Shown piece by piece: positions 1 to 64,000 of a stretch of 64,000 bases of DNA. The notes under the pieces were generated by a model, which was given only the letters and a program-made list of their open reading frames with translations, made no database searches and had not been told where the DNA came from. Both the position numbers and the translations under genes were made by a program. Positions within the stretch are counted from its first letter, which is position 1; each line of letters opens with the position of its first letter. Source of the DNA: Planctomycetota bacterium (GTDB lineage: Bacteria > Planctomycetota > GCA-002687715 > CAIWVZ01); assembly GCA_044222185.1 (NCBI GenBank), contig JBGANV010000003.1, forward strand, positions 672,001 to 736,000, in the 5' to 3' direction.

Positions 1-337
1 CCTCGGGTGGGGTGACGATCACCGACCTGTTGTCGTGCAGCGCCAACTCGCCGGCCCGGAAGAGTCGCTGTTCGAGTTGAACGGATGTCCCCAGATACCG
101 GCATCGACCGTTGGCGGCTCTGCAAAAGAGAAAGCGCGCGACGTGTCGCAGCATCTCCTCGATGTAGAGGCGGTGAGGCTTCCGCTTTGACCACAGTGGG
201 TACGCCTCAATGCTCGAAGCGGTCGGCGCGGCGAAGTCGGCGGTCGCACCGCGCAACGCCTTCTCCGCGGCGTCGACAGAGTGGCGTTCGATCGAGAACG
301 GAAACACGAACCGCGAGTACATCGAATCGAAGATCAT
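1..337 (-). CDS. Hypothetical protein, 5' part only (runs off the left edge)
   Basis: Not in the ORF track. Hand translation from ATG at 337 is stop-free to position 2 (MIFDSMYSRFVFPFSIERHSV...LYIEEMLRHVARFLF...). GAGGGGAG RBS-like motif upstream. Confidence 0.55.
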   Translation of the reverse strand, partial: MIFDSMYSRFVFPFSIERHSVDAAEKALRGATADFAAPTASSIEAYPLWSKRKPHRLYIEEMLRHVARFLFCRAANGRCRYLGTSVQLEQRLFRAGELALHDNRSVIVTPPE

Positions 338-661
338 CCCGTCCGCTCCCCTCTGTTGTAGAGGTCGGCCCAGCATACCCATGTGGAGGGAGCCTGCAAC
401 GCCACCGGAATCGACGCTGGCGCGGCCTCCTTCAATGGCCGAACAAGCTATGAGTCGGTGACGAGGGGCAACCTGACACTTCGGCGATTGCGCGTGTGCG
501 GGTCGGATCGCGTTTTCGCACCGCGGGTCGTGGCGATGACCCTCTGCGAACGCCGAATCCCGACGGCACATCACGAGCCGTCCCGCGTGAACTGTCAGGT
601 CGGACCGAGGCTCCGCCTCATCTCCACAGAGAGTGGCGTTGTGCCACCAGGAGACTGCGAG

Positions 662-2977
662 ATGAGAACGATGTTCGCCATGCTGTACGTGGCCATGGTG
701 ATGGTCATGAGCCCGTTCCTTTGCTCCCAGGAGACCAAGCCCGAATCGACCGTAGGAGCCGACGATTCGGCTCGCGCCGTCGAGACGGAGATCAACGACT
801 GGACGATCGAGACCGCGGCCGCGCTCCAAAAACCAGGGTTCTCGCGCCAACTCCGCGCGCTCCTCGAAGTCATGAGCGTGCGCCCTGCGGGGTACACGAC
901 AAACGCAGGCGAGTCGCGCATGGTATTCGACACCGTGCACGAGCGTAGTCCGTTGCGAAAGGTGCTCGATTCCCTCGGTCCACCTGTCGGAACGTGGGCG
1001 TCGAACCGCGACGCGATCGCGACGCTGGGAAAGAGAATCTCAGCACGACTGTCCCAGCTGAAAGCCGAATACGCCGGCGCCCCGCACGACGTGCGGGACG
1101 CGATCGAGGCTGATCGTCGCATCTTCGATTCGCTCGGGGAGGTGTTGCAGACGTACGACGCGATCAACTCGCTCCGCGTGTCCCACGGCCTCACGCCACT
1201 CTCGTGGCGCTGGCGGCGGGCGCGAGAAGCCGAAATGCTGCTGCGAAAGCGGCTCGCAGGCGATGGCGACGGCGCCGCGAGCCGGGCCGCGGCTGCGACG
1301 AGTGGTCAAGAAACGCGCCAGACGACGGTTCGCTTCGTCCGTTGGACGCAGATGGCACTCGCGGTCTCCGAGGGCATGGCTTCGGTCGATCTCCGGGCGG
1401 CGATCCTTGACGAGGCGGGCCGGTGGGTCGGAGTGGGAACCGTCCCGGCACAGGGAGATCCGCAGGTGATCATCGTCGAGCGAACGCCAGCATCGGCGGA
1501 ATCACGGCAAACGCTCCGGACGTCGCCGAGCGCGAATGCGAAGCGCGTGCCGGTGGCCGGTGCCGGGACTGACTCCAAGGGTTATCCGATCCTCGTACTC
1601 GGAGGCGACGCCGAGGAGCCAGGCTTCGACGCGCCGACAGCCACGGTGAGCGACGGGAAGAGCAAGATCCCTGTTCGTCTCGAGGGACTTCCGGTTTTTG
1701 ACTCGGATGGCGTGGCACGCCGCAAGCTCCTCGTCCTGACGCCGCATAGTCACCTGCCTGGCGGAGTACGCATTCACGTCGTCGTGGAGTGGACCAGCAA
1801 CAAGAATCGTCGATCGCTGTCGTGGTCGTTCCAGACTGCGGACCCGAGTATCGACGCACCCACTGAGAGGCTCGTCGCGAACGCCGACCATCCGCCATTT
1901 CTTGCGAACTACCTCAAGTTCTTCGCGGCCCAGGCCCAGGTCACCATCAATGAATTGGCAGCCGCGAAGTGCGATGGCGAGGCGCGTGCGCTTGCGCATC
2001 TGGCTGCAACTCACGATGTCGCACCCGCCGAGGCATTCGTCCAGCTGATTGCCTCGTCCCGCGGGTCGAAGTGGGAGTCCAGCGGAGGCCGAGCCACTGC
2101 GGCCCTCAAGCGGATGGGTGAGAAGGTCGCCAAGCAATTGACGGCCCTTCTCGCGGAGGCCAAGGATATTCCCGACGCGGACCGTCGCATGCTCTCCGTG
2201 GAACGCGACATGCTCGAGCACTTCGACCGGATCGTCGAGGCGTACGTGCGGCTGAACCGCCGGGTCGTCGATGCCGGTGCCCCAGAGGTCGGCTGGGTAT
2301 GGAAAGAGGCTCGAGGGGCGCGCCTCCACAGCCTCTACATGCAGCAGACCGGGACAATTGCGAGGGAGGACGCGACAAAACCAGGATTCACGCCGGAGGG
2401 ATCGGCAGCAGCCCTGGGATCGTGCCTGTCGCTCAATGATGCAGTGGGCGCTGTCGCGCAGATCTGGCGGAGCGCGAATTCGCGGCTCTTCATCCTTGGG
2501 ACACCGTGGAGGTTCGTCGGGATCGCGGACGTGACTGCGAGCGGCCAAACACAGGCGGCGACCTTTTCGTTCCGCGAGGCGATTCCATCAGACCCCTCCG
2601 CCGCGAAGCTTCTCCTGGTGCCTTCGTCCCACGCGACGGAAGTGCCGCTCTCCGGGGATGTCGTCGCCGATCCCACCGGCGCGAATCAGCGCGTCAACTG
2701 CGGCTTCCCGATCACCGTGACCGGTGCTTGCGGCTACGAACCCTTGAGCGGTGCCAATGCGACCCTAATGACAGCCAAGGGCTCAGTCTTCTGCACCTTG
2801 TGGACGCCCACGACCCCGGACGCGCCAGATTGGTTCAAAGCAAAGAACACGGTCATGCTCCTGCCAAAGGAGCCGTTGAAGCCGGCCACGCAGTACAAGG
2901 TCAATGTCTCATGGGAATCCGGGAATGGTGAACGCACCACCCGCGAGTTCACCTTCACGACGGCGCGGAGCGACTGA
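662..2977 (+). CDS. Secreted protein with two CAP/SCP-like plus Ig-like modules
   Basis: AGGAG RBS before ATG 662; signal peptide MRTMFAMLYVAMVMVMSPFLCS-Q. CAP-like segments AINSLRVSHGLTPLSW and LNRRVVDAGAPEV...ARGARLHSLYMQQ...EDATKPGFTPEG, each followed by an Ig-like end (LSWSFQT; PKEPLKPATQYKVNVSW...FTFTT). Confidence 0.7.
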   Translation: MRTMFAMLYVAMVMVMSPFLCSQETKPESTVGADDSARAVETEINDWTIETAAALQKPGFSRQLRALLEVMSVRPAGYTTNAGESRMVFDTVHERSPLRKVLDSLGPPVGTWASNRDAIATLGKRISARLSQLKAEYAGAPHDVRDAIEADRRIFDSLGEVLQTYDAINSLRVSHGLTPLSWRWRRAREAEMLLRKRLAGDGDGAASRAAAATSGQETRQTTVRFVRWTQMALAVSEGMASVDLRAAILDEAGRWVGVGTVPAQGDPQVIIVERTPASAESRQTLRTSPSANAKRVPVAGAGTDSKGYPILVLGGDAEEPGFDAPTATVSDGKSKIPVRLEGLPVFDSDGVARRKLLVLTPHSHLPGGVRIHVVVEWTSNKNRRSLSWSFQTADPSIDAPTERLVANADHPPFLANYLKFFAAQAQVTINELAAAKCDGEARALAHLAATHDVAPAEAFVQLIASSRGSKWESSGGRATAALKRMGEKVAKQLTALLAEAKDIPDADRRMLSVERDMLEHFDRIVEAYVRLNRRVVDAGAPEVGWVWKEARGARLHSLYMQQTGTIAREDATKPGFTPEGSAAALGSCLSLNDAVGAVAQIWRSANSRLFILGTPWRFVGIADVTASGQTQAATFSFREAIPSDPSAAKLLLVPSSHATEVPLSGDVVADPTGANQRVNCGFPITVTGACGYEPLSGANATLMTAKGSVFCTLWTPTTPDAPDWFKAKNTVMLLPKEPLKPATQYKVNVSWESGNGERTTREFTFTTARSD

Positions 2978-3589
2978 TCCGCTGCCATAGGACCCCCCCC
3001 GGGGACGACGGCGCCCGCGCGGAATGCACGTGCGCGCGCTGGGATCTGAGATTGACATCGCCGCTCCCGCACCGTGTGGCCGCATGCGCACGGTTGCGGC
3101 CCGTCGCGACGGCGCCCAATGATCTTGCGTTCGAGGTGCCGAGTCGAACACTCCCACCACGACACCACATCCTGGCGCCGTCACGAGGGCAAAGAACGGG
3201 GTCGTCTTCATCAACGAGGTCGACGAACTTCGCCGGCAAGGGGCCGAAGGGCGCGTCACTCCACATCGTTTCACGAGTAGTCAGCTGCTCCCATGCGAAC
3301 GGGCCGAGCAGGTCAGCGTGGAGGCCTCACGAAGATGGATTGGAAGAAGATGGCTGGTTCCGCGCGCAAGTGGAGCCTTGCGTGCGAGCGTGAAAACGCA
3401 TCGAAGCGCAGTGCCGCGCCGAGGGTCGTCGAGGGACTCGTTTGGCGAAGAGCGCGATCGGGGCGCAGAGCCGGTCGGAAACACCTGCGATGTGGCGGCC
3501 GACACCGGATCCGATCCTGGCAGTCCAACCACGGAGAGCTCGAGCAGGGATCCCTCCGACAGCGTGGGCGCATGAGTTCCCCGGGTTCC

Positions 3590-3995
3590 GCGCGTCCGCA
3601 CGGCCTTCCCGGCCTCGACGGCCGCGCGATGTCGCCCGATGATGAGGTGTGAGGCGTAAAGACCCTCGCACCGCAGAAGGGCGCCGACACCACCGGTCTC
3701 CCGCGCCGTCTCGGCATCGCGCAGGATCTTTCGCTTGTACTCGGCCGAGAACGTCCGACGGGCTGGATACGCGACGATTTCGATGTAACGAGCTGATGGG
3801 TTTGTCGGCGAGGCCCGATAGGCCCCTGCGCTCCGGCCGTGCTTGCTACGCTCGCTCGTCCTCCGCTCCGGAGCCGATGGGGCCTCGGGCTTCTGGAAAC
3901 AACCGCCTGACTCGGTTGTCATTGCTGTTCAACACCTCATCGCCCTCCACAATAGACTCGGATGGGGTGGTGTCTCACGATCATTGGCACCGAGG
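3590..3995 (-). mobile_element. IS3-like element remnant: left end plus truncated OrfA transposase
   Basis: ORF 3281..3922 contains RRTFSAEYKRKILRDAETARETGGVGALLRCEGLYASHL, typical of IS3-like OrfA HTH; similarity is lost after this and there is no integrase/DDE part. Candidate left end TGCCAATGATCGTGAGACA (minus strand, 3971..3989). Confidence 0.7.
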
Positions 3996-4208
3996 ACGAC
4001 CCCGCACGAGACGCGCGGATGCTCAACCGCCGGGTACCTTTGAAGGACACCGGCAGGGGGCGGCGACACCGCGTGACGGTCGGTTTCGACCGGGGCTTCA
4101 GCGGAGCAACTGGTTCGACGGTGCTGGAGCCCCGCCGCGCGCGATCTCGCATCGCCCGAGAGTCGCGGCGCCAGGAGTCGCTCGGCGGCCTCGTTACAAT
4201 CCCGCCCC

Positions 4209-5747
4209 ATGAAACTCGTCGAATGCGTGCCCAATTTCAGTGAAGGTCGTCGGCCCGAGGTCGTTCAGCAGATCGTCGATGCGGGCGCTGCCGTCCCAGG
4301 CGTGGCGATCCTCGGGCAGGAGATGGATCGGGATCACAACCGCTCCGTCGTCACCTTCGTCGGAACGCCCGACGCGGCGGTCGAAGCGGCCTTCCGGATG
4401 ACGGCGAAGGCCAAGGCGCTGATCGACCTCACGCAGCACCAGGGCGCCCACCCGCGCATGGGTGCGACGGACGTCATCCCATTCATCCCGCTCCAGGATC
4501 TGACGATGGACGACTGCGCGGCGCTTGCGCGCCGGCTCGGCGAACGCATCGGTCGCGAGTTGGAGATCCCCACCTACCTCTACGCACACGCGGCGGCGAA
4601 ACCCGAGCGCAAGCGCCTCCCCGACATCCGTCAGGGCGAGTTCGAAGGGCTTCGCGACCGCATCGGCACCGATCCGACGCGCACGCCGGACTTCGGCCCG
4701 AACCACATCCACCCGACGGCGGGCGCGACCGCGGTCGGCGCGCGGTTCTTCCTCATCGCCTACAACGTGAACCTGAAGACGGCGGATCCGACGCTCTCGC
4801 GCGACATCGCCCGCACGATCCGCGAGTCGGGATGGAAGGGCACGCCAGGGCTCTTCAAGGACCTTCAGGCCAGCGGCTTCGAACTGACGGAGCGCGGCCT
4901 GACCCAAGTGTCGATGAACCTCCTCGACTACCGCGTGACCGCCATCGAAGACGTGTTCGCCGAGATCGAGAAGCGGGCCACGGCCGCCGGCGTCGAGATC
5001 GCCGAGAGCGAGCTCGTCGGCCTCGTGCCTCGCGACGCGCTGCTCTCGAGCACGGCCAAGCGATTGAAGCTCGTGGGGTTCAAGCCGGAGCAGGTCATCG
5101 AGACGCACCTGGACCGCACGCGTGACGACATCTACCGATGCTTCGACCCGTTCATCGACGCGCTGCAAAGCGGCGCGCCCACGCCAGGCGGCGGATCGGC
5201 ATCGGCACTCGTGGGCTCGCTCGGCGCCGCGCTGGGCGCCATGGTCACGAACCTGACCATCGGCAAGAAGAAGTTCGCCGCGCACGAGGCCGAACTGGTG
5301 GCGATCCGCGCGCGCCTCGTCGCGGGCATCGACCGGCTGCGCAAGGGCGCGCGCGAGGACGCCGAGCTGTACGACGTCGTCATGGGCGCCTACAAGCTCG
5401 CGAAAGCGACGCCGGAAGAGGAGAAGGCTCGCGCCGCGGCGATCGAGGCGGCGTTGGTCAAGGCGGCGCGCGGCCCGCTCCACGTGATGGTGGATGCGGC
5501 TTCGCTGCTGCCTGACCTTCTGGTCGTCGCGCAGAAGGGCAATCCGAACGCGGCCTCGGACGCGGCCGTCGGCGCGCTGCTGATCCAGGCGTGCGTGCAC
5601 GGCGCCGCGTTCAACGTGTTGATCAACGTGAAGCAGCTCGCTGGCCATCCCGACGGGGCGCGTATGAAGTCCGAGTGCGAAGCCCTGCGCGCCAGGGTCG
5701 ACGTGAAGGCGCGCGCCGTGCTGTCGGCCGTGGAATCACAGCTCTGA
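4209..5747 (+). CDS. ftcD: Glutamate formimidoyltransferase / formimidoyl-THF cyclodeaminase (bifunctional)
   Basis: MKLVECVPNFSEGR, DRDHNRSVVTFVG, HQGAHPRMGATDVIPFIP; C-terminal cyclodeaminase with PTPGGGSASAL and GNPNAASDA. Confidence 0.95.
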   Translation: MKLVECVPNFSEGRRPEVVQQIVDAGAAVPGVAILGQEMDRDHNRSVVTFVGTPDAAVEAAFRMTAKAKALIDLTQHQGAHPRMGATDVIPFIPLQDLTMDDCAALARRLGERIGRELEIPTYLYAHAAAKPERKRLPDIRQGEFEGLRDRIGTDPTRTPDFGPNHIHPTAGATAVGARFFLIAYNVNLKTADPTLSRDIARTIRESGWKGTPGLFKDLQASGFELTERGLTQVSMNLLDYRVTAIEDVFAEIEKRATAAGVEIAESELVGLVPRDALLSSTAKRLKLVGFKPEQVIETHLDRTRDDIYRCFDPFIDALQSGAPTPGGGSASALVGSLGAALGAMVTNLTIGKKKFAAHEAELVAIRARLVAGIDRLRKGAREDAELYDVVMGAYKLAKATPEEEKARAAAIEAALVKAARGPLHVMVDAASLLPDLLVVAQKGNPNAASDAAVGALLIQACVHGAAFNVLINVKQLAGHPDGARMKSECEALRARVDVKARAVLSAVESQL

Positions 5748-5771
5748 CGGCCGGCGGGCGCCCCCACTCGA

Positions 5772-7661
5772 TCACTCGAGATGGAGGCGGAACCCGCTGC
5801 TGACGCAGAAGGATCCCACGCTCGTCGGGTCGAAGACGCCCCACTGGCCCGCGAACGACAGGCCGGTGAGCCACGGCAGCGGGCGCAGGTAGAGGGGAAC
5901 GAACCCCGAACCGAACCCGTCCGCGAACGTGACGTGATCCTCGAAGATGTTGGCGGAGTCGAGCCAGAGCTTCGCCTGGTGGTTGATCGCCGCCTCCCCG
6001 CCGTACCACGCGAGCACCAGTGCCATGGCCGCGCCGGGCGGAACGTTCGAAACCGTCGCGAAGTACGTGCTTCCCAGGTAAGGCGTCACCTGGGAGATCG
6101 CCGGGTGGCTGCCACTTCCGCAGGCCGACGCGTCGCCGAACAACTCGATCCAGGGGAAGTGGATGGCGAGCAGGTCGTCGCGCAGGTCGGTCGCGGCGTC
6201 ACTCAGATTGGTGCCGCCCATGAGCGTCCAATCGTTGATGCGGACGGGGAAACCGCAATCGGTGAGCGGCGTCGTCCATTGGCGCAGCTGCGGACTCGGC
6301 GTCCCGATGTCGAGGACGTAGGACATGAGCCCCGACGAATCGAGCGCGCTGATGGCGGACGGATTGAGCTTCGCCAGCGCGACGTGATCGGAGCCGGTCA
6401 CGACCTCCAGGTACGTCGGGAAAATCGCGTGAAGGTTCTCGACGACGAGGAATCCATCGTCGTAGTTGCCAACGGTCCGGTCATGTCCCGACGACGGGAA
6501 CACCAACCGGTCGGTCGCGAGGGACACCGGCGGAACCGAGGTGTCACTCATGCCGAGGCCGACGCCCGGGCGCCACTGGGCCGACGCCGGGTTGGCACCA
6601 GGGGCGAGGAAATGAACCTTCACTTCGTCGTCGCTGTCGTGGAATTGGCGGTTCGAGCCCGAGGAGATGTAGGCGAATGCCCGACCCCCGATGTCGATGG
6701 GTGTCGGGACCATGATCCAGCCGAGCGGGAGTTCGCGCTGCGTGCCGAAGACGGTGGCCTGGACGCCTGCCTCCATGTGATCGAACGCGACGTAGAGCGG
6801 TTCATACACGTCGTTCGTGCGCGCCACGCTCGGGAAGATGAGCACGGGATCCGCGTCGGCGATCGTGACCGGGCCACGTTGCGAGAGGAATGCGCCGATG
6901 GAGATGTTGTCCACGGACCCATGCACCGTGACGGAGCCTGTCAGGACGCGGCAGACGTACAGGGAATCGTCGCCGCTGCCCGGCAACTGATCGGCCCCCA
7001 GGGCTCGGACGGCGACGAGTGAATCACCGGCGCGCGCCGTGTCGGCGGCGAGAGGAACACCGATCGCCAGTTCCTGCATGGTGATGGCGCCCGCGGCCAG
7101 TCCCTTGACGGCGACGACGAGATCGTCGTAGGTCCCGGACAGGCCATCCGCTCCGGGCGCGACCCAGGCAATCGTGTCCGCATCGAGCACGGCCACCGTT
7201 TGCTGATCGGGATCGAGCGCATGCACCTTGTCGAGGGCGAACGTGGTGACGGTGTTCGTCGCCGGGATGTCGGAGACGATCATCAGGGTCGGTGTCCCGG
7301 TCAGCACCCCGTGATCGACGTACAGGAGGCTGGTGTCACTCAACCGAGTGAGCGTGGAGGACGAGTCGCCCGTGATGCCGAGCGCGGTGTAGAAGCCCAC
7401 GTTGGCCGTGACGAGCTGGCCCGTGCGGAAGCCGCTGACGATCACGATCTGGTCGTCGGGGATGGTGGGTCCGCTGGAACCGCCGTCCGACACCACGGCG
7501 AGGACGTCGTCCGTGAGCCGAAGGGGTGGGTTCGTGATCCCGCGCATCGAGTGGCCGAGCCCGCCACCCACGTAGATCGAGCGTGTCGACTGCGCCTCCA
7601 GGCTGGAGAGCGCGATGACGGCAAAGACGAATGCGAACCGGATTGCGGCTGAGCGAGACAT
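5772..7661 (-). CDS. Secreted protein with repeated GxDxxxGxxDD motifs and the shared C-terminal domain
   Basis: GGAGG RBS; signal peptide ending LEA-Q; repeats GADGLSGTYDD, GADQLPGSGDD, GHDRTVGNYDD; C-terminus ...PLPWLTGLSFAGQWGVFDP...SSGFRLHLE. Confidence 0.75.
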   Translation of the reverse strand: MSRSAAIRFAFVFAVIALSSLEAQSTRSIYVGGGLGHSMRGITNPPLRLTDDVLAVVSDGGSSGPTIPDDQIVIVSGFRTGQLVTANVGFYTALGITGDSSSTLTRLSDTSLLYVDHGVLTGTPTLMIVSDIPATNTVTTFALDKVHALDPDQQTVAVLDADTIAWVAPGADGLSGTYDDLVVAVKGLAAGAITMQELAIGVPLAADTARAGDSLVAVRALGADQLPGSGDDSLYVCRVLTGSVTVHGSVDNISIGAFLSQRGPVTIADADPVLIFPSVARTNDVYEPLYVAFDHMEAGVQATVFGTQRELPLGWIMVPTPIDIGGRAFAYISSGSNRQFHDSDDEVKVHFLAPGANPASAQWRPGVGLGMSDTSVPPVSLATDRLVFPSSGHDRTVGNYDDGFLVVENLHAIFPTYLEVVTGSDHVALAKLNPSAISALDSSGLMSYVLDIGTPSPQLRQWTTPLTDCGFPVRINDWTLMGGTNLSDAATDLRDDLLAIHFPWIELFGDASACGSGSHPAISQVTPYLGSTYFATVSNVPPGAAMALVLAWYGGEAAINHQAKLWLDSANIFEDHVTFADGFGSGFVPLYLRPLPWLTGLSFAGQWGVFDPTSVGSFCVSSGFRLHLE

Positions 7662-7811
7662 GGCCTCCCCCGCTAGCTGGGACGAAATGAAATGTCGTTG
7701 TGCGTGAACGCCTCAACACACTTCGTCTCAGGCCGGATCTAGCTTGAGCAGAACAATCCGTTCACCTGGGGGCGCGTCGTACGTGGTGCGAACCTGCCTG
7801 CGGGCGTGGGA

Positions 7812-8609
7812 TCAGCGCCCGGCCTGCGCGTGAACCCGTGCGGCTTCCGCAAACGAGTCGCGCGTGCGGCTGCCGAACCAGGAGAACGCCTCGCCGCTCA
7901 CGCAGATGACACGCTCCTTGGAAATCCCCGCCGCCGATGCGACTTCAGCCCGATGTGCCTCGGTGAACGGAAACGGCTCGGACGCGAGCAGCACGACGTC
8001 GGCGGACGCTGCGCGCGCGAGGTCGATGACTGGGTAGCGGCCGCCCCAACTCCGCGCCACGTTCTGGAACCCCGTCTCTTCGAGCATGGCATCGATGAAC
8101 GTGTCGCTCGATGCCGCCATCCACGGCTTGCGCCAGATCAGGTAGATGCACCCGAGGCGCGGCGTTCGCGGGTGCGCGTGAAACCGCACACGGGCCTCGG
8201 CGATTTCGTCGCGCAACCTGTCGGTTCGTCCGCGCTCGCCGAGAAGCACGCCAAGTTCCCCGAGATGATCGAGGAGGCCGTCGAGAGTACGCGGATAGGA
8301 CACGTGGACGGGTGCGAGGTGGCGCAGCCGGGCCACGTCTTCGAGCCGATTCTCCTCCTTGTTGGCGAGGATGAGATCGGGCGCGAGGGCACGAATGCGG
8401 TCGACGTCAGGGTCTTTCGTACCTCCGACCGTCGGCACGGTCGCAACGCCGCTGGCCGGGTGAATGCACCACGTAGTCCGGCCGATGACGCGATCGCCGC
8501 ATCCGAGCGCAAACAACGTTTCCGTGATGCTCGGAATCAACGAGACGATGCGACGGGCCGGGGCCGGAAGAACGACCACGTCGCCGAGTGCGTCCCCGAC
8601 TCGGATCAC
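7812..8609 (-). CDS. Helical-backbone metal receptor (BtuF-like cobalamin/Fe-siderophore binding protein)
   Basis: RRIVSLIPSITETLFALG, IGRTTWCIHP, VGGTKDPD, PDLILANKEEN, LASEPFPF. GTG start overlaps the upstream stop (GTGA). Confidence 0.88.
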   Translation of the reverse strand: MIRVGDALGDVVVLPAPARRIVSLIPSITETLFALGCGDRVIGRTTWCIHPASGVATVPTVGGTKDPDVDRIRALAPDLILANKEENRLEDVARLRHLAPVHVSYPRTLDGLLDHLGELGVLLGERGRTDRLRDEIAEARVRFHAHPRTPRLGCIYLIWRKPWMAASSDTFIDAMLEETGFQNVARSWGGRYPVIDLARAASADVVLLASEPFPFTEAHRAEVASAAGISKERVICVSGEAFSWFGSRTRDSFAEAARVHAQAGR

Positions 8610-9241
8610 TTCGGCGTCGCGGTCTTGCGGGCGTCCGTGCTCGGGAACACCACCAGTTCGTCGTCCGGGATCGGCCGACCTTCCGCAGCACAGATGTACC
8701 GCTTCACGATGGCGTCCTTGACGGTCTTCTCGACCATCGGGTTGTTGCCCTGGAGCTGCCACTCGAACGGCACCGGTCGATTCTCCTGCGCCAATTCGAA
8801 CTGGGGAACCGGCTCGATGACGAGTGCGAGGACGCTGAGGCGCATGTCCGTCAGCGAACCGGGCTCGGGCTCGATCTTCGCCATGACGCGAGTCCGGTGA
8901 AGCATCCCGTCGCCGAACCACTCGATGACCTTCGACTCGACGTAGCGCGTCGAGCTGCCCGCCGGCGCGTTGACCGGGATGTCGCCGTTCGGCGGTTCCT
9001 CGAGCTTGAAGGCGTGCTGCATGTAGCCCTTCGTCGCTTCCCAAAGTCGCACGGGGTTCGCCTGGGCGAACGTGTGCGTGGTCGGCTGCATCGCATCGAG
9101 CTGTTCCTTGATCTTCGCCGCGGACTCGGCCTCCGTCCGCGACTGCGACGCCGGACCGCCTCCCCCGCCGCCCGCGCAGGCGACGAAGAACAGGCCGACG
9201 GAAGCGAGGCTCAAACCGATGAGACGCGTGCGGATCAGCAT
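8606..9241 (-). CDS. Hypothetical lipoprotein
   Basis: Lipobox-like signal MLIRTRLIGLSLASVGLFFVA-C then Gly linker; strong GC3 codon bias. Confidence 0.7.
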   Translation of the reverse strand: MLIRTRLIGLSLASVGLFFVACAGGGGGGPASQSRTEAESAAKIKEQLDAMQPTTHTFAQANPVRLWEATKGYMQHAFKLEEPPNGDIPVNAPAGSSTRYVESKVIEWFGDGMLHRTRVMAKIEPEPGSLTDMRLSVLALVIEPVPQFELAQENRPVPFEWQLQGNNPMVEKTVKDAIVKRYICAAEGRPIPDDELVVFPSTDARKTATPK

Positions 9242-9336
9242 CCGAATCCCCTTGTCCGGTGACGGACCACGTTGGCGCTGATTGTCTGTCGATTGCGCCC
9301 GCCGCACAACGCGCCGAGGAACGGACCGGGGACCAC

Positions 9337-9984
9337 TCATCCCCGCTTTCGGATCTCCACGTAGAGCCAGGGCCCGCTCTCGAGGCCGCGATGGGGGTCC
9401 AGGCCCGCGACCGCGCACAGCTCCGCGATCCGCCGGCGCGCGATGGCATGGGCGGGCCATGCGTTCCCGCGCATCTGCGACTCGAGGAGGCGCCCCGCCT
9501 CCGAGTCGGCGTCCAGGAACTGGAGCCAGCCGCGGCCACCTCGGTCGAGGACGCGCGCGATCTCCGCGAGATACGACGTGACCGTCGCTTCGTCGACGGT
9601 GACGAAGCACAGAGTCGACCAGACGAAGTCGACCGAGTTCGCCGCGACGGCCGAGAGGTCAGCCCCCGCCGTCTCGATCAGTTCCACGTTGCCGACGCCC
9701 GCGAGCGCCGCCCGCGCAGAGGCGAGCGCCGCTTTCGAGACATCCACGCCGATCACGCGCCGCGCGAGGCCGGCGACCCGCTGGAGGAGCGTCCCCGTCC
9801 CGCACCCGATCTCGAGCGCGCAGGACTCGGGGCGGATGAACTGCGACAGCTCGGCGACGGCGGCATCGAGCGCCTCGCCCTGCTCGTCATGGTTCACCGC
9901 TTGCGGCGGCGACGTCGCCCGCGCGCGAAACTGCGCATCCCAGAACGATCGGGCATCTTCCGGGTTGAGGCCGTGGTCCGCCAT
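9337..9984 (-). CDS. Class I SAM-dependent methyltransferase
   Basis: ALEIGCGTG motif I, VIGVDVS, SVDFVWS, YLAEIARVLDRGG. Confidence 0.85.
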   Translation of the reverse strand: MADHGLNPEDARSFWDAQFRARATSPPQAVNHDEQGEALDAAVAELSQFIRPESCALEIGCGTGTLLQRVAGLARRVIGVDVSKAALASARAALAGVGNVELIETAGADLSAVAANSVDFVWSTLCFVTVDEATVTSYLAEIARVLDRGGRGWLQFLDADSEAGRLLESQMRGNAWPAHAIARRRIAELCAVAGLDPHRGLESGPWLYVEIRKRG

Positions 9985-10086
9985 GGTCGCGGCGCACGAT
10001 CGCACGCGACACGGCCGGCGGTCAACCCCACCGCCGCGTCGGCGCGCGCGCGGCACCGCCGCGCAGACCTTCGGTCGAGCCGCCTC

Positions 10087-13000
10087 TCAGACTGGTATCT
10101 CGATCGTGAGCGAGCCGGCTTCCAGGCTGACTCCGTCGGGGAAGATCACGGCGGCGACACGCGGATCACGGGAATCCGGCTCGATGCGCGTGCCCGCGAG
10201 AGGCTTGCCGGCAACGGACGCCACGACGGAGGCGCGCGGCCCGCCCGGCGCGACGATCACGCGCGTGAGCCGGACGCGACCCCACGTGGCGTCGAGTTTC
10301 GCGCGGAACGTCGACCCGTCGCGTTCCTGGCGGAACGTCCCGAATCCTTCCGCGCCGGTGAACGCGGCCTCGAAGCGCTCGGGACTCACGCGGGGGTCGA
10401 ACCCGATGACGCCGGCTGGTCCGTCATGCTGGAATCCGCAGATGGCGACGAAGCAGCCCCAGCTCGCAAGAGCGCGGGCGTAGTGATCGCCGCACTCGAC
10501 CTCGTTCCACGGGTTGTGCTTTCGTCCGTCGTAGCGTTCGTGCACGCCGCGAACGACGGCCAGTCCCTCCGTGAGGAATCCCTCGTGAATGAGATTGGAG
10601 GCGAACTGGTATTCGCAGCCCGTCCACACCTCGTCGCGGTAGCGCACGCCCGCGTTGCCCGGGTGCTTCGACCTCGGCCAGGTGCAGATGAACAGCCCGG
10701 CTTCGCCCCGGCGGGCGAAGTATCGCTCCGGAACGTGTCTCGCATTCTGGGGCCCGACGTCGGGCGCCCAGTTGTAGCGGTAGATCGATTGGAGGGCCGT
10801 CCGCGTCGCGTCACGCGGATAGAGCAATCCCAGGCCGACCTGCGCCGCCCAGGCCTGCCCGAACAGCTGATCGGCGAGGCATCCGTCGGCGTATTGCCAC
10901 TCGCCGTGCCGCTCGACGTCCACGTCCTGGCGGAAGTACTCGCCGTTCCACAACCGTGCCATGGTCGCGGCCGAGCCTCGATCGAACAGCTGGCGACACT
11001 TCGTGGCGAAGGCGTCGTCGTTCATGCGGCGCGCCATCTCCTCCCCGGCGCGGAGCGCGGCGAGATAGAGGGCCCCCACGAACGTGTTCGCGCCGAAGAA
11101 GTCGATGTCGTAGGTGTTGGGCTGCGCATCCTCGAGGATGCCGTCGGCGTTGCCGTCACGCGCGATGGCGAACTCGAGAGCCTTCCTCGTTCGCGGCCAC
11201 GTCCGCTCGAGGAATCCGCGATCGGCGGAGCAGAGGTGCTCGCGGTAGATCTTGAGCACGGTGCCGCATTGACCGTCCGCCGCATAGGCGCGGTTGCCGC
11301 GGAACCCGACCAGCCCTGAAGCCTCGTCGAACCCCTCCCCCAGATCCTGGCGCTCACGCACGTTGCGCTCGAGCTCGGGGAACAGCCGCGCCATTCCATG
11401 GGCGTAGTTCCAGACGTGCGTGCAGGTGCCCGCGCAACAACCGACCCCTTCCCACGCCCACAGCCGACCATCGCCCCGCCACTCCACGAGGCTCGTCGCG
11501 AGATTCGCGATCGGCGCGTGAACGCGCTCGAGGAACCAATTCGGAAGCGTTCCGCCGTAGAACGCGCGGTGCCACGCCATCGTGCCGTCGTGAAGCCGAT
11601 CCCAGGACTCCGCGATCGCAGCGACCACGTCCTTGGCGGACTTGAAGCGGTTCGCGTAGTTCCGGCCCCGCGGGTGATTGGGGAAATGCCACGCGAGGAT
11701 GGCGATCTCCTGCGCCGATTCCTTCGGCTTAAGTTCGATGAGCGCCGTCACGGCACCGCGCGTCGGAGACACGCCGCGATCGATCGCCGTGGCCAGGTGC
11801 CCAGGGCCGGACGCGTCCTCGAGCATGGCGAGAGCGAACGTGCCGAAGTCCGCGAGCTTCGTGACGTCGTCCAGGTCGCCGGCGCGCGGGTGGTCGGAGA
11901 GCTCGATCTGATCGACGTTGACGTGCCCCCAGGGCCCGTCCGCGTCGTCGAAGATCTCGATGCGCGCGGTCTTGCCGCTCCATTTCGAGACGTCCATGCG
12001 CTGCCACGTGAGCCGCTCGTCGTTCCGTCCCTGCGCGGTCCGCACCGTCGCGCCGTCGACGACGAGGCGGAGCCCGACGTTGCGCCCCGCTCCACCACCC
12101 ATGAGGAAGTTCAGCCACCGTCGATCGACGACGAAGTCGGGCGACGTCAGCTTCCCGCGCGCGTCGTCGGTGTTGGCGTAGGAGTTCACGAGCCCTCGGC
12201 CCTTGAACCCGGTCACGCGCTGCTGCGTGGGGGCCTTGCCGCGGGCCGGCTTCGAACCCATGGCCGCGCCCTCGGCCTTCCATTCGCCCCAGTCGTCGCC
12301 CTCGAAATCGCCGAGAACGCGCGTCGGACGAGATTCGGTTCCTCCATCCGTCCGAGGCGCCGACGACGCCATCTCGAAGACCACCATGGAGGCGGCGCGC
12401 TTGCCGCCGGCCCCGCGAATCGAATCGCTCCGCGTGCGATCTTCGAGATCCAGATCCTGGCGGTTGTCGCGCAGGACGGCGTTCTCGAATCGTCCCGTGA
12501 GCTTGACGCCCACTTCCGCATCGGAAACGTTCTCGATCTTCCAGGCGAAACACGTCGCCGGGAACCCGGAAGACGCGGCATCGAGCGGGATGAATGGACT
12601 GAACACCCTGAGCGTCACCCGGACGGGGCAGGCTGGATCCGAGTAGCGGATCTCGGCCACGGGATACTGCCCCACGAACTCGACGGACGTGAATCCGCTG
12701 CGATCGAGTGTCCACGTGCGCGACGTCTTGTCGGCGCGGATCACCTCGACGTCGAAGCTCTGGGCGATCGGTGTCTCCGGCACGAGGAATTCGTAGTTGC
12801 GCAGGCCGTAGCCCGTGTCGCGATGCCGATTGAACACGTCGAATCGCCCGAGCCGCCCGTCACCGAGCAGATACACTTCGCCCGTGCCGATCCCGCCGCA
12901 GGGCATGCCCAGCGCCTCCGCCGTCTCGCCCGAGTAGATCGTGGGTTCGCCGCGCTCGGTGAGCGCGCGAACCCAGGCAGCCGGGAGTTTCTTGTCGGCC

Positions 13001-13170
13001 GGCACGAAGTGATCGATGTCCGGTCGTACGTCGGACGGCGCGAAAGGCCCCGCCGCGCCGAGCCAGCCCCCGATCGCCCCCACGGAAATGAGCTTCACGA
13101 ATTCGCGCCGATCGAGCCCGTCGCCCGTCGGCGCCGGCGAACACGTTCCACCCGGACAGCATTCGGTCAT
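10087..13170 (-). CDS. Tat-exported GH116 family glycoside hydrolase with an inserted carbohydrate-binding-like domain
   Basis: Tat motif LDRREFVK; GMPCGGIGTG, SPFIPLD, WAWEGVGCCAGTCTHVWNYA, ADGQCG, QPNTYD, DGCLADQLFGQ, EVWTGCEY, NPWNEVECGDHYARALASW. Confidence 0.9.
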   Translation of the reverse strand: MTECCPGGTCSPAPTGDGLDRREFVKLISVGAIGGWLGAAGPFAPSDVRPDIDHFVPADKKLPAAWVRALTERGEPTIYSGETAEALGMPCGGIGTGEVYLLGDGRLGRFDVFNRHRDTGYGLRNYEFLVPETPIAQSFDVEVIRADKTSRTWTLDRSGFTSVEFVGQYPVAEIRYSDPACPVRVTLRVFSPFIPLDAASSGFPATCFAWKIENVSDAEVGVKLTGRFENAVLRDNRQDLDLEDRTRSDSIRGAGGKRAASMVVFEMASSAPRTDGGTESRPTRVLGDFEGDDWGEWKAEGAAMGSKPARGKAPTQQRVTGFKGRGLVNSYANTDDARGKLTSPDFVVDRRWLNFLMGGGAGRNVGLRLVVDGATVRTAQGRNDERLTWQRMDVSKWSGKTARIEIFDDADGPWGHVNVDQIELSDHPRAGDLDDVTKLADFGTFALAMLEDASGPGHLATAIDRGVSPTRGAVTALIELKPKESAQEIAILAWHFPNHPRGRNYANRFKSAKDVVAAIAESWDRLHDGTMAWHRAFYGGTLPNWFLERVHAPIANLATSLVEWRGDGRLWAWEGVGCCAGTCTHVWNYAHGMARLFPELERNVRERQDLGEGFDEASGLVGFRGNRAYAADGQCGTVLKIYREHLCSADRGFLERTWPRTRKALEFAIARDGNADGILEDAQPNTYDIDFFGANTFVGALYLAALRAGEEMARRMNDDAFATKCRQLFDRGSAATMARLWNGEYFRQDVDVERHGEWQYADGCLADQLFGQAWAAQVGLGLLYPRDATRTALQSIYRYNWAPDVGPQNARHVPERYFARRGEAGLFICTWPRSKHPGNAGVRYRDEVWTGCEYQFASNLIHEGFLTEGLAVVRGVHERYDGRKHNPWNEVECGDHYARALASWGCFVAICGFQHDGPAGVIGFDPRVSPERFEAAFTGAEGFGTFRQERDGSTFRAKLDATWGRVRLTRVIVAPGGPRASVVASVAGKPLAGTRIEPDSRDPRVAAVIFPDGVSLEAGSLTIEIPV

Positions 13171-13310
13171 GGCGATGATCTCCCAGCAGGGCGCAGCGTA
13201 TCCGCCTGTGATCGCACGGTCGAGGCGGTGAGCGCGGCCGTGACACGCTCGTGACGAGTGCTGGTGCGGGCGGGTGTCGACGGTCGCGGCGAGGACGAGC
13301 CTGGCGTTCC

Positions 13311-13495
13311 GGAGCGCTGCGTTTCACGCGGCTGGATGGCGAGGCCTCCGGACTCGCCGGGAACGACGGGTTGGCATTCATCGCGCGACGGTGCGGGCGG
13401 CGATCGGTCGACATCGCCGCACGCGGTTCCAATGCGCGTCCGCCCGCTTGGCGAGGTGGAACCTCGCCGTCCGGCCAGGCGGAGCCTGGCGCTCC
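13311..13495. repeat. Double-hairpin inverted-repeat (REP/REPIN-like) element, single copy
   Basis: Left end GGAGCG-CTGCGTTTCACGCGG-CTGGATGGCGAGG; right end (reverse complement) GGAGCG-CCAGGCTCCGCCTGG-CCGGACGGCGAGG. Same architecture as the arrays at 25642 and 48370. Confidence 0.7.
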
Positions 13496-13502
13496 GCGCG
13501 CA

Positions 13503-15413
13503 TCAGGCGAGGCGTTCCTCGAGCAACCACTGAGCGATGACGATGAAATCCTGCTCCGTCACGATCCCGACGAGGCGGCCGGCCTCGATCACCGGCAGGC
13601 AACCGACCTTCCGCTCGCGCATCACGCGGATGGCGTCCAGGGTCGGAGTGTCCGGAGTGACCGTCGCCGGGTCGCGTTTCATGATCGACTCGACCGTCAG
13701 CGGTGCCAGCGGGCGACCCGCAGAGTTGGCGACGAGCCGCACGATCGCCCGATGGGACACGACACCGACGATCCGGCCCTCCTCGTCCTCCACGGGAATG
13801 TGGCGCACGTGGCCCCAGTCCATCAGCGCGGCCACGAGGTCGACGAGGTCCCCGCGGTGCACGGTGCGCAGATCCGTCGTCATGAACTGGCCGACCGTCC
13901 GGTACGACGAGCGGAAGTCGTCTCCGGGCTGAGCGCTGGCACTCTCCCATTCGTGGACGGGGCGTCCCGTCCGCTGCTGTTCCAGAGCGGAGGCCGTGAG
14001 CGCGCGCCCCTGCTGCTCGCGCGGGACGCCAGCGGCCGTGAGTGCGTGCATGGACGCCAGCGCCCACGCGGATCCCGTGCGACCGCTGCGAACGCGCTCA
14101 CCGATCGTGCCGAGATAGCGATCGACGTCCGCCTCCACGACTCCGCGTCCTCGCAGGCCGGCGCGTGCGAGCGGAAGCAGGTGCTCGCCGATCAGCACCG
14201 CGGCGGGAACCGTTCCGATCCCGGGCCAGCGAAGCTGGGCATCGAGGCCGAATCGCGACGCCGCGAGGAAGTTCGCGCGCGCGTCGTCGAACGGGATGAG
14301 AGCGGAGACGTCGCCGTATTCGTCCGAGACGCCCGCGAGCAACCCCGTGAAGAACGCCGCGTTCGCCATCTCGTCCAGGACGGTCGGCCCCGCGGGAAGG
14401 GCGCGCGCCTCGATCCGCAGGTGCGCGACTCCATCGACGACGCCATAGCACGGCCGGTTCCACCGATAGACGGTTCCGTTGAAGAGGCGCAGCGCCCGAA
14501 GCTGCGGGGCCACGCCGCGATCCACCAGCGCGATCGGATCCTCGTCCGGATCGCACGCGAGCACGACGCGAAACCGCGAGATGTCTTCCTGGAAGATCTC
14601 GAGCACGGAGTTGCGGACCCACCGATCGCCGAAGTCGACGCGAGGACGATGCCCACGGACCTGCTGGCCCGTCGTTCGCGAGTCGATCGAATGCTGGAAC
14701 ACGGCGACGCGGGTTTCCGCCCACAGGCGCCGGTTGAGGAGCACCGGAGAGTTCACGGCCGCAGCGAGCACGGGCGCCGCGATGAGCTGCGCCGCGTTGT
14801 AGACCTTCGCGAATTCCTGGGGCGAGACCTGGTAGTGGACCTGGAAGCTCGTGTTGACGGCCTCCAGCATGACGCTGTCGGAGGTGACGTCGATCTCATC
14901 CACGCCCTTGATGTGGCAGCGGAACACACCGCCACGAAGCTTGCGAACTGCGTCGTTGAGCGCGCGATAACGAGGCCGAGGCATCATGTTCGCGAGCGTC
15001 AGATCCGCGGTGCGGATCGTGGGGAGAATGCCGCAGAGGAACGGTCGGGCTCCGCTGCGCGCGGCGGCCGCGTCGACACGGGCAAGCGCCGCGACGAGTT
15101 CGGCCTCCATCTCGCTGAGACCACACCCCGTCAGCAGACGTGGAGCCAGGTTGATCTCCACGTTGAAGCGCGCGATCTCGGGCACGACAGACGGATCGTC
15201 GACGGCGTCGAGAACGTCCGTGGCGACCGGGGCCGGATTCATCGCCTCGTCGACGAGGACGATCTCCTGTTCGGCGCCGATGCGATGGACCCCCGTCTCG
15301 AACAGCCCTGCGTCGAGCGCGCGGCGCAGGGCCTCGACGTCGCGGAGCAACGCGGCCGTGACGTTACGGACGCGCTCGTCGGAAAGTTCAGGTTCGGTGT
15401 CTTGTTCGCCCAT
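13503..15413 (-). CDS. Glutamate-cysteine ligase (GCS2) family protein with C-terminal CBS pair
   Basis: RIGAEQEIVLVD, EIARFNVEIN, EAVNTSFQVHYQV, GTVYRWNRPCYG, HLRIEARALPAGPT; CBS repeats (VGQFMTTDL..., ESIMKRDP...VGCLPVI). Confidence 0.88.
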   Translation of the reverse strand: MGEQDTEPELSDERVRNVTAALLRDVEALRRALDAGLFETGVHRIGAEQEIVLVDEAMNPAPVATDVLDAVDDPSVVPEIARFNVEINLAPRLLTGCGLSEMEAELVAALARVDAAAARSGARPFLCGILPTIRTADLTLANMMPRPRYRALNDAVRKLRGGVFRCHIKGVDEIDVTSDSVMLEAVNTSFQVHYQVSPQEFAKVYNAAQLIAAPVLAAAVNSPVLLNRRLWAETRVAVFQHSIDSRTTGQQVRGHRPRVDFGDRWVRNSVLEIFQEDISRFRVVLACDPDEDPIALVDRGVAPQLRALRLFNGTVYRWNRPCYGVVDGVAHLRIEARALPAGPTVLDEMANAAFFTGLLAGVSDEYGDVSALIPFDDARANFLAASRFGLDAQLRWPGIGTVPAAVLIGEHLLPLARAGLRGRGVVEADVDRYLGTIGERVRSGRTGSAWALASMHALTAAGVPREQQGRALTASALEQQRTGRPVHEWESASAQPGDDFRSSYRTVGQFMTTDLRTVHRGDLVDLVAALMDWGHVRHIPVEDEEGRIVGVVSHRAIVRLVANSAGRPLAPLTVESIMKRDPATVTPDTPTLDAIRVMRERKVGCLPVIEAGRLVGIVTEQDFIVIAQWLLEERLA

Positions 15414-15622
15414 GGTTCGAGCTCCGGGACCGCGTGCAGAGTACACGGCGGCCATGGCGAAAGGGCGTCGCGAGGAATGCAGCGCTCCAGGACGTCTTTC
15501 CGCTCGAGCGATGAGAGTACGTCGCAGCCGCAGCCTGGCCAGCGCGAAACGCCCGTCGCGAATTCAAACCTCTCCTCGCCGGGTGGATTGCCTGGGCCCG
15601 GCTCACGAGCGTCGAACGGGCG

Positions 15623-16618
15623 TCACTTCACCCCAGCCGCCTTCAGGAACTCGTCCACGTTGGCCTTCGTGATCGCCTTCGTCGGAAGCGTGGTCCTCTT
15701 GGGCACGGGCTGTCCTTTCAACACCTCGGAGGCCTCGCGAATCGCCTCGGGCCCGGGCGTCGTGTAGACGAAGGTCGCCGTGAGGAAGCCATTCTTCACC
15801 CACAGGCCGCCCTCCTTCGGAATGGCGTCGATCCCCACGAAGGCGATCTTCTCGGCGCGGCCAGCCTCCTTCGCCGCGAGGTACGCGCCGTAGGCCATGG
15901 GGTCGTTGTGCGCGTACACGAGGTCGATGGCATCGAACTGGCGCAGCGCCGTCTCCATGACGGATTTCGCCTTGTCGAGCTTCCAGTCGGCGTCCTGGTT
16001 GTCGAGCAGGACCTTGATGCCCGGCTCCTTGTCGACGAACTCGCGGAAGCCCTTGTGGCGTTCCTGCGCAGCGATCACCGCCATGCCGCCCCAGATCTCC
16101 ACGATGTTGCCCTTGGCCTTTCCCACCCCGCCCAGGTGCTCGACGACGAACTTCCCGGCCTCGCGCCCGATCGCCAGGTTGTCGCCGCCGATGAACGCCG
16201 TCTTCTTGTCCGTGTTGGAGTCGCGATCGAGGACGATGACGGGGATTCCCGCATCCATCGCGCGCTCGATCGACGGCGTGAGCCCGGCCGAGTCCTTCGG
16301 CGAGATCAGGATGACGTCCACCTTCTGGCGGATGAACGCCTCCACGTCGATCACCTGCTTCTCGAGTTTGTCCTGGCCGTCGGACACCGCGAGATCGAAC
16401 TGGTCTTTGTGCTTCGCCGCCTCGCGCTCCAACTCCTCGTTGAAGAGCGCGCGCCACGGCTCGGACGTGGTGCACTGGCTGAAGCCGACGACGGGCTTGC
16501 GGTCGACGCCCTTGGGCCCGGATTCGGTCCGCCCGCATGCCACGATTCCGCATGCCAGCGCGACGAAGACGACCCACGCGACGCAACTGGACCTGGAAAA
16601 TTCCCTCATCCCCGTCAT
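15623..16618 (-). CDS. Sugar ABC transporter substrate-binding lipoprotein (RbsB-like)
   Basis: Lipobox IVA-C; VGFSQCTTSEPWR, GIPVIVLDR, FIGGDN, YAHNDPMAYGA, FVGID. Confidence 0.92.
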   Translation of the reverse strand: MTGMREFSRSSCVAWVVFVALACGIVACGRTESGPKGVDRKPVVGFSQCTTSEPWRALFNEELEREAAKHKDQFDLAVSDGQDKLEKQVIDVEAFIRQKVDVILISPKDSAGLTPSIERAMDAGIPVIVLDRDSNTDKKTAFIGGDNLAIGREAGKFVVEHLGGVGKAKGNIVEIWGGMAVIAAQERHKGFREFVDKEPGIKVLLDNQDADWKLDKAKSVMETALRQFDAIDLVYAHNDPMAYGAYLAAKEAGRAEKIAFVGIDAIPKEGGLWVKNGFLTATFVYTTPGPEAIREASEVLKGQPVPKRTTLPTKAITKANVDEFLKAAGVK

Positions 16619-16622
16619 GTCT

Positions 16623-17642
16623 TCATCCCGTGCGCCTTGCGCGAATCCGGCTCCACCAGGCGCCAAGCCGATCGCCCTGCGCCACGGCGGCGACGACGAT
16701 CAGCAGGCCCTTGATCACGTACTGGATGTTCGAGTCCAGCCCTTGGAGCTGGAAGATGTTCTGCATGTATCCGAACAGCAGGACTCCGACGACCGTGCCG
16801 CCGATCGACCCATCGCCCCCGCGCAGGCTCGTTCCGCCGATCACCACGGCGGCGATGGCATCCAGTTCCTTGCCGTCTCCGGCGTCGGGTTTTCCCTGCG
16901 TGTACTGCGCAGCGTAGAGCGCACCCGTCAGTCCTGCCAGCGCGCCGCACATCGAGTAGACGAAGATCTTCACCCGTCCGACGGCGATGCCGGAATGACG
17001 GGCGGCCTCCTCGTTGCCGCCCACGGCGAAGACGTGCCGGCCGAGCGGCAGGGCGTGGATCAGGAACATCCCGACGACGATGGCCGCGACGAAGAACAGG
17101 CCCGGCACGGGCACGAGGTCGGCGAGCCGCGACGCGAGCCTGCGAAATTCCTCCGGCGCCTGCCCCGGTCCGAAGTAGATCGGGCGGACCATCTGGCCCG
17201 CGCCCGCCGCGAGCCGCGAAACGCCGAGCACGGCGACCATGGATCCGAGCGTGGCGATGAACGGCTGGAGCCCGCCGACCGCCACGAGCATGCCGTTGAC
17301 GACGCCGACGCAGGCGCCGCAGGCCGTCGCCGCGAGGAGCACCACGGTGACGCCGCCCCAGCCGCCCGGCATCCATTCCATGAGGAGTCGTGCCGAGACG
17401 ATCGACCCCAGCGCGAGCGTGGAGCCGACCGAAAGATCGATGCCTCCCGTGAACACCACGAGCGTCATGCCGATGGCGAGGATGCCCACCGATGCGATCT
17501 GGCGGAGCACGTCGCTCTGGTTCCCGGCGCCGAGGAAGATGTTGCCGCCCGCGCGATCGGTCGGAGACAGGATCGCGCCCATCGCGAAAAGCAGCACGAG
17601 CGCAACTCCCTGCATGGACACGATGCGTGACAGACCTTTCAC
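16623..17642 (-). CDS. Sugar ABC transporter permease (RbsC-like)
   Basis: GMTLVVFTGGIDLSVGS, LQPFIATLG, FAVGGNEEAARHSGI, ELDAIAAVVIGGTSLRGGDG. GTG start overlaps the ATPase stop. Confidence 0.93.
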   Translation of the reverse strand: MKGLSRIVSMQGVALVLLFAMGAILSPTDRAGGNIFLGAGNQSDVLRQIASVGILAIGMTLVVFTGGIDLSVGSTLALGSIVSARLLMEWMPGGWGGVTVVLLAATACGACVGVVNGMLVAVGGLQPFIATLGSMVAVLGVSRLAAGAGQMVRPIYFGPGQAPEEFRRLASRLADLVPVPGLFFVAAIVVGMFLIHALPLGRHVFAVGGNEEAARHSGIAVGRVKIFVYSMCGALAGLTGALYAAQYTQGKPDAGDGKELDAIAAVVIGGTSLRGGDGSIGGTVVGVLLFGYMQNIFQLQGLDSNIQYVIKGLLIVVAAVAQGDRLGAWWSRIRARRTG

Positions 17643-19159
17643 GCCGCGCCTCCTTCCGCCGCGGCCGCGAGGAGTCCCGCTTCGGTGAGCTCGGTGGCAT
17701 CGAACGAACGCGCCACCCGGCCCCCGCGGAGCACGAGCACGCGGTCGCACAGCTCGCACAGCTCCTGCCAGTCCGAGCTGGCGATGATCATGGCTGCGCC
17801 GGCGCCGACGATTTCCCGCAGCTTCTCGTGGATCTCGCGACGCGCACCCACGTCGACTCCGCGCGTCGGCTCGTCGATGAGGAAGAGGCGCGGCTGCGCC
17901 GCCAGCCACTTCCCGACGACGACCTTCTGCTGATTGCCGCCCGACAGTTCGCCGACGCGTTGGGCCGTGCTCTTGCACCTGATTCCGAATCGGGCGACGA
18001 CCTCGTCGACGACGCGACGCTCCTCTCCACGATCGCGGAGTCCGCGTCGGGTCACCCGCGCGGGGACGGTCAGGAGGACGTTTTCGGCGATGGAGCGGCA
18101 ACCGACGATCCCCGCGACCTTGCGTTCTTCGGGAACGAACGCGATGCCGGCGCGGACCGCGTCCCTCGCGGACCGCAGCGCGAGTCGGCGGCCGTCGAGC
18201 TGAACCTCGCCGTGCACGCGGCCCGCGAGGAGTCCGAAGAGAGATTGCATCGTCGCCGTGCGCCCCGACCCGAGAAGTCCCGCCAGTCCCACGATCTCGC
18301 CCCGTCGTACGTCCAGATCCAGACCGTGGAGTGGGACCGGTCGTCCCGCGCGACGCGGGGCAAGACTCAAATCGCGAATCCGCAGCACCACGTCCCCGGG
18401 CACCGCGCGGGAGATCGCCGTCCGAGAGACCTCGCGGCCCACGAGCATCCGCACGATCTCGTCGCGCGACGTCCCGCGAACGGGGCGTGCGCCCGCGACG
18501 ACGCCGTCGCGCAGGATCACGAGTCGATCGCAGAGAGCTTCGACCTCCTCCAGCCGGTGGGAGACGTAGATCATGCCCGTCCCCGCCGTGCGGAGCTTGC
18601 GCAGCACGGTGAAGAGCGTCTCGCGCTCCGACGACGTCAGCGCGGACGTGGGTTCGTCGAGGATCAGGATGCTCGCCTGCCGCGAGAGCGCCTTGGCGAT
18701 CTCGAGAAGCTGGCGGAGGCCGACTCCGAGTGCGGAGACGGGTTCGTCCGGATCCAGGCCCGCGTGCAGCGTCGCGAGTTGCGCCTGCGCCTCGCGTCGC
18801 ATGGTGCGGCGGTCGATGAAGCCGAAGCGCGTTCGCGGCTCGCGGCCGAGAAACAGGTTCTCCGCGCACGTGAGCGAGGGAACGAGCGAGAGCTCCTGGT
18901 GGATCGTGGCGATGCCCGCGCGTTGAGCCTCCGCGGGCGCGCGGAAGTGCTGCACCTCGCCGGCCACTCGGATCTCGCCGGCGTCGGGGCGATGGACGCC
19001 CGCGAGCGCCCGGATCAACGTGGACTTGCCGGCGCCGTTTTCGCCCAGGAGCGCGACGATCTCGCCCGCGCCCACGTCGAGATCCACGCCGCGGAGCACG
19101 GAGACCGCGCCGAACGCCTTGCGGATGCCGATCGCGCGCAGTCGCGGTTCGTCAGTCAC
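17639..19159 (-). CDS. Sugar ABC transporter ATP-binding protein (RbsA-like, two ABC domains)
   Basis: GENGAGKST, LILDEPTSAL, YVSHRLEEV, LSGGNQQKVV, DEPTRGVDVGA. Confidence 0.95.
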   Translation of the reverse strand: MTDEPRLRAIGIRKAFGAVSVLRGVDLDVGAGEIVALLGENGAGKSTLIRALAGVHRPDAGEIRVAGEVQHFRAPAEAQRAGIATIHQELSLVPSLTCAENLFLGREPRTRFGFIDRRTMRREAQAQLATLHAGLDPDEPVSALGVGLRQLLEIAKALSRQASILILDEPTSALTSSERETLFTVLRKLRTAGTGMIYVSHRLEEVEALCDRLVILRDGVVAGARPVRGTSRDEIVRMLVGREVSRTAISRAVPGDVVLRIRDLSLAPRRAGRPVPLHGLDLDVRRGEIVGLAGLLGSGRTATMQSLFGLLAGRVHGEVQLDGRRLALRSARDAVRAGIAFVPEERKVAGIVGCRSIAENVLLTVPARVTRRGLRDRGEERRVVDEVVARFGIRCKSTAQRVGELSGGNQQKVVVGKWLAAQPRLFLIDEPTRGVDVGARREIHEKLREIVGAGAAMIIASSDWQELCELCDRVLVLRGGRVARSFDATELTEAGLLAAAAEGGAA

Positions 19160-20591
19160 GGAGTTCGACGAATTCGACGCCAAGCACGCCGGCGATGGTC
19201 CGCAGCTCCTCGATCCAGTCGCCGTAGGTGCCGTGGATGTGGTTGCAGTGGAAGTTCCCCACGAAGGTCTCGGGCGAGCAGCCGAGCCGCGCGAGCGCGT
19301 GGGGCCAGTTGTCCTGTGTCGTGAACGCAAGCGCCTGGTCGTCCGCCGATCCGAAGCTCATGAACTCGGCACGCACGGCGGTCAAGCGGTACTTCGCGGT
19401 GCCGCATCGCGTGAAGCGCCCGAGCGTGACCTTCCCCGGTGACGCGATGTGGTAGACGGCGGCCCCGCCCGCTGGGAAGTAGAAGCCCTGCGGCTTGAAC
19501 GAAACGCGGGGCAGGTTTTCACGCGGGTCGTGGCTGCGACCGGCGAAATAGGTCGCGTGGTTGCCGGAGTTGCAGAGGTCCCAGACGCCTTCGCGCTCGA
19601 AGTAGTGCCGCACGTCGGCAAACAGGCTGGGCTCGCCCGACAGAAGGTGGAAGACCTGCATCGTGAGGGCCGCGTCCATGTCGGCTTCCGTCGAGCAGAC
19701 GATGGGGTCCTTCGGTCCGTCGAAATCGTAGGGGTCGTTCAGGAACGCCTCGGCGATGTCGGCCGTCGCGTAGTGCTCGGTGAGCTCGCGCTGCCCCTTG
19801 ATGCCGCAGAAGTCGTAGCCGAACTCTGCACAGAGCTCCTTCGCGGCGTAGTACATGGAGATCTGGCGCTTGAGCAGATCCGGCGTCAGCCGTCCCTTGG
19901 AGTCGTCGGCCCACTCGATCTTGCCGACGTGCTTCTCGCACCAGCGGAACGCCGCCTCGACGCGATCCTTCGCGACGAGCCCCGCGCGACGCACGAGTTC
20001 CATCTGATCGACGTGGTCGACGTCGATGCCGAACTGTTTCATCCACAGCGCCGGATCGGCGACGGCCGTGTCGATGCCGAGCGAGCGTCCGCCGAAGAGC
20101 CCGAACGTCTGCCCGCGCAGACGATGCGCCGTGGCCACGGCGCGGATCTGGCTCACGAGGCGGCCTCTGACGTGCGCGTCGTCCGTATCGCCGAACGTCT
20201 TGAAGAACGACACGTCGGCCTGAGCCAGCGACCCGGATGCGGCGAGCATGCCCACGAGCCCCGGGTAGCGCGGGTTGACGTTGGAGAACTGAATGATCGG
20301 CTGCGGGAGGATCTGGCTCGCCACGCGTGAATACTGCGGCCAGGCCCACACCGCGTAATTGAACACCACCACGTCCACGTCCGCCGAGCGCAGCTGCTTG
20401 GCGTTCTTCTCGGCGAGGTCGTTGCGCCAGATGACGTCCTCACCCTCGACGACCTGCATGCCTTCGGCTTCGAGAACCTCGCGCAGGCCCTTCGTGAATC
20501 GCGCATTCACCTCCGAGAGGGGCCCCTGGAGAAACTCGCGGCCGTCACCGAACGTGAGAACACCGACGCGGATGGGTCGTTTCTGGCTCAT
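19152..20591 (-). CDS. L-fucose/D-arabinose isomerase family protein (short FucI-like)
   Basis: YPGLVGMLAASG, GGRSLGI, AEAFLNDPYDFDGPK, STEAD, LFADVRHY, DLCNSG, WPHA, CNHIHGTYGD. Confidence 0.85.
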   Translation of the reverse strand: MSQKRPIRVGVLTFGDGREFLQGPLSEVNARFTKGLREVLEAEGMQVVEGEDVIWRNDLAEKNAKQLRSADVDVVVFNYAVWAWPQYSRVASQILPQPIIQFSNVNPRYPGLVGMLAASGSLAQADVSFFKTFGDTDDAHVRGRLVSQIRAVATAHRLRGQTFGLFGGRSLGIDTAVADPALWMKQFGIDVDHVDQMELVRRAGLVAKDRVEAAFRWCEKHVGKIEWADDSKGRLTPDLLKRQISMYYAAKELCAEFGYDFCGIKGQRELTEHYATADIAEAFLNDPYDFDGPKDPIVCSTEADMDAALTMQVFHLLSGEPSLFADVRHYFEREGVWDLCNSGNHATYFAGRSHDPRENLPRVSFKPQGFYFPAGGAAVYHIASPGKVTLGRFTRCGTAKYRLTAVRAEFMSFGSADDQALAFTTQDNWPHALARLGCSPETFVGNFHCNHIHGTYGDWIEELRTIAGVLGVEFVELRD

Positions 20592-20806
20592 GCTTCGTGG
20601 CTCGCTCTCGCCGGCTGAGGCGAGCGCGCAACGTACCACGGGGCGAACGATCAGGGCAACGCGGAGAGCCGGTCCTGCCCCGAGCCCCGGCGCGCGCGAA
20701 ACCTGATGGAGGACCCACGTGACTTTCGGCGGAGCGATTCCCGGCGCTTCCCTTCGCCCGACGCCTTCCGATAGGATCCGGCCGTCACGGCGGGCGCGGG
20801 CACGAC

Positions 20807-23791
20807 ATGTCGAAGCGAGCGAGAGTCTGGGTCGGCGTCGGATTGGTGGCGGCGGTTGTCGCGGCGTGGGCGTTCGTCGTCAGTCGCGAGGAGGCGCGGG
20901 CGCGGGTCGCCGTCGCACGACTTGCGGATGAAGCTCACGCGACCGAGCCCGACGGCGAGTCTCGCCCCGCATCTCGCAGCCAACTGCGGACCATCGCCTC
21001 GCCCTTCGATCCGTCCGCGGATCCTGCCAACGCGCCGGTGAAGACGCGCGTGATCCTGGGCCGACTCGTCGGTCCGGGGCGGTTCCCCGTGGTGGACGCA
21101 AGCGTCGTGGTCACGGGCGGCGATCAGTCGGTGACGACCACGAGCGATGCAGCTGGGGCATTTCACGTCGACCTTCCGTTTGCGGCCACGTCCGACGACT
21201 CGGTAACGGTCGCGGTCCACGCGCGCGCGCCGGACTCGATCGGCGCGATCACGACGTCGTGGTTCAACCCGCAGATCCCCTCCCCGCTCGACCTCGGGAT
21301 CATTCCGTGCGCACCCATGCTGACGCACGTCATTCGCGTCGTCGGCGACGAAGGAACTGTGGCCCATGCGCACGTCCGCATCGCGCCCGCCCCTTGGATG
21401 ACGCCGGTCCTGGTCGACGCTACCGCCGACGGCCATGGCGAACTGTCCTTCGGCTGGGTGCGCTCGTGGCCGTGGGTCGCACGCGTCGTGACGCGCGACG
21501 GGCGTATGGGCGTGGGCGTGCCGCCGAAGGAAATCGACGAGCCCACGTCGCTGACGGTGCGCGTCGGTGCGTCCGAGCGGATCACGGTGGACGTCCGATC
21601 GGACACGGACGACAAACCGGTGCCGGGCACCTCGGTGAGCGTGGTTATGGGCGCCGAGGGCGATCCCGTGGCTCTTTCCGCGCCCGCCGTGTCGGACGCC
21701 GACGGCCGATGTGTCTTCGACGTGTTTGCTCCACGCGCCAGGCTCTCCGTGCGTGCAGCGCCGCCCGCCGGTTGGCAACTGCCCGACCCCGCGGTCGCCG
21801 AATTCGCCTTGGGGGACAAGCGCGACTTGACGCTTCGATTGCGGCGGCACGCCGTCCCGCTCGGCATGCGGTGGCCGATCGAGCACGATGCGGCTACGCC
21901 GGCCGATGGGGCCTCCGTCGTCGTCCGACACCTGAGCTCATGGCTTCTCGGTGGCAAGTTCGCAGACGCACGCGTGCAGGGCGGAGTCCTCGTGGCGCCG
22001 ACGATTCCGCGATCGGGCGGGTGGAGTCCGTTCGCCATCGCGGTCGACGCGTCGGGCGCGGCCGCGCGGCTGACCCAGGCGGACGGACACGAGGTGGGCG
22101 AGCCGATCCGGTTCGCGCCGCTGTGCCACCTCGTCGTCCACGTCGTGGCGGAGAACAAGCCCGTCGGTGGCGCGGACGTGCAGCTCGTCGCATCCGCCGC
22201 CAACGTCGCGTTGACGCATCCGCGCACGACGAACGCGGACGGAGACGCGATCTTCGAGGCGTTGTGGCCGGACACCTACGCCGTCGACATCCACCTGCCG
22301 ACGGCTGCCCGATGGAACCGGCTACGGGCTGACTCGTTCACCATCGCCGACGGAGAGCGGTCGAAGCGCGTCGCCGTCGATCTGGGCGCGCCGCTCCAGG
22401 TCACCGCACACGTCACGGTCAACGGCGCGCGGCGGCTGCCAGACGACTTTCAGATCGACCACGACCGTTCGCAAACGATGATCACGGATTGGCGCGAGGA
22501 CCCGTCATCAGCCACCGTCACGTTCCAACTCTGGAGCCAGACGCACGACGTCGTCCCCATGTTGGAATTCAGCTCGAACGGCATGCCCAACGTGGTGATC
22601 AGAAGCGCGAGCGACTTGCCGTGGCCCGCTGGAGGTCGACTCGACGTCGCTGTCCCGTTCACCAAGGGGCTCTCGATCACGGCGACCGTCATCCCCGCAC
22701 CCGGGCTCAGCCTCCAACTACGGCTCAACGAGTGGCCTCACGTCGACGCGCACGCGTTCGTCTACTGGCGCAGCGACTCGAGTCAGCCGCCCTCGCCAGA
22801 TGGCCGGCTCCGATTCACGCTGCCGGACGTGCCCCCAGGCCGTTACTGCCTAGTCGACGCAACGACCGGGCGCCGCTCCGAAGTCGTCGAGATCGCGGAT
22901 CCGAACGCGCGATACGAGCTGTCACTCGATCTGAGCGGACTTCGCCCACAACGCGGCGTCGTCGTCGGGCCGCGGGAGCGTAGCGTCAAGGGTGCGTTGG
23001 TGCTCGTGAAGGATGCGATGAGTGAGCCGCCACGAACCGAGGATACGGTGACGACCTCGGTCGACGACGACGGCACATTCGTCGTCCCGATCCCTGTCGG
23101 GCACGAGAGCCGTGTGAGTGTATGGCATCCCGAGTTGCGCTCCTCGCCGACCCACGGCTCGGTGACGCTGACGGGGCCCGTGGACGCGCTGCAACTCGCG
23201 CTCCTGGCACCACCGCGTGCGACGCTGACTCTGACAGGTGACGTGCCGACCACGACGACCGACGCAAGCGACGCAGAGGCGCCGCGCATCGGATCGGTCG
23301 TCCTCGTCGAGCCCGGGCCAAAGGCGGCCGCCATCGATACGTTCCCCCTCTTCGCACGAGGCGGCCAGGCGTGGTTCGAATACGACGAGGGACGGACGTG
23401 CAGGATCCGCGTCCACGTGGACGGCAAACCGCTCGCGTGGATCGGCCCCGTAGCTCTCCCCGACGACGGCACCGTGGAACTCGGCCGCGTGAAGCTCGAT
23501 CCAGGTGGACGACTGCGGATCGAACTCGCTCCGAGCGCCAACGTGGAGGCGGAGTCCTACGCCGTTTGGCTTTCGTCAGACGACCCCGTGCAAAACCTCC
23601 TGAACGGCTACGAGCGGAACGTTCGCCATGACGAGCCCGTCGTGACCTTCGACCCCGTCGTCCCCGGCACCTACTTCTTGCGCATCACACCTCGACTCCA
23701 GTCGCCGCGAACCCCGAGGCCGTCCCACATCCTCACGCGCACGATCACCATCGATTCAGGCCGCGAGACGTTCGTGAGGTACGCGCCATGA
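20807..23791 (+). CDS. Membrane-anchored protein with multiple carboxypeptidase-regulatory-like beta-sandwich repeats
   Basis: N-terminal TM helix; repeated GRLV..G..V.DASV...TTSDAAGAF, TTNADGDAIFEALWPDTY, DVPPGRY, VVPGTY. Confidence 0.7.
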   Translation: MSKRARVWVGVGLVAAVVAAWAFVVSREEARARVAVARLADEAHATEPDGESRPASRSQLRTIASPFDPSADPANAPVKTRVILGRLVGPGRFPVVDASVVVTGGDQSVTTTSDAAGAFHVDLPFAATSDDSVTVAVHARAPDSIGAITTSWFNPQIPSPLDLGIIPCAPMLTHVIRVVGDEGTVAHAHVRIAPAPWMTPVLVDATADGHGELSFGWVRSWPWVARVVTRDGRMGVGVPPKEIDEPTSLTVRVGASERITVDVRSDTDDKPVPGTSVSVVMGAEGDPVALSAPAVSDADGRCVFDVFAPRARLSVRAAPPAGWQLPDPAVAEFALGDKRDLTLRLRRHAVPLGMRWPIEHDAATPADGASVVVRHLSSWLLGGKFADARVQGGVLVAPTIPRSGGWSPFAIAVDASGAAARLTQADGHEVGEPIRFAPLCHLVVHVVAENKPVGGADVQLVASAANVALTHPRTTNADGDAIFEALWPDTYAVDIHLPTAARWNRLRADSFTIADGERSKRVAVDLGAPLQVTAHVTVNGARRLPDDFQIDHDRSQTMITDWREDPSSATVTFQLWSQTHDVVPMLEFSSNGMPNVVIRSASDLPWPAGGRLDVAVPFTKGLSITATVIPAPGLSLQLRLNEWPHVDAHAFVYWRSDSSQPPSPDGRLRFTLPDVPPGRYCLVDATTGRRSEVVEIADPNARYELSLDLSGLRPQRGVVVGPRERSVKGALVLVKDAMSEPPRTEDTVTTSVDDDGTFVVPIPVGHESRVSVWHPELRSSPTHGSVTLTGPVDALQLALLAPPRATLTLTGDVPTTTTDASDAEAPRIGSVVLVEPGPKAAAIDTFPLFARGGQAWFEYDEGRTCRIRVHVDGKPLAWIGPVALPDDGTVELGRVKLDPGGRLRIELAPSANVEAESYAVWLSSDDPVQNLLNGYERNVRHDEPVVTFDPVVPGTYFLRITPRLQSPRTPRPSHILTRTITIDSGRETFVRYAP

Positions 23792-25425
23792 AGCGGATCG
23801 TCCTGCGAAGCGCCGCGATCGTGGCGTTGATCGGTTTCGCCGCGGGCACGGCGTGGCTCGGGGAGCGATCCGCACGAGAGACGACGGCCGATACGCGGGG
23901 CGACACGGAGGCGGACGCGGCGTTGTTGGCGCTGCGGAAGCTCCCCATCACCGAACCGGTCGAGGGTGGGATCGTCGTGCGCATCGTCTCCGAATCAGGC
24001 ACGCCGTGCGGGGGCGCCGACGTCTTCTGCACGCCGGAGGCCGATCTCGTCACTCGCCATCCGGCGGAGGTGGGCTCGTTTCTCCCCGATCTCGAGAACT
24101 GGATCGCGCCCCTCGCCACGCGCTACCGCACGGACGCCTCGGGAGAGACTCGCATCGCCCACGACTCGGATCGGATCCTCATCGCCGTTCATGCGGAGGC
24201 GGGAACGAGTGCTGCGCGATGGGCCGAGGGGGAACGCGCGCCGTTCACGATCGCGGTCGGCCCGGAGCGGCGCGTGCGCGTGCTGGTGGTCGACGACGAC
24301 GACGTGGGGGTCCCAGGCATGACCGTCAGCTTGAATCCGCTGCAAGAGCTGGAGTCGGCTCGCATGACGCGCGTCACGGGAACGAACGGGTTCGTGACTC
24401 TCGGGTGCCTGTCGCGCCTCTTGCGCGGTGTCAGTCCCGGCCGCGTCGATCAGGCGACGGTGTCGATCGCCGTGCCGAGCCCGTCGGCCGGCTCGGCCTC
24501 CGTCGACCTGCGGAATCCGCCCCGCGACTTCGTGGTGCTGCGGCAGAGGGAAGGCGGCACGCTGCGGATCACCGTCGTCGATCGATCGGGCGCGCCCATT
24601 CGGGAGGAGACGCCCATCACCGTCGCGCCGCGAGGCCGGAGTCAGGACGATGGGAAGGCCGGCAGATCCTCGGGGAATCCGCCGAGAATGACGCGATCGG
24701 ACGGAACCCTGACGCTCGAACGCGTCCCGTTGGGGTTCGAAATGGAGGTCACCGTCACGGCGGACGAGTACTCGCCGGCGAAGACGAAGATCAAAGGGCC
24801 AACGCACGCGGGCGAGACGATCGACGTCGCCGTGGCCGTCGGTGCCGCCGTGCCGGTCGTCCGCTTTCGCGTCGCGGCGGTGAGCGGACGGGCCCTGGCC
24901 TCGCGGGGCTTTCAGCTTCGGTGCGAGGATCGGGACGTCTCGGGAACAGTCGTCCCACGTCGGTCGACCCCGCAGACGGACTCCGAAGGCTTTGCGCGGT
25001 TTGCGTGGCGCGATGTCTCATCCTCGCTCGCGCGTCCGCCAGCGTTCGTGGAGATCACGATGCTCGATGGCCGGTGCGGCCTCATCGAGCTCCCGGCGAC
25101 GCTCGCGGTTGGAATCAACGACCTGGCCGACGTCGTCGTGCGCGAGACCGCCGTCGTCGCGGAGGGGTGGGTGATCGACGGCGACGACCGCCCGGTCGAG
25201 GACGCGTCGGTGAGCGTCGTGCACCTGTCGGCGCGCGCCGGGGATCGGCCCCTCGAGTTCTGCTCGAAGCCGCCGACGCGAACGGGGTTGGACGGACATT
25301 TCGCGGTGCGCTCGTGGCTCCCCGATCCCTTCGCCCTGCGGATCACGAAGAGTGGCTCCCGGACGGTTCTCACGAAGCCCGTCGCGCGCAACGGCGCGCC
25401 GCAGACCTATCTCCTCGGTCGTTGA
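23788..25425 (+). CDS. Carboxypeptidase-regulatory-like domain protein
   Basis: ATGA overlap with previous gene; N-terminal TM; RTDASGE, TDSEGFA, GWVIDGDDRPVEDASV, RTGLDGHF. Confidence 0.7.
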   Translation: MKRIVLRSAAIVALIGFAAGTAWLGERSARETTADTRGDTEADAALLALRKLPITEPVEGGIVVRIVSESGTPCGGADVFCTPEADLVTRHPAEVGSFLPDLENWIAPLATRYRTDASGETRIAHDSDRILIAVHAEAGTSAARWAEGERAPFTIAVGPERRVRVLVVDDDDVGVPGMTVSLNPLQELESARMTRVTGTNGFVTLGCLSRLLRGVSPGRVDQATVSIAVPSPSAGSASVDLRNPPRDFVVLRQREGGTLRITVVDRSGAPIREETPITVAPRGRSQDDGKAGRSSGNPPRMTRSDGTLTLERVPLGFEMEVTVTADEYSPAKTKIKGPTHAGETIDVAVAVGAAVPVVRFRVAAVSGRALASRGFQLRCEDRDVSGTVVPRRSTPQTDSEGFARFAWRDVSSSLARPPAFVEITMLDGRCGLIELPATLAVGINDLADVVVRETAVVAEGWVIDGDDRPVEDASVSVVHLSARAGDRPLEFCSKPPTRTGLDGHFAVRSWLPDPFALRITKSGSRTVLTKPVARNGAPQTYLLGR

Positions 25426-25441
25426 ACGGGACGCTTGCGAT

Positions 25442-25640
25442 TCAGAACACGATGTCGTGCGCCGCGCTCGCCGCGTACGTTCCGTTCGCCGCGAGCGGGT
25501 GCACGGCGAAGAACTGGAGCCGCACGGTCAAGCCGCCGAGCCCCATGGGGACCACGTAGCTCAAGTCGATTCCCGTCGGCGGCAGTGGATCGCCGCCGCC
25601 GTCGAGCCACAGAGCGAAGTCCACGTCTTCGTTCGATCCC
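25442..25640 (-). pseudogene. 3' stump of a secreted-protein gene (end of the shared C-terminal domain only)
   Basis: DVDFALWLDGGGDPLPPTGIDLSYVVPMGLGGLTVRLQFFAVHPLAANGTYAASAAHDIVF* with coding-like codon bias. The upstream part is replaced by the repeat array starting at 25642. Confidence 0.65.
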
Positions 25641-25641
25641 G

Positions 25642-26204
25642 GGAACGCCAAGCTCTGCCTCGCCGGTTCGGCAGGGCTCCTGCCCTGCCGCGAACGTCGA
25701 CGACCGCGCCATCGCTGTCGACATCCCGACAACTCCACTTCCCGCACCACCGTCCGAGCGGCCGTCAGCACATCGGGCAGGGCAGAGCCCTGCCGTCCGG
25801 CCGCGTCGAAACGCGGCGCTCCCCGCGCACCGCTTCCCGTGCGTGCTGCGCCGGAACGCCAGGCTCTGCCTGGCCGGTTCGGCAGGGGTCCTGCCCTGCC
25901 GTGAACGTCGACGGCCGCGCCATCGCTGTCGACATCCCGACAACTCCACTTCCCGCACCACCGTCCGAACGGCCGTCAGCACATCGGGCAGGGCGGAGCC
26001 CTGCCGTCCGGCCGCGTCGAAACGCGGCGCTCCCCGCGCACCACTTCCCGAGCGTGCTGCGTCGGAACGCCAGGCTCTGCCTGGCTGGTTCGGCAGGGCT
26101 CCTGCCCTGCCGCGAACGTCGACGACCGCGCCATCGCTGTCGACCTCCCAACGAATCCAGCTCCGCACCACCGTCCGTCCGGCCGCGTGGAAACGCGGCG
26201 CTCC
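25642..26204. repeat. Tandem array of 211-bp REP/BIME-like units (2 full, 1 internally deleted)
   Basis: GGAACGCCA starts at 25642, 25853 and 26064 (period 211). Units are near identical, each with hairpins GGCAGGGC-TCCT-GCCCTGCC and CCGCGT-CGAA-ACGCGG. Confidence 0.92.
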
Positions 26205-26212
26205 CGCGCCCC

Positions 26213-26860
26213 TCACTTCGCCGCGGGATTGACCGTATCGCTGACCGCGTAATCGGCGATCTTGTAGGACTTGTCGTCGCGCACGAGGTTGACTTCCAGG
26301 AGCAACGCTCCCAGCTCGTCGTGGCGACTGTTCTCGTTCCCGAGCAGGAGCGTGTAGCCGAGCACGAACCCGCGGGGCCATTTCCGGTTGCCGCTGCGCT
26401 TGGATGCGAACCGGACGTCGCGCACGAAGCCGCGCGCGTCGAACAGCTTCGTCCAGTCCTCGACGAAGACGTCGAACGGGACGTCGAGCTGTTTCTCGGG
26501 CATCAGCATGTCCCACGCCGCGCGGAGCCCCGTGACCGGCGCATCCTCGGGCTTGGCTCCGGAGCCCTTGACATAGCCGTTCGCAAGTCCGATGCGCTGC
26601 ACGAACAGCTCGGCGACGTCCTCGTGGCGCGGGCCACGGTCACCGCGATCCCTGAACACCATGATCCCGAGCGCCGCCAGCCCCCAGAGGATTCCCACGG
26701 CGATGGCGGCCGCGATCCACGGGTTGCGTCGGGAAGGCTTGCGCGGCCCGAAGCGCGAATGCGGCGGGCGGCCGACGCCCTGCGCCATCGGGGGCGGCAC
26801 CGGTGGCGGAGTCGATGAGGGTGGCGACGGAGGCGTCGAGTTCGGAGGCACGCCAGCCAT
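26213..26860 (-). CDS. Hypothetical single-pass membrane protein with Pro-rich N-terminus
   Basis: PPNSTPPSPPSSTPPPVPPP, then TM WIAAAIAVGILWGLAALGIMVF, then a soluble domain; GC3-biased. Confidence 0.65.
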   Translation of the reverse strand: MAGVPPNSTPPSPPSSTPPPVPPPMAQGVGRPPHSRFGPRKPSRRNPWIAAAIAVGILWGLAALGIMVFRDRGDRGPRHEDVAELFVQRIGLANGYVKGSGAKPEDAPVTGLRAAWDMLMPEKQLDVPFDVFVEDWTKLFDARGFVRDVRFASKRSGNRKWPRGFVLGYTLLLGNENSRHDELGALLLEVNLVRDDKSYKIADYAVSDTVNPAAK

Positions 26861-27018
26861 GAGGCAACAGAATACCCCCGCCGCGGGCGGGAGACGAGCC
26901 ACACCGCGCGCTCGTCGCCGCTTCCGGCCACTGCTAAGCTCGCGCCCTCCCTCGGCATGACGGCCACCTTCACACCTCCGCCGGCACCTCCCGGACCCGG
27001 GACCCGAGCATCTCGTTC

Positions 27019-27666
27019 ATGAGCGGTTGGAGCGCGTCGGCATTCATCGTCGGGTCCTACCTCGTCGGATCCATCTCGTTTGCCTACATCCTCGTGCGCC
27101 AGCTCCGTGGCATCGACTTGCGCACGGTAGGCAGCGGGAACCTCGGCGCGACGAATGCTGGCCGCGTGCTCGGGCGGAAGCTCGGGATCCTCATCTACTT
27201 CCTCGACTTCCTGAAGGGATTCGCGCCGGTCGCCATCGCCAAGGAGGCGCTCGGCGATCCGTCGTTGCCTGGCAGCCTCTCGATCCCGGTCTCACTCGCC
27301 GCCGGCTTCGCTGCCTTCCTCGGGCACTGCTACCCCCTGTGGCACCAGTTCAAGGGTGGCAAGGGCGTGGCGACGGCGTCCGGTCTCATCCTGGCCCTCG
27401 CACCGCTCGTCGGCATCGCGACGCTCGCCGTCTTCGGCCTCGTGCTCGCGATCTTCCGCATGGTCTCGCTCGGCAGTATCGTCGCCTCGATCGCGCTGCC
27501 GCTCCTCTTTTGGGCCTGGAATCGCGAGACCGCCTTCGCGCGACCGAAGTCCTGGACGCTCGCGCTCTTCGTATTCGTCTCAGTCTGGGTCGTCATCCGC
27601 CATCGAAAGAACGTGAGCCGCATCGTGAGTGGACAGGAACCGAAGATCGGAGGGAAGCGGGCGTGA
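27019..27666 (+). CDS. plsY: Glycerol-3-phosphate acyltransferase PlsY
   Basis: YLVGSI, DLRTVGSGNLGATNAGR, DFLKG, GHCYPLWHQFKGGKGVAT, RHRKNVSRIVSGQEPK. Confidence 0.96.
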   Translation: MSGWSASAFIVGSYLVGSISFAYILVRQLRGIDLRTVGSGNLGATNAGRVLGRKLGILIYFLDFLKGFAPVAIAKEALGDPSLPGSLSIPVSLAAGFAAFLGHCYPLWHQFKGGKGVATASGLILALAPLVGIATLAVFGLVLAIFRMVSLGSIVASIALPLLFWAWNRETAFARPKSWTLALFVFVSVWVVIRHRKNVSRIVSGQEPKIGGKRA

Positions 27667-28658
27667 GCGCGAAGTACGCAGTGATCGGAAACGGTGGTTG
27701 GGGCACGGCCGTGGGACTTCTCCTTCTCGAGCGCGGACATCCCGTGACGATCTGGGGTCATGATGCCGACTACGTGGACGTCGTCCGGACGAAACGCGAG
27801 AACGTGAAGTACCTCCCCGGAGTGTCGCTGCCGCGTGATCTCGTGTTCACGCACGACCGGGACGAGGCTCTGAACAAGGCGGCCGTCATCATCAACGCCG
27901 TTCCCACGCAATGGGTGCGCGGGGTCTTCGGCGACTTCCAGGGCGTGGTGCGGCCCAAGCAGCTCATCCTTTCGCTGTCGAAGGGAATCGAGATCGGCAC
28001 GCTGCTTCGACCAAGCCAGGTCCTCCGCGAGTTGTTCCCACGCAACACGATCGCCGTGCTTTCGGGTCCGAGTCACGCCGAAGAGGTGGCACGGCACAGC
28101 CCCGCGTCCGTCGTCATCGCCACGCGCTCGCACCCGATCGCCCGCAAACTGCAGAACGCCCTGACGACCCCGCGCTTCCGCGTCTACACGAACGTGGATC
28201 CGGCGGGCGTCGAGCTTGGTGGTGCCCTGAAGAACGTCATCGCGATCGCGGCGGGAATCTGCGACGGGCTCGGATTCGGCGACAACACCAAGGCCGCGCT
28301 CGTCACGCGCGGGCTGGTCGAGATCTCGCGCCTCGCACGCAAGATGGGCGCCAAGCCCAACACCATGCAGGGACTCGCCGGCATGGGCGACCTCATCACC
28401 AGCGCATTCTCGCGCCACGGCCGCAATCGTTTCGTGGGCGAGCGGCTCGGCAAGGGCGTCTCGCTGCAGAAGATCCTCGGCGACATGGAAATGGTGGCCG
28501 AGGGCGTGCCGACGACGAAGTCCACGCTTGCGCTCGCCCGACGTCACCGCGTCGACATGCCGATCGTGCGCGAGGTCTACGAGATCCTCTTCGAGGAGAA
28601 GCCGCCGCTCGAAGCGCTGACGTCGCTCATGACCCGCTCGACGAAGACCGAGCTCTGA
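27663..28658 (+). CDS. gpsA: NAD(P)H-dependent glycerol-3-phosphate dehydrogenase
   Basis: VIGNGGWGTA, SKGIE, LSGPSHAEEV, GVELGGALKNVIAIAAGICDG, GLAGMGDL, RNR. GTGA overlap with plsY. Confidence 0.96.
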   Translation: MSAKYAVIGNGGWGTAVGLLLLERGHPVTIWGHDADYVDVVRTKRENVKYLPGVSLPRDLVFTHDRDEALNKAAVIINAVPTQWVRGVFGDFQGVVRPKQLILSLSKGIEIGTLLRPSQVLRELFPRNTIAVLSGPSHAEEVARHSPASVVIATRSHPIARKLQNALTTPRFRVYTNVDPAGVELGGALKNVIAIAAGICDGLGFGDNTKAALVTRGLVEISRLARKMGAKPNTMQGLAGMGDLITSAFSRHGRNRFVGERLGKGVSLQKILGDMEMVAEGVPTTKSTLALARRHRVDMPIVREVYEILFEEKPPLEALTSLMTRSTKTEL

Positions 28659-28876
28659 CGGACGGGTCGGCGACGGCCCGGCTGAGCGCGGACTTCCGAC
28701 GGCGCACGCGACGAGCCTGGAGTGTCCCACCCTGAGCGTGGGCGGATGGGATCCCCGAGCGGCGGCGATCGAAAAATCGGGGTGCGCCTCGCTGACGCCT
28801 GTAAGCTGACGAGGCTTCACCGGTCCTTGCCAGGGCCGTCATGTCACTCGCCGTTTCCTACCGAAGGCGCCCTTTC

Positions 28877-30979
28877 ATGCGGAATCTCGCTGCGTCCTCC
28901 GTCGTCTCCCTCTCCCTGCTCGCAACGTCGCTCGTTGCGCAAGCCTCCGTCGGCCCCGACGTCACCGTCAGCAGCCTGACCGACGTCGGAGGCTACGGGC
29001 AGAACGCGGCCAACACGATCAGCGCGTTCGCCGTCGGTACGGTCGCGTGCAACGTCGGCACGCAGCCCGTCACCTGGATCGCCGGCAACAACCAGCATCC
29101 GGTCATCGCCCAGAACATGTACATGTACGCCAACGGGCGGTTCCGCCAGATCGGGATGTCCTGGCTCAAGCACGCGTTCTCCTCGACGAACAGCGGCGGG
29201 TGTGGCACCTGCATCCAGCCTCCGAACGGCGGGGCGCAGCTCGGGGTCGGATGCTCCGACGCGTACGGTTCGGGCCTGAACGGCAACCAAGGCGGACTGG
29301 GACCGCGCAGCGAGGTGAACGCCACGACGGGCGTCTACACGTTCCCTCACCTGATTCCGGCAGGTGATCCGACGATCGCCGGCCGCCTTCAGGTCGCGAA
29401 CGCCGACCTCGGCAACGCCGCCGCTCAGTACTTCGTCGAGGCCGAGTACATCACGGCCGATGACGCCTTCGCCGGAAACGCCACCAACAACGCCACGTGG
29501 CAGAGGATCAACACTCCGGCGGTTGGGGCACCGAACGCGAGCTTCAACGGCGCCGTCCATGCGCAGCAGCCCGCGATCTACGCCTGGCAGGCGATCGACC
29601 CCGCGGTCGTCATCACGACCTACGACATCGACGGCCGCTTCTTCATCGGCAAGCGCGCCACCCCGCTCGGCGGCGGCAACTACCACTGGGAGGTCGCCGT
29701 CCAGAACTTGAACTCCGATCGCTCGGGTGGCGGGTTCACGGTCAACTTCGCCCCGGGAACGCTCATCACGAACGCTGGCTTCCGCTCGATTCCGTACCAC
29801 AGCGGCGGGCCCTACGCGAACACGCCGTGGGCCATCACCATCACCGGGAGCTCGATCCACTGGGAGTGCCCGCACACGTCGCGCTACGAGAACGCGCTGC
29901 GCTGGGGCACGATGGACAACTTCTGGTTCGACGCCACCGCCGCGTCCGACGTCTCTGAGGTCATCGATCCGTTCAAGCCCACGACCGCGTGCCCGGCCGA
30001 TCCCAGCGCCGTGACACCGCAGACCTACGTCCTCAACGCCGCGGCGCCGTTCGACAACCCACTGCTCACCTCGCCGAGCAACGCAACGATCGGTGATGAC
30101 GTCTCGACGCTCGTGCAGCTCGGTTTCGGGTTCACCTTCTATGGCGCGACCTACACCAACGCCTATGTGTGCTCGAACGGATTCTTGAGCTTCACGTCGA
30201 ACGCGACGACGTACGCCAACACGGGGCTGCCGAACGCCGGCGCTCCCGGCGCGTGCATCTGCGCCTATTGGGATGACCTCTACCAGGCGCCGGGCACGAT
30301 CACGTACCAGACCCTCGGCGCGGCGCCGAATCGCAGGTTCGTCGCGTTCTGGAACGGGGTCGGGCACTACGGCAACACGAGCCTGATCGAGAGCTTCAAG
30401 GTCATCCTCGACGAGACCACGAACAGGATCACGACCTCGATCATCTCCTCCATGGACGGCGGCGCGAGCGCGACGCGCGGGATCCAGAACCCCACCGGAT
30501 CGGCCGGCATTCAAGCGTCCTTCAACGCAGCGGGATCGGCGCTCGCGGGCACCTCTCAGACCTACACGCCCGCCCTCGCCATCCCGCCCTCGGCGGCCCT
30601 GACGGTGACGGGCAGCACGGGCCCGAACGGCGTCCTGACGTGGTCGATCAACGCGAACGCCGGAGGGCCTGTGATCCTGGTCGCCACGCTCGATCCAGGA
30701 CCGGTGAACCTGGGAGCGCTCGGCCTCCTCAACGTCGGGCTCACGCCGGGGCAGTACTACGTCGTCGCCGATGGCACGGGCGCGTTCCAGGCGGCCAATC
30801 CTGGAGCTGCCACCGATTGGTGGTGCGGCGATTACTCGATCTCGGTGCCCCTCGGCCCCGGCGGGCTTCCGCCCGGTCTCACGATCTTCAACCAGGGCGT
30901 CGTGATCACGCCGTCGAGCCTCCCGCCGCCTCCGAACGGCCAGTTCCACATCACGAGCGCGGTGACGATCAACACGTGA
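28877..30979 (+). CDS. Secreted protein: planctomycete-type N-terminal domain, nidogen-like domain, shared C-terminal domain
   Basis: Signal peptide ending LVA-Q; GPDVTV...AFAVGTVACNVG...HPVIAQNMY...IGMSWLKH, NALRWGT; GDD...LGFGFTFYGATYTNAYVCSNGFLSF...YWDDL; C-terminus LPPGLTIFNQGVVI...HITSAVTINT. Confidence 0.75.
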   Translation: MRNLAASSVVSLSLLATSLVAQASVGPDVTVSSLTDVGGYGQNAANTISAFAVGTVACNVGTQPVTWIAGNNQHPVIAQNMYMYANGRFRQIGMSWLKHAFSSTNSGGCGTCIQPPNGGAQLGVGCSDAYGSGLNGNQGGLGPRSEVNATTGVYTFPHLIPAGDPTIAGRLQVANADLGNAAAQYFVEAEYITADDAFAGNATNNATWQRINTPAVGAPNASFNGAVHAQQPAIYAWQAIDPAVVITTYDIDGRFFIGKRATPLGGGNYHWEVAVQNLNSDRSGGGFTVNFAPGTLITNAGFRSIPYHSGGPYANTPWAITITGSSIHWECPHTSRYENALRWGTMDNFWFDATAASDVSEVIDPFKPTTACPADPSAVTPQTYVLNAAAPFDNPLLTSPSNATIGDDVSTLVQLGFGFTFYGATYTNAYVCSNGFLSFTSNATTYANTGLPNAGAPGACICAYWDDLYQAPGTITYQTLGAAPNRRFVAFWNGVGHYGNTSLIESFKVILDETTNRITTSIISSMDGGASATRGIQNPTGSAGIQASFNAAGSALAGTSQTYTPALAIPPSAALTVTGSTGPNGVLTWSINANAGGPVILVATLDPGPVNLGALGLLNVGLTPGQYYVVADGTGAFQAANPGAATDWWCGDYSISVPLGPGGLPPGLTIFNQGVVITPSSLPPPPNGQFHITSAVTINT

Positions 30980-31031
30980 ACCGGGGCGAGGCTGGCGCGG
31001 CTACGACGACGCATGTGCGTCGGGCGACGCG

Positions 31032-32912
31032 TCAGCGTCGCTGAAGACGGGCGTCGACTTCCGACTGGGTCGGCGCCCGCAGGTTCAGCGTCGGCGGGGG
31101 TTGCCCCTCGGTGCAGGTCACCGAGCCCTCGATACCGAGGCCAAACCGCGTGCGCGGTGACGGCGTCGCCGCCAACGGCGTGCTGGGGCGGATCTGGAGC
31201 AACATCTCGGCCCGGTACGTCCCGAACGCCGGAAGCCAGGCGAGCGCCGAGCCGTCGGGCGCAACGGCGGCCTCGGCGCTGCCGCCCTCACCATGGAGTC
31301 GCACGAGGAGTCGTGCACGACCGCGGAGCTCGGGCAGCGGTCCGGCCAGGCAGATCGCGACCGGGATGCCGCGCGGCACCACGACCTCCCGATCCGACGT
31401 GACGCCGTCGACGGTCAGCACCCGCCCGTTGCCGTACGCGATCCACACGGTCACGCCCGCATCGGTCGTCGGCACGAGGCATCGACCGCGAAGCTGGCGA
31501 ACTCCATCGGTGGAATCGGCAACGGCCCAGTCCGAGCGACACTCGGTGACGCACGCGAACTCGTCCACGGGATGACCTTCGTCGTCGACCACGGAGATCG
31601 ATGCGAGGCGGATCCGTCCCCGCAGATCGAGTCCGACGAGGCGTGGGTCATCCACATGCCCGTCGTCGCCGACGAGCACGTCGTCGATCCGCAGCGCTTC
31701 GGCGCCCGATCGCCCCAGCCGAAACCTGAGCGTCCCCACTCCGGGTGCGACCGTGGCCGAAAGCGCGACGTGATCCTGAAATGGATCGACCGGAATGCGG
31801 ACGCTGGTTCCGGCAGTGTCGCTGGGGATCCAGTCGGCCGCGACGAGCGGCGCCGCCCACGGGTCGGTGCGAACCGACAGCGAGATCCCGCGAGTTCGCC
31901 GGATCTCGAGTGTCGGCTCGGTGGATGGCTCACGTTCGATCTGAACGTCTCGTCCCTCGAATCCCAGACCGCCGAGGCGGACGTGGAGAAGACTCGACGC
32001 GGTATCGCCGAGGGCGACGAAGACGCCCTCACCGTCCGTCACGACGACCGAACGCGGAGCCAGAGGACAATCCACTCCCGTCAGGCGCACGAAGACGCCT
32101 TGAGCCATTTGCCCGCGTTCGTCGACGACGCGGCCCGACAGGAGGACCGGCCGCTCGCGCAGCACGACCGTGCCGACATCGCGGCCCTGGGCCCAATCGA
32201 CCCGCGCCACGTCGACGATCCCGAAGCGATCGACCTCGCGCACCATCGGCGGATGCATGGCGTGGTGCCGCAGTTCGAGTTCGATGCGCGCCGGCGGCGC
32301 CTCTCCAGGAGCCAGGACGTCAGCCATGGGAATCACCACGCGCCCCGTGGCGTCGCTGCGGGCGAATTGCGGCCGTGACTCGATCGGGCGATTCGGAGCC
32401 GACGGATCGACGGTGATCGCCACCTCGCAGTCCGCGAGCGGCCGGCGGTCGTCGTCCACGAGCGTTGCGCCGATCGCCGGCGCTGCGTTCTCCCGGGGCA
32501 TGACGACCGCTCGAGAATCGGGCCTCGCCACTTCGATCGTCGTCACGGACGAGAGGGCCGTGTCCACGTCGATGCCCTTCGATACGGAACCGCAGCCGGC
32601 CACCGTGACGCGGATCGCCCCGCGGGCCGGCAACTCGAACGGATCGCCTTCGAGCGGAATCGTGAACACGCCGTCCGCCGTGGGCGGCGGCGCCGTGTCC
32701 GCCCCAGCCGCATTTCGCAGGATGAGTTCGACTCGTGCTGCCGTCACGGGAGCGCCCGCCTGATCGACGAGTCGAACACGAATCACTGGCGTCGTCGGCC
32801 GCATCGTCGCAATCGGAGACTGCGGCACCGCGACGACAGCCCGCGCATGCGCCGTCGCAGCCAGGCCGATCGACACGATGGTGAAGAGCCTCAAAGACGC
32901 CCGAACCATCAT
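31032..32912 (-). CDS. Carboxypeptidase-regulatory-like domain secreted protein
   Basis: Signal peptide; VRLVDQAGAPV, RSDATGRV, LSGRVVDERG, VTDGEGVF. Confidence 0.65.
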   Translation of the reverse strand: MMVRASLRLFTIVSIGLAATAHARAVVAVPQSPIATMRPTTPVIRVRLVDQAGAPVTAARVELILRNAAGADTAPPPTADGVFTIPLEGDPFELPARGAIRVTVAGCGSVSKGIDVDTALSSVTTIEVARPDSRAVVMPRENAAPAIGATLVDDDRRPLADCEVAITVDPSAPNRPIESRPQFARSDATGRVVIPMADVLAPGEAPPARIELELRHHAMHPPMVREVDRFGIVDVARVDWAQGRDVGTVVLRERPVLLSGRVVDERGQMAQGVFVRLTGVDCPLAPRSVVVTDGEGVFVALGDTASSLLHVRLGGLGFEGRDVQIEREPSTEPTLEIRRTRGISLSVRTDPWAAPLVAADWIPSDTAGTSVRIPVDPFQDHVALSATVAPGVGTLRFRLGRSGAEALRIDDVLVGDDGHVDDPRLVGLDLRGRIRLASISVVDDEGHPVDEFACVTECRSDWAVADSTDGVRQLRGRCLVPTTDAGVTVWIAYGNGRVLTVDGVTSDREVVVPRGIPVAICLAGPLPELRGRARLLVRLHGEGGSAEAAVAPDGSALAWLPAFGTYRAEMLLQIRPSTPLAATPSPRTRFGLGIEGSVTCTEGQPPPTLNLRAPTQSEVDARLQRR

Positions 32913-32993
32913 GCGCGAGAGTCTACAGGCAAGCGCGCGCCGCTGTCCAACTCAGGCAACGCGGGGACGCCGGCGGGTCTCCCGCCGCGCCGA

Positions 32994-33410
32994 TCACTCC
33001 GCAGCGCCCTTTCTCGTCGGCTCCACGACGCGGAACGCCTCCTGCTCGGCCGCCTCTGCGAGGCGGTCGTCCAGCGTGACGAATCCAAACGCCTCAGGCC
33101 GATCGCTGACGAGCGTGAGGGCCGCAGCGAGCGGCAATGCGTCTGCGGCACGCCGCCGGCGCACGGCACCGATGTCGGACAGTTCCGTCCAGTCATCAGA
33201 CAGCTGAACCAACGGACGCCGGGCCGCGGTGATGTCCGGCGATCGCAACGCGCCTTCACAGCGTTTCCTGGCGACCGCTGACCACACCTCGACGGACGTC
33301 AGGCCCCAGACCACAACTTCATGGTCGGCTTCGGACTCCTGTTGGACGACCTTGGTCATCGGTTCCCTGACGACCAACGGCACCAACGCCGAGGAATCCC
33401 AGAACCTCAT
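32994..33410 (-). CDS. vapC: PIN-domain toxin VapC (appears to have a short in-frame deletion)
   Basis: MRFWDSSALVPL, VEVWSAVAR, RAADAL, FVTLDDRLAEAAEQEAF. ATGA overlap with the antitoxin. Confidence 0.85.
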   Translation of the reverse strand: MRFWDSSALVPLVVREPMTKVVQQESEADHEVVVWGLTSVEVWSAVARKRCEGALRSPDITAARRPLVQLSDDWTELSDIGAVRRRRAADALPLAAALTLVSDRPEAFGFVTLDDRLAEAAEQEAFRVVEPTRKGAAE

Positions 33411-33712
33411 CGACCACCTCGCCGCTCATCGAGCAACGCATCAAGCGCGCCGGTCGGCTTCGCCCCGGGTGGGCGCCTCTTGGCGATGTCACGGACCCCT
33501 TTCATGGGACCAACACGAACGACACCGGCGCGGCGCAGCTTCTCGAGCCACTCGGGAGTCGTACGCGCACCATCCGTCGCCACGGGCCCGACGGGCACCA
33601 ACCGCGCGACAGGTGTGCGACGATCGAGGATCTCGACGGTCTCGCCGTGCTTCACCGCCTCCAGGAACCCTCGCAGTCTGGCGCGCAGCATCGTCACATT
33701 CGTCGACTTCAC
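33407..33712 (-). CDS. Phd/YefM family antitoxin
   Basis: VKSTNVTMLRARLRGFLEAVKHGETVEILDRRTPVARLVP...ALLDERRGGR, directly upstream of vapC. The 620-aa ORF-track extension is antisense to ada/alkA. Confidence 0.88.
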   Translation of the reverse strand: MKSTNVTMLRARLRGFLEAVKHGETVEILDRRTPVARLVPVGPVATDGARTTPEWLEKLRRAGVVRVGPMKGVRDIAKRRPPGAKPTGALDALLDERRGGR

Positions 33713-33862
33713 GATGGACGCATCGTACGGAATCGGAGCGTACATTCGTGCGGTGGCTTGCCTGACCAAACCACAGACCACCGGCACCATGCCGGCGCAC
33801 GTTCGAATTCCACCGGAGTTCTCCGGAAGCGCGGCGTCCGCCCCCGCTGATACGCTGCGCGC

Positions 33863-35299
33863 GTGTTGAACGATCCTGAACTCCTCTATCGCAAGCTGCT
33901 CGATCGCGATCCCGAAAGCGACGGCACGTTCTACGTCGGCGTGAAGACGACGGGGATCTACTGCCGGCCGACGTGCACGGCGAAGAAGCCGCGGCGCGAG
34001 AACGTGGAGTTCTTCCCGAACGTGACGGACGCGTGTCGCGCCGGCTTCCGCGCCTGCAAGCGGTGCAAGCCTGACGCCTTCGCCGCCGGGTCCGATGCGC
34101 GTGCATCCGAGATGGATGCGCTGGGCGCGGCCCTCGCCGAGCGGCCGCACGAATTCCGCACGTCGGCGCAGATGCGTGCGTTCACGGGTCTGGCAGCGTC
34201 GCAACTGCACGCCTTGGTGCGCGAGCACTGGCACACGACGCCGTCCGAACTCGCGCGGCGTGCCCGGGTACATCGGGCGATGCATCTGTGGCGCGAACGC
34301 CGCCTGCGAGCGAAAGACGCGGCGTTCGCCGTGGGGTTCGAGTCCGCATCCACGTTCCACGCGGCGCTCAAGCGGCTCACGGGACTCACGCCGGCGGCCG
34401 CGGAGAAGCTGGGCGCCGCTCCCAGATTCCGCATCGAGCTCCCGGCGACGCTGTGCGTGCAGGCGATCCTCGACGTGCTGGGGCGCGATCCGTTCGAGGC
34501 GACGGAGCGCGTGCGAGGCTCGATCTGGACCACGGGCACCTGGATCGGCGATCGGCCCGCACGCCTGCGCGTGGAGTTCCGCGCCCGAATGGCGCTCTGC
34601 GAGATCGAATCGGACGAGACGCTCCCCTGGAGCGCCGCCTACGACGCCCAGGCTCTCGTGACGCGCGTCCTCGGATTCGAGCAGGATCCACAGCGGTTCG
34701 AGCGCGACACGATCCGCGGACCCCACCGCGAGCTGATCCGCACGCGCGGCCTCGTGGCGCCCCAAAGCCAGACGACCTTCGACGGCGTCCTGCGCACGAT
34801 CGTCGGCCAGCAGGTGAACCTGAAGTTCGCGGCAGAGCTGCGCCGCGTCATCTGCGAGCTGGCGTCTCCCGAGGTCGGCGATGGACTTCGCGCGCCGCCC
34901 CGTGCCGAGGACGTGGCGAAGCTCGACCTCGGCGATCTCACGTCGCGGAAGTTCTCCGGGGCCAAGGCCCGCTTCGTCGTCGAGGCTGCCCGCCGCTTCG
35001 CGACGCGCGCATTCGACGACGAGGCGTTCACGCGTGTCGGAGCCGTCACCGCGGCCAATCGCCTGCGAAAGATCTCCGGGCTCGGACCGTGGTCCATCGG
35101 GTATCTCCTCTTGCGAACCCGCGGCTTCGTCGACTCGGTGCCCGTGGGTGACTCGTCGCTCGCGAGCGCATTGCAGAAACTCTTCCGTCTGGACACGCGC
35201 CCGGACGGTCCACGCACCTTCGAGCTCCTCGAGCCGTTCCGCCCCTGGCGCGGCCTCGCCACCACGCACCTGTGGAGATACGACCGGGAGGTCCCATGA
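33863..35299 (+). CDS. Ada-type Zn-binding/AraC regulator fused to AlkA DNA-3-methyladenine glycosylase
   Basis: VKTTGIYCRPTC...GFRACKRC Ada Zn site; AFAVGFESASTF AraC HTH; IVGQQV, ISGLGPWS HhH, PVGD, FRPWRG. Confidence 0.92.
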   Translation: MLNDPELLYRKLLDRDPESDGTFYVGVKTTGIYCRPTCTAKKPRRENVEFFPNVTDACRAGFRACKRCKPDAFAAGSDARASEMDALGAALAERPHEFRTSAQMRAFTGLAASQLHALVREHWHTTPSELARRARVHRAMHLWRERRLRAKDAAFAVGFESASTFHAALKRLTGLTPAAAEKLGAAPRFRIELPATLCVQAILDVLGRDPFEATERVRGSIWTTGTWIGDRPARLRVEFRARMALCEIESDETLPWSAAYDAQALVTRVLGFEQDPQRFERDTIRGPHRELIRTRGLVAPQSQTTFDGVLRTIVGQQVNLKFAAELRRVICELASPEVGDGLRAPPRAEDVAKLDLGDLTSRKFSGAKARFVVEAARRFATRAFDDEAFTRVGAVTAANRLRKISGLGPWSIGYLLLRTRGFVDSVPVGDSSLASALQKLFRLDTRPDGPRTFELLEPFRPWRGLATTHLWRYDREVP

Positions 35300-35799
35300 G
35301 CCGTTTTCACAACGTCATCCAGTCCCCCATCGGCCCCATCACGACCGTCGTCGATGCGACGGAAGCGCTGGTCGCGATCTCGTTCGGAGGCGTGGCGCCG
35401 ACGGAGATCGGTGAACACGACGCGCGACGCACCGGCGCCGTGGACGCACAACTGGCCGAGTACTTCGCCGGGCAACGACGCCGCTTCGACCTGCGGTTCG
35501 CCGAGCTCGGCACGCCGTTCCAGCGGCGCGTGTGGGACGCGCTCTGCGAGATCCCCTTCGGCGAAACGCGCAGCTACTTGGACATCGCGCGCCGGATCGG
35601 ATCGCCGGATGCCGTCCGCGCCGTCGGCCAGGCGAACGGCCGCAACCCGCGCGGCATCGTCGTTCCGTGCCACCGGGTCATCGGATCGAACGGCACGCTG
35701 ACGGGCTACGCGGGCGGATTGTCCACGAAGGACGCGCTGCTCCGCTTCGAGCGCACGGGCTCGATCGCCGAGCCGTCGCTCTTCGGAGCGGCGTGCTGA
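35296..35799 (+). CDS. ogt: Methylated-DNA-[protein]-cysteine S-methyltransferase
   Basis: GTPFQRRVW, IPFGETRSY, RAVGQANGRNP, VPCHRVIG, LTGYAGG. ATGA overlap with ada/alkA. Confidence 0.95.
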   Translation: MSRFHNVIQSPIGPITTVVDATEALVAISFGGVAPTEIGEHDARRTGAVDAQLAEYFAGQRRRFDLRFAELGTPFQRRVWDALCEIPFGETRSYLDIARRIGSPDAVRAVGQANGRNPRGIVVPCHRVIGSNGTLTGYAGGLSTKDALLRFERTGSIAEPSLFGAAC

Positions 35800-35809
35800 G
35801 TCGCGGGCC

Positions 35810-38800
35810 TCAGAACGTGCGGACGCGGATCGCGCGCAGATGCACGGACGTGGTGCTGCGTGCGTGGAGCTGGAATCCAAAGACGCCCTCGCGGGCTCCG
35901 TTCTGGTCGTCCATCTCCGACATCACGACGCCGTTCACTTCGACTCGGATTCGCGACCCGCGCGCGTCGACGACGTAGTGGTTCCAGCGATGCAGTCGCA
36001 CCTCGGGCTTCCACAATTCGGGAGGCGCGAGGTGCAGCATGCCGCGTCCGCCCTCCTCGTACAGCGACCCCCAATAGGCCTCGCCCACGTCGGCCTGATA
36101 TCCCATCACGCGGAACCCATCGCGCTTCGACCGGAACTGCAGGCCGCTGTTGCCCTCGTCGAGAAGCACGTCGAACTCGGCGATGAAGTCCCGGTATGAC
36201 TCCTTCGAGACGAGGAACGTGCTCAGCGGCTGCCCGTTCGCGAGGCCGTGGATCGTCGAGCCCTCGATCGTCCACAGGCCCGGCTCGCCATCCCAGCCGT
36301 CGAGCGTCTTCCCGTCGAAGAGCGTGCGCCACTGAGTTGCGGCAGGGAGCGGCGTCGGCTTGCCCGCGTTGAGGAACGCGAAGAGGTCGCCGATCTCCTC
36401 GAGGGTCAGCCCGTCGAGGAGACCCTCGGGCATCACCGACACGGTCGATGGTTTCTCCTCCTCGATCGCCTCGCGCGCAATCTTCGTCCGCTCGCCGGTC
36501 GGAAGCAGGAGTTCGATCCCGGCGTCCGTCCGACCGACGACGAGCCCGGAGACGACTGGGTCGTCCTTCCGGAAGACGTTGATCGGACGGTACTGGTCGG
36601 CGATCGTCCGCGACGGCTCCATGACGGCGACGAGCTGATCGTCGATCGAGAACCGGGCACGCACCGTCGCCAGATCGGGACCGACGGCCGTGCCGATGTC
36701 GCCGATGCGGTGGCACGCGGCACAGGTCCGCTTGAACACGAGCGCGCCTTCGGCGGTCGATCGTCGCTCGGCGGAGAGGGTCCGCCGGAGCATCTTGAGC
36801 GTGAGGTCGAAGTCGCGCTTCGGAGACCCCGCCGCCAGTTCGACACGCAGGCTCGGCGTCGCCGACGCAATGGCTTTGTCCAGCTCCGCCCGCAACTCGG
36901 GGCGGATGTGCGACGCGAAGTCACGACGGATCGCGGCCAGGTGGCCTCCGAAGCTCGCGCCGCCGGACCAGGTCGCGGCTACGGAATGCCACCGGATGAA
37001 CCGGCGCGCCCGCTCGTCGTTCCAGTTGCGATCGAGCAACCGCAGGCAGTAGGCGATGCGGATCTGATCCTCGTGCGACGGCAGCGAATCGAGCATGCCG
37101 AGGAGCGCGTCGATGGCTTGCGGATCACCCTCCGTTCCGAGGGACGACGACCACGCTTCCGCCATGGCGCGCAGTTCAGCCTGTTCGATGACGAGTTCAC
37201 GGCGATCGGGCGAGCGGATCGCCGGTGCGCCGAGTGCGACGCCGATGGCCTTGTCGTGAATCGCCGCGAGTTCCCAGAACCGCAGCCTCTCGGCATCGCT
37301 GGCGACGGTCGCATCCGTGACGGGAGCCTGCCAGAGCGCCACGGTCTCGGTCCACGACTCGGGCGACGACGCTCCACCGATCGACCGGCGAGCGAGCGCG
37401 ATCATGGCTCCGAACTTCTGCCGCTCGGTCCGCCAGCTCCGCGAGGCGGGATTCCATTGGGCCGGGTCGCGCCGTTCCAGTTCGCGGCCCGCGAGGAAGC
37501 GCGTGGCCCGGTCGGCGTCATCGAGCCCGAGGAGGAGCGCCTCGATGGGCGTGGAGCCATCGAAGGGAGCCTTCCAGGGCACGGCTTGCGCCACGGGCGC
37601 CCGCCCCTTCTCGTCGGGTGCGGCCGCGTGGAGGCGGAACAGCGCGCCCCGTGTCCCTCGACCACCGGTCGTGAACAGGACGTCGCCGTTGTCGTCGATC
37701 ACGAGGTCCGTCACGTTCAGCGGACGCCCCGAGAGCAGGACCTCGTGATCGCCGGTGAAGCTCGCGCCCGTCGGTCGGACGAAGAACGCCAGGATGCGCC
37801 CCTGCGCCCAGTCCCCCGCGAGGATCGAACCGCGGAAGCGCTGCGGCACGTTGGGGCCATCCCACGTCGCCATGCCGGTCGGCGATCCGCGGCCCACGTC
37901 GACGACGCTGCCGAGCGAGTCCGGATACCAGTCAGGCCATTTCCCGGACCCGTTGCGCCAGCCGAATTCCGCGCCGGGCATCGCATGGCAGAGCCGCACC
38001 GGGCGATACCAGGGCAAACCGATGTCCCACTCCATGTCCGAGTCGTAGGTGAAGCACGCCCCGTCGGACGTGAACGCGAGGTCGTAGGTGTTGCGGAACC
38101 CGCCCGAGATGATCCGCCACTCCTTGCCCTCGCGATCGACGGAGGCGATGACGCCGCCGGGTGCGAGGATTCCCACGGCATGGCCGTTGGGATCGGGAAG
38201 CGGGGGCACGACGTTTCCTTCGTAGGCGATCCGGTATGGCGAATCCGGGCTGATGGGCCCGGCGATCCGCACGTGGTTTCCGACGGCGACCCAGAGTCGA
38301 TCGTCGGGCCCTTCGACGATGGCATGCGCGCCGTGCTCGCCCATCTCCCCCGTGTAGGCGCCGAGCAGGACGGGCGTGCGCGCCGTGCCCTCGCCGTCGA
38401 CGCGATACAAACCCGGGCCGGCCGGTCCGCGGCCATTGACGAACAGATGGCCCTTCGACCAGCAGAGGCCCTGCGCCGACCACCCGCCGGTGAGCCACGG
38501 CGTCCGAGTTTCGAACACGCCGTCGCGATCGCGGTCCTCGAGGAGGATCACTCCGCCGCGCTCGATCGCCACGAACACGCCGCCGGCATCGTTTCGGCAG
38601 CACGCGATGATCGATCCGATCCCGGAGGCGATCTCCGTCACCGTGTAGCCCGGGGGCGGATCGAAGGCGGGCGGTTCTTGCGGCGGCGCTGCAGCGACCG
38701 AGCCCCACGGCCCGCCGCCGAACTTCGCGATCTCACGCGCCGGAGCCCAGCCGGACTCGTCCGCATCGGTTTCGAGCCAGCGCGGGGTCTCTTTCGATGA

Positions 38801-39235
38801 CGTGAGCCACGCTCGATCACTGACGACGGTGGGTTTGGCATCCGAGTCGAGACGAAGCGCGAACGCCAGCCCCGCGGGTCCGCCGTCGTTCGCCGCCCTG
38901 ACGCAGATCACGTTCCGGCCGGCGCGCAGCTTCCCGGCGACGTCGACCGACGGTGGAGCCATCCAGTCGTCACAGACGACCACGGGCGAGCCGTTGATCC
39001 AGACCTCGCCGCGATTGTCCGCGGCGACGACGAGCATCGCCTTCGTTGGAACGGTCCCGAGATCGAGGGTTCGCCGGAACCAGCAGGCTTCATCGCTCGG
39101 GCGCGTGAGATCCTTCGCCCACGATCCCCAGATCCACTGAGTTCCGTTCAAGGACTGCGCGCGCCCAGAGGTCGCCAGCGACAAACCGAGGAGGGCGATC
39201 TGAACGACGCGGAACGCTTGGGATTTCGGCTTCAC
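35810..39235 (-). CDS. PVC-type multidomain membrane-bound dehydrogenase-like protein with heme c (CxxCH) and DUF1080
   Basis: Signal peptide; galactose-binding-like N-domain (WIW..WFRR..AADN..NDGGPAGL); propeller (GEHGAH, GFRNTYD, DSDMEWDIGLPWYRP, GRGSPTG); CAACH...VGPDL...SVMPEGL; DUF1080 (LFDGKTLDGW, GNSGLQFRS, GYQAD, WNHY). Confidence 0.88.
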   Translation of the reverse strand: MKPKSQAFRVVQIALLGLSLATSGRAQSLNGTQWIWGSWAKDLTRPSDEACWFRRTLDLGTVPTKAMLVVAADNRGEVWINGSPVVVCDDWMAPPSVDVAGKLRAGRNVICVRAANDGGPAGLAFALRLDSDAKPTVVSDRAWLTSSKETPRWLETDADESGWAPAREIAKFGGGPWGSVAAAPPQEPPAFDPPPGYTVTEIASGIGSIIACCRNDAGGVFVAIERGGVILLEDRDRDGVFETRTPWLTGGWSAQGLCWSKGHLFVNGRGPAGPGLYRVDGEGTARTPVLLGAYTGEMGEHGAHAIVEGPDDRLWVAVGNHVRIAGPISPDSPYRIAYEGNVVPPLPDPNGHAVGILAPGGVIASVDREGKEWRIISGGFRNTYDLAFTSDGACFTYDSDMEWDIGLPWYRPVRLCHAMPGAEFGWRNGSGKWPDWYPDSLGSVVDVGRGSPTGMATWDGPNVPQRFRGSILAGDWAQGRILAFFVRPTGASFTGDHEVLLSGRPLNVTDLVIDDNGDVLFTTGGRGTRGALFRLHAAAPDEKGRAPVAQAVPWKAPFDGSTPIEALLLGLDDADRATRFLAGRELERRDPAQWNPASRSWRTERQKFGAMIALARRSIGGASSPESWTETVALWQAPVTDATVASDAERLRFWELAAIHDKAIGVALGAPAIRSPDRRELVIEQAELRAMAEAWSSSLGTEGDPQAIDALLGMLDSLPSHEDQIRIAYCLRLLDRNWNDERARRFIRWHSVAATWSGGASFGGHLAAIRRDFASHIRPELRAELDKAIASATPSLRVELAAGSPKRDFDLTLKMLRRTLSAERRSTAEGALVFKRTCAACHRIGDIGTAVGPDLATVRARFSIDDQLVAVMEPSRTIADQYRPINVFRKDDPVVSGLVVGRTDAGIELLLPTGERTKIAREAIEEEKPSTVSVMPEGLLDGLTLEEIGDLFAFLNAGKPTPLPAATQWRTLFDGKTLDGWDGEPGLWTIEGSTIHGLANGQPLSTFLVSKESYRDFIAEFDVLLDEGNSGLQFRSKRDGFRVMGYQADVGEAYWGSLYEEGGRGMLHLAPPELWKPEVRLHRWNHYVVDARGSRIRVEVNGVVMSEMDDQNGAREGVFGFQLHARSTTSVHLRAIRVRTF

Positions 39236-39461
39236 TCGATTGACTCGCGGTCGCGCATGACGACCCGGCCTTGTACTCGCACGCGGCTCGGCCGCAACGC
39301 GCGACGGCTGGAATCGCCGTCGAACCGGGTGCCAGGTTTCGGTGAAGCGAGAACGTCGGCCGCACTCGGGCCGTCAATCGGGTCTGTCGATTCGCGTGCG
39401 CGGGGAACCGTGGGTCAGATGCCCGCGGACGCCCGGCCGAAGTGCGATCGGTCCGGAACCG

Positions 39462-41060
39462 TCACTTTCGCGCGGTCGCGCGGCGACCGCACCACGCCGG
39501 GAGGCCGGGCCCCGGTTTGTTCGCAGGGCTCGCGCCGAGCACGATCGCCCAGCAGGCGGTCGTCCAGACTTCGCCGACGGAGACGTCGGTGTTCGTGCCC
39601 ATGCTGATCGTCTCGTGCCACGGCCGCGGCTGCAGCGATCCGTCGGGGGCGCGCGCGAGGATCAGGTCGTTCTGCACGGCCGTCCAGTACTTCTTCTCGG
39701 GCTCGCCGCCGAGAGCTTGCGCGGCGACGCCAGCGAGGAGGATGTGCTGCATCAAGCTCGCGTGTCCGCCGAGGACGTCGTCGATGTGATGCGTGACGTA
39801 GCTCTTCATGCGCTCGTGGAACGGCCGCTCCGTGAGCCCCAGGTTGACGTAGCCGAGCCACGCGCCCGCGCTCCGACCGATGTTGCCGATGCCCTGCTGG
39901 CCCTGCATGGTCGAGTACCCGACGCCGCCGTCGCCGCTGGACGACGCCTCGACGTATTCGGCCGCCTTCTTCACGAGAGCCTCGTCGATCTTGCAGCCGG
40001 CCTGCTTCGCGAGTCCGACCGCGTTGAGCGTGAGCGCCGCCATGATGTTGAGCTCGACGTAACCGAGCGCGTTCTTCGTCTCGCCGGGGCCGTGGCCCCA
40101 ACCGCCGGATTGCACCTGGCTCTTCTGGAGGAACGTCGCCGCGTCCTGGAGTCGCGCGCGCACCGATTCCGATGGCTGCCGCGCGTGGAGTTCACCGAGG
40201 AAGATGCCGGCGTGTGCCCAGCCCCAGTTGTCCTGGTTCCAGTTGGGTCCGTCCTTGGGCATCATGCGGTCGGCAGCACTCTTCGCGTCCACGTTCTTCG
40301 TGACGAAGGAGAGTGCCTTCTTCAGGGCATCGCCCTGTTTGCCCTGTCCCGGCAGGTTTCCAGCCGCAAGCCACGCGAGGCCCGCGAGACTGGCCTGCAC
40401 CACGGCGCCTCCGGTCGCGTTCAGCGTCTCCGGATATCCGCCGTCGCCGGTCTGTCGCGTCGCGAGCCACGCCAGGGCCGCGGCCTGGACACGCGCACGG
40501 GCAGCCGGCTTCGCCATGTCCGCCAGGTCCTTGCCGACCGCCGGCACGCTCACCGTGACGACGCGCGTCTTGCCTGCGGCCTCGACGGTGAGCGCCACCT
40601 TGCCGACGCCCTGGCCGGATTCCGCCTTCACGAGTGCCTGCGCGAGTGCGGGCATGGACGACTTCTCGAAGTTCGCGCCGTTCACACCGACGACGACGTC
40701 GCCGACCTTCAGCCCGGCCTTCGCAGCGGGTCCATCGGGAAGGAGGCACTCGACCCGAAGCTTGACCGGCCCCTCGTCGGCCTTCGGGTCGTCCGCGCCC
40801 GTGGACACGATGCGCCGCGTGCCATTCGTCGGCGCGGCTGGTGGCGGAGCGGCCGCATCGCTGGCCTTTGCGCCGAGGAGTCCCAGGTTCCACAGGTCGC
40901 GGCCTTCGCGCATCGACATGGGATCGCCGTTCGCCGGTGTGGCGAACGGCCACTTGGGTCCGCCCTGTGCCTGCGCGTGGGACGGCGTGACCAATGCGAC
41001 GACGGCAGCCAACGACAAAAGGGCCCGCGCGAGCGGAGTACGTGCGACGGCATGGCTCAT
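39462..41060 (-). CDS. Secreted PDZ plus alpha/alpha-toroid (prenyltransferase-repeat) protein, DUF6288-like
   Basis: WNLGLLGA; PDZ PDGPAAKAGLKVGDVVVGVNG; repeats WLATRQTGDGGY, FLQKSQVQSGGWGH, GDGGVGYS, RAPDGS. Confidence 0.7.
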   Translation of the reverse strand: MSHAVARTPLARALLSLAAVVALVTPSHAQAQGGPKWPFATPANGDPMSMREGRDLWNLGLLGAKASDAAAPPPAAPTNGTRRIVSTGADDPKADEGPVKLRVECLLPDGPAAKAGLKVGDVVVGVNGANFEKSSMPALAQALVKAESGQGVGKVALTVEAAGKTRVVTVSVPAVGKDLADMAKPAARARVQAAALAWLATRQTGDGGYPETLNATGGAVVQASLAGLAWLAAGNLPGQGKQGDALKKALSFVTKNVDAKSAADRMMPKDGPNWNQDNWGWAHAGIFLGELHARQPSESVRARLQDAATFLQKSQVQSGGWGHGPGETKNALGYVELNIMAALTLNAVGLAKQAGCKIDEALVKKAAEYVEASSSGDGGVGYSTMQGQQGIGNIGRSAGAWLGYVNLGLTERPFHERMKSYVTHHIDDVLGGHASLMQHILLAGVAAQALGGEPEKKYWTAVQNDLILARAPDGSLQPRPWHETISMGTNTDVSVGEVWTTACWAIVLGASPANKPGPGLPAWCGRRATARK

Positions 41061-41176
41061 GGGAGTTGAGCCGCCGGCCTGGGATGGGGTTCAGCGTCCG
41101 CAGGGGCGGCCGCGAGACGATACACGGTTTCCGCCGGATCCGGACGACACCCAAGCTCCGCGCGCGCCCGCGAGCG

Positions 41177-42097
41177 TCACTTCCGGAGCGCGAGCACCCA
41201 GCGCTGCCATTCCTTCTGGAACGCGTCCAAGTCCTGCTGCTTCAACACGCTCTTCAGCGTTTCGATGCCCGTGGGGTCGGACTTGCGGTTTTCGAGGCAG
41301 CTCTTCCAGTACGCGTGGAGCAGGCCCTTCTCCTGGAGGAAGTAGAGCAGGTAGCGGGACTGGGCGTAGTTGTCCCCGCGCTTCTCGGCGTAGAACGCGT
41401 CGTTCGCGAGCGAGAACACGTCCTTGAAGCTCGGCAGGCGCCCGGCGTTGATCTCGCGCTTCAATCCCTTCAGGCGCCAGTTGACGAGTCCGACGATCTT
41501 CCCGTCGCGTTCCGCCGACTGCTCGAACAGCGAGGCCAGGCCTTCGTTGAGCCACGCGGGGCAGGTCGGATAGACGGCCCGGACGAAGGGGTGAACGATC
41601 TCGTGGACGAGCGTCCCCCGCCCCGTGGAGATGTTCATGATCAGTGCCTTGTGCGTCGGCGAGTAGTAGCCGAACGGCGTGTCGGGGTCGTCCCCGAAGA
41701 TCTCCTTCGCGTGGCTTCGGTAGCTCTGATCGTCCTTGAACAGCCAGATCTCGATGAGTTCGTTCGGTTCCGCCGAGAAGAACTCGCTCTTCAGATGGTT
41801 CACGGCCCAGCGGACGGCGTAGACGGCGTGGGATTCGACCGACTGGGTTGGCTCGTCGCCGAGGACGACGAAGGGCGGTTCGACGATGACCGTGAAACCC
41901 TTGGGCCCGAAGTGCGCGCGCAGGTCAGCGGCCCGCTTGTCGAGGTCCGTGACGGTCGGCGGCGAGCGCCGGGACTCGGCCCGGTGCGGAGTCGGCACCG
42001 GCCGAGTGTCAGTCGGTGCCCGTCGCGCGGCGCTGAACGTCATCGTCCAGAGCGAGGCGGAGATCACGACGGACAAGAGCACCCTGAGTAGGGTCAT
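41177..42097 (-). CDS. Secreted gluzincin-like (HExxH) protein, DUF1570/peptidase MA-like
   Basis: GTLVHEIVHPF...PAWLNEGLASLFE, NYAQSRYL; signal peptide. Confidence 0.78.
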   Translation of the reverse strand: MTLLRVLLSVVISASLWTMTFSAARRAPTDTRPVPTPHRAESRRSPPTVTDLDKRAADLRAHFGPKGFTVIVEPPFVVLGDEPTQSVESHAVYAVRWAVNHLKSEFFSAEPNELIEIWLFKDDQSYRSHAKEIFGDDPDTPFGYYSPTHKALIMNISTGRGTLVHEIVHPFVRAVYPTCPAWLNEGLASLFEQSAERDGKIVGLVNWRLKGLKREINAGRLPSFKDVFSLANDAFYAEKRGDNYAQSRYLLYFLQEKGLLHAYWKSCLENRKSDPTGIETLKSVLKQQDLDAFQKEWQRWVLALRK

Positions 42098-42378
42098 GGA
42101 GGTCCATCCGGGTGGCCGGGCGGCGGCGAGGGTACCACAACGTGCCTGACGTTTTCGCCGCGGGCGGGTCACAGAACGGCGGCACGCGGGCGTCGTGCCG
42201 CGCACCTCGGCCGGATGAAGGACGCGAGAAGCCGCCGCCGGAACGCCATGAGGATCCGCACGACCGGGTGCGGCGCGCCTTGGCCGGCCTCGCCGACGCT
42301 GAGAACATCCCCGGCCATCGGCTTCTGGCCAAAGTCCCGCGATCGCGGGGGTTTCCATCGACGCCCGCGGCAACGCGC

Positions 42379-43551
42379 ATGACGGACACGCCGCGCATCC
42401 TCTTCCTCATGTCGGACACGGGCGGCGGGCACCGTGCCGCGGCCAACGCCATCACCGTCGCTCTTCGCGACGTCGCGCCGGGCGCGGCCGTCGAGATGAA
42501 GGACGTCCTGGTGGAGGCCGGCCGCTGGCCGGTGAACCGATCCCCCCAGATCTATGCGTGGGGCATGACCCACGCCCGGTGGGTCTGGGGCGCGAGCTTT
42601 CATCTCACGAACGGCCCGCTCCGTGCCCGCTGGATGGGCGAGTGGAACTACCTCCCCATGCGACGGCGCTTGATCGGGCTGATCCGGGACGCGAAGCCTG
42701 ACGTGGTCGTCAGCGTGCATCCGCTGCTGACGCGATCGATCGCACACGCGCTGGAGGCAGGCGACATCCGCGTGCCGTTCGTGATCGTCGTCACCGATCT
42801 CGTCACGGGCCACGCCACCTGGTACGAGCCGGCGGCGACGCGGATCTGCGTCCCGACGCCCGAGGCGCGGCAGGCGGCGATCCGCTGCCACGTGGACCCC
42901 GACAGGGTCCTCGTGACGGGCCAACCGCTTCATCCGCGTGCTGCAGCCGCAGTCGGCGACCGCGAGCCGCTCCGCACGCGCTTCGGGTGGACGCAGCCCG
43001 TCGTACTGCTCGTCGGTGGTGGCGACGGTGTCGGCAACCTCGGCGCGCGCGTCCGGGCACTGGCCTCCCATCGCATCGACGCGCGGCTCGTGGTCGTTTG
43101 CGGTCGGAACGAGCGTCTGCGCTCCGAGCTCGCGGCCGTCGCCTGGCCCATCCCCGTCGACGTCATGGGATTCGTGCAGAACCTGCCCGAACTGATGGCG
43201 GCGGCCGACGTGCTGGTGACGAAGGGCGGACCAGGTTCCGTCATGGAGGGGTGCCTGGCCGGTCTCCCGATCCTCATCTACGACTACCTCCCGGGGCAGG
43301 AGGTGGGCAACGTCGAGCTGATCCGCAGCAACGACGCCGGCGCATTCGTGCCGCGCGTCGAAGACCTCGTCGCGCAGGTGCGCCACCTGATCGCTGCCCC
43401 GGACAGGCGCGCCGCCATGGGGGCGCGGGCGCGAAGCCTTGCGATCCCCGATTCGGCCTACCGGATCGCGCGCGAGGTGATGGCCCAGGTGCGGCCGGCG
43501 CCGACTACGACTTCAGACCCGGGACGCGATCGAACGGCACCCACTCCCTGA
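42379..43551 (+). CDS. MGDG synthase / processive diacylglycerol glycosyltransferase (UgtP-like, GT28)
   Basis: LMSDTGGGHRAAA, PDVVVSVHPL, VVTDL, VGGGDG, VCGRN, MGFV, VTKGGPG, PGQEVGN. Confidence 0.88.
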   Translation: MTDTPRILFLMSDTGGGHRAAANAITVALRDVAPGAAVEMKDVLVEAGRWPVNRSPQIYAWGMTHARWVWGASFHLTNGPLRARWMGEWNYLPMRRRLIGLIRDAKPDVVVSVHPLLTRSIAHALEAGDIRVPFVIVVTDLVTGHATWYEPAATRICVPTPEARQAAIRCHVDPDRVLVTGQPLHPRAAAAVGDREPLRTRFGWTQPVVLLVGGGDGVGNLGARVRALASHRIDARLVVVCGRNERLRSELAAVAWPIPVDVMGFVQNLPELMAAADVLVTKGGPGSVMEGCLAGLPILIYDYLPGQEVGNVELIRSNDAGAFVPRVEDLVAQVRHLIAAPDRRAAMGARARSLAIPDSAYRIAREVMAQVRPAPTTTSDPGRDRTAPTP

Positions 43552-44137
43552 AGGACGAGCACCACACGTGCACCCCGCGCGGAAGAGTCCCCGCGCGGAC
43601 CGAACCTCGGATGAACTCGAGCGCAACCGGGCCGGCATATGCGCTCGGCGTCGCGTAGTACCAACCTTCTTCGGGGAGGGCGGCGGCGGCCGTGGTCGTC
43701 GTGTAGCTCCCGTCCGGACGCGGCGGCTCCGCTGGGGGTGCCGGGGTGCGCGGCGGCGACGATGCGACCGGTTCCATCGGTGCCATGGGGGGTGGGACGG
43801 GTCCCGGGATCGGCGCTCCGGCGGCCGGGTGGACTCCCGGGGGTGGCGGCATGGGCGGGAACGGGCGCGGCGGAGTGGCGTAGGTGCCGTACGGGACCCC
43901 CGTCCCGACCCTCAGGTTGCGACGGTCCGGAACGAGAAAGAGGAGCGCGAGCCCGATCCAGGGCAGGAAGAACCCGATGAAGAACCACCCGAGGGACGAC
44001 CGCCCGCGCGACGAGGCGAAGACGGCCGAGAGGATCCCGCTGACGAGAGAGGTTCCACCGAGAACCAGTTCGGGACCCGAGGCGTGAAGGCCGCGGGACG
44101 ACACACAGAGCAACGGAAACATGGCGTCCAATGGCAT
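43505..44137 (-). CDS. Membrane protein with Pro-rich linker and C-terminal GYF_2 (DUF4339) domain
   Basis: TM segment ASSRGRSSLGWFFIGFFLPWIGL; C-terminal WYY....GPV......VRAGTL...VW......WVPFDRVPGL. Confidence 0.75.
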   Translation of the reverse strand: MPLDAMFPLLCVSSRGLHASGPELVLGGTSLVSGILSAVFASSRGRSSLGWFFIGFFLPWIGLALLFLVPDRRNLRVGTGVPYGTYATPPRPFPPMPPPPGVHPAAGAPIPGPVPPPMAPMEPVASSPPRTPAPPAEPPRPDGSYTTTTAAAALPEEGWYYATPSAYAGPVALEFIRGSVRAGTLPRGVHVWCSSFREWVPFDRVPGLKS

Positions 44138-44278
44138 CTCCGCAACGACATCCGGCTGATGATGGCCGGACCTGACGAGGGGACCCATACGAGCACGCCC
44201 GGTGAATCTTCCGGGCGGTTTTGGACGTGAGCGGCTCGTTCGCGGGGGTCCGCGCGCGCCGCGCGGTGCGGCGGGGCG

Positions 44279-44300
44279 GGCCGGGGGACGGCCCCCGGCC
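44279..44300 (-). terminator. GC-rich hairpin downstream of glutamine synthetase
   Basis: GGCCGGGGG-ACGG-CCCCCGGCC, a 9-bp perfect stem about 20 nt after the stop; no clear U-tract. Confidence 0.45.
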
Positions 44301-44319
44301 ACGCCGGATCCGACTGGCC

Positions 44320-46512
44320 TCAGTGGATGAAGAGGATCTCGCGGTACTTGGGCAGCGGCCACAGATCATCGTCGACGATCAGTTCCAGGCTGTCGCAGGC
44401 CTCGCGCACCTTCTGCATCGCCGGGATGACGACGTCGCGGAACGTGAGCGCGTGCTCTTTCAGGCCGCCGTGGTGGGCGTCGGCCTTGTCGGAGGCTTCC
44501 TGGAGCCCTTCGACCGCCGTGATCAGCGCGCCCAGACGATCGGTCACGGTCTTCAGCAGACGCTCCTGGGCGCGCCACTCTCCCCCTGCGTTCAGGCCGC
44601 GGAGCGCGGTGAGATTCGCCGCGAGGCGTCCCTGGAACGTGAGCGCAGCCGGAAGCACGTGACTCTGCGCGAGGCCGAGCGCACTCTGGGCCTCGATGGC
44701 GATCGCCTTGCAGTAGGTCTCGTACATGATGTGGCCGCGGGACTCGACCTCACGCCGCGTGAGGACGTTCTGCGCCTCGAACAGCGCCACGTTCTTGTCG
44801 GAGGAGAACTGCCCGACGGCGTCGACCGTGTTGCGGAAGTTGGGCAGCCCGCGCCGCTCGGCTTCCTGGTGCCACTCGGTCGAGTAGCCGTTGCCGTTGA
44901 AGATGATCCTCTGGTGCTTCTTCAGCGTCGCCTGCACGACCTGCTGAACGGCCGCCTCGAGACCGACGCTCGCCTTCAGCTTCTCGATCTCGTTCGCGAG
45001 GTAGCTGAGCGAGTCGGCCGCGATCGAGTTCAGGACGATGTTCGGGTACGCGATCGACTGGCCGGAGCCGACGGCGCGGAACTCGAACTTGTTCCCCGTG
45101 AACGCGAACGGCGACGTCCGGTTGCGGTCCGTCGCGTCACGCGGCAGTGGTGGCAGCGTCGTGACTCCGAGGGTCATGGTCGCCTTGCGGCGATCGCCTG
45201 CGGGGGACGTGCCTGAGATGATGTTCTCGACGACCTCGGTGAGCTGCTCGCCGAGGTAGATCGAGATGATCGCTGGCGGGGCTTCGTTCGCACCCAGACG
45301 GTGATCGTTCCCCGCATGAGCGATGCTCGTGCGGAGCAGGTCGGCGTGCATGTCGACCGCGCGGATCACTGCCGTGAGGAACACGACGAACCGCATGTTC
45401 TGCGCCGGGGTGCGCCCCGGCTCGAGCATGTTGTCGCCGTAGTCCGTCGCCAACGACCAGTTGTTGTGCTTGCCCGATCCGTTGATTCCGGCGAACGGCT
45501 TCTCGTGCAGGAGGCAAATGAAGCCGTGCCGCTGCGCGACCTGACGAAGGACCTCCATGGTGAGCATGTTGTGGTCCGTCGCGATCGTCGTGCGCTCGAA
45601 GATCGGGGCGAGCTCGAACTGGGAGGGTGCAACCTCGTTGTGACGCGTCTTCGCCGGAACTCCGAGCTTCCACAGCTCGCGCTCGACTTCGTGCATGTAC
45701 GCGAGGACGCGCGGGCTGATCGACCCGAAGTAGTGATCCTCCATCTCCTGCCCCTTGGGCGGACGCGCGCCGATCAGCGTGCGCCCGGTCGCCACGAGGT
45801 CCGGTCGAAGAAGGAAGAAGTCGCGATCGACGAGGAAGTACTCCTGCTCGGCGCCGACCGTCGGATTCACCGACTTGACCTTGTCGTCACCGAGAATGCG
45901 CAGGAGGCGGACCGCCTGCTTCGAAAGCGCCTCGCCGCTGCGGAGCAGCGGAGTCTTCTTGTCGAGAGCTTCGCCCGTCCAGGAGCAGAACGCCGTGGGA
46001 ATGCACAGCGTCGCGCCGTTCTCGCTCTCGCGGATGAACGCTGGCGACGTGGGATCCCACGCCGTGTAGCCGCGCGCTTCGAACGTGCTGCGCAGGCCAC
46101 CAGACGGGAACGACGAGGCGTCGGGCTCGCCCTTGATCAGCTGCTTGCCCGAGAACTCCAGCATGAGGCGGCCGCCCGAGAACGCCACGAACGAGTCGTG
46201 CTTCTCGGCGGTGAGGCCGGTCATGGGCAGGAACCAGTGCGTGAAGTGCGTGGCGCCGCGCTCGAGCGCCCATTCCTTCATGGCATTCGCCACGATGTCG
46301 GCGAGCGCCGCGCTCATCTCCGTGCCACGCTCGATCACGTCGCGGAGTTCCTGGTAGGCCCGTTCGGGCAGGCGTTGGCGCACCTCCTCGTCGTTGAAAA
46401 CGTTCCTGCCGAAAAGCTCGGAAAGAGTCTCTTCCGTGTAGTGGACCTTCGTGGCGACGGGCTTCTTCGCCACGATGGCCTGAACGGCAGCACGACGGGC
46501 CTGCGCGGACAT
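44320..46512 (-). CDS. glnA: Glutamine synthetase type III
   Basis: [101 protein letters not shown]. Confidence 0.97.
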
Positions 46513-46612
46513 GGCGTCTCCCTGGGCCGGACCTCACAAATGAAAACGCGCGCGAACCCCGGTCTGGCATCTGTTGAGGTCGCGCGGCACGCGCGGCTTT
46601 CGCGCGTTGGCG

Positions 46613-46629
46613 CGCACTTTAGGTGCCGA
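46613..46629 (-). promoter_or_regulatory. Candidate sigma-54 (-24/-12) promoter of glutamine synthetase
   Basis: Minus strand TCGGCACCTAAAGTGCG has GG-N10-GC spacing, close to TGGCAC-N5-TTGC, about 100 bp upstream of the start. Confidence 0.5.
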
Positions 46630-46810
46630 CTGTCGATCGGACCAGCCGTCCCGGCGAACTGCGCGGGAACTAGCGTTCGACCGCAGCCGGAGATCGGCTT
46701 GCGGCAACGAGTAAGGCCTCGTGCGCGTCCGTTCTGCACGATCCGTCCACGGGCATCGGTCGTGCATTCTCATCGGCGTCGCGGGCGAAGCGTGCGGCGG
46801 CCACCGACGA

Positions 46811-48289
46811 TCACGGCTCGATGGGCGTGATCTTCATCGACCAGTGGAATCGATCGAAGTAGACGTTCTTCCCATCGCACTCGACCTCGCCGCGCTGGAA
46901 GTCGACGGTGTCGCTGCGAAGCGACGGCTTGGGCGGATTCAGCGGGACGCCGTGATCCGAATTCGCGATCAAGCGGAAGTGATCCAGGCCGCCGAAGTAG
47001 AAGTCGCGAACCTTGCGTCGCGAGGCGTCGTCGAGCGTCGCTGCGTAGACGGCCATGTAGGGATCGACCGGACACCAGCCTTGTCCGTCGATCCACATCT
47101 CGGCCCAGTCGTGCATGGTCTCGTTGCCCGGCCACGGCGCCCAACCAGATTGCCACCGCGCGGGGATCCCGTTCATCCTGCAGAGCGTGATGAAGAGCAA
47201 CGCCGCCTCGCCGCAATCGCCGTAGCGACACGCGACGACCTTCTCCGGGATGCACGGGATCGTGGAGTACTCGCGCGCGAAGCTGTATTTCACCTCATCG
47301 CCGATCCAGTCGTAGATGCGGCGCGCGAGCGCTCGCTTGTCCGCCGTGCCCTTCGCGAGTTCTTCGGACAGGGCCCGGATCGGCGAGGAGAACACGACGT
47401 GGGGCGGGGCCTCGGCGAGGAACCGGGCCCGCTCCGCATCGGAGATTGGTGCCACCGTCCGATCCTTGCCGGCAAATGGAGCGACTGCCCGCGCCGTGTA
47501 TCGATAGGTCGCCGAGAACGTCGTCTCCTCGTCTTCGACTGCGGGGCGTTCCATGTAGAGCGCGCGCATGGGGGCGTCGACGGGCTCGACCCCGTAGAAC
47601 ATGGGCGCCGTCTTCATGACGACGCCCGGCTCCTGGTGAGGCAGCGCTCGCGGGAAGGGCATCCAGCACCGTACCGTCTTGCCCTCCGGCGTCGCCGATG
47701 GATCGACACGGATCGTCATCGACACCTCGTAGGTCGCCGGCAGCACTTCGCGGCGCCCCGTCCGCTCGGCCTCCTGGGCGACCGCGTCGATGTGGGCGAG
47801 GATCCGCCCCTTGAGCGTGTCCGGAGCTGGGTGCACGCGGCGCGCCGCGAGCTCCGGGTAGCGGAAGAAGAGGTTGCTCCGGCTGCTGTTCGCGTATCGG
47901 CGCTGACCGTCGATCATGCGCGCGTCGAATCGGCCCTCCCGATCGAAGCGGTCGAATTCCTCGGCACTGAAGTCGCGGACGGCGTCCTTCAACTGCGCGA
48001 GGAGGTCGTCGCGCGTGAGCTTGTAATCGCCCCGGATCCGCCGCACCACGTCGAGATCGTCCTCGACGCTCTTGCGCATCCCGGCTGGCGCGTGGGCGCC
48101 GACGGCATCGAGCCACGCCTGGCCCTTGACCTCGGCCTCGCGGAAGGCGCCGGTTGCTGCGATCTCCACGATCGCCGGTCGCGTCGGTCGTGACTCCTGT
48201 CCGTGCGCGACGGTCGAATGGACGACGAGACAGGCGAATGCGATCGCCGCGCTCCGGGCCAGGCGCGTCGCGAGATGAGGAACGGCCAT
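46811..48289 (-). CDS. Secreted transglutaminase-like domain protein
   Basis: Catalytic triad motifs GDCGE, HDWAE, WCPVDP; LCRMNGIPARW; DFQRGEVE; signal peptide ending AHG-Q. Confidence 0.88.
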   Translation of the reverse strand: MAVPHLATRLARSAAIAFACLVVHSTVAHGQESRPTRPAIVEIAATGAFREAEVKGQAWLDAVGAHAPAGMRKSVEDDLDVVRRIRGDYKLTRDDLLAQLKDAVRDFSAEEFDRFDREGRFDARMIDGQRRYANSSRSNLFFRYPELAARRVHPAPDTLKGRILAHIDAVAQEAERTGRREVLPATYEVSMTIRVDPSATPEGKTVRCWMPFPRALPHQEPGVVMKTAPMFYGVEPVDAPMRALYMERPAVEDEETTFSATYRYTARAVAPFAGKDRTVAPISDAERARFLAEAPPHVVFSSPIRALSEELAKGTADKRALARRIYDWIGDEVKYSFAREYSTIPCIPEKVVACRYGDCGEAALLFITLCRMNGIPARWQSGWAPWPGNETMHDWAEMWIDGQGWCPVDPYMAVYAATLDDASRRKVRDFYFGGLDHFRLIANSDHGVPLNPPKPSLRSDTVDFQRGEVECDGKNVYFDRFHWSMKITPIEP

Positions 48290-48369
48290 CGGGATCGTCT
48301 CCAGGCCCGTGAACCCGTCGCGGGCGCGGCGCAGTCTACGCCGAACGCTCGCGTCTCACCTGCTCACGC

Positions 48370-48810
48370 GGAACGCCACGCGTTGCGCGGCTGGTTCGCA
48401 GGGCTCCGGCCCTGCCGGCACCGCGAACGGCCGTCGGCGGTGCAGCCTCATGCGATGCAGGGCAGCGGGAGTGGCGGAACGCCGTCATCATTCCCGACAG
48501 CGCTCGAGCGCTGCCGTCCGGCCAGGCGAAGCCTGGCGCTCCCGCTCGCGGAACGCCACGCTTTGCGCGGCTGGTTCGCAGGGCTCCGGCCCTGCCGGCA
48601 CCGCGGACGGCCGTCGGCGGTGCAGCCTCATGCGATGCAGGGCAGCGGGAGTGGCGGAACGCCGTCATCATTCCTGGCAGCGCTGGAGCGCTGCCGTCCG
48701 GCCAGGCGAAGCCTGGCGCTCCCGCTCGCGGAACGCCACGCTCTGCGTGGCTGGTTGGCAGGGCTCCTGCCCTGCCAGCACAGCGAACGGCCGTCGGTAT
48801 CGCACCCTCA
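48370..48810. repeat. Tandem array of 180-bp REP/BIME-like units (2 full, 1 partial)
   Basis: GGAACGCCACG starts at 48370, 48550 and 48730 (period 180). Ends match the 211-bp array and the element at 13311. Confidence 0.92.
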
Positions 48811-48847
48811 TCCGACGCCGGTCGACGTGGCGCTTCGGAGAACCGGA

Positions 48848-49972
48848 TCAGAGGATGTGGGCGAAGATCGCCGCGGTCATCGTGACGGCACAGCTCGATC
48901 CGGGCGCGCGGAACACCACGCCCTGGAGGTTCAGGTCGAAGGGCCCGGGCGGCACCGTTCCGAGGAACACGACCTGACCATTGGCATCCAGCTGGAACGG
49001 CGATCCGGGCACCGTCCCATCGACGAGAACCAGGAGGTCGAAGAAGTTGGGTGCGGTCCCGATGTTCAACTCGCCGAAGCACGAGAAGGACGTCCCCGCC
49101 GCGTGCTGCGCGGCCGACACGAACACGGCGAAGGGCTGGCCCGGATCACCGCGCATCGTGAAGTTCGCCGTCGAGTTCCCCGGAATGTTCAGCGTGAACG
49201 GACCCGGACAGGTGCCGCCACCGGCGCCGTTGATCTCCATCCGGCCGTGGACCGAGTTCGCCTGACCCGACCCAGTCATCTGCGTCGAGGTCACGACGAT
49301 GTTGTCCACGAGGCCGTAGCCGTTCGTCGTCGCATCGCCCCGATTGGCGACGAGGATCACGAGGTCAAGCGCCATCCCCGGGACGTAACCCGCGACCGAC
49401 GCCATGTTCAACGTGACGTGCTTCGGTCCGGCAGGTGACACCTCACCGTTCACGAACGAGAACGGGTAGCTCACTCCCGTGGCTGCGCAGGCGGGCTGAA
49501 GCGTGCCGTTGCCGTCGCGGGTGTCGACGTACACCATCGTCGCCAGCAACGTTCCGTTGCCGTCGTACAGCCGGATCGACATGAAGTCGTTGTAGGTCGG
49601 CTGATTGGGCAGCTCGGCGCAGAACCACGTCCAGTCGAACGAAATCGACGTGACGTTCTCGCAGCCACCGAAGAGCTGATTGACCCACCCACCGCTGTAG
49701 GTCGGATGCTGCGTGCAGTTCAGCGTGTACGAGCCGGTGAAGTCGGACGCGACCCGCGCGAACTTGATGCCCTGCGTGGGAAAACCAAGCTGAGGCACGT
49801 TGTTCACGAAGGACTGGCTTCCGTTGGACTCGAGCCACGGGGCCGTGAACACGTTCCCGGGTGCCTGCTGCTCGAAGCTCCCGTCGGCGAAGGCCTGCCC
49901 GAACGTGCGAGAAGACGTCACGAGAAGCACGAAAAGGCCGAAACAGAACGCCTTGTTTTTCAGTCTTGGCAC
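48848..49972 (-). CDS. Secreted beta-rich protein with the shared C-terminal domain
   Basis: GAGGA RBS before GTG; signal peptide ending TFG-Q; jelly-roll-like FADGSFE...SISFDW...YNDF...GLVDNI; C-terminus FQLDANGQ...VPPG...LQGVVF...MTAAIFAHIL. Confidence 0.72.
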   Translation of the reverse strand: MPRLKNKAFCFGLFVLLVTSSRTFGQAFADGSFEQQAPGNVFTAPWLESNGSQSFVNNVPQLGFPTQGIKFARVASDFTGSYTLNCTQHPTYSGGWVNQLFGGCENVTSISFDWTWFCAELPNQPTYNDFMSIRLYDGNGTLLATMVYVDTRDGNGTLQPACAATGVSYPFSFVNGEVSPAGPKHVTLNMASVAGYVPGMALDLVILVANRGDATTNGYGLVDNIVVTSTQMTGSGQANSVHGRMEINGAGGGTCPGPFTLNIPGNSTANFTMRGDPGQPFAVFVSAAQHAAGTSFSCFGELNIGTAPNFFDLLVLVDGTVPGSPFQLDANGQVVFLGTVPPGPFDLNLQGVVFRAPGSSCAVTMTAAIFAHIL

Positions 49973-50317
49973 AAGCGGATCCTCAGTCAGACGTGGATTC
50001 ACGACGACGAGATGTGGAACTTCGTACGCCGCGACTTTGCGGGGATCGTACCACCCGAAAAACACGCGGTCGGGGATATGTCCCATTGATCGAAAACTCG
50101 ACGACGAAATGACGCGTGCCGGAAAAATCGTCCGCGCGTGAAGAAACCCGCGGGCAGAGATCGAGGCGTTCGAACTCGTTGCGCCGCGCAGGGCGCCGTG
50201 TCGTCGGCGGGCGCACGTCGACCAAGGCTCGTTCGCGATCGTGCGGATTCATCGCCTTTCGAACTCCGCCGGAGCTGCGAGCATGCGGGCCGCGGCTCCT
50301 CTCGCGCCGCATGCACC

Positions 50318-51088
50318 ATGGGCCTCTTCTCCTTCGCATCCAACGGTCTTCGCAGGCTGAACCGCCGCCACGTCTTCGGTCGGATCACGACTGAGTGTGA
50401 CCTCAGACTGTCGTTCGAGGCCCACCACGAGGACGTTGCGCTCCTCGAGCAGGTGTTCGTCGAGCGCGTCTATTCCGACTGGTTTCCCCATCGGCGCACG
50501 GCGACGATCGTCGACATCGGAGCCCACAAGGGCTTCTTCACCCTGTTTGCCGCGCGGCACGCGGCTCCCGATTCGCGGCTGTTCGCCATCGAGCCGTCGC
50601 CGGGAAACCTGACCCAGCTCCGCACGAACCTCGCCGCGAACGGCCTTTCGCACGTCGCCGTCCTCGACGTCGCCGTCGGGGCCGAGGACGGTCAGACGCG
50701 GCTCCACCTCGGCCCCAGCGAGAACCACTCGATCTTCCCCGATCACACGGCGCGACTTCGGCGCGCGTCGTCGACGGTCAGCACGCCCGTGGAGATGGTG
50801 ACGCTGCGCACCGTCCTCGACCGGTGCGACGTGGATCACGTCGACTTCCTGAAGCTCGACTGCGAGGGCTCCGAGTATCCGATCCTGCTCTCGGCCGATG
50901 CCGCGACGCTCGGCCGCATCGACGTCATCTCACTGGAATTCCACGACACCGGGAAGCCGGGGTGGACCGGGCGTGACCTCGCCGAGCACCTGGAGCGTTC
51001 GCGATTCCGAGTCGTTCGCTTTGCACACGGCGCGACGTGGATCGACAACGACTACGGCCGCATCATCGCCGTTCGCGACCGCCACTGA
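50318..51088 (+). CDS. FkbM family methyltransferase
   Basis: IVDIGAHKGFF, FAIEPSPGN, VDFLKLDCEGSEY, LEFH. Start uncertain. Confidence 0.88.
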   Translation: MGLFSFASNGLRRLNRRHVFGRITTECDLRLSFEAHHEDVALLEQVFVERVYSDWFPHRRTATIVDIGAHKGFFTLFAARHAAPDSRLFAIEPSPGNLTQLRTNLAANGLSHVAVLDVAVGAEDGQTRLHLGPSENHSIFPDHTARLRRASSTVSTPVEMVTLRTVLDRCDVDHVDFLKLDCEGSEYPILLSADAATLGRIDVISLEFHDTGKPGWTGRDLAEHLERSRFRVVRFAHGATWIDNDYGRIIAVRDRH

Positions 51089-51105
51089 GGGGACGCGACC
51101 CCGAT

Positions 51106-52143
51106 TCACTCCGCGCGACGGGCGAACAGCAATCGCACGGAAATCCCCGACGACGCCTCGGCCTCGTTCACCAGATCGGATGCGAGGATGCCCCCGCAGA
51201 GCGAATATGGCGCACGGGGCGCCGTGAACGTGATCCCGGCTCGGCAGCGGACGGACCCGCCGATCGCTGCGACGAACGGGATGACGACGGGATCCAGCCC
51301 GCTGACGGCCGCATACTCCGACGACTCCGGCCCGAACCACGCGATCTTCTTCACGTCGATGAGGACCTGTGGTGGAGTGAACAAGCTCAGTCCCGCATCG
51401 ATCACCGAGATCTTGCCGATGGCCGCCTCGACGAACCGGGTCTTCAACTCCTTCGAGAGGAGCCTCGCCGAGAACAGGCGTTTCACTCCGCGCAGCCACG
51501 CGGATTGCGTCTTCTCGAACGTCGATCCGTCGCCGCGCCAACCCTGGACCACTCGATCGAGCCGCTCCGCTACGCGCATCTGCGGGCCGACGCTCGCATG
51601 CGGGCCTCGCCCGGCCGGAAGCTCGACGGCACCAAGTGCGAGAAGCTCGCGGTACCGCTCGTAGTTGCTCGCTGCCAGGTCGGCGCGCTTCGCGGTCCGC
51701 ACGACCGACTCGAGCGTCTGGCCATTCGAATCGAAGAGCGTCATGCGAACGCTGACCGAGGATCCATCGTCGGGCTCGCGCGGGCGTGAGTCGGCCTCGG
51801 TCGCCGGATCGACGACCTCGGCCGACACGAACCAGGTCTCGCGCCGCTCACCGCGCGTGAGCTGGAGGCCGACGCCGACGGCATCGCCGACTCTCAGGCC
51901 ATCCTCCGATGGGCGTGCGAACTGGGCTTCGAATGCGGCGGGGCGAGGTCCCGCCAGCTCTCCACCGGGGACGAACGACGACGTCACCGGGTGTTCCGGC
52001 AAGTCCATCACGTCGACTGCGCAGCCGCCGACGATCGAAACAGCCGCGAGCAAGACCGCGAGGATCGAGCATGTACCGAGTCGCTGCACGAGATGAATCC
52101 TTCGTCGCTCCGCGGACAGCATACCGATTCGGACGCCGTCCAT
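51106..52143 (-). CDS. Hypothetical lipoprotein
   Basis: Lipobox SILAVLLAAVSIVGG-C; co-oriented 51 bp after the HlyD gene. Start uncertain. Confidence 0.6.
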   Translation of the reverse strand: MDGVRIGMLSAERRRIHLVQRLGTCSILAVLLAAVSIVGGCAVDVMDLPEHPVTSSFVPGGELAGPRPAAFEAQFARPSEDGLRVGDAVGVGLQLTRGERRETWFVSAEVVDPATEADSRPREPDDGSSVSVRMTLFDSNGQTLESVVRTAKRADLAASNYERYRELLALGAVELPAGRGPHASVGPQMRVAERLDRVVQGWRGDGSTFEKTQSAWLRGVKRLFSARLLSKELKTRFVEAAIGKISVIDAGLSLFTPPQVLIDVKKIAWFGPESSEYAAVSGLDPVVIPFVAAIGGSVRCRAGITFTAPRAPYSLCGGILASDLVNEAEASSGISVRLLFARRAE

Positions 52144-52194
52144 GGCAGCACCGGAGCGGGGCCAGGCATCGCCGGTTGGGCGGCGAATGGGACC

Positions 52195-53346
52195 TCAGGG
52201 AACGAAGCGCACGTGCACAACCTCGCCGGGTACGAGCCCGAGCTCCGGATCGGGCAGGATCAGAACAGGGCGCGCGAACTCGGGGCGATTTCGGTCGCGC
52301 CACAGCCGCTCGGGCAGACGCGCGATCTGAGGCCCCATCGCCGGCCTCGCCGCCAACGAGGCGTGAACGCGGCCGCCCCGCCGCACGATCTCCACCTTCG
52401 TCGCGGAATCGGGTAACGCCTCGCCTTCGGGAATGAACGCTTCGATGCCGTCCGCGCGCTCACCCAAGACGCACGCGACGCGCTGCCCGTCCGCCACGGT
52501 CTGCCCGCGCAACACCGGCAGCTCGGTGATTCGGCCCGTGACCGGAGTGCGGATGATCAGCCGCCGCCGCTCCAGTTCGATCTGGTTGAGCCTGGCGCGC
52601 TCGACGAGGACCTGTTCCTCGAACGCGCGCAGCACCGCCGGTTGATCGATCCCGCCAACGAGACCTTCGAAGCGCTTGCGGCGCGACTCGGCGGCCGCAC
52701 ACTCGGCCTGATTCTCCTTCAGCGCCTCGGCCCGGGCGGCCAGGCGTCGATCGAACACCTGGCGACGCATGAGGAGGTCGTCGACGTCGGCACGACTGAC
52801 GACTCCGGGCGTGGCGAGAGCCTGCGTTCGTTCGAGTTGAACGCGAAGGCGCTCGATCTCCGCGCGATCCGCCTCCATTTCCGTTTCGATCGACCGCGTC
52901 GCGAGACGAAGCCGGCTCTCCGTATCGAAGAACCGCTGGAGCTCTGCGGCGTGGTCGGTGGCGGCCTGGCGCGACTCGGCATGCATCCGCGCCTGCTCGG
53001 CGGCGGCCGCGGCCGCGAGTTGCTCGATGGTCGCTCGCGCCGTCGCGGCCCGCGCGTCGAGTTCCGCCTCGTCGAGCACGACGATCACGTCGCCGGCCTG
53101 CACTCGATCGAAGAGCGATACCCGGACGTCCGTGATCGCCCCGGCAACGGGGGCCGTGATCTCGCAGCGCGCGCTTCGGACCTCCCCCACGAACGCCACC
53201 GCCGGCGAGCGCATCCCGATCATCCGGAACGCCGCCACCGCGGCGGCAACCCAGACGACGAACACGACCGGACCGCGAGCGAGGTCACCGAGTCGCTGTC
53301 CGAGCGGCGTGGATACGGTTCGCGCGTGTCCCCGATCGGTGATCAC
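52195..53346 (-). CDS. HlyD-family periplasmic adaptor (membrane fusion protein)
   Basis: N-terminal TM; lipoyl halves EITAPVAGAITDVRVSLFDRVQAGDVIVVLD and IRTPVTGRITEL...GQTV flanking a long coiled coil; GLVPGE end. Confidence 0.88.
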   Translation of the reverse strand: MITDRGHARTVSTPLGQRLGDLARGPVVFVVWVAAAVAAFRMIGMRSPAVAFVGEVRSARCEITAPVAGAITDVRVSLFDRVQAGDVIVVLDEAELDARAATARATIEQLAAAAAAEQARMHAESRQAATDHAAELQRFFDTESRLRLATRSIETEMEADRAEIERLRVQLERTQALATPGVVSRADVDDLLMRRQVFDRRLAARAEALKENQAECAAAESRRKRFEGLVGGIDQPAVLRAFEEQVLVERARLNQIELERRRLIIRTPVTGRITELPVLRGQTVADGQRVACVLGERADGIEAFIPEGEALPDSATKVEIVRRGGRVHASLAARPAMGPQIARLPERLWRDRNRPEFARPVLILPDPELGLVPGEVVHVRFVP

Positions 53347-53349
53347 TCT

Positions 53350-54039
53350 TCAGGTCTCCGCGAGATCGTCGTGCAGTACGAAGGCCACGCGACCACGATC
53401 GTCGAGCGACTGGAGCTCCACGGCGAAGTCGTCGCCCCGCCGTCGATCGCGCAGTCGTACCTGATACACGTACTCCACCACGCCGTCGCCGTGCCGGCTC
53501 GACAGTCGCTTGGCAGCCAGGCAGTGTCGGCGCAGGACGGCCGGCAGGACCTCCACGGCCGCCGGTGCCTGGAACCGGCACGTCAGATGCCCGTCGAAGC
53601 GACCCCGATTGCCGAAATCGACGACGTTCAGGTACGTGGTGACGGCGACCATGATCACCGCGCCCGGGACGGCTGCGTCGTACCGCTGCGAACCGCAAGC
53701 CATTCCGAGGACGAGCGTCGTGAAGACGAACACGGTGTCGCGCGTGTCCTTGAGCACGTTGCGGAACCGGACGAGGGCCAGGGCGCCGATCAACCCGAAC
53801 GCCGTGACGAGGCTGTTGCCGATCACGAACATCACGAGTGCGACGATCATCGTCATCAGCACCAGCGACTGCGCGAATGCACGCGAGTAGGACAGGCCCG
53901 AGTGCGTGCGCGTGTACGTCCACGACAGGAGCTGGCCGATCACGAACGACATGAGCACGGCTGGGATGAGCGTGGTGACACCGAACTCGGGCGTCTCGTG
54001 AACGCCGGGGTACGAGAGAATCCGACTGAGCTCATCCAT
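53350..54039 (-). CDS. DUF4956 membrane protein (MgtC/SapB-like TM region plus soluble C-terminal domain)
   Basis: YTRTHSGLSYSRAFAQSL, VIGNSLVTAFGLIGALALVRFRNVLKDTRDTVFVF, GMACG. Start overlaps the VTC stop by 8 nt. Confidence 0.9.
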   Translation of the reverse strand: MDELSRILSYPGVHETPEFGVTTLIPAVLMSFVIGQLLSWTYTRTHSGLSYSRAFAQSLVLMTMIVALVMFVIGNSLVTAFGLIGALALVRFRNVLKDTRDTVFVFTTLVLGMACGSQRYDAAVPGAVIMVAVTTYLNVVDFGNRGRFDGHLTCRFQAPAAVEVLPAVLRRHCLAAKRLSSRHGDGVVEYVYQVRLRDRRRGDDFAVELQSLDDRGRVAFVLHDDLAET

Positions 54040-54859
54040 GTTCGGCCAGCACCTCGGTTCGCGACGCCACCTTCGGCACGAGGTCCGGCGCACGCCGCGC
54101 ACCTTCCGTCTCGACACGACGGTGGCCGAGCATCCCCCGTCTCCTCGCGTCTTCGACGCAGAGGACGTACTTCGCCACCGACTCCCGCTGCAACTCGAAC
54201 TGGCGAACGAGGGCCAGCCCCCAGGATGGGAGCCGCTCCGTGAACTTGAACTCCAACACGACGCCGGGGAGGCGGATCGGCATCCATCCATCACCCCCCA
54301 ACCGGGTCTGCGGAGACGTGGTGAGGCTGTAGGAAAGCTCGGAGTCGAACGTGACGCGCAGCGGCGCCGAGTCCAGGCCTTCGTACGCCTCGCGCTCGTA
54401 GCGCACGCACAGGACCGGTGCGGCCGCGATGCGCGCCCGTTTCTCCATGAAGTCCGCGACCGCCGCATGGTCGCGAGACCGCGTCTGCGGAGTGAATCCG
54501 ACCACGAGCTCCGCCGCCTCGGACTTCGGCATCGGGGCGCGGGCCTTCGTGACGATGCCGTTCATGCGCGCCTTGACCTCCGAGAACACGGGCGACGCCG
54601 GATCGTCGGAGTAGCTGCGAACTCGGAGCTTGAACCGCGTCTTCTCGCCGTGGACGGTCGCTCGCAGCAGCGCGAAGTCCGCGCTGTCGAGATACAGACT
54701 GCTGATGACGTAGCGGTGATCAGGGGCCACCAGCGAGTACCGATCGAGGGTCACGAACGGCGCGATGAAGCGCCGAAGCGTGGGCAGGAGTCCGGGCGAC
54801 ACGATGTATTTGCACTCGTACCGCGAGGTCAGCGTCCGGTCGAACGATGGCGAGGTCAT
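54032..54859 (-). CDS. VTC domain (polyphosphate polymerase, CYTH/TTM fold) protein
   Basis: RYECKY, YVISSLYLDS, RFKLRVRSY, SEVKAR, YEREAY, LRVTFD, VVLEFKF, KY. Confidence 0.9.
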   Translation of the reverse strand: MTSPSFDRTLTSRYECKYIVSPGLLPTLRRFIAPFVTLDRYSLVAPDHRYVISSLYLDSADFALLRATVHGEKTRFKLRVRSYSDDPASPVFSEVKARMNGIVTKARAPMPKSEAAELVVGFTPQTRSRDHAAVADFMEKRARIAAAPVLCVRYEREAYEGLDSAPLRVTFDSELSYSLTTSPQTRLGGDGWMPIRLPGVVLEFKFTERLPSWGLALVRQFELQRESVAKYVLCVEDARRRGMLGHRRVETEGARRAPDLVPKVASRTEVLAEHG

Positions 54860-54892
54860 GCTGATTCCAGGCAGGCGTGGAGGTTCGCGGCG

Positions 54893-56317
54893 TCACTGCG
54901 TCACGGGAATGGCGCAGGTCGTGAGGGCGAACGCCGGGAGGTCGAGCGCCTGGAACGCGACGCCGAACCCCGGCGGCAGCGTGGGGACGGCGAACGTGAA
55001 CTGGGCGTAACCCTGCGAGCTCACGGGCACCGGCGGCAGCGCGGTGATGAGGCCCCACAGCGGATCGACGAAGTCGTCCGTGTAGAGCTCCGGGAAGCCG
55101 CCCGGAACGCTCACGGCCGGGACGTAGGGAACGACGACCGTGCGCGGCGTGTATCCGCCGAGTGCCGTGACCTGCGCGAGATTCGCCATCAGCAGCACGC
55201 TCCCGTTCGGAGATGCGCCGCCGACGCCGAGGACGAGCGACCCCGGCGTCACGAGTTCCGTGTCATGGATGTTCAGGAGCCGCGGCGCCGTCGACAGCGA
55301 TCCGGCACGGACCGCGATCCCCGTCACCGTGTGCACCGCGCCACCGTCGAAGTTGGTCGGCCCGAGCCCCAGCGCGGGGCCGCCGCTGAGTATCACTCCG
55401 TTGCGCGAAGCGATGGATCCACCGGTACGCGTGCTGCAGATGACCGCCGTCGACGAACCATCTCCGGAGAGCCAGAGGTTCGGAATCGTGAACCCCGTTC
55501 CCGCGACGACGACCGTCCCACCGGCGGGGTCGATCTCGAGCCCGTCGAGGTCCCCCACGACTCCGATGCCGGCGTTCGCGAAGTAGACGTTCACGTCGGC
55601 CTCGCGCAGGACGATCTGGGCCGCCCCGGGCGTCACGAACGCCACCGTACCGTCGGGGTTGGCGACGTATGCCGCGGCGGGAAGTCGCACGACACCACCA
55701 TCCTCCACGGTCACGCCGTTCACGGTCTGCGGGAGCGTCATGCTCCAGTAGATGTCACCGTTCGACGCGACGCAGATCCCGTCGACGTCGATGTCGAGCC
55801 CCGGAGTCGCCATGGCCGAGGCGATCTGAACGCGGGTGATGAAGTACGTGACGCCTCCGGCGGGACGCAGGCGCACGACGTCGCCGTCGTCGATCGGAGA
55901 CACCACGCGCCCCTGCCCGCCGTGATCGTGGGAGAACGACAGGTAGAAGTCGAAGATCGTCGGCGGGTTCTGCGTTCCAGGGACGAACTGGATGGCGTCG
56001 ATCCTTCCGACGACTCCTTCGGTGTAGAGGCCGTCGCCGTCGTCATCGCCGAAGTAGGCCGCCCAGGTCGCTTTCGTCGCGCAGCCGTACGCGGTGAATG
56101 GCGTCGTCGCCGACGGAGACACCACCATCACGGACTCGTTGCCGAAGATCGCCCCGGGATTTCCTGGGAACAGAACCGAGCCGCCCGCGCCGGAGGCCGC
56201 GACCTCTTTCCCGTCCGTCGAGAACGCCAACGTGAATGGCGTCTGGGCCGGGACCGATCGGCAGAGCCCGAGGAGTGTGATGGTGAGTGCGGCCAGCGTG
56301 GTTCGTGTGCGCGTCAT
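54893..56317 (-). CDS. Secreted protein with acidic propeller-like repeats and the shared C-terminal domain
   Basis: Signal peptide ending VPA-Q; repeats RIDAI...FYLSF, DVDGI...IYWS, DLDGL...LWLSG; C-terminus PVSSQGYAQFTFAVPTLPPGFGVAFQALD. Confidence 0.72.
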   Translation of the reverse strand: MTRTRTTLAALTITLLGLCRSVPAQTPFTLAFSTDGKEVAASGAGGSVLFPGNPGAIFGNESVMVVSPSATTPFTAYGCATKATWAAYFGDDDGDGLYTEGVVGRIDAIQFVPGTQNPPTIFDFYLSFSHDHGGQGRVVSPIDDGDVVRLRPAGGVTYFITRVQIASAMATPGLDIDVDGICVASNGDIYWSMTLPQTVNGVTVEDGGVVRLPAAAYVANPDGTVAFVTPGAAQIVLREADVNVYFANAGIGVVGDLDGLEIDPAGGTVVVAGTGFTIPNLWLSGDGSSTAVICSTRTGGSIASRNGVILSGGPALGLGPTNFDGGAVHTVTGIAVRAGSLSTAPRLLNIHDTELVTPGSLVLGVGGASPNGSVLLMANLAQVTALGGYTPRTVVVPYVPAVSVPGGFPELYTDDFVDPLWGLITALPPVPVSSQGYAQFTFAVPTLPPGFGVAFQALDLPAFALTTCAIPVTQ

Positions 56318-56391
56318 TTCAGTCGACCTTGGTGAGGGGAACACGCGAGGTTGCGGGCGGACCGAGCGGCGCATGGGCGCCGCTCCAAACC

Positions 56392-58794
56392 TCATGGGCA
56401 CAAGCGGACGTCGAGAGCGCGGCTCGCGCGCGCGCTCGCGCCGTCGGGTGCACCGACCTGGAGGAAGAGGTGCAGTCCCGCGAGTGCAGGGTCGCTCGGG
56501 AGCGTGACGGGGAGCACCGCCGCGCCCGCACCGTCCAACGGAAGGCTGAGCCACAGGAGCGACGTCGGATCCACGAGCAGGGTCACGGGCGTGCCTGCGA
56601 CCGGGATGTGCGCCCCTGCGCCCGAAGCGAACAGGAGTGCGAAGCCGGATGCCGGACCATTCCCCACTTGGAATTGGACGTTCGTCCCCACACCAGCGGT
56701 GCCGGACATCGTGAACGTCATGACGTGCGACGTGGGTGCAAGCGCCGTGTAAGCCCTCGCCCCGCACGCCGTCAGCTCGTTCACCGCACCCGGCGTCGGC
56801 GTCGGGAACGACACGAAGGGAAGACCGCCGTCGTAAAGGCGTCCCGTGGAGACGTTCGCGACCTGGGCGCCGAACGCGATCGAATCCAAGAGCGTCACAC
56901 CGTCGGATGCAAACAGCGAAACGCTCTCACCCCCGGCGGACAGTTTGAAATTCGCGTGGAGCGGTCCCTGGATGGCGTCCTCGTCGCACCAGACGAGCAG
57001 CGTCCCGTTGGCTGGAAGTGTCTGGCCCGCCGGCAACTGGAACTTGGTCGGGTTGAGCAGATCGTCCGTCAGGTACATCCCACCGACGGTGACGGGCGCG
57101 CTGGACGCGTTGTACAGCTCGACGTAGTCCTCGAACTCACCGAACCCGTCCGTGATCACCGACGTGTTCTGAGCCAGGAGTTCGTTGATGCGCGCGGGCG
57201 AGGTCCCCGTTGGCCATGCCACCTGGAACGCGTTCGCGTGGTGCTCGGCGGTCTTTGGAGCAAAGGTCAGTCGCCCGGCAGCAGTGGCAGCCGCGGCGTA
57301 ATACTCGACGAGCGTGCCGGGCGGGACCGCCGGCAGCGTGACGCCGAACGTGCCGTCGCCCGGGGCCCCGTCGCAGTGATTGCCGTCGTCGAACATGGGT
57401 GTCGACAAGAACGGACCTGCGGTCCGGTAGAAGAGCGTGACGGTGCTCGCGAGGCTCGACGCCTGCACCGTGAAGCAGACCGACTGCTGAGGCGTCGGGG
57501 CCGCGGGCGAATGATTCAGGTTCGTCAGCGTGGCTCGCGTCCCCGCGAACTCCGGTTGCGACAGAAGGTAGGTGCGACGGCCCGTGATCAGGGGCTGAAG
57601 TCCCGGGACCGTCGTGCTTCCGCCCCCCGGCCCGCCGCCACCGGTCACCGTCACCGGCGCCGTCACGTTCGTGTTGAACTGCGCGTACGTGTAGATCTTC
57701 TTGGGATCGGCGAGCACGTCGGCGTCGATCATGGCGTGATACTGGTTGATGAGCGGTCCGAGGACGTTCCAATCCCACGTGTCCTCGAGCATCGTCCGGT
57801 AGTGCGCGATGTACCGCTGGTTCCAGTCCGCGAAGGTGAGCGTCTTCGAGAACGCCGGCCGCGTGGCGAGTGTCGTCTGGTACCACATGCTGAGCGTCGT
57901 GCTGCCGGCAAGAGCCTCGTTCAGGTCGAACGGGAACATGTGGAACTGGCCGAACGTCGTGTCGTGATAGAGAAAGTGGTCCTTGCCGGATTCGAGGTAG
58001 CTGTCGGTGTTCGTCGTGATGCTCATGCACGCGGCATACCGATAGAACTGGTCCACGCTGAAGATCGTCGGCACCGTCGCCTGGATCAGCGAGTTCGGCG
58101 TGTTGTTGAGCAGGTTGCACAATTGCATGAGGTCCGTGCCGTCACCCTGCTTGGCCTGGTACGCGTCCAGATAGGACTGGACGACGCTCCCGAGCCACGT
58201 CAACGCGCAGCGGCCGTTCTGGAATCCGCCCGTCGTCGGGAACCCGCGATAACGATTTCCGTCGTTCGTGCGGAACCACTGCCCGGCCCATTTCGCATTC
58301 GGCTGCTGGACGTTGATGTACACACCCCAGAACTGGTTGTTGATGTAGAGCCGCACGAAGTTGCACCGCGGTGCCGGACCGTACTGCCTCATGATGTAGT
58401 AGGTCAGGAACTCGCGAATGAACGTGGGGTCGTGGAACCCGTTGTTGAGGTTGATGTGGTCGTACCCGAGGAGGTCCTGTCCAGGCACGAAGCTGTCGGT
58501 CTTGATGTTCAACCCGACCTTTTGCGACCCGGCGGGGAGCTGCGTGTAGGACGTGTTTCCGCGGATGCGCACCCCCACGTTCGGAAGCGCGATCCCGTCG
58601 ACCGTCAGCGTTCCCGGGATCTCCACCTCGGAGACGTAGTTCTGCTGCAGCAGCGTGAACCAGTTCGACTGGGCGAACGTCAGGTAGAAGGTGCGGTAGG
58701 TGGTCGGGTCGTACAGGTCGGGCGCCTGGCCGGCGGCGAACCCCGCGGCAAGCGTCATCGAGAGACCTATCGTTGCGACGATCGGGTGTTTCAT
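56392..58794 (-). CDS. Secreted CotH-family kinase with lamin-tail domain and the shared C-terminal domain
   Basis: Signal peptide AAG-Q; NVGVRIRGNTS, DPTFIRE, LYINNQFWGVY, NTDSY, FPFDLNE; MFDDGNHCDGAPGDGTFG; LTD INELLAQN...FEDYVELYN...YLTDD...HANFKLSAGGE...PTPG. Confidence 0.9.
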   Translation of the reverse strand: MKHPIVATIGLSMTLAAGFAAGQAPDLYDPTTYRTFYLTFAQSNWFTLLQQNYVSEVEIPGTLTVDGIALPNVGVRIRGNTSYTQLPAGSQKVGLNIKTDSFVPGQDLLGYDHINLNNGFHDPTFIREFLTYYIMRQYGPAPRCNFVRLYINNQFWGVYINVQQPNAKWAGQWFRTNDGNRYRGFPTTGGFQNGRCALTWLGSVVQSYLDAYQAKQGDGTDLMQLCNLLNNTPNSLIQATVPTIFSVDQFYRYAACMSITTNTDSYLESGKDHFLYHDTTFGQFHMFPFDLNEALAGSTTLSMWYQTTLATRPAFSKTLTFADWNQRYIAHYRTMLEDTWDWNVLGPLINQYHAMIDADVLADPKKIYTYAQFNTNVTAPVTVTGGGGPGGGSTTVPGLQPLITGRRTYLLSQPEFAGTRATLTNLNHSPAAPTPQQSVCFTVQASSLASTVTLFYRTAGPFLSTPMFDDGNHCDGAPGDGTFGVTLPAVPPGTLVEYYAAAATAAGRLTFAPKTAEHHANAFQVAWPTGTSPARINELLAQNTSVITDGFGEFEDYVELYNASSAPVTVGGMYLTDDLLNPTKFQLPAGQTLPANGTLLVWCDEDAIQGPLHANFKLSAGGESVSLFASDGVTLLDSIAFGAQVANVSTGRLYDGGLPFVSFPTPTPGAVNELTACGARAYTALAPTSHVMTFTMSGTAGVGTNVQFQVGNGPASGFALLFASGAGAHIPVAGTPVTLLVDPTSLLWLSLPLDGAGAAVLPVTLPSDPALAGLHLFLQVGAPDGASARASRALDVRLCP

Positions 58795-59078
58795 GGGAGC
58801 CATCTCCGAAGGCGAGTCCGCGGGGCCTTGCCGGGCATGACTCAGCCGGCGGACCGTTTTCAGCAGCCCTTCACGTGATTTCGCCGTTCACTCGACGGTG
58901 CCCGGATGACGGGCCCGACCTTCGATCGGACCGACCGCCCGTCCCGCGACGCCCTGACTCGTCGCCGCAACTCGTTTTGACACCAGGACATGTTTCCGGC
59001 GCGACGACATCGCGCCGGGGAGCGGGAGCGTCGCCCGTCCGTAGCACCGCGAAGGGCCGAGCCCGCCGGAGAACCGCC

Positions 59079-60221
59079 ATGACCCAGACTCGCCGTGACT
59101 TCCTTCGCACCACCGCCGCCGCCGCGCTCGTTGGCGTGCTGCCGTCGACTTCAGCCCGCCCAGTCCGCCAGGACTCGGCGCCGACCAAGGGTCTCAAGAT
59201 CCTCATCCTCGGCGGAACGAACTTCCTCGGCCCAGCCTGTGTGGAAGCCGCGCGGGCGAGAGGTCACACCGTCACCCTCTTCAACCGCGGCAAGCACAAC
59301 CCGGACTGGTTCCCCGACGTCGAGAAGCTCCACGGCGATCGTGATCCGAAGAAGGACAAGGGCCTCTCGGCATTGAAGGACCGCAAGTGGGACGCCGTTC
59401 TCGACAACTCGGGCTATTACCCGCGGACCGTGAAGGCCTCCGCGGAGTTGCTCGCGCCGAACGTCGGGCACTACACGTTCGTCTCGACGCTCTCCGTCTA
59501 CGCGGACACGGAAACCGAGAACCAGGACGAGACGGGCAAGCTGCTCACGATCGCCGATCCGACCGTCGAGACGATGGGCAAGGAATTCGAGAACTACGGC
59601 CCGCTGAAGGCGCTCTGCGAGAAGGCCGCGGAGGAGGCCATGCCGGGCCGAGTCGCCGTCGTACGGCCGACGTACATCGTCGGGCCTGGAGACACGAGCG
59701 ACCGGTTCACCTATTGGCCGGCGCGGTTCGCCCGCGGCGGCGACGTCCTCGTGCCGGGCACTCCGCAGGATCCGGTTCAGATCATCGACGTGCGCGACCT
59801 CGCTGAATGGATGATTCGACTCGCCGAGGCGAAGACGGCCGGGGTCTTCAACGCACTCGGTCCGGTGCCGCCGCTGAAGTGGGGAACCCTCGTCGAGGCA
59901 TGCCAGGCGGCGGGCAACAAGACGGCGAAACCCATCTGGGTCAACGCCGAGTTCATGGCGAAGTTCATCAAGCCTGACGATGACGTCGGCATTCCGATCT
60001 GGATCCCGCCCGTCGGCAAGACGAAGGGTTTCCACACGTTCAGTGCCGCTCGATCCGTGAAGGCAGGCCTCACCTACCGTCCCGTGGCAACCACGGTGAA
60101 CGACACGCTGAAGTGGTGGAACAGCCAAACCGAGGAGCGCCGTGCGAAGCCGCGTGCCGGACTCACTCCCGAGAAGGAGACGGAGATCCTCACGGCCTGG
60201 GCGAAGTCGCAGGCGAAGTAG
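59079..60221 (+). CDS. Tat-signal NAD-dependent epimerase/dehydratase (isoflavone reductase-like SDR)
   Basis: TRRDFL Tat motif; ILILGGTNFLG, LFNRG, YGPLKALCE, RPTYIVGPGD, DRFTYW, QIIDVRDL. Confidence 0.88.
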   Translation: MTQTRRDFLRTTAAAALVGVLPSTSARPVRQDSAPTKGLKILILGGTNFLGPACVEAARARGHTVTLFNRGKHNPDWFPDVEKLHGDRDPKKDKGLSALKDRKWDAVLDNSGYYPRTVKASAELLAPNVGHYTFVSTLSVYADTETENQDETGKLLTIADPTVETMGKEFENYGPLKALCEKAAEEAMPGRVAVVRPTYIVGPGDTSDRFTYWPARFARGGDVLVPGTPQDPVQIIDVRDLAEWMIRLAEAKTAGVFNALGPVPPLKWGTLVEACQAAGNKTAKPIWVNAEFMAKFIKPDDDVGIPIWIPPVGKTKGFHTFSAARSVKAGLTYRPVATTVNDTLKWWNSQTEERRAKPRAGLTPEKETEILTAWAKSQAK

Positions 60222-60235
60222 ACGGACGCTTCGGT

Positions 60236-60673
60236 TCAGCCGCTCGACGGCGGACGCGTCATTTCGAAGCGCTGCTCGCCACTGGCGACAGCGCCCACGC
60301 GCGTCCAGCCCGCAGCCTCGTAGAAGCGCTCGGCCCGCGTGCCTGGCGCGGTCGTCAGCCAGAGGCGATCGAGCGCCTGCGTCCAAAGCCACGCGACCAT
60401 GACGTCGTGGAGGCGGCGACCGATCCCGCGGCCTTCGTGCGCGGGATCGACGAACAACGCCCAGATGTTGCCGGTGCGGCCGTTTCCCACGGCGAACCCC
60501 GCGATGGTGCCGTCGACCTCGGCGACCCAGCCGCGACCGACGTCCTCCATCTGCGGGACGTAGCTCGCCTCGGTCACGATGGCGGAAACGAGTCGGTTCT
60601 CGCGAACACCCATGCGGATGCTATGCATGGCCGGGATGTCCCCGCGGCGCGCCTGGCGAATGGTGACGGTCAT
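60236..60673 (-). CDS. GNAT family N-acetyltransferase
   Basis: IWALFVDPAHEGRGIGRRL, RAERFYEAAGW. Confidence 0.9.
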   Translation of the reverse strand: MTVTIRQARRGDIPAMHSIRMGVRENRLVSAIVTEASYVPQMEDVGRGWVAEVDGTIAGFAVGNGRTGNIWALFVDPAHEGRGIGRRLHDVMVAWLWTQALDRLWLTTAPGTRAERFYEAAGWTRVGAVASGEQRFEMTRPPSSG

Positions 60674-60840
60674 CGCCCAACGATAGCGACGCCTGCCCAC
60701 GACCCGGCGCCCGCCGTCGCACCGCGAGCGGCGCCGGCCCCGCGCAGGTTTTTTTCCCACGCGACGTCACTTCCGCGTCACTCGCCCCCATGAGGACCCC
60801 AGGGGGCTCGGTGATCCGGGCCCGGCCCAGGATTCACCTC

Positions 60841-62979
60841 ATGACCATCCGCACACGCAACCTCCGGACTCGGCTCCTCGCCCTGACAGGCGCGATCGCA
60901 GTCGCCATCGTCATCGTCGCCGTCGCATGCCGAGAGTCCACGTCGGCGGGGCAGTCCCCCGCGTCTCCGGCGCGGGTCCAAGTGATGACGTCGGAGTCGG
61001 CCTCGGGCTCGGACACCACGCACACCGCGCAGGTGGCTCCCGTTCAGGTGAAGCCGTTCCACGACGGTGTGGCCCCGTCGAGCCCCAACGGCGGATCGGC
61101 GTCGGTCACGGGATCGGTGATCACCTCCGACGGTCAGCCGGTGCCGGGCGCAGAGGTGGAGATCCAACGCGACCCCACGCGCGGGGACGGCCCTGCGGTG
61201 GATGGCCCTGCGCTCGCAAGGACGACGACCGACTTCGCGGGTCGATTCACCCTCGGCGGCATCGTGGCGAGCGAGGCCTACCTCCTGCGTGTCGAGCACG
61301 AGCGATTCCAGGTCGGCGTGTTCCGCCCCGTTCACACCCAAGTGCCCGCCTCCCTCCATCCCACGATCGTTCTGGAGGACGGCGGCACGCTCAGCGGCGT
61401 CGTGCGCAGTCAGGAGGGCACGCCACTCGGCTCGGCCCGCGTCGCGATCTACAGCTCGTCCGAGCAGGTTCCGCCGGTGGGGCTGCGTTTCGAACGGGCC
61501 GTCGACACGAACCCCGACGGATCGTTCCGCATCGGGCACCTGGCAGCGGGCCCCAAGCGCGTCGTCACCCAGAAGCTCGGCTACGCCACCGAGGTCGTCG
61601 AAGGGTTCCGGTTCTCCGCCGCCCCTGACGAGCGCGCGCTCGAGATCACGCTCGCCTTCGGCTCCACGATCAAGGGCCGTGTCGTCGACGCGACGCGCGG
61701 AACGCCGCTGGCGAACGTCCCTCTGAGCGCCCGCATCGCGGGGCCATCGACCGCGTCCCAAGGACTGGGCAAGGATGGCACGCCGATGGCGGCCGCGCCC
61801 AAAGCCCGCGCCGCGGGGTCGAACCCGCGCATCGATCCGACCGTCGCCATGGTGACGGTCGACGCGAGCGGAACGCGCTCCGTGCAGTTCGCCTATCCGC
61901 AGTGGCTCCGTGATCGAGCGTGGTTCGACCTCTCCGTCACGTCCGACGCCGACGGGACGTTCGAGTTCGTGGGCGTGCATGACGGTGACTACGTGCTCGC
62001 CGTCGCCGACGAGTCGTACTCACAGGGAACCGAATGGCTGGTTCACGCCGGCGACGATGACGTCACGATCGACGTTGCGCCCGGCCTCATCCTCGCGGGT
62101 CGGATCGTCGACGAGGAAACCGGCGCCGCCGTCTCCCCCGCCGTCGTCGCCGTCGGCGGCAGCCCGGAAGCCGGGCTCGTCCCCGCGGAGAAGCGCCACC
62201 AGATCGACGACGGCGACGGGCGGTTCCAGCTCTCGGCCCCGCGGACGAGCGTCTCGTACATCCACGTCTGGGCGAGTGGGTTCGCACCCTTCGTCAGCGG
62301 CCCCTACCTGCCGAACGGCCCGGACCGCGTGGACTCGATCGTCGTCGCGCTGCGCCGCGGTGCGACGATCGACGGGGCGGTCAAGGATTCCGCTGGGCGC
62401 GGCCTGGCGGGCGTCAGCGTCTCTCTCGTCGATCCGCTGCCAGACGCGACGGGAATCGACGACAGCCTCCGCTTCCTGGCGCGGCGGTCGATGGGCGCGC
62501 TCGCCGCGTGCCACGCCGTCACCGACGCGCAGGGGATGTTCAAGATCACCGGAGTCCCGGCGGGGCGCATGGCGATCAAGACCGAACACCCGGAGTTCGC
62601 GGAGATGGTCGGCGCGCCCTTCGTCTGCGGCGGACGCGGAACCGAGCGCATCGCCGACGTCGTCCTCGCGCGCGGTGCCCGACTCGACGGCGTCGTGCGG
62701 GGCCTGCAAGGTCACACCGCACACCTCCTCGTTCGCGGCATGACGCCCGGGTCCCCCGTCCGAACGATCGAGCTGGCGCCGAACGGCGTGTTCCAGTGCG
62801 CCGGTCTGCCGGCCGGCACCTATCAACTCATCACCATGCGTGACGGTCGAAGCGACCCCGCGCAGTTCCTCGCGCAGACGAACGCTGCGCCCAAGATCGA
62901 ACTTCACGAAGGCGAGATCCGCGGAGATCTCGCACTCGGCGAGGAGCCCGTGGCGGCTCCTGAACGCCCGAAGGACTGA
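60841..62979 (+). CDS. Carboxypeptidase-regulatory-like repeat lipoprotein
   Basis: Lipobox VAVA-C; repeated GSV..DG.PV.GA.V...TD..GRF modules (about 6). Confidence 0.8.
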   Translation: MTIRTRNLRTRLLALTGAIAVAIVIVAVACRESTSAGQSPASPARVQVMTSESASGSDTTHTAQVAPVQVKPFHDGVAPSSPNGGSASVTGSVITSDGQPVPGAEVEIQRDPTRGDGPAVDGPALARTTTDFAGRFTLGGIVASEAYLLRVEHERFQVGVFRPVHTQVPASLHPTIVLEDGGTLSGVVRSQEGTPLGSARVAIYSSSEQVPPVGLRFERAVDTNPDGSFRIGHLAAGPKRVVTQKLGYATEVVEGFRFSAAPDERALEITLAFGSTIKGRVVDATRGTPLANVPLSARIAGPSTASQGLGKDGTPMAAAPKARAAGSNPRIDPTVAMVTVDASGTRSVQFAYPQWLRDRAWFDLSVTSDADGTFEFVGVHDGDYVLAVADESYSQGTEWLVHAGDDDVTIDVAPGLILAGRIVDEETGAAVSPAVVAVGGSPEAGLVPAEKRHQIDDGDGRFQLSAPRTSVSYIHVWASGFAPFVSGPYLPNGPDRVDSIVVALRRGATIDGAVKDSAGRGLAGVSVSLVDPLPDATGIDDSLRFLARRSMGALAACHAVTDAQGMFKITGVPAGRMAIKTEHPEFAEMVGAPFVCGGRGTERIADVVLARGARLDGVVRGLQGHTAHLLVRGMTPGSPVRTIELAPNGVFQCAGLPAGTYQLITMRDGRSDPAQFLAQTNAAPKIELHEGEIRGDLALGEEPVAAPERPKD

Positions 62980-63038
62980 ATCCGCAGTTTCCCGCGCCGG
63001 GCCCACGTCGGCCCGCCCATTCCCAGAAGGAGTCCGTC

Positions 63039-64000
63039 ATGTCACGTCGAATCGCCGTCTGTCTTGCTCTCGCCCTTTCGGTGGTCACCGCTTCCGCGCA
63101 GTTCGCTCACGACCCGGTTTTCGGGATCGCACCCAACTCCCCAGTTCCGCCGTCGGGTACGGGTGGCGGCGCCTGTGGCACGCCACAGAACACTCTGAAC
63201 GTGTCGTTCGTCGGCTCGTTCGTCGGTCTCGTCGGACAGATGAGCGTGACCGTCAACATCGATCACACGTTCGTCGCAGACCTCGTCATCACGCTCACCC
63301 ACGACGGCGTCTCCGTGGTGCTGTCGGACGGCAACAACCTCGCCAACGGAAGCGCGGACCTCCACGGCGCATACGTGTTCGCCGACTTCGCGGCGACCCC
63401 GATCGACGCGGCGTCAGCATCCGCCGGGACGCTCGTGCCGGGCTCCTACCGTCCGGACAACCCGCTTTCGGCATTCGCGTCGACGAGCATGGCTGGGCTC
63501 TGGACTCTGCAGATCTGTGATCGAGCGTCCGCCGACGTCGGCGTCCTCCACTCCGTGTTCATCGACGCCGCGACGCAGGGCACGCAGGTGTCCGACCCGG
63601 CCGTGCCAGCAACGATCCCGCCGTCGGGCACGGGCGGTGGCGCGTGCGGCGCGCCGCAGAACACGTTCACCCACCTGATCAACGTGACCGAGACCGGTCG
63701 CGTCGGCGACGTCGCGGCGTACTTCAACATGACGCACACCTACTCGAGCGACCTCACGATCACGCTCTCGCACTTCGGCGTGACGCGCACGATCTTCAGC
63801 GGCGCGAACGGCACCGGCGGGAACGACTTCAATGGCTTCTACAGCTTCTGGGAGAATCGATTCAGCCTGCTCACCGGCAGCAACGCAGCCGGCGGGACGC
63901 TCACCACCGGCTTCTACCGCAGTCTCCAGGACTTCGCCCCGTTCCACGGCATGGAGATGTCCGGGCCCTGGTACTTGACGATTTGCGACGACGCCGGCGC
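63039..64000 (+). CDS. Secreted protein with tandem proprotein-convertase P-domains (partial, runs off the right edge)
   Basis: Not in the ORF track. AAGGAG RBS; MSRRIAVCLALALSVVTASA-Q; VTVNIDHTFVADLVITL...GLWTLQICD and FNMTHTYSSDLTITL...GPWYLTICDD. Confidence 0.8.
   Translation, partial: MSRRIAVCLALALSVVTASAQFAHDPVFGIAPNSPVPPSGTGGGACGTPQNTLNVSFVGSFVGLVGQMSVTVNIDHTFVADLVITLTHDGVSVVLSDGNNLANGSADLHGAYVFADFAATPIDAASASAGTLVPGSYRPDNPLSAFASTSMAGLWTLQICDRASADVGVLHSVFIDAATQGTQVSDPAVPATIPPSGTGGGACGAPQNTFTHLINVTETGRVGDVAAYFNMTHTYSSDLTITLSHFGVTRTIFSGANGTGGNDFNGFYSFWENRFSLLTGSNAAGGTLTTGFYRSLQDFAPFHGMEMSGPWYLTICDDAG

Follow-up and report, generated by a model that had tools for sequence, protein, structure and literature searches.

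Among described systems, one of those closest to the locus reported here is the yeast VTC complex (Vtc4/Vtc3 or Vtc2/Vtc1; 3g3q, 7ytj, 8i6v), in which polyphosphate (polyP) is polymerized and led through a membrane channel in one coupled process. In bacteria, an accessory gene group of cotH, a polyphosphate polymerase gene and DUF4956 is described for Gram-positive pel loci in the available portion of PMC7112168, the corresponding group in Streptococcus intermedius is SIR_1592-1594 (PMC12345266, in the part available), and the accessible text of PMC2879425 places genes for VTC, a membrane protein and CotH in Clostridium perfringens NELoc-2. The CotH-VTC-DUF4956 trio is found in gut Bacteroides as well as in the streptococcal Pel and C. 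perfringens loci. Tripartite pumps such as EmrAB-TolC and MacAB-TolC offer a further comparison, as does the MgtC family, in which a small multi-helix membrane domain is followed by an ACT-like cytoplasmic domain. To our knowledge, MgtC is not known as a channel or polymerase partner, no bacterium is known to have a polyphosphate exporter, and the extracellular phosphoryl donor has been identified for no secreted bacterial kinase.

The locus occupies positions 51106-58794 of the window (the whole 64,000-nucleotide stretch of planctomycete DNA that was analysed) and consists of six co-directional open reading frames (ORFs), all on the minus strand, given here in block order:

56392..58794, minus strand: exported CotH-family kinase, 800 aa (Pfam CotH and LTD)
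54893..56317, minus strand: secreted 474-aa protein of a family without match (blank in Pfam and NCBIfam)
54032..54859, minus strand: soluble VTC-domain triphosphate-tunnel enzyme, 275 aa, candidate polyphosphate polymerase (Pfam VTC)
53350..54039, minus strand: DUF4956 inner-membrane protein, 229 aa (Pfam DUF4956)
52195..53346, minus strand: EmrA-like periplasmic adaptor, 383 aa (Pfam HlyD_3 and Biotin_lipoyl_2)
51106..52143, minus strand: orphan 345-aa ORF with a lipobox-like N-terminus (GC3 0.81)

Successive genes are spaced by 74 bp, 33 bp, an 8-nt overlap, 3 bp and 51 bp, the overlap lying between the VTC stop and the DUF4956 start and the adaptor starting 3 bp past DUF4956. The GC3 of all six ORFs (0.81-0.87, in local DNA of 67% GC) is typical of real coding frames, and the block is flanked on the plus strand by genes for an FkbM methyltransferase (50138-51088) and a TAT-signal epimerase (58773-60221). 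This layout agrees exactly with the initial annotation of the window, and the family names proposed there (CotH, VTC, DUF4956 and HlyD) were each recovered in Pfam above the cut-off; a C-terminal domain said to be common to CotH and the secreted protein was not recovered, as described below.

The VTC protein belongs to the same catalytic family as the yeast enzyme (PF09359; 7.3e-33, 114.5 bits against a cut-off of 23), and a profile of 46 VTC relatives matched the Vtc4 catalytic domain in the PDB (3g3q, 1e-27) ahead of Vtc2 (4e-17) and Vtc3 (1e-13). By hand count on the profile alignment, R79, R81 and E203 occupy the positions of Vtc4 R264, R266 and E426, and all three are invariant in 82 relatives; K17 and K230 correspond to Vtc4 K200 and K458, lysines that we take to have a functional role. 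According to the available portion of PMC9911596, triple mutation of R264, R266 and E426 inactivates yeast VTC, and the window enzyme thus retains every residue of that inactivating set. Compared to the yeast complex, the window protein consists of the VTC domain alone, with neither the SPX sensor nor a fused C-terminal membrane domain. Our search for a fused VTC-DUF4956 protein or a longer fused relative found none, which is weak evidence, and an apparent fusion in one related locus (L113) proved to be a scaffold gap. The protein is a candidate Vtc4-like polyphosphate polymerase, with conserved tunnel residues that alone would also fit a triphosphatase or other tunnel activity; many triphosphate-tunnel enzymes (CYTH/TTM superfamily) are hydrolases. 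The genome also encodes PPK1 and PPK2, and VTC is therefore not its sole route to polyP. No biochemical data on bacterial VTC, DUF4956 or this adaptor were found in the searched literature.

The membrane partner likewise differs from that of the yeast complex. It is a DUF4956 protein (PF16316; 1e-12, 48.5 bits against a cut-off of 30.6) with five predicted helices and a C-terminal ACT-like domain (AlphaFold2 mean pLDDT 81.7), presumably distinct from the Vtc1-type membrane domain. When the model was compared with solved structures, the C-terminal domain matched ACT folds (Z 8.4-9.2) and the membrane part had no match. The overall layout is similar to that of MgtC, with sequence scores under the cut-offs (Pfam PF02308, 17.7 against 31.4 bits; NCBIfam NF007431, 18.5 against 214). 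Two loops, at approximately residues 45-52 and 91-101 (R91, R93, K97 and R100), are invariant or nearly so in an alignment of relatives.

In neighborhood comparisons, VTC and DUF4956 form an almost obligate adjacent pair: in an unbiased sample of 60 VTC loci, taken from 51 other VTC-positive genomes of the phylum, 47 have DUF4956, and several of the misses fall at contig ends. The adaptor was found in 11 of the same 60 loci and is a conserved third member in a distinct clade, which a quick tree supports only modestly (48 for the exact split, 81 for a 14-row clade). Among the nearest DUF4956 relatives in species genomes, 80/80 have VTC, DUF4956 and the adaptor in the same order on one strand, a figure that reflects stability within the clade and not generality, since the query was built from adaptor-linked DUF4956 proteins; nine of the 80 carry non-planctomycete labels (Myxococcales, Deltaproteobacteria, Acidobacteriota and Sumerlaeota). 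These surveys bear out the earlier proposals that DUF4956 is linked to VTC and that the HlyD-type adaptor is linked to both. In addition, the genome of the window contains a second triad (28-38% identity), which has no CotH. The conserved unit is a three-gene module of VTC, DUF4956 and an EmrA-like adaptor, joined here to CotH and a lineage-specific secreted protein.

It could be argued that the six genes are chance neighbors without a common function, as there is little or no conservation of the sixth gene and the secreted protein, and as a consensus scan found no promoter-like sites and terminator-like sites no commoner than in shuffled sequence, and so does not delimit a single transcript. 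For the block as a whole we consider this extremely improbable, because the coding regions nearly abut or overlap, and for the three core genes the fixed order and strand of the triad in all 80 relatives, across several phyla, refutes it. The sixth ORF has a lipobox-like N-terminus (by eye), but no Pfam, NCBIfam or Atlas match, and neither the 140 related loci nor the rest of its own genome contained a homologue. The claim that this lipoprotein belongs to the system is therefore not upheld; judged by these comparisons, the ORF is co-directional yet not a conserved component.

The adaptor matched HlyD_3 (32.0 bits against a cut-off of 22.2) and Biotin_lipoyl_2 (31.7 against 29.8) in Pfam, and TIGR00998 EmrA at 1.4e-17 (63.6 bits, far under the cut-off of 390.8). 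Its AlphaFold2 model (mean pLDDT 90.3) comprises an N-terminal membrane anchor, a lipoyl domain, a very long alpha-hairpin and a beta-barrel, and has no membrane-proximal domain. The best Foldseek matches of this model were EmrA in EmrAB-TolC (8zal, 1.5e-16) and EmrA 4tko (1.8e-16), with EmrA, MacA, AcrA and MexA falling between 1e-16 and 1e-10. The adaptor is thus predicted to be EmrA-like in fold; EmrA is the adaptor for a pump without a periplasmic domain. In 27 of 86 unique loci, the gene directly after the adaptor encodes a TolC-like OEP, an arrangement that was absent from the initial annotation and that strengthens the idea of a trans-envelope system. Neither the window nor the surroundings of the second triad contain an outer-membrane gene. 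Approximately 12 OEP genes occur in other parts of the genome, where the best match to the triad-linked OEP clade is located inside an ordinary MacAB-type operon. No paper linking an adaptor or TolC with VTC-DUF4956 was found in the searched literature.

These features bear on the possibility that VTC-DUF4956 makes or senses polyP at the inner membrane and, like MgtC, serves the internal homeostasis of phosphate, magnesium or energy, with the adaptor only stabilizing or regulating the pair and nothing being exported. Such a role would be consistent with the domain arrangement that DUF4956 has in common with MgtC, a membrane domain and an ACT domain (noted in the available part of PMC12345266), with the position of both triad copies away from any outer-membrane gene, and with the retention of VTC-DUF4956 in 36 of 49 adaptor-less sampled loci of the same diderm phylum, which indicates that the adaptor is not required for the role of the pair. 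However, the adaptor model shows the full TolC-docking architecture of EmrA, the TolC-like gene directly after the adaptor in nearly a third of the loci speaks against an internal role, PPK1 and PPK2 are already present for internal polyP, and the partner proteins (CotH and LTD proteins) appear to be exported; we therefore regard purely internal homeostasis as quite improbable.

Unlike EmrAB-TolC and MacAB-TolC, the module has no MFS, ABC or RND component, and its inner-membrane side consists of DUF4956 and a triphosphate-tunnel enzyme. No MFS gene occurs in the block, and clustering of 824 neighboring ORFs around 86 triads yielded no ABC, RND or MFS cluster; the neighbors that recurred were CotH/LTD giants, at 53 loci, and OEP, at 24. 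The same genome contains a canonical OEP-adaptor-ABC-MacB operon, and VTC-DUF4956 occupies the place of its ATPase-permease pair. It is possible, based on this correspondence, the hydrolytic activity of many tunnel enzymes and the weak similarity of DUF4956 to MgtC with its ACT-like ligand-binding domain, that the locus encodes a new tripartite efflux pump for another cargo (a cation, small anion or peptide), in which VTC is an ATP- or triphosphate-hydrolysing motor that drives DUF4956 as the MacB ATPase would. This explanation seems unlikely, as the VTC profile lies closer to the polymerase Vtc4 than to the other VTC subunits with PDB entries, we know of no TTM-driven transporter, and the genome-level coupling with secreted CotH kinases is easier to understand if a phosphate compound is exported.

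That coupling is evident in a set of 201 genomes, of which 46 contain both VTC and CotH, six only VTC, six only CotH and 143 neither, so that CotH is present in 46 of 52 VTC-positive but only 6 of 149 VTC-negative genomes, a contrast that overstates the association because related genomes do not count as independent cases. CotH occurs somewhere in each of the 10 sampled genomes that carry an adaptor-type triad; at adaptor-type loci themselves, CotH lies within the fetched flanks in 35 of 86 and neither CotH nor LTD is nearby in 41 of 86. The proposed link between CotH and VTC is therefore well supported at genome level, and the statement in the initial annotation that CotH-VTC-DUF4956 linkage was already known, with no function demonstrated, agrees with the available portions of PMC7112168 and PMC12345266. 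The Gram-positive pel and C. perfringens groups share the three linked families with the window, but they belong to monoderms, have no adaptor or outer-membrane gene and lie beside a polysaccharide operon, whereas the module of the window carries an envelope-spanning extension and pel genes are absent.

The window CotH (PF08757; 6.4e-38, 131.5 bits against a cut-off of 23.8) has a signal-peptide-like N-terminus (by eye), a CotH domain at residues 75-378 and a lamin-tail domain at residues 534-640 (LTD, 5.2e-11). It matched Bacillus cereus CotH (5jd9) at an E-value of 3.3e-4, and its D264 and D290 align with aspartates of that protein. In B. subtilis CotH the catalytic aspartates are numbered D228 and D251 (PMC7821199). 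Its C-terminal 139-aa domain occurs in other CotH/LTD proteins, and a profile of this domain matched 12 ORFs of related loci. The adjacent secreted protein had no Pfam or NCBIfam match. Searches of the Atlas placed it with planctomycete hypothetical clusters (0.95-0.97) and, more weakly, with NHL, FG-GAP and Kelch clusters, and it is possibly a beta-propeller. It was found in just three of the loci examined, its homologues (46-47% identity) lying between CotH and VTC only in two loci of the same order (L062 and L083), where CotH is 58% identical to that of the window; one paralogue is encoded elsewhere on the same contig. These relatives keep the orthologous CotH-secreted-protein pair, and the VTC-DUF4956 behind it belongs to the adaptor-less clade (~29% identity). 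The secreted protein appears to be a lineage-specific partner of the window CotH, and the VTC modules behind the pair appear to be interchangeable.

The initial annotation read the block as a CotH-centered surface modification system, in which CotH phosphorylates surface proteins or glycans, the 474-aa protein is a substrate or cofactor, and VTC-DUF4956, with or without the adaptor, solely supplies the donor. Co-occurrence of CotH and VTC across genomes and retention of the CotH-secreted-protein pair in front of different VTC modules are consistent with this proposal. Additionally, S. intermedius mutants in the CotH and MgtC-like genes of its related triad show less Pel and less aggregation, according to the available portion of PMC12345266. 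The domain supposedly common to CotH and the secreted protein, however, was not confirmed by BLASTP (best E 0.96), by the CotH C-terminal profile (0-3 bits with filters off) or by hhalign (probability 0.7, E 0.076, 37 columns), which takes away the chief reason to regard the secreted protein as a CotH substrate. Its presence in so few loci, the 41 adaptor-type loci with neither CotH nor LTD nearby and the solitary second triad also argue against this proposal, and we know of no kinase of the CotH fold that uses polyP as a donor. This proposal is accordingly rather doubtful as a whole: comparative genomics upholds its grouping of VTC, DUF4956, adaptor and CotH, while the shared domain and the lipoprotein find no support.

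The reading that we prefer, to which we would give an even chance, is that the VTC-DUF4956-adaptor module couples polyphosphate synthesis to export and thereby serves secreted CotH kinases. On the cytoplasmic side of the inner membrane, the soluble Vtc4-like tunnel enzyme would use ATP to make polyP and pass the growing chain to a DUF4956 oligomer, whose entrance may be formed by the conserved Arg/Lys-rich cytoplasmic loops. The membrane-anchored, long-hairpin adaptor, presumably in contact with DUF4956, would then span the periplasm to a TolC-type duct, encoded in-operon in some relatives and perhaps elsewhere in the genome for the window module. PolyP would exit during synthesis, much as it does in the yeast VTC complex and as polysaccharides do in synthase-dependent secretion, the proposed target being the exterior across two membranes rather than the vacuole lumen. 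The exported CotH may act on or with polyP at the surface and could draw phosphoryl groups from it in a setting without ATP. More tentatively, and with appreciably less confidence, this could amount to a previously undescribed secretion route, in which the pump of a tripartite system has given way to a Vtc4-like polymerase and a DUF4956 channel that together push nascent polyP through an EmrA-like adaptor and a TolC-type duct as donor or substrate of the secreted CotH kinases.

If true, the exporter would account for polyphosphate at bacterial surfaces, provide a function for the bacterial VTC domain and for DUF4956, both of them widespread families, and represent a tripartite system with a polymer synthase, not a pump, as its inner-membrane engine. 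It would also suggest which donor secreted CotH kinases use and, as the trio is shared with the Bacteroides, streptococcal Pel and C. perfringens loci, the answer would reach past planctomycetes. On the more tentative reading, diderm bacteria would gain an ATP-independent means of phosphorylating proteins or glycans beyond the cytoplasm.

The genes for VTC (the yeast Vtc4-type polyphosphate, or polyP, polymerase domain), DUF4956 and the HlyD-type adaptor form a triad that is best read as a synthase-coupled polyP exporter, a candidate trans-envelope polyP export core that we would place midway between belief and doubt. The triad lies within a block of six genes, listed below, whose start and stop codons give exactly the spacings reported in the initial annotation (74 bp, 33 bp, an 8-nt overlap, 3 bp and 51 bp).

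Genes of the block in the window
56392-58794, minus strand: CotH kinase gene (ORF with Pfam match)
54893-56317, minus strand: gene for the 474-aa secreted protein (ORF without Pfam match)
54032-54859, minus strand: VTC gene (ORF with Pfam match)
53350-54039, minus strand: DUF4956 gene (ORF with Pfam match)
52195-53346, minus strand: adaptor gene (ORF with Pfam match)
51106-52143, minus strand: gene for the 345-aa protein, the sixth gene (ORF without Pfam match)

Third-position GC is 0.81-0.87 in all six ORFs, a range typical of genes in this 67% GC DNA, and the six are therefore taken to be real genes. Genes on the plus strand, for an FkbM-type methyltransferase and a TAT-signal epimerase, stand on either side of the block. 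Scanning for consensus sites revealed nothing promoter-like there, and terminator-like sites did not exceed their frequency in shuffled sequence. The N-termini of CotH and of the 474-aa and 345-aa proteins are signal-peptide-like or lipobox-like, as judged by eye only, and the sixth gene gave no lead in Atlas. Downstream of the block, at a distance of a few kb, is a gene for a transglutaminase-like protein (46811-48289, minus strand).

In a phylum sample of 201 genomes drawn evenly from Planctomycetota, the VTC domain was found in 52 genomes, and 60 of the 62 VTC places outside the window's own genome (G000) were taken in, the fragmentary G059:C49 and G045:C99 being left out. Scanning these 60 loci with profiles built in this analysis placed DUF4956 next to VTC in 47 (several of the misses are contig ends), CotH at 36, and, in 11 loci, a HlyD-type adaptor on the strand of DUF4956 and directly after it. 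Nearest relatives were then retrieved from species genomes with an alignment of DUF4956 from adaptor-linked loci, and all 80 loci obtained have VTC, DUF4956 and adaptor in this order on one strand, including nine labelled Myxococcales, Deltaproteobacteria, Acidobacteriota or Sumerlaeota; because the query consisted of adaptor-linked DUF4956 proteins, the 80/80 figure describes stability inside one clade rather than generality. The HlyD linkage proposed in the initial annotation is kept within its clade. Many VTC-DUF4956 loci in diderms have no adaptor, and they count against the export reading. Chance adjacency of the genes is hardly credible as an alternative. Further comparisons used 86 unique triads, including both triads of G000; five repeats of phylum-sample loci (L134, L146, L153, L166 and L171) were counted once, and L148 and L168, whose adaptors are cut by a contig end and score under the threshold, stand outside the set.

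The second, paralogous triad of G000 (L003:12152-14832, on C7) lies some 24 kb past the end of the window; upstream of it are genes for a GDSL lipase and an M50 peptidase, no CotH is nearby, and its adaptor is 28% identical to that of the window over the full length. The ORF downstream of it was considered as a counterpart of the sixth gene and rejected, the two being unrelated. An apparent VTC-DUF4956 fusion in L113 (4172-5725) was likewise rejected, since the XX in its translation comes from a run of N and is a scaffold artefact; searching for VTC proteins lengthened by fusion returned none, and the lack of a fused form is counted, as weak evidence, against the export reading. One locus has, between DUF4956 and the adaptor, a further ORF that is DUF4956-like but partial (L154:8606-9124). 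At L068:9271-11159 both VTC and DUF4956 are fragmented, and this locus, in a complete single-contig genome without a CotH match (G132), may be decaying.

When 61 VTC domains were placed on a quick maximum-likelihood tree, adaptor linkage required a single change of state for the 13 adaptor-linked rows, with a support of 48 for the exact split and 81 for a 14-row clade that includes L074, a locus cut by a contig end. Relatives of the window from the same family and the same order fall in the other, adaptor-less VTC clade. Two loci from the same order, L062 (8698-14207) and L083 (367-6005), share the gene order of the window (CotH, the 474-aa protein, then VTC-DUF4956), and their CotH and 474-aa proteins are 58% and 46-47% identical to those of the window, but their VTC and DUF4956 proteins are only about 29% identical, whereas identity rises to 40-58% when the window's VTC and DUF4956 are compared with adaptor-linked pairs of other families. 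The comparison implies a putative module replacement at this site. Because the CotH-474-aa pair is kept while the VTC-DUF4956 type differs, either module type would serve an orthologous pair, and this arrangement argues that adaptor-type and adaptor-less modules may do the same job for CotH.

The VTC protein of the window matches Pfam VTC at 7.3e-33. As a single sequence it had no match in the PDB, and a profile of 46 bacterial VTC domains matched the Vtc4 catalytic domain (3g3q, 1e-27) more strongly than Vtc2 (4e-17) or Vtc3 (1e-13). Counted along the profile alignment, K17, R79, R81, E203, K205 and K230 of the window correspond to K200, R264, R266, E426, K428 and K458 of Vtc4; across 82 relatives R79, R81, E203 and K205 do not vary, and near-invariance is seen at K17 and K230, whose Vtc4 equivalents we take to have roles in the enzyme. 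G000 also encodes PPK1 and PPK2. In the yeast cryo-EM study, the structure was obtained with the inactive mutant R264A/R266A/E426N of Vtc4, and a positively charged belt is described that links the tunnel exit with the entrance of the channel (PMC9911596).

DUF4956 (Pfam 1e-12) was modelled with a mean pLDDT of 81.7 as five helices (residues 21-45, 53-73, 78-91, 99-116 and 120-139) followed by a C-terminal beta-alpha-beta-beta-alpha-beta domain. This domain matches ACT domains (Z 8.4-9.2), and the membrane part had no match among solved structures. The two most conserved loops comprise residues 45-52 and the motif R91-F-R93-N-x-x-K97-D-T-R100-D; if the ACT domain is cytoplasmic, both loops face the cytoplasm, and on this inferred topology they would form a polyanion entry. 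An MgtC match was also obtained, below threshold, and a reading of the module as an MgtC-like device for internal homeostasis, acting without export, is decidedly improbable. The adaptor matches Pfam HlyD_3 and Biotin_lipoyl_2 and is nearest to EmrA in NCBIfam, yet far below the cut-off. In its model (mean pLDDT 90.3) a membrane helix at 26-45 is combined with a lipoyl domain, a beta-barrel and a hairpin with an arm of 85 residues, and a membrane-proximal domain is lacking. Structurally the adaptor comes closest to EmrA, both in EmrAB-TolC (8zal, 1.5e-16) and in 4tko (1.8e-16), followed by MacA, AcrA and MexA.

The ORFs straight after the adaptor belong to one large family, five representatives of which match the TolC-like outer-membrane protein family (OEP, PF02321) at 1e-19 to 1e-29, and a profile of this family detects it in 27 of the 86 triad loci, always directly after the adaptor. 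At L046:12071-15619 a planctomycete PSCyt1/PSCyt2/PSD1 cytochrome-like protein stands there instead. When the 824 ORFs lying no more than 4 kb from the 86 triads were clustered, the recurrent neighbours were giant proteins with CotH or lamin-tail domains (LTD; 53 loci), OEP (24 loci) and housekeeping genes, together with several clusters without a Pfam match, some of them probable antisense shadows. Clustering of these ORFs yielded no ABC, RND or MFS group; for the window itself, the initial annotation had noted that HlyD has no ABC or RND partner. Neither triad of G000 has an OEP gene beside it, a further point against export; about a dozen OEP genes lie elsewhere in the genome. Of these, only one strongly resembles the OEP clade linked to triads (324 bits, against 39 for the runner-up); it belongs to a conventional OEP-adaptor-ABC-MacB operon (L182:7056-12499, on G000:C1), which adjoins a gene for a Ser/Thr kinase with TPR repeats. 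Compared with this MacAB-type operon, VTC and DUF4956 of the window occupy the places of the ATPase and the permease.

Under the export reading, VTC would polymerise phosphate at the membrane, DUF4956 would move the chain through the inner membrane, a TolC-type duct together with the adaptor would lead it out, and exported CotH kinases would act on the product or with it. The full picture, including use of the polymer by CotH, is a tentative candidate and somewhat unlikely. That the same parts form a pump driven by the triphosphate tunnel (TTM) domain and carrying a different cargo is plainly unlikely.

CotH was found in 52 of the 201 sampled genomes, and its occurrence follows that of VTC closely.

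Co-occurrence of VTC and CotH in 201 genomes
VTC present: CotH present 46, CotH absent 6
VTC absent: CotH present 6, CotH absent 143

These numbers overstate the association, because genomes that share ancestry do not count as independent. CotH is present somewhere in each of the 10 sampled genomes that have an adaptor-type triad, and among 14 control genomes VTC and DUF4956 both match in Bacteroides thetaiotaomicron, Corynebacterium glutamicum and Methanosarcina acetivorans, with CotH in these three and in Bacillus subtilis. Local linkage is looser than this genome-level coupling: the fetched flanks of the 86 adaptor-type loci contain CotH in 35 cases, only LTD in 10, and in the other 41 neither of them. 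The expected association of CotH with VTC holds between genomes (46/52 versus 6/149) and only in part between neighbours. Tandem arrays of three to four short (about 440 aa) CotH genes lie beside adaptor-less VTC loci in three genomes (L070:11964-17286, L072:10256-14241 and L087:6496-11882).

The CotH gene product of the window matches Pfam CotH (6.4e-38) and a lamin-tail domain (5.2e-11). The initial annotation had assigned CotH and the 474-aa protein a common C-terminal domain, a claim that did not survive comparison: the best BLASTP E value was 0.96; a profile built on the C-terminal 139-aa domain of CotH, which matches 12 ORFs in related loci, gave the 474-aa protein a score of 0-3 bits when filters were off; and hhalign gave a probability of 0.7. 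What remains is a resemblance between terminal motifs over 37 columns (E 0.076). A paralogue of the 474-aa protein (E 8e-108 with a profile from this analysis) is encoded outside the window at G000:C7:200086-201660, away from any VTC or CotH gene. A surface modification system centred on CotH, with the 474-aa protein as its substrate, is rather unlikely.

The linkage of VTC, DUF4956 and CotH, given in the initial annotation as lacking a demonstrated function, is indeed in print. A trio of CotH, polyphosphate polymerase and DUF4956 appears as unexplained accessory genes at Gram-positive pel loci (PMC7112168), in Clostridium perfringens NELoc-2 (PMC2879425) and in Streptococcus intermedius, whose mutants in the CotH gene and the MgtC-like gene had lower Pel and aggregation (PMC12345266). 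No adaptor or TolC linkage of VTC-DUF4956, and no demonstrated function, was found in the literature searched, which lay outside subscription journals. To this record the window contributes two paralogous triads in one genome, an orthologous CotH pair whose accompanying VTC module has apparently been exchanged, the co-occurrence counts of VTC and CotH, and a comparison with the MacAB-type operon of the same genome.
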